A DNA stretch of 13,616 nucleotides from Desulfurococcaceae archaeon (GCA_038888155.1 JAWAJB010000025.1:1-13616), one strand, 5' to 3'. Counted from the stretch's first letter, positions 1 to 13,616 are shown. Numbers and translations: made by a program. The notes: generated from the sequence alone by a model not told the origin.

Positions 1-2
1 TG

Positions 3-482
3 GAGGAGGTCCCCGGTGAATCTGCTTCGCCCAAGCTAGCGTTGCTCGACTTGAAGAGGTACCCTGAGCTAGCCGAGTACCTGCCGGACCCCGGTAACCC
101 CGTTTACGCTACTAGCATAGCCCCGTACTATGCTCCAATGGAGCTACCTGACCGGGTGGAGGTTGAGCAACGGGTTCAGAAGTACTTCACGGGCGGCGTC
201 ATGATGCACATATTCCTAGGTGAGGAGGCTGAGCCGGAGGCGCTGGCATCCCTGACAAAGAAGCTCATGGACACCGAGCTCGTCTACTGGAGCTACACGC
301 CGGCTATAACGCACTGCAACAACTGCGAGAAAACATACACGGGCATATACCAGGCCTGCCCATCATGCGGAAGCAACAACGTCGACATATGGAGCAGGAT
401 AATCGGGTACTACCGCCCACTGAGAAACTGGAACCCGCAGAGAAGAAGAGAATACTGGACAAGGAAGCACTACGTTCTTTAA
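3..482 (+). CDS. nrdD: Anaerobic (class III) ribonucleoside-triphosphate reductase, C-terminal part (5' truncated by window)
   Basis: The frame is open from position 3 (EEVPGESASPKLA...). It contains QKYFTGG, a zinc ribbon CNNC...CPSC and the glycyl-radical loop SRIIGYY near the C-terminus. The TTG at 42 is internal. Confidence 0.93.
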   Translation, partial: EEVPGESASPKLALLDLKRYPELAEYLPDPGNPVYATSIAPYYAPMELPDRVEVEQRVQKYFTGGVMMHIFLGEEAEPEALASLTKKLMDTELVYWSYTPAITHCNNCEKTYTGIYQACPSCGSNNVDIWSRIIGYYRPLRNWNPQRRREYWTRKHYVL

Positions 483-1591
483 TAACTTCTTTCTAAGTCC
501 TTACACGAAATGCATATAAAAACCATAGTTGCCAAAATGTGATTAAAAGTTGTTGGCGATTTTATCCAATGTAATTCTTTGAGGTTAACTATTCGGCAAG
601 CAGCACGAAAGTACATAGAGCAAGATGCACGGTAAAGTGGTGAACTACGTGATGTAAGGAACAGTTTCCATATTTAATTTTTAAGCGGTGTTCTTAACCA
701 TCTGGACACAGAAATACCGAGTACGTAAAGATAAAAGAACTCTTCCTCATTCTTCTAAACTAGAACTTTTAACGTCCCCGGAAAGAAGTCAGTATAAATT
801 CGTGAATTTTTACTTAATTCTTCGTTTAATGAGCCAGTGTTGTTTTATGTCCATTTTTACATGTCACCGATCATAAATCGTTATCTAGATCAAGGAGATC
901 GGTCATAAGGTTTTTAAAGGTGTTTTTGCTGGTTGAACTAATTACGTGAAAGCATGGTTTTAATGCTAAGTGATTGTGCTTTGATGCAATATCGCTCATC
1001 CTAGATTACGTTACCCAGCAGGATTCATATTACTTCCCCATATAAATTCTATGAGACCTTAGTAACTCGCTATTGTTTATGCAAAATTTACTCTCGATCA
1101 GGCAATCATGCTTAGCGTATACTGGGTAAATATTGGAAACGTGAGTTCTAAGAAAAAGAAATCTACACTATTAACTGTTAGCTGTAGTTGTTATATAGTA
1201 AGAATTTGAACTGCATCGATGTTTTGAAGCCAAAGGGTTTGCGATAAATGTTCGGACAGAAACCGGCGAATCTATTGAAGATGTTAAAATTTGTCAAGAG
1301 CGGCTATCAATGGGATTAACATACCTTTATGAAACTTACGGGCCTAACTATTTACCTTAAAAGAATTCTAACGCGAGATGATCACTTAAACAAGTACTTA
1401 ACAGAGTAGTTAAAGCCATCAAAAATATGATGAAAAATGATTTAACAATTTACAGTAGTTTATAATTGGCCTATAATCGTATTTTAAGGTGTTTACGCCT
1501 TTGGTATAAGTTTTTCATCGCTAAAAGGTATACAGCTAACTCTTCGCCTATAAACTCCATGCTAATGAAAGATGCGAAAAGCGAAAATTTC

Positions 1592-2221
1592 CTACACGAT
1601 TCTCAATATACTATAATCATCAAAAGTAAGCTTTTCTATAACTTTGTAACTCATAGAAGTTTTGTGCAAGGGGCCATGAACAACTACTGTATGGTATTCA
1701 CCTCTTTCACCAAGAGGGTCAATACCTAAGTTTATTGCTTCCTCAACGAAATTACTAATGTTGTTTACAGTAAGTTCAACACCTAGCCATTTATCAAGGG
1801 GATTTATGCACCCAATTACAACAGACCTGATACCCGACTCAAATTCTTTGTATATTAGCTCCAACGGATCATAACCCCACAGGGGTTCAATTAGTGTTGC
1901 ACTTACTTCTTTAGCTAACTTTTCCATGTAGTTTAAGTGCTCCTCTACGTATACGTCTCCAGCAATTAATATTTCAGCGTCGAGCTTCCTAAGAACTTCA
2001 GCTGTTTCACTGAATTCTCTGTTTTTGTTAAGTTTAACCACTACAATGGGTAAACCGCTTAGAAGAAGAGTTTCTATTGATTTACCTATATTTACTATGT
2101 GGGGGCTCGGCCTTGGAAATTCGTAGATAAGCACTATTCCTACATCTACCCTACCACCGTAGCGGTAAACAGCATAGTATGAATCTTTTCCTCCTGAAAC
2201 GAAAGCTACATGTAAACCCAT
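1592..2221 (-). CDS. DUF71/COG2102 PP-loop ATP pyrophosphatase (diphthine-ammonia ligase-like), probably the B12-salvage-associated subgroup
   Basis: Motifs SGGKDS, AGDVYVEEH, PLW and GIDPLGERGEYHTVV. ATG at 2221 is preferred over TTG 2236 because GGTG lies about 9 nt upstream. Confidence 0.85.
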   Translation of the reverse strand: MGLHVAFVSGGKDSYYAVYRYGGRVDVGIVLIYEFPRPSPHIVNIGKSIETLLLSGLPIVVVKLNKNREFSETAEVLRKLDAEILIAGDVYVEEHLNYMEKLAKEVSATLIEPLWGYDPLELIYKEFESGIRSVVIGCINPLDKWLGVELTVNNISNFVEEAINLGIDPLGERGEYHTVVVHGPLHKTSMSYKVIEKLTFDDYSILRIV

Positions 2222-2339
2222 GTTGTTCTGCACCAAACTCTGTACTTTCGATGAGTTAAATGGGATACTTTAATAACATGATATGAGTATGCGAGGCGCA
2301 TTGTGTGGCGCGCTGTTGATGCTATACATAGCGCTGTGC

Positions 2340-2352
2340 TTATAAATCTTTC
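2340..2352 (-). promoter_or_regulatory. Candidate archaeal BRE/TATA promoter (GAAAGA-TTTATAA) between cbiB and the DUF71 gene
   Basis: Purine-rich hexamer directly followed by TTTATAA on the minus strand, about 120 nt upstream of ATG 2221. Confidence 0.35.
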
Positions 2353-2511
2353 AGTACATACTACATGCGATACCTCATGATACCTCCAATAGAATTACCC
2401 TTCCTTTGATATCACATACATTCAGCTTGTGATATTTGCCCATGATATTTATTATGTACATAGTACATATTCTTGCTCTGTGTAGTTTGCCATCGAAAGC
2501 CGACGCATAAC

Positions 2512-3465
2512 TTATTTTAAGAGGCATAAGTATAATGTTAGTAACACGATTATAAAGAAGGTACATACGTATATTGATAATTTCAGGGCTTTAACTATAT
2601 CTGAGTTTTTTGGAAGCGCGTATTCTCTTCCTACAGTATAAGCACCTATTTTCTCAAGCTTAACCTGTATACATCCTGATGCTGCAGATATTACTAATCT
2701 GCCATTAATGCTCTCGATGCATTTCCCCTCTTCCCTAATTATTCTCACACTGGTTCTAGGAGAACCTTTAACTAAAATACATAGAGCTATCATTAAAAGC
2801 GCAGTTAGCCTCGCAGGTACATAGTTAACAGCATCATCTACTCTCGCAGAGAACCATCCAACTTTAATGAAATCTCTCTCCTTATAGCCAAGAGCAGCGT
2901 CCATAGTATTAACAAGTCTCTGGAATAATGCACCAAGAGGTCCAAGAACTAAGTAGTACAGGAGAGGTGATGTAAATCCATCTACTACGTTCTCGAATAG
3001 AGTTTCTATAGCTGCTGAAGAAATGTGACCTTCTCCAAGCTGTGAAACATTTCTTCTAACAGCACCACTAATTGCTTCTCTCGCGCAAACAATATCGTTG
3101 TTTGCAAGACATACAGTGGTTCTATGGACATGGTCTAGAAGTAGCTTCAAGGATACTGAAACCTTTAGGATATACGTGGCAACAATAAGCCACAGCACCC
3201 TGTTCAAAATGTTAAATAGGTACAGCAACATACCATAAAAGCCTAAATGCGTAAATACAACGACAAACCATATACCAACACCTACAGCCCTCGTTTTAGG
3301 GAGCTTACGAAACATTTTCAATGCCATGAAGTAAGCAGTATGTACTGGGTGAATTCTGTACAAGATCCCGCGGTGGAAGGGATATACATAATCTAAGACT
3401 AAAGCTGTCACTAGAATAATTGAAAACTCCATAGCATTCCTTGGGTATAACCAAGTTAAATCCAT
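2512..3465 (-). CDS. cbiB: Adenosylcobinamide-phosphate synthase CbiB (CobD/CbiB family)
   Basis: Hydrophobic membrane protein with HPV, AAIETLFENVVDGFTSPL, NTMDAALGY, GWFSARVDDAVNYVPARL, and cob operon context. Confidence 0.95.
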   Translation of the reverse strand: MDLTWLYPRNAMEFSIILVTALVLDYVYPFHRGILYRIHPVHTAYFMALKMFRKLPKTRAVGVGIWFVVVFTHLGFYGMLLYLFNILNRVLWLIVATYILKVSVSLKLLLDHVHRTTVCLANNDIVCAREAISGAVRRNVSQLGEGHISSAAIETLFENVVDGFTSPLLYYLVLGPLGALFQRLVNTMDAALGYKERDFIKVGWFSARVDDAVNYVPARLTALLMIALCILVKGSPRTSVRIIREEGKCIESINGRLVISAASGCIQVKLEKIGAYTVGREYALPKNSDIVKALKLSIYVCTFFIIVLLTLYLCLLK

Positions 3466-4244
3466 GATATCACGCAGTACGAAATCAAAGATAGTAAGTA
3501 GAAGAGCTCCGAAGAAAACCCAAGAACATCCCCGTTAACAAATCCCAGAACTTTATACGCAAGAATTCTGGATAAGATTATGTTAAAAACGAGAGATATC
3601 AATGTCGTGATTAAAAATCGAAGCGTTGTTTTTGTGATGAACAGTAAAGTAAATGATATAACAAAAGATATAATTGCGCTTAGAATAACGTCGCTTTTAC
3701 TTAGGTTTTCTTTAAATGCCTTTCCGAAGCCCTCTGGAGGTTCTTTACTGGAGTAGGATAAAATGACTATATTTGTAGTAGACCATACCTCGCTAATAAC
3801 TAGCAAACACATTAGCTTAATTATCGATAACCTTTCAGTAAGAGCTATGATAAATGAGAATAAGCCTAGTGTGTATATGCAAAATGAAGCTATCGCATAA
3901 GAACCTCTATATTTATCCTTAACAACTTTGTAACCATTAGCCCCAAATCTGTGAGCTAGAATAGCTTCTGAGAAATCTATTAAACCATCTGCATGGAGAA
4001 AGCCTTGCAATATAAAGTGAAAGGCTACAACTGTGAAAGCTATAATGTACGTACTACTCAACCCTGTTAGTTGGTATATAGTCAAGGGTACTATGGTTAT
4101 TCCTCCTCTTACTAAGCCTACCAACGGTAGTAGGTACAAGTCTTTGAACATGGAGGTGTTAAGAGGTTTTCTTGGCACAGGTATTATGGTGAAGAAGGAT
4201 ACGAGGGAGAAAAACGATTTAATAATCTCCTTGAAGCTTGCTAT
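3456..4244 (-). CDS. cobS: Cobalamin(-5'-phosphate) synthase, adenosylcobinamide-GDP ribazoletransferase
   Basis: Motifs GFLHADGLIDFSE, VVKDKYRGSY and GFVNGDVLG, with multiple TM segments. The CobS-like N-terminal FFTIIP lies upstream of the ORF-track GTG at 4178. The start is placed tentatively at ATA 4244, after GAGGTG. Confidence 0.9.
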   Translation of the reverse strand: MASFKEIIKSFFSLVSFFTIIPVPRKPLNTSMFKDLYLLPLVGLVRGGITIVPLTIYQLTGLSSTYIIAFTVVAFHFILQGFLHADGLIDFSEAILAHRFGANGYKVVKDKYRGSYAIASFCIYTLGLFSFIIALTERLSIIKLMCLLVISEVWSTTNIVILSYSSKEPPEGFGKAFKENLSKSDVILSAIISFVISFTLLFITKTTLRFLITTLISLVFNIILSRILAYKVLGFVNGDVLGFSSELFYLLSLISYCVISWI

Positions 4245-5283
4245 TGTATGCCACCTCGGCTAAAGCTTTAATAAGCTCGTTATTCTCATCTACGCTCCTA
4301 AGGGCTATTCTAATGTAGTTGGATCCAAGTCCTCTGAAGCTTTTACAGCTTCTAACAGCTATACCCTTCTTCTTTAGATCCACGACAATTTTATCTCCAT
4401 CAAAACCTAGGTCTACAAGCAAAAAGTTAGTAACGCTTTCAAACACCTTAAATCCCAGTTCTTCAAGAGCCTTGGAAATCCTACTTCTTTCAGATTCTAT
4501 GTATTTCCTCGAATCCTCTATGAAATTCATCAATACACTCTTCTGCTTTAATAAATTAACAGCTACGCATTCAGCAATACTGTTGATATTCCATGGTGGT
4601 CTGAGTATATCTACCTTCTCAAGTAGTTCTTCATTTACTGAGTAGATAAAACCTATTCTAAGCCCAGGTATGGATAACCACTTCGTCAAGGACCTTACTA
4701 TAGAAAAATTCTCTGGAATGTTCTTTGCAACCTCTATGGAACAACGGGTACAGAGCTCTGCATAAACTTCATCTATAAGTACTTTTGCTTTACAATTTCC
4801 AAGCTCGTAGAATATTGCATCGACAGCTGTATAAGAGCCTGTTGGGTTGTTAGGATTCGTGATAACTATTAAGGTTTCTTTATCTTCGCAGAAGTTCTTT
4901 AGATCACTAAACTCGATATGGAACCTGTATGTAGTCCTCCTGTAGTAAACACTAATGTAGTTTATACCTAAGACTTTGGCTAGTTCTTCGTACTCTCCAT
5001 GAGAGGGCTCTACAACAACTAATTTTTTAGGTTTAGTAGCCAAGATAATTAGGTTAATAGCTTCTGCCGCACCATTCGTTGGTACAACGTTTTCAGGGAT
5101 ACAACTGTAGAAGGTGGCTATTGATTTACGTAGATCTCTGTATTGGTAATCTGGGTATCTCTCTATGACACTAAGACCTATGCAATTCGATAATATGCTC
5201 AGTAGCTCTTTTGGTGGACCCAATGGATTAGTATTAGAGCTAAAATCTATTTTAGCTTCTCGATCTCCTCCGTGGAACCGCAT
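4219..5283 (-). CDS. cobD: L-threonine-O-3-phosphate decarboxylase (PLP, class I/II aminotransferase fold)
   Basis: Motifs HGG, DFSSNTNPLG, YPD, NGAAE, NPNNPTG, DEVY, and RSLTKW-SIPGLRIG (PLP lysine). Located between cobY and cobS. Confidence 0.92.
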   Translation of the reverse strand: MRFHGGDREAKIDFSSNTNPLGPPKELLSILSNCIGLSVIERYPDYQYRDLRKSIATFYSCIPENVVPTNGAAEAINLIILATKPKKLVVVEPSHGEYEELAKVLGINYISVYYRRTTYRFHIEFSDLKNFCEDKETLIVITNPNNPTGSYTAVDAIFYELGNCKAKVLIDEVYAELCTRCSIEVAKNIPENFSIVRSLTKWLSIPGLRIGFIYSVNEELLEKVDILRPPWNINSIAECVAVNLLKQKSVLMNFIEDSRKYIESERSRISKALEELGFKVFESVTNFLLVDLGFDGDKIVVDLKKKGIAVRSCKSFRGLGSNYIRIALRSVDENNELIKALAEVAYNSKLQGDY

Positions 5284-5798
5284 ATGCTTTTAACCCACAC
5301 TATGTCTTCCATAGTGTCTATATCTCTTAACTCTGGACGTTCCTTAAAGTATACGTTAACCCAACTCCCACCAAAACTCTTAAATAATGATATACCTGAT
5401 TCCCTACATTCATTATTTCTACAAACCATTAACGTTATTACATCTGCTAATTCTCCTTGAGCTACATCTAGAAATTCCCTCAATACATCTGGGGTTAGGA
5501 GGGGTATATCCGCGGGTAATACGAGAACAGGGAACCGTGATAATCTGAGTATGTAGTTCAGGTCCTCAACATATCCTTGACCAGGGCATAAAACAACTTC
5601 AACTTTAGAATCCTTCACTTCCCCTATGAAGACTAAGTCTTCTTTAGTTAAGCAAATAAGTATTCTCCCGCTGTTGATTTCCCTAGCTACCTCTAAAGCT
5701 ACATCGATTAATCTTTTACCACATATCCTAAGGAACTGCTTTTTTACCCCTCCAAGCCTCAAACCTTTACCTCCAGCCATTATGATTACGTCGAGCAT
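5247..5798 (-). CDS. cobY: GTP:adenosylcobinamide-phosphate guanylyltransferase (MobA-like NTP transferase)
   Basis: Motifs IIMAGGKGLRLG-K, GYVEDL, PADIPLL and DIDTMED. AGGTG SD upstream. Operon position. Confidence 0.88.
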   Translation of the reverse strand: MLDVIIMAGGKGLRLGGVKKQFLRICGKRLIDVALEVAREINSGRILICLTKEDLVFIGEVKDSKVEVVLCPGQGYVEDLNYILRLSRFPVLVLPADIPLLTPDVLREFLDVAQGELADVITLMVCRNNECRESGISLFKSFGGSWVNVYFKERPELRDIDTMEDIVWVKSICGSTEEIEKLK

Positions 5799-5857
5799 CA
5801 GCTAATACACCTGTGTAAGATTACTAGGTAACGAACTTTAGCGGTAAAATTCGTAAT

Positions 5858-6976
5858 TTAAGACCTTGAATACTTATCATAGATTTTACTCAGTACACCT
5901 CCTACCAGTGCTGCCACGAGGTCATCTGTTATCGGGGGCAGAGCTCTTATCTCTTTCACCTCACCTATTTCCTTTAGTCTTTCAACCCAGTAGTAAGCTA
6001 ATAAACCTTTGAACCCGTTTATGTATTCTGCGAGAGCTTTCCCTGCTAATTCATCGACTATTATGCCTGGTGAATCCGATAGGTATTCGTCTATGTTTAT
6101 AACCGGTACAATACCTAAGGCTAAAGCTGCTTCGAGAAGTCTGAACCCTCTTACAAACATACCAACATTAGGGTCATTTATAATCATACTTAACTCATTC
6201 TCTATTTCAGCTTTGATAGTTTCATCACTCATTTGAGGTATCTTAGCCTTTGCATACACCTTCATGAGGATTTTAACTATTTCGTCTAGGTCTTTAAAGC
6301 CAAGGCTTTTTGCTATATAGCTTCCACTGGAGATATTCTTCAGCTGTTTCGATAACGCGTTCGCAAGAGCTAGAGCTGAAGCTATCCCCACAGGAGTAGC
6401 TATGCCAGCAAAATTATCAACACCTTTGGGGGCGGCAACAGCTAGAGCATCCGATGCTGTACCTATAGAAGCTCCAGATACACATGTAGGTCCACCTAGA
6501 GCCATAATAGCACCCTTTACCTCAGCTACAAACCTAAAGAGGTCTAAGAGTCCAACTAAGTCAAGAGGCTTGTCCACGATTATTGCTACATTAATTGTAC
6601 CTACGCTCCTAATAGCGTTTTTCCCTGAATTGCTTATAATGCTTATACAAGAAGGTTTATCTACGCCAAATGTAACGTAAGCCTCCGCCTTCACATTGTT
6701 ATAGATATACACGCTGTGACTATAAGTTGAAACATTCACTGCTGTAAGAAAAACAGTTGTTTTCTCGTAATCTAAACCTATCGAGTTAGTTAACTCCTTA
6801 CAATAATTATCAAGGTTCACAAAACCAAAGTTCTTAGGTACATTTCTGAAAACTATGTATCTCACGTACGAGTATGCTTTTGGACATCCAGCTGTCGATA
6901 ACGCTAAGTACTCGCCTTCAAGGTCTATAACCAGCGTTTTTTCGTCTAGGAGTATCGGTTTACTCGTAGAAGACAC
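5858..6976 (-). CDS. cbiS: Bifunctional adenosylcobinamide amidohydrolase (CbiZ, N-terminal) / alpha-ribazole phosphatase (CobZ, C-terminal), CbiS-like fusion
   Basis: N-half has FLTAV, GTINVAII, AEVK and GTASDA (CbiZ-like). C-half has DPNV, IVDELAGKALAEYING and LPPITDDLVAALVGGVLSK (CobZ-like). Abuts the cobT stop codon. Confidence 0.82.
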   Translation of the reverse strand: MSSTSKPILLDEKTLVIDLEGEYLALSTAGCPKAYSYVRYIVFRNVPKNFGFVNLDNYCKELTNSIGLDYEKTTVFLTAVNVSTYSHSVYIYNNVKAEAYVTFGVDKPSCISIISNSGKNAIRSVGTINVAIIVDKPLDLVGLLDLFRFVAEVKGAIMALGGPTCVSGASIGTASDALAVAAPKGVDNFAGIATPVGIASALALANALSKQLKNISSGSYIAKSLGFKDLDEIVKILMKVYAKAKIPQMSDETIKAEIENELSMIINDPNVGMFVRGFRLLEAALALGIVPVINIDEYLSDSPGIIVDELAGKALAEYINGFKGLLAYYWVERLKEIGEVKEIRALPPITDDLVAALVGGVLSKIYDKYSRS

Positions 6977-8059
6977 CTATGAAGCTGTAATTCGGCAGTA
7001 CTCCTGATATATATCTTTAATTAGGTCGTTAACATTTATGCCCTTCGTCATGGCTAGGAATGCTGTACCTCCTGCTCCTACCCCCTCCTTAACAAACCCT
7101 TCTTCGTAAGCTCTAAGCCCTTGGAAGGGTGCGTTGCTGAAATCTAAAACGCTATATACAAAGCCTATACCAGGCACAGCTGACCTTATAAAATCAAGTA
7201 TTTCTTTGCCTTTATCTATGAATATCCACTTAGTAGTGGCATGAATGATCTTAGACTGGTCAAAGTCTGGAGATATTTTTTTCATGAGTCCCAAGACAGC
7301 TAGCATCTGGGTACCGCCGGCAAGTATAATGATGCTACCTGCATCAATAACTCCTAGCGCGAGACCGGCGACAGATATATGTAGTGGATCTCCCACAATA
7401 TCATTCAGCATAAATGGGTCCTCTCCTCCCTTAACCCTCTGCAGAGCTTTACAAACAACCGTCTTCTTTAATTCAAGCGGATTTTTGCTCGTTGAACTGC
7501 TGACTAGATTCTCTCCTGGATATCCTAGGGCTTGAAGTATGGCCATGGCCGTTGTTGTTCCTGCGGGAATACTCTCTCCCACGAGTACGATATCTGCTAT
7601 TGTACCGAGCGTAGATCCAACGTATTTGGACTCCTTGAATAGCTTCTCTGAGGTTCCGGGAGGAAGAGCATTTTCCTTATCTATTCTTCCACCTACACAT
7701 CGGCTAGATAAGGCTATTGTCGGTATCTTCGGTGATACGTAAGAGCCTGCATCAACGACTACAAAGGGTATCCTTGAAAGTTGCAACGAAATCCTTGTTA
7801 TTATAGCTGGTGTAGGTATGCCTTCAGGTGTTGTAGGTATAGCGTCTAACGTAACCGGTTTACCGTGGTAAAGATACTCTACATCAAGAGCTGGCGTAAA
7901 TAGCGTCGCTATAGGCATTGTCCCCGCTATAGAGATGCCCGGTATAGTTGAGGTCATAGTTGAGCCAATGACATATACAGCTAAGGTTTTCCCATCTTTA
8001 AGTTTGCCTATTGATTCATTGGACTTTACAACTACGTAACCTGAACTACTCAGAGACAT
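6977..8059 (-). CDS. cobT: Archaeal-type nicotinate-mononucleotide:base phosphoribosyltransferase (UPF0284/CobT)
   Basis: Motifs IPGISIAG, PTPAIIT, GESIPAGTTTA, LAGGTQM and YEEGFVKEGVGAGG. GAGG SD upstream. First gene of the operon. Confidence 0.93.
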   Translation of the reverse strand: MSLSSSGYVVVKSNESIGKLKDGKTLAVYVIGSTMTSTIPGISIAGTMPIATLFTPALDVEYLYHGKPVTLDAIPTTPEGIPTPAIITRISLQLSRIPFVVVDAGSYVSPKIPTIALSSRCVGGRIDKENALPPGTSEKLFKESKYVGSTLGTIADIVLVGESIPAGTTTAMAILQALGYPGENLVSSSTSKNPLELKKTVVCKALQRVKGGEDPFMLNDIVGDPLHISVAGLALGVIDAGSIIILAGGTQMLAVLGLMKKISPDFDQSKIIHATTKWIFIDKGKEILDFIRSAVPGIGFVYSVLDFSNAPFQGLRAYEEGFVKEGVGAGGTAFLAMTKGINVNDLIKDIYQEYCRITAS

Positions 8060-9168
8060 AGAATCGCCTCAAGATGTCCCACTACAGTTTAAACATACGT
8101 TTGATAACTTAAACAATTCGAACTTTAAAACTATAAAACTAGTTCTATCCTCTTTACCCTTGAACAACCAAAGCACTTTTGGTAGTGTACCTGTAGCGTG
8201 AGCTCAATGCTTTATCTGGTTCTTAGCTATATTTTCACTAAGAAACCTTTAGCTTCTTGTGATACTATAAGACGTTTTGTTCTCAAAGGCCGTAGTTTTT
8301 TCTTGGTTCTCAATTAATGATCTTGGTGTTTTAATCAAGCCCCTTAGGTTTAAACCTGTACCTACTCCACTATATTTACGTCCAGAATATCGCCAGTACC
8401 GCGAAAACCCATGTTGCAGATCCAAAAGTGCAAAACTTTAATCCGGCTACATCAACTTCCACTAGTTTAACCTCTTAATTTAGCAATAAATAAATTCAAT
8501 TCACTAAACACACCATCCGCCAATAAACTAGCCTATTTTTTCAACACCAGGAAGAATTTCTAGCTACTGCTACTATGTTTGAGACCAACATTAGCAGCAC
8601 CTGAACCCTAGCGTAAATGGTCTTTACGCCTTACCCCTTGACCTATTTTGAGCCCAACACAGCTTTTAGCACTCAAAGTAATATAGACACCGGGATCAAG
8701 AGATATAGTGATTTTACGATATGCAAGTTCAAAATACTTAAACATGATAACTAGGCACAGCACTATTGTAGAGTAAAGAGAACGTGTAAAGTTGAAATGC
8801 TACATATCGTGCATTTAACGACTAACTTCACAAGTTATCTTAGGTTTACGGTTAATTTTGTGAACAGTTCACTGGTCCAAGGCTATTAGTTGTATAGCAT
8901 AGCTGTATTAGGTGTCACACTGTGCTATAATGCTTCAATGCTTATTAGCTTTTATATGTTCCATAGCATTCGTATCTTCTTATTTTTCATGGAATGCCCC
9001 TTAAAATTAAGCTCTTGAACTTCGTCCTTAAAACTAGTCTTGCATCGACATTATAGAACGAGGCCTTAGGTCCTTTGCACTACTAGAGCGGTATTTGGTG
9101 TTCATGTAATATACTACTTTGTAGTTATACAATTGTAAATAGTTATTAGATAGTTATAATTCATAAAT

Positions 9169-9687
9169 TTAGTAGCTCGTTTCTGTTAAAAACGCTTGGT
9201 ATTGTAGAACGAAAACGAGGTCTGATAATCTATTCAATAGAATACCTATGTTTTTGCACCATAATTCTGTTTCATTGAAGCAATGCCAAAACCATCTTTC
9301 AGCTCTCCTAACAATAGCTCTAACAATAGCAATTACAGCAACACCTCCGTATCTTGAGCTCTTGATATAACTGGGGATGAGAGTTTTCGGTTTAGGCTTT
9401 TCGTCGATCTTCTTCTCGATCTCTACTATAACGCTTTCATCAGGACACCAATTATTCTGAAGAGACGTTGTGATCTTTGAAATTAACCCATATACATATT
9501 CAAGTTCTTTAGCTACAGATTCGCTAGAATACTTCTCGATAGCTAGACCCGTAAAAGTTAGTGCTTCATCTAGGGAGCCTATGAAATGTATACATGGATG
9601 GTATTTGGGAAACTTAATAGCGTCAATAACGGTGATTCCATTATCTCCTTGTCGAGTATAAACAGTCGTGATAGCAGGTGTATTCAT
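9169..9687 (-). CDS. pduO: PduO-type ATP:cob(I)alamin adenosyltransferase
   Basis: Motifs VYTRQGDNGIT, GSLDEAL, RAIVRRAER and LNRLSDLVF. GAGGT SD upstream. Confidence 0.92.
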   Translation of the reverse strand: MNTPAITTVYTRQGDNGITVIDAIKFPKYHPCIHFIGSLDEALTFTGLAIEKYSSESVAKELEYVYGLISKITTSLQNNWCPDESVIVEIEKKIDEKPKPKTLIPSYIKSSRYGGVAVIAIVRAIVRRAERWFWHCFNETELWCKNIGILLNRLSDLVFVLQYQAFLTETSY

Positions 9688-10019
9688 CGATTTTAACCTC
9701 AGACTTCAAATTAAAAGTAGTCAACCATGGTAAATAAACACGCAAAAGCTGTAGCACGTTTCATTAGCATTAAATGGTTTCTTGCACATTCTCCAGGTCT
9801 AAAGCCCTGAGTACAGAAATATAACATCCGCTTCCCTCTTCTGCAATGTCATTGTAATTTCATGAATAGTCGCCTTGGTAAGTCTTGCTATGATGTTTTG
9901 CAGCGCTTACGTGCTATGATACGAGTGTAACGTGATGTCAAGCTTTGTTAAGCTATTATCAGAGATCATGGTTATAACTTATATGAGTAGTTATGGCATA
10001 GGTAAATTTGAATTGAAGA

Positions 10020-10802
10020 ATGTTGATGTGTATGCGAGTACGTATTCCATGCTATATATACGCAGATTTATTATTCAAAAAACTAGTAAAAGTTGTTAGC
10101 ATACATGAGTGTGATTGTATAGCTTTAAGCGGAGGTATAGATACATCAGTTATTCTATTGGCGTCTTTAGAAGCCGGGTTAAAACCTAGGGGTTACACCG
10201 CTATGTATAGCCATGGTTTACCCAAAGATCTGATGTACGTTAATTACATATCCAAAGTATTCAACATTGATGTGGAGCTTGTTCAAGTATCCAATGAAGC
10301 TATTGAAGATCTAAAAAACAATGTCATTGAATGTATCGGCATAGATAAGGTTAATTCTCATAAGAATGGGGGTTGTGTAGAGATTAGAAATGATATAGTA
10401 TTTTATGCAACACTTAAGAAGGCCAAAGATGATGGATGTAGATGTGTTCTTGTCGGTAGTGGTGGCGACGAACTATTCGCAGGCTACAGCTTTATGCTTA
10501 ATTTAATTAGCGAAGACCTTGAAGAAACCATCCGTAGGCTCGCTCGAGGCAGGTATGCAGAGCTTGAAATAGCTAAATGCCTGGGTGTAAAGGTTGTTGC
10601 ACCCTTTCTAAATGATGTCATTATAGAACTTGCTGAGGAAATTCCAGTAGAATGCATAAGGTCGGAGAAAATGCTAGGAAAAGAAATTCTTAGAGAAATT
10701 TTAAACAAAAAAGGTCTTTACCTCATTAGCGAAAGAGCTAAAACCCCCGCTGAAAGCGGTGCTGGAACTATTACCATATGTAAATCCATATACGATGAGT
10801 AA
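10020..10802 (+). CDS. Stand-alone asparagine-synthase C-terminal (PP-loop synthetase) domain protein, no glutaminase domain
   Basis: Motifs ALSGGIDTS, GSGGDELFAGY, APFL, GKEILRE and RAKTP. At 260 aa it has no N-terminal Ntn domain. The exact start among ATG 10020/10026/10032 is uncertain. Confidence 0.85.
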   Translation: MLMCMRVRIPCYIYADLLFKKLVKVVSIHECDCIALSGGIDTSVILLASLEAGLKPRGYTAMYSHGLPKDLMYVNYISKVFNIDVELVQVSNEAIEDLKNNVIECIGIDKVNSHKNGGCVEIRNDIVFYATLKKAKDDGCRCVLVGSGGDELFAGYSFMLNLISEDLEETIRRLARGRYAELEIAKCLGVKVVAPFLNDVIIELAEEIPVECIRSEKMLGKEILREILNKKGLYLISERAKTPAESGAGTITICKSIYDE

Positions 10803-11751
10803 AACGTTACGGAATAACCCTGTAAAGCCTTGCTCATGATCTTAAATAGGTTCAGCAACAAAGAGGTACTTTGGTTATTATTGTTTAAAAGAACGGTTGA
10901 TATTGTCTATTGAGACTTGAAATACTATGTTGAGGGCAACGTTATTCGTCGAGTACTATTGATAGAAATACCCAGGATATTCTACGCTCTAAAGCAATAG
11001 TAGTGCTGTATTAGAGGCGTTCACTTATCTCCGAGGTTGAAGCTGTTTGATCAAGAGAGGTATATAATGCATAGACCCAAAAAGAGCTTTCGCAGAATAT
11101 GATAGTAAGCTGGCAGCAAAGCTAATTTAATCAAATATGCCACCAGGAGGTTGAAGAAGTAGTGATTCTGGGATGATCGAGATTATTAGCACGGTAGATC
11201 GTCCTTCTGAGTAGATCAAGTTATGAACCAAATAAGTAGAAATTTGCGCGATAGAGTTTAATCGAATAAGAACCATGCAAATTAGCTTTATCATCAATGT
11301 TCCCCGCGGGTTATTCTTCAGGGTTTCGAGCGATCGAGAAGTTGCATTCTCCATTAGTATGCTCTCTTACTCTCTTATACCCGTTATATCCTAAACGTCC
11401 TTATCACGAAGGCTCGTTAAGCGGTAGCACAGCATCTCAACGACAAACGAACGTTGCGCAGATACAGCATTACAGCATCAAATTATTATTGACTATATAT
11501 TCAACGATGTGAATTTCGGATTACTACTAAATTGACTTGAGAACTTCAATCTCGTTCCAACATCACATGGATCGCGAAACTAGTTGCTTCGTAATTGCTA
11601 CTCGCTGCTAATTACATAAAAGACTCTGTTCATGTATAAGATGCCGAACTCAGGCTTGATCGATATCTGCACAGCCAACTACAACAGTTACGACAATAGC
11701 TACTATTGGTTTGAGCTTGCGATAGTAATTATTCTGTATATCCGTATAACT

Positions 11752-12405
11752 CTAAGCATTGTTCACCTTACTAGATGCTGAACTACTAAGTCTCCGTAAG
11801 AGTGCGTAAGAGGATATTACCGTTAATCGCGAGAGTGGTATAGCTAAGCAGAGCTTTGCGATATCCCATGGTATAAAGGGCATTACTCCGGTTACTGTAG
11901 CCGTTATAATTGCCTGTAAAAAGTTAATACCACCCACGAACACGTACCATGCGGTAAGCCATGAAGCTCCCAAGGCGTATATGATCATTAATTGAGCTAA
12001 GCCTGCGATCAGTCCTCGCTTAGCTGATAACGTTCCTTTCGGTACTAGTCTACCAGCTACTAATGTTCCTGCAATAAAACCGATAAGGTACCCAAATGTC
12101 GGTGACAGCACGTACGCAAGGCCTCCACCATAAGCAAAGACCGGGGCTCCTATCAAACCTAGTAGAACATACGTGGCCACGTATCTCCACGCCTGTGCAC
12201 CATTTGTGAATAACAAGCAGTGAAGAACCATTGTCTGAAGAGTAAAGGGTACAGGAGTGAATGGTGCTGTTATCTTGATCCGAGCACCCAAGGAAAGAGT
12301 CAATACACTTATAGCAACACGTAATAGCTCCATAACGATAAACCTCTGAGAACTACGGCTTTTCGCGATAACCACGGGGACTACTAATTGCTTTCTTCTC
12401 CGCAC
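11752..12405 (-). CDS. bioY: Biotin transporter S-component BioY
   Basis: Motifs PFTPVPFTLQT, GLIGAPVFA, PTFGYLIGF and PFIPWDIAK. Hydrophobic. GGTGG SD before GTG. Confidence 0.92.
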   Translation of the reverse strand: MRRRKQLVVPVVIAKSRSSQRFIVMELLRVAISVLTLSLGARIKITAPFTPVPFTLQTMVLHCLLFTNGAQAWRYVATYVLLGLIGAPVFAYGGGLAYVLSPTFGYLIGFIAGTLVAGRLVPKGTLSAKRGLIAGLAQLMIIYALGASWLTAWYVFVGGINFLQAIITATVTGVMPFIPWDIAKLCLAIPLSRLTVISSYALLRRLSSSASSKVNNA

Positions 12406-12432
12406 AGACTACCACCGCTACACCTAAGGCTT

Positions 12433-12461
12433 TAATTTCTATCCCCAGGGGTTATAAAGTA
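12433..12461 (-). promoter_or_regulatory. Candidate bioY TATA box (TTTATAA, 12452-12458) embedded in an imperfect palindrome centred on CCCC-A-GGGG
   Basis: TTTATAA on the minus strand about 47 nt upstream of GTG 12405. Dyad symmetry around 12447. Confidence 0.4.
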
Positions 12462-12973
12462 TAATGGATCCTAGATCATGGATTCAACTATCTTAGTCCA
12501 ATCCTGCATACTTGTCTAATTCCACGTGCACCGTTTCCTCGCACCCCAGTTCTTTTTAGCAGTTTTTTACCGACGTGGCAAGTTCACTAGTTGAAACCTC
12601 TAGGTGAGTTCCACATCTGCAAAAGTATCCTGTGAACTCTCCAGTGGGAGAACGCGCTTTTCTCCAAGTTTGCTCTGCTTAGAGCTCTACCTAGGTAGTT
12701 CGCTTGAAGCATCATGAGCTATTACGAGGATCAACGCTGATGCGGTAGTGTTGAGAACCTCGGTAAGCTGTCAACAGTTAGTTTTTACCGAGATGAAGAT
12801 ACTACATGCTCAGCACATGTAGCTTCCTTTTGAGCTTCATCTTGAGGTACGCTAATGCGCGTGTCTCTAGGATTCATCCAATAGCTTAATCATCATTTAA
12901 TTAAATTTACTACTATAACAACTAGGAGTAGTGAAAGTGTTAAGTAGGAACGGCTGAAACTCCGCACGTTGTT

Positions 12974-13616
12974 TCATACATCTATGTAGTAAAAGACTTC
13001 AGCAGGGGTCGGATAAGACATTACTTTTCTTGATTCTTCTCTCTTCAGCTCAATATAAGTCTCCAATAGTTCATCTACGAATACTGGTTTAAGCCACTCA
13101 TTATCGCATTCAAGTTCATCTAGTGCTTCATCAAGGCTTCGTGGCAGTTCCCGTATACCTAGCTCTCTTCTCCTACTTTTTGACGTTTTGTAAACGTTCT
13201 CTTCTATGGGGTCTCCTGGGTCTATTTTCTTTTTAAGCCCGTCTAACCCCGCTAGTACAATTGCCGAGGTAGCCAAGTAGGGGTTTGCGCTGGGGTCGGG
13301 CGGTCTGTACTCTATTCTCATAGAGTTTTCGGTTACAGCGTAACCCGGTATTCTTACAGCTGCACTCCTATTACCTATACCCCACACCAGGTACACTGGT
13401 GCCTCGTAACCTGGCACGAGTCTCTTGTAGCTATTAACGGTAGGGTTGGTGAACGCTGCCAGTGCTCTGGCGTGTTCGAGTAAACCACCAATAAAGTACC
13501 TTGCTTCTTGACTTAAACGGTATCTTTCATTTGGATCGTAAAAAGATGTTTCTTTTGCCACGCCATAGACTTACATGCATGTGCGATCCACTACCGTTAT
13601 CTCCGTATATGGGCTT
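12974..13616 (-). CDS. glnA: Glutamine synthetase type I, C-terminal part (5' truncated by window), with a +1 frameshift at 13540-13544
   Basis: [18 protein letters not shown] is in one frame (from 13616). [22 protein letters not shown] and [12 protein letters not shown] are in the next frame. The ORF-track start at 13561 is an artefact of the shift. Confidence 0.93.

Follow-up and report, generated by a model that had tools for sequence, protein, structure and literature searches.

The window analyzed here, the whole 13,616-nt stretch of a Desulfurococcaceae archaeon contig, carries genes for cobamide salvage and nucleotide-loop assembly, with a DUF71-B12 protein at one end and a glutaminase-less asparagine synthetase (AsnS)-like protein at the other. 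What do these two proteins do beside a set of cobamide genes without CbiA or CbiP? Because they form a conserved pair in genomes without the usual amidating enzymes, they probably act in side-chain amidation; specifically, we lean toward a model in which the pair replaces CbiA/CbiP, amidating corrin side chains with ammonia by way of adenylates. The comparison with CbiA/CbiP is one of functional analogy, and we do not claim family membership. Profile searches of the window identified cobT, a cbiZ-cobZ fusion, cobY, cobD, cobS, cbiB and pduO, arranged as follows:

1592..2236, minus strand: DUF71-B12 PP-loop ATP pyrophosphatase, TTX_0299 family (PF01902, NF052347)
2512..3465, minus strand: cbiB, adenosylcobinamide-phosphate synthase (PF03186, 226 bits; NF002281, 304 bits, above cut-off)
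3456..4178, minus strand: cobS, cobalamin-5'-phosphate synthase (PF02654, 105 bits)
4219..5283, minus strand: cobD-type L-threonine-phosphate decarboxylase, class I/II aminotransferase fold (PF00155, 143 bits)
5247..5798, minus strand: cobY-like nucleotidyltransferase (PF12804, 64.6 bits; NF045495, 63 bits, below cut-off)
5858..6976, minus strand: cbiZ-cobZ fusion, CbiS-like, cobinamide amidohydrolase plus alpha-ribazole phosphatase (PF01955, TIGR03161)
6977..8059, minus strand: archaeal cobT, NaMN-dependent phosphoribosyltransferase (TIGR00303, 315.8 bits, cut-off 240)
8066..9163, no strand: unique spacer without ORFs, likely a rearrangement junction
9169..9687, minus strand: pduO-type corrinoid adenosyltransferase (PF01923, 81.9 bits)
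10020..10802, plus strand: stand-alone AsnS-like PP-loop synthetase domain (PF00733, 63 bits)

Searches of the window, and of the entire 2.42 Mb bin of its contig (97% complete, 6.4% contaminated), turned up neither cbiA nor cbiP; the bin holds a single tetrapyrrole methylase gene. An earlier note on this DNA had described a salvage and nucleotide-loop gene set lacking cbiP/cobQ and cbiA, as we find for both window and bin; it had also listed cbiZ and cobZ as separate genes, which are in fact one fused gene. The fusion comprises a CbiZ domain (PF01955, 114 bits, residues 19-207) and a CobZ domain (TIGR03161, 89.5 bits, residues 230-367), and with both domains present it scores 196.7 bits against the CbiS model NF038002 (cut-off 250). 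The top NCBIfam match of cobD is TIGR01140 at 232 bits, below the cut-off of 290, and the cobY-like gene keeps its operon position in relatives.

The DUF71 protein matches PF01902 (99.8 bits) and NF052347, “TTX_0299 family putative ATP pyrophosphatase” (255 bits, cut-off 250; 255.6 bits for its orthologue in genome G058), and contains a PP-loop, SGGKDS, and a second motif, DPLGERGEYHT. Across 25 orthologues, S14, G15, G16 and K17 of the PP-loop are invariant and D18 and S19 nearly so, while E177, G179, E180, Y181 and H182 (ERGEYH in the window) are invariant. A DUF71-B12 subgroup of DUF71/COG2102 was described by de Crecy-Lagard et al. (2012, Biol Direct 7:32, PMC3541065), in which, in the parts of that paper considered here, the motif ENGEF/YH replaces the EGGE/DxE of Dph6. 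By its PP-loop, its motif, its presence in addition to a true Dph6 (motif EGGEAE, elsewhere in the bin at G000:C2:16436-17095) and its position next to cbiB, we assign the window protein to this subgroup. Identity as Dph6 itself was rejected: the protein scores 82.4 bits against TIGR03679 (cut-off 197.3) and has ERGEYH in place of an EGGE/DxE motif.

The AsnS-like protein is 260 residues long, scores 63 bits against PF00733 (cut-off 21), and contains the motifs SGGIDTS and GSGGDELFAGY as well as K241. S37, G39, D41, D150, E151 and K241 are invariant among its orthologues, and G38 and T42 nearly so. Its alignment with E. coli AsnB spans AsnB residues 225-461 only and retains the residues aligned with D351/E352 and K449, which we take to have functional roles in AsnB. 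Since the position of AsnB E348 is occupied by Ser or Asp in AsnS-like proteins, their catalytic details are predicted to differ from those of AsnB. An AF2 model (pLDDT 87) most closely resembles AsnB, beta-lactam synthetase and carbapenam synthetase (TM 0.71-0.75; 0.74 for 1ct9), and the PP-loop, predicted AsnB-type fold and C-terminal Lys place the protein in the PF00733 synthetase-domain superfamily. The N-terminal class-II glutaminase domain is absent and no GATase Pfam matches the protein; identity as a glutamine-hydrolysing asparagine synthetase was rejected at 55 bits against TIGR01536 (cut-off 267). Profile searches found no glutaminase domain in either PP-loop protein, nor any match to PF01656 or PF07685 (CbiA-type P-loop ATPase and GATase_3), and no longer fused forms related to either protein were found, a null result of little weight. 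The two had been called unrelated ligases; both are PP-loop ATPases, though of different families.

Genomic neighborhoods tie the two proteins to each other and to cob genes. We compared 50 loci with an AsnS-like orthologue, from 48 genomes, and found DUF71-B12 adjacent on the same strand in 36 (including two decayed copies, L142 and L165), lying upstream of the AsnS-like gene in 25 of them and downstream in the other 11. In these 36 loci the apparent gap between the aligned stretches is 3 to 274 nt, and the predicted ORFs often abut or share one to a few nucleotides. At least four window-type cob genes lie inside 10 kb at 22 of the 50 loci, and the pair occurs together with cbiZ-cobZ in the window and at 20 of the 50. 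Among 56 more distant AsnS-like matches, cbiB lies within 500 bp of 18 and DUF71 within 500 bp of nine; among 52 closer matches, cbiB lies within 500 bp of six. Five distant loci share the order cobT, cbiZ-cobZ, cobD, cbiB and, as the last gene of the operon, AsnS-like, with cobY in four and cobS in four, and at L176 DUF71 is the first gene and the AsnS-like gene lies about 0.7 kb beyond cbiB, as in the window. About a third of pairs are away from cob genes; at eight loci the pair has no cob gene inside 10 kb, and five of these eight place it beside genes for a BtuF-like binding protein or an ECF transporter (at L146, a BtuF-like binding protein, FecCD and an ABC ATPase). G068 offers a case of joint decay: its cbiB is intact, but each gene of the pair is broken. 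The neighborhood survey that the earlier note had proposed thus reveals strong recurrent linkage of both proteins to cob genes. A SerK/SbnI-like gene, separate from the pair, also sits in the same operons.

The DUF71 and AsnS-like genes adjoin in most relatives; their placement at opposite ends of the window is derived. Spacer 8066..9163 contains no ORF of at least 65 aa, even stop to stop, gives no Rfam or tRNA match, is without repeats and is unique within the bin. DNA similarity to G200 stops at 8065 and restarts at 9164, and similarity to G239 stops at 8044; the spacer is likely the junction of a rearrangement that placed pduO and the AsnS-like gene beside the cob operon. The contig may also be mis-binned: its cob operon proteins are 82-84% identical to those of genomes of coded family f7/genus g36, unlike the bin's own f1/g1, and its GC content is 0.397 versus 0.438 in the bin.

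The distribution of the pair is complementary to that of CobQ/CbiP. Among 301 genomes of one class, and hence non-independent samples, CbiB is present in 159 and full-length CobQ in 57. DUF71-B12 occurs in none of the 57 CobQ genomes and an AsnS-like match, a weak one, in one; this one match aside, all 53 genomes with both CbiB and CobQ are without the pair. Conversely, 94 of the 106 genomes with CbiB and without CobQ have one or both pair genes (at our thresholds, both in 67, one only in 27, neither in 12). The anti-correlation with cbiP/cbiA that the earlier note had set out to look for is therefore borne out for both proteins over the 301 genomes. Since 27 of these CbiB genomes have only one of the genes and 12 have neither (G063, for example, has an intact cbiB), either CbiB-based salvage can proceed without the pair or our searches overlooked divergent copies.

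This complementarity is not merely a contrast of de novo synthesis with salvage. Of ten CobQ genomes counted outside family f4, eight (G259, G168, G281, G249, G009, G012, G029 and G001) have zero or one tetrapyrrole methylase and no pair. Because of this low count and the presence of CbiZ in all but G001, which has CbiA/CobB, we read the eight as salvagers that retain CobQ, so that the complementarity holds among salvagers as well. Genus g71 contains both states: the pair without CobQ in G210, and CobQ without the pair in G259. By our estimate from these distributions, there were about four to five independent switches between pair and CobQ (families f4, f7, f10, f14-16 and f18).

Three genomes that synthesize the corrin ring show a gap in the pathway. 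G058, G107 and G169 each have six to seven tetrapyrrole methylase genes; G058 has a cluster of hemA-L, cobA, cbiG, cbiX-cbiC, cbiD, a cbiT-like gene and cbiM, with five TP_methylase genes, and CbiD is found in G169. HMM searches of these assemblies, which are 94-99% complete, gave no CobQ match at E <= 1e-30 and no CobB/CbiA match above 25 bits, and the sole GATase_3 matches (at most 40 bits, in ORFs of 201-233 aa) compare with 113-120 bits for true CobQ/CobB controls. All three genomes have the pair, in two of them beside cbiB; the G058 operon reads cobY, cobD, cobS, cbiB, a 230-aa ORF, DUF71 and AsnS-like. As the three are close kin, with the cluster shared by G058 and G107 at 94-100% identity, they represent roughly one evolutionary case.

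In our model, DUF71-B12 and the AsnS-like protein would act jointly, as two separate enzymes or as one complex. Each would use ATP to adenylate corrinoid side-chain carboxylates, whether acetate or propionate, with release of PPi; free ammonia would then displace AMP to yield the amide. Between them they would supply the amidations carried out elsewhere by CbiA (a and c) and by CbiP/CobQ (b, d, e and g). De novo producers, of an Ignisphaera-like genus, would use the pair to turn cobyrinic acid into cobyric acid. Pure salvagers, the organism of the window among them, would use it to finish or restore the side-chain amides of corrinoids imported in an incompletely amidated state, after which CbiB, CobY, CobS and CobT would rebuild the nucleotide loop. 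Gene identities, the conserved pairing, membership in cob operons, complementarity with CobQ and the gap in ring-synthesizing genomes are observed here; the substrate, the use of ammonia, any division of side-chain positions between the enzymes and any binding between the two are inferred. The earlier note had offered amidation of incomplete or heat-hydrolysed corrinoids, either as a replacement for CbiA/CbiP or as a counterbalance to off-target hydrolysis by CbiZ; linkage, complementarity that includes salvagers, and the ring-synthesizing genomes favor the replacement branch.

There are PP-loop enzymes that adenylate the oxygen of an amide or ureido group, which counts toward a quite unlikely rival. 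In it, DUF71-B12, here with its partner, would fill the role of bacterial CbiZ: acting on complete cobamides (pseudo-B12, for example), it would open or remove their nucleotide loop, possibly through ATP-driven activation of the f-side-chain amide, and CbiB would rebuild the loop (cobamide remodeling). The 2012 paper proposed for DUF71-B12 either an amidohydrolase function like that of CbiZ or a part in pseudo-B12 salvage, and it reports strict anti-correlation of DUF71-B12 and CbiZ in bacteria and B12 transporter genes adjoining 75 of 102 DUF71-B12 genes (PMC3541065); the pairs beside BtuF-like or ECF genes in our loci fit as well. The amidation model does not predict the bacterial anti-correlation. 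In our genomes, however, the pair co-occurs with cbiZ-cobZ, its genomic complement is CobQ and not CbiZ, and it is present in ring-synthesizing genomes without CbiA and CbiP. Moreover, two adenylating ligases for one hydrolysis would be unparsimonious, as a reviewer likewise objected in the published record considered here.

Assistance to CbiB seems very unlikely: one or both proteins would adenylate the free f-propionate of adenosylcobyric acid, and membrane-bound CbiB would add aminopropanol phosphate. To our knowledge, cobyric acid is the only canonical salvage intermediate with a free carboxylate. The proximity of AsnS-like genes to cbiB (18/56 and 6/52) and the cbiB neighbors of 18 of 102 DUF71-B12 genes reported in part of the 2012 paper (PMC3541065) point the same way, yet the pair adjoins cbiB because cbiB is the last cob gene of the operon. 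CbiB manages without the pair in the 53 CobQ genomes (one weak match aside) and in G063, is intact in G068 where the pair has decayed, and this role would leave CobQ complementarity unexplained. Also unlikely is a role in another B12 step, for instance in providing the aminopropanol-phosphate linker or in lower-ligand chemistry, or one on a non-corrinoid substrate co-regulated with the cob operon. A share of pairs lies away from cob genes, as such a role would allow; PP-loop enzymes adenylate and are not known to phosphorylate, which counts against it. Archaeal B12 pathways keep a listed gap at EC 2.7.1.177 (PMC8305020, in the part considered here), but for this kinase the SerK/SbnI-like gene of those operons is the stronger candidate, and both CobQ complementarity and the CbiA/CbiP hole indicate amidation.

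Parts of the proposed amidation system have close counterparts. The earlier note knew of no characterized pairing of this kind; however, the link of DUF71-B12 to B12 salvage is already known, and AsnB-DUF71 fusions in some Methanosarcinales and Nanohaloarchaea were published in the same 2012 paper (PMC3541065). The parts of that paper considered here do not describe a stand-alone AsnS-like partner or CbiP complementarity, and we found no paper on either. The window protein shares with the DUF71-B12 subgroup its PP-loop, E-x-G-E-Y-H motif, occurrence as a second copy beside true Dph6 and clustering with cbiB and B12 transporters, whereas the role proposed there is CbiZ-like and not amidation (PMC3541065). 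The fusions likewise join an AsnS-type PP-loop domain physically to a DUF71 domain but, unlike the window pair, include a glutaminase domain and were interpreted as Dph6 (same source). Dph6, the diphthine-ammonia ligase, belongs to PF01902 and performs ammonia-dependent carboxylate amidation via an adenylate; it differs from the window protein in catalytic motif and TIGR03679 score, and the bin has its own Dph6. The C-terminal domain of AsnB and the beta-lactam and carbapenam synthetases share with the AsnS-like protein the fold, PP-loop, GxGxDE-FxGY motif and C-terminal Lys region. Unlike AsnB, the AsnS-like protein is about 256-260 aa, has no N-terminal Ntn glutaminase and has Ser/Asp for E348, and its gene sits in a B12 context, not in one of amino-acid or beta-lactam metabolism. 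Finally, CbiA/CobB (cobyrinic acid a,c-diamide synthase) and CbiP/CobQ (cobyric acid synthase) carry out the ATP-dependent amidation of corrin carboxylates proposed for the pair; both systems consist of two proteins with genes beside cbiB, and their distributions are mutually exclusive. Fold and mechanism are unrelated: CbiA and CbiP belong to the MinD-type ATPases, have a triad glutaminase fused to them and form ADP and an acyl phosphate, whereas the pair consists of PP-loop proteins without a glutaminase, expected to yield AMP and PPi.

The window is one entire contig (C25, 13.6 kb). We compiled its genes from an ORF listing combined with Pfam and NCBIfam scans:

3-482: 3' end of nrdD (contig end)
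1592-2236, minus strand: DUF71 gene
2512-3465, minus strand: cbiB
3456-4178, minus strand: cobS
4219-5283, minus strand: cobD-type decarboxylase
5247-5798, minus strand: cobY
5858-6976, minus strand: cbiZ-cobZ, a single fused gene
6977-8059, minus strand: archaeal cobT
9169-9687, minus strand: pduO
10020-10802, plus strand: AsnS-like gene, 260 aa, divergent
11752-12405: bioY, encoding a BioY biotin transporter (contig end)
12974-13561: 3' part of type I glnA (contig end)

An earlier note on this DNA had the gene content right, except that these scans show cbiZ and cobZ to be one fused gene. It had also called the two putative ligases bracketing the locus unrelated, a description we withdraw because both are PP-loop ATPases. 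The contig-end genes do not recur near this pair in relatives, save nrdD in three loci, and scans of the whole window detected no Rfam family and no tRNA. The 1.1-kb spacer at 8066-9163 is unique within the genome bin and free of repeats and of Rfam or tRNA matches; even stop-to-stop reading gives no ORF of at least 65 aa. DNA similarity to the closest relatives breaks off shortly before the spacer; with one of them, G200, it covers the DUF71 gene and positions 2551-8065, ends just past cobT, and restarts at pduO. The spacer is probably the junction of a rearrangement that brought pduO and the AsnS-like gene beside cobT, with an assembly join as the alternative.

The bin is probably a mixture, because it is oversized for its genus (2.42 Mb in 134 contigs, versus 0.9-1.5 Mb for the other genomes), its contigs span a GC content of 0.35-0.53, and the window contig resembles another family, with cob operon proteins 82-84% identical to those of family f7, genus g36. 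Its contamination is 6.4%, and CbiB occurs in only 1 of 15 genomes of its own genus. Statements about the organism's own genome therefore hold for the bin, which contains one tetrapyrrole methylase and in which a bin-wide search found neither CbiA nor CbiP.

The DUF71 protein passes the NCBIfam cut-off for the TTX_0299 family of putative ATP pyrophosphatases (255 versus 250 bits). At the position of the EGGE/DxE motif of Dph6 it carries ERGEYH, which is invariant in 25 orthologues, and the bin encodes a separate Dph6 with EGGEAE. A comparative study (de Crecy-Lagard et al, 2012; PMC3541065) gives an ERGEYH-type swap as the defining mark of the DUF71-B12 subgroup, links its genes to B12 transporters (75/102) and to cbiB (18/102), cautiously puts forward a CbiZ-like role, and notes AsnB-DUF71 fusions, taken there as Dph6. 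The link of DUF71-B12 to B12 is thus already known.

Members of the AsnS-like protein's family are about 256 aa long, and their database records, from Ignisphaera, Fervidicoccus, Pyrodictiaceae and Thermofilum, say only "asparagine synthase-related". Its AlphaFold model (pLDDT 87) resembles the synthetase domains of AsnB, beta-lactam synthetase and carbapenam synthetase (TM 0.71-0.75), and a profile alignment matches it to AsnB residues 225-461, with the PP-loop, the D-E of GxGxDE and the C-terminal Lys kept. Seven invariant or nearly invariant cysteines in close orthologues raised the idea of an Fe-S sulfur transferase. We dropped it because the fold fits AsnB far better than TtuA or LarE, and because distant homologues of like operon context have either both or neither of two CxC motifs, one ahead of the PP-loop and one ahead of GDGGDE. 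This both-or-neither pattern suggests a four-Cys structural site, and the cysteines more likely form a structural metal site or disulfides. Forms of 304-351 aa (loci L166-L177, L015, L016 and L019) carry a zinc-ribbon-like C-terminal tail, CPxCG…CxFCGA, that is missing from the 256-aa forms. Sequence searches for longer, fused relatives of either protein found none, which is weak evidence, and a complex prediction for the two, each entered as an alignment, scored 0.01 (mark, 0.32) and is uninformative either way.

We surveyed 301 genomes sampled from one class, 105 of which contain an AsnS-like match (E <= 1e-20), and mapped the window's proteins onto the 50 best AsnS-like loci, from 48 genomes, with up to 10 kb on each side. 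In 36 of the 50, a DUF71-B12 gene lies directly adjacent to the AsnS-like gene on the same strand (upstream in 25, downstream in 11), and in many cases the predicted ORFs touch or share one to a few nucleotides; decayed copies account for two of the 36 (L142 and L165). At L165 (G068), three stops interrupt DUF71 and the AsnS-like gene is cut short, with cbiB intact, and G022 has an intact pair as well as a degraded one (L129) next to its cob operon. In six of the 14 loci without a neighbouring DUF71, the sequence stops within ~0.8 kb of the AsnS-like gene and may have cut a neighbour off. Among the remaining eight are G200 (80% identity) and G239 (76%), the two closest relatives of the window; the two genes lie 34 kb apart on one contig in G200 and on different contigs in G239. 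Given the adjacency in 36 of 50 loci, the split arrangement in the window is derived. The earlier note had proposed that these enzymes could amidate corrinoids, and its neighbourhood check, recurrent linkage to cob genes, is borne out by the presence of at least four window-type cob genes within 10 kb in 22 of the 50 loci (at least one in 27).

Eight loci with the pair away from cob genes were scanned: in five, the pair has as its neighbour either a BtuF-like binding protein or an ECF S-component plus ATPase (at L146, a BtuF-like protein with FecCD and an ABC ATPase), and the scan showed nothing telling near the other three. A further 56 AsnS-like matches are more distant, with 29-38% identity and ORFs of 320-380 aa; cbiB is found within 500 bp of 18 of them and DUF71 within 500 bp of nine, while 24 have neither gene within 10 kb on their contig, many of these contigs being short. 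Five loci (L166-169 and L177) share the order cobT, cbiZ-cobZ, cobD, cbiB and then AsnS-like, with cobY in four and cobS in four, and L176 runs from DUF71 through cobT to cbiB with the AsnS-like gene ~0.7 kb beyond, the same bracketing as in the window but confined to a single strand. When the AsnS-like alignment was run against genome contigs, generic AsnB patterns dominated and about five of 75 loci were informative; no DUF71 or cob genes were found near 66 further loci (L021-L086, nearly all bacterial).

In most of the cob operons listed here, the space between cbiB and DUF71 is occupied by a gene of ~230 aa without a Pfam match (L121:5997-6686 in G058, L178:5557-6204 in G200, L179, L120, L123, L126, L130, L128, L124, L131 and L133; at L151 and L150 it lies elsewhere). 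Its N-terminus resembles the ADP-dependent L-serine kinase SerK and SbnI at 42 and 40 bits, far under the cut-offs. The protein is a candidate for the L-threonine kinase, so far missing from archaeal pathways, that feeds CobD. The gene is absent from the window (2237-2511), and the bin holds only a distant relative, on contig C5.

We next compared the pair with CobQ/CbiP, scoring absences by HMM searches in assemblies that are 94-99% complete. CbiB is present in 159 of the 301 genomes, full-length CobQ (E <= 1e-74) in 57 and DUF71-B12 (E < 1e-40) in 79. The anti-correlation with cbiP/cbiA that the earlier note proposed to look for is evident here: none of the 57 CobQ genomes carries DUF71-B12 and one has a weak AsnS-like match, and of the 106 genomes with CbiB and no CobQ, 94 have at least one gene of the pair, 67 have both and 12 have neither, though genomes of one class are not independent and these counts reflect roughly four to five independent switches. 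Separately, for some short proteins the match to the CobQ model is confined to positions 1-200, its N-terminal ATPase part, without a glutaminase; one (G197:C37:15904-16530) lies 5.5 kb from a pair, and similar ORFs of ~300 aa occur in G287, G120, G247, G168 and G281.

Three pair-bearing genomes of genus g36 (G058, G107 and G169) have 6-7 tetrapyrrole methylase copies, as counted over all 301 genomes. In G058, one cluster encodes cbiM, an ABC ATPase, sirC-like, hemD, cobA, hemC, hemL, hemB and hemA, together with cbiG, cbiX-cbiC, cbiD, a cbiT-like gene and another four corrin methylases; G107 carries this cluster too, at 94-100% identity, and CbiD is present in G169. HMM searches found neither CobQ nor CobB/CbiA in the three (best CobB/CbiA match, 25 bits). 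Their only GATase_3 matches reach at most 40 bits, in ORFs of 201-233 aa; controls likewise show matches of this kind, versus 113-120 bits for the controls' true CobQ/CobB. The G058 operon reads cobY, cobD, cobS, cbiB, the 230-aa ORF, DUF71 and AsnS-like, with the pair at its end. Since the three genomes are close kin, they represent about one evolutionary event. CRISPR-Cas genes border the de novo corrin cluster of G058 (L182/L183, G058:C2:288000-320000) at either end, with Csx1 at one and Csa1, Cas1, Cas2, Cas4, Cas6 and Cas3 at the other. Genus g58, with 3-5 methylases, was considered as a second producer lineage and set aside, as CbiD was not found in any of the four genomes searched.

The exclusion between CobQ and the pair could simply separate de novo producers from salvagers. 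We first considered this reading because CbiZ occurs in only one of five genomes of a Sulfolobaceae-like family, and because CbiA is absent, and tetrapyrrole methylases number only 1-2, in five complete genomes with the pair. Among CobQ genomes outside that family, CbiZ is present in 9 of 11 tested, and 8 of 10 counted have 0-1 methylases, four of the eight (families f7 and f10) also lacking CbiA. These eight (G001, G009, G012 and G029 of f14/f18; G259, G168, G281 and G249 of f10/f7) all carry CbiZ except G001, and CobB/CbiA is found in G001, G009 and G029. With so few methylase genes they have no ring pathway and are therefore salvagers that keep CobQ without the pair; the corrinoids they salvage appear to be early, incompletely amidated ones, a habit for which we know of no archaeal description. 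Two members of a single genus (g71) differ in this respect, G210 carrying the pair and G259 CobQ, and both have CbiB, CbiZ and one methylase. Because salvagers keep CobQ and ring producers carry the pair, we reject a mere split by lifestyle.

A role in amidation accounts for the exclusion differently. The ring pathway ends at cobyrinic acid and the loop pathway begins at cobyric acid, so exactly six amidations are unassigned, and the pair are the only unassigned enzymes within the cob operon, both putative carboxylate-adenylating amidoligases. On these grounds, and given their distribution between CobQ-positive and CobQ-negative genomes, we favor the pair as a candidate ammonia-dependent, AMP-forming amidation system for corrin side chains, which is the branch of the earlier proposal in which they replace CbiA/CbiP. 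In salvagers such as the window's organism, the pair would finish or re-amidate imported corrinoids, matching the retention of CobQ by other salvagers, for which there is no other obvious reason. In its full form, the proposal is that the two proteins are the missing cobyrinic acid a,c-diamide and cobyric acid synthases of many Thermoproteota, performing all six corrin amidations by a glutaminase-free, ammonia-dependent, AMP-forming route, allowing full de novo B12 synthesis without CbiA/CbiP in Ignisphaera-like species, and retained in salvagers for completing or repairing the corrinoids they import; we regard this as a real possibility, somewhat short of an even chance. The amidation model leaves unaccounted for the anti-correlation of DUF71-B12 with CbiZ in bacteria that the comparative study (PMC3541065) reported.

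Full-text literature searches, covering journals outside subscription, found no paper linking the AsnS-like protein to cobamide genes and none on a ring pathway lacking CbiA/CbiP in these archaea, and full-text searches likewise found none on the two-gene module or its complementarity with CbiP. The AsnS-like partner is thus unreported in the literature found, though the supplementary tables and trees of PMC3541065, outside that search, might show such a neighbor. If the model is correct, B12 biosynthesis would gain two enzyme families through an unrelated PP-loop route, non-orthologous but serving known reactions, and the DUF71-B12 subgroup, unassigned since 2012, would receive a function. 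Genes cbiA and cbiP serve as markers when producers and salvagers are called from genomes and metagenomes, and Ignisphaera-like producers would currently be scored as non-producers. The model would also suggest that many hyperthermophilic archaea import incompletely amidated corrinoids, with a bearing on cofactor exchange in hot springs, and thermostable, ammonia-dependent corrinoid "amidases-in-reverse" could serve in making B12 analogues.

To our knowledge, corrin amidation has so far been assigned only to CbiA/CobB and CbiP/CobQ. The AsnS-like protein corresponds to the synthetase-domain part of AsnB only: AsnB has a glutaminase domain and E348, whereas the AsnS-like protein has no glutaminase domain and Ser or Asp at the E348 position in the profile alignment. 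The DUF71 protein differs from Dph6, with ERGEYH in place of EGGE/DxE and a score of 82 bits against the NCBIfam Dph6 model, well below its cut-off of 197.
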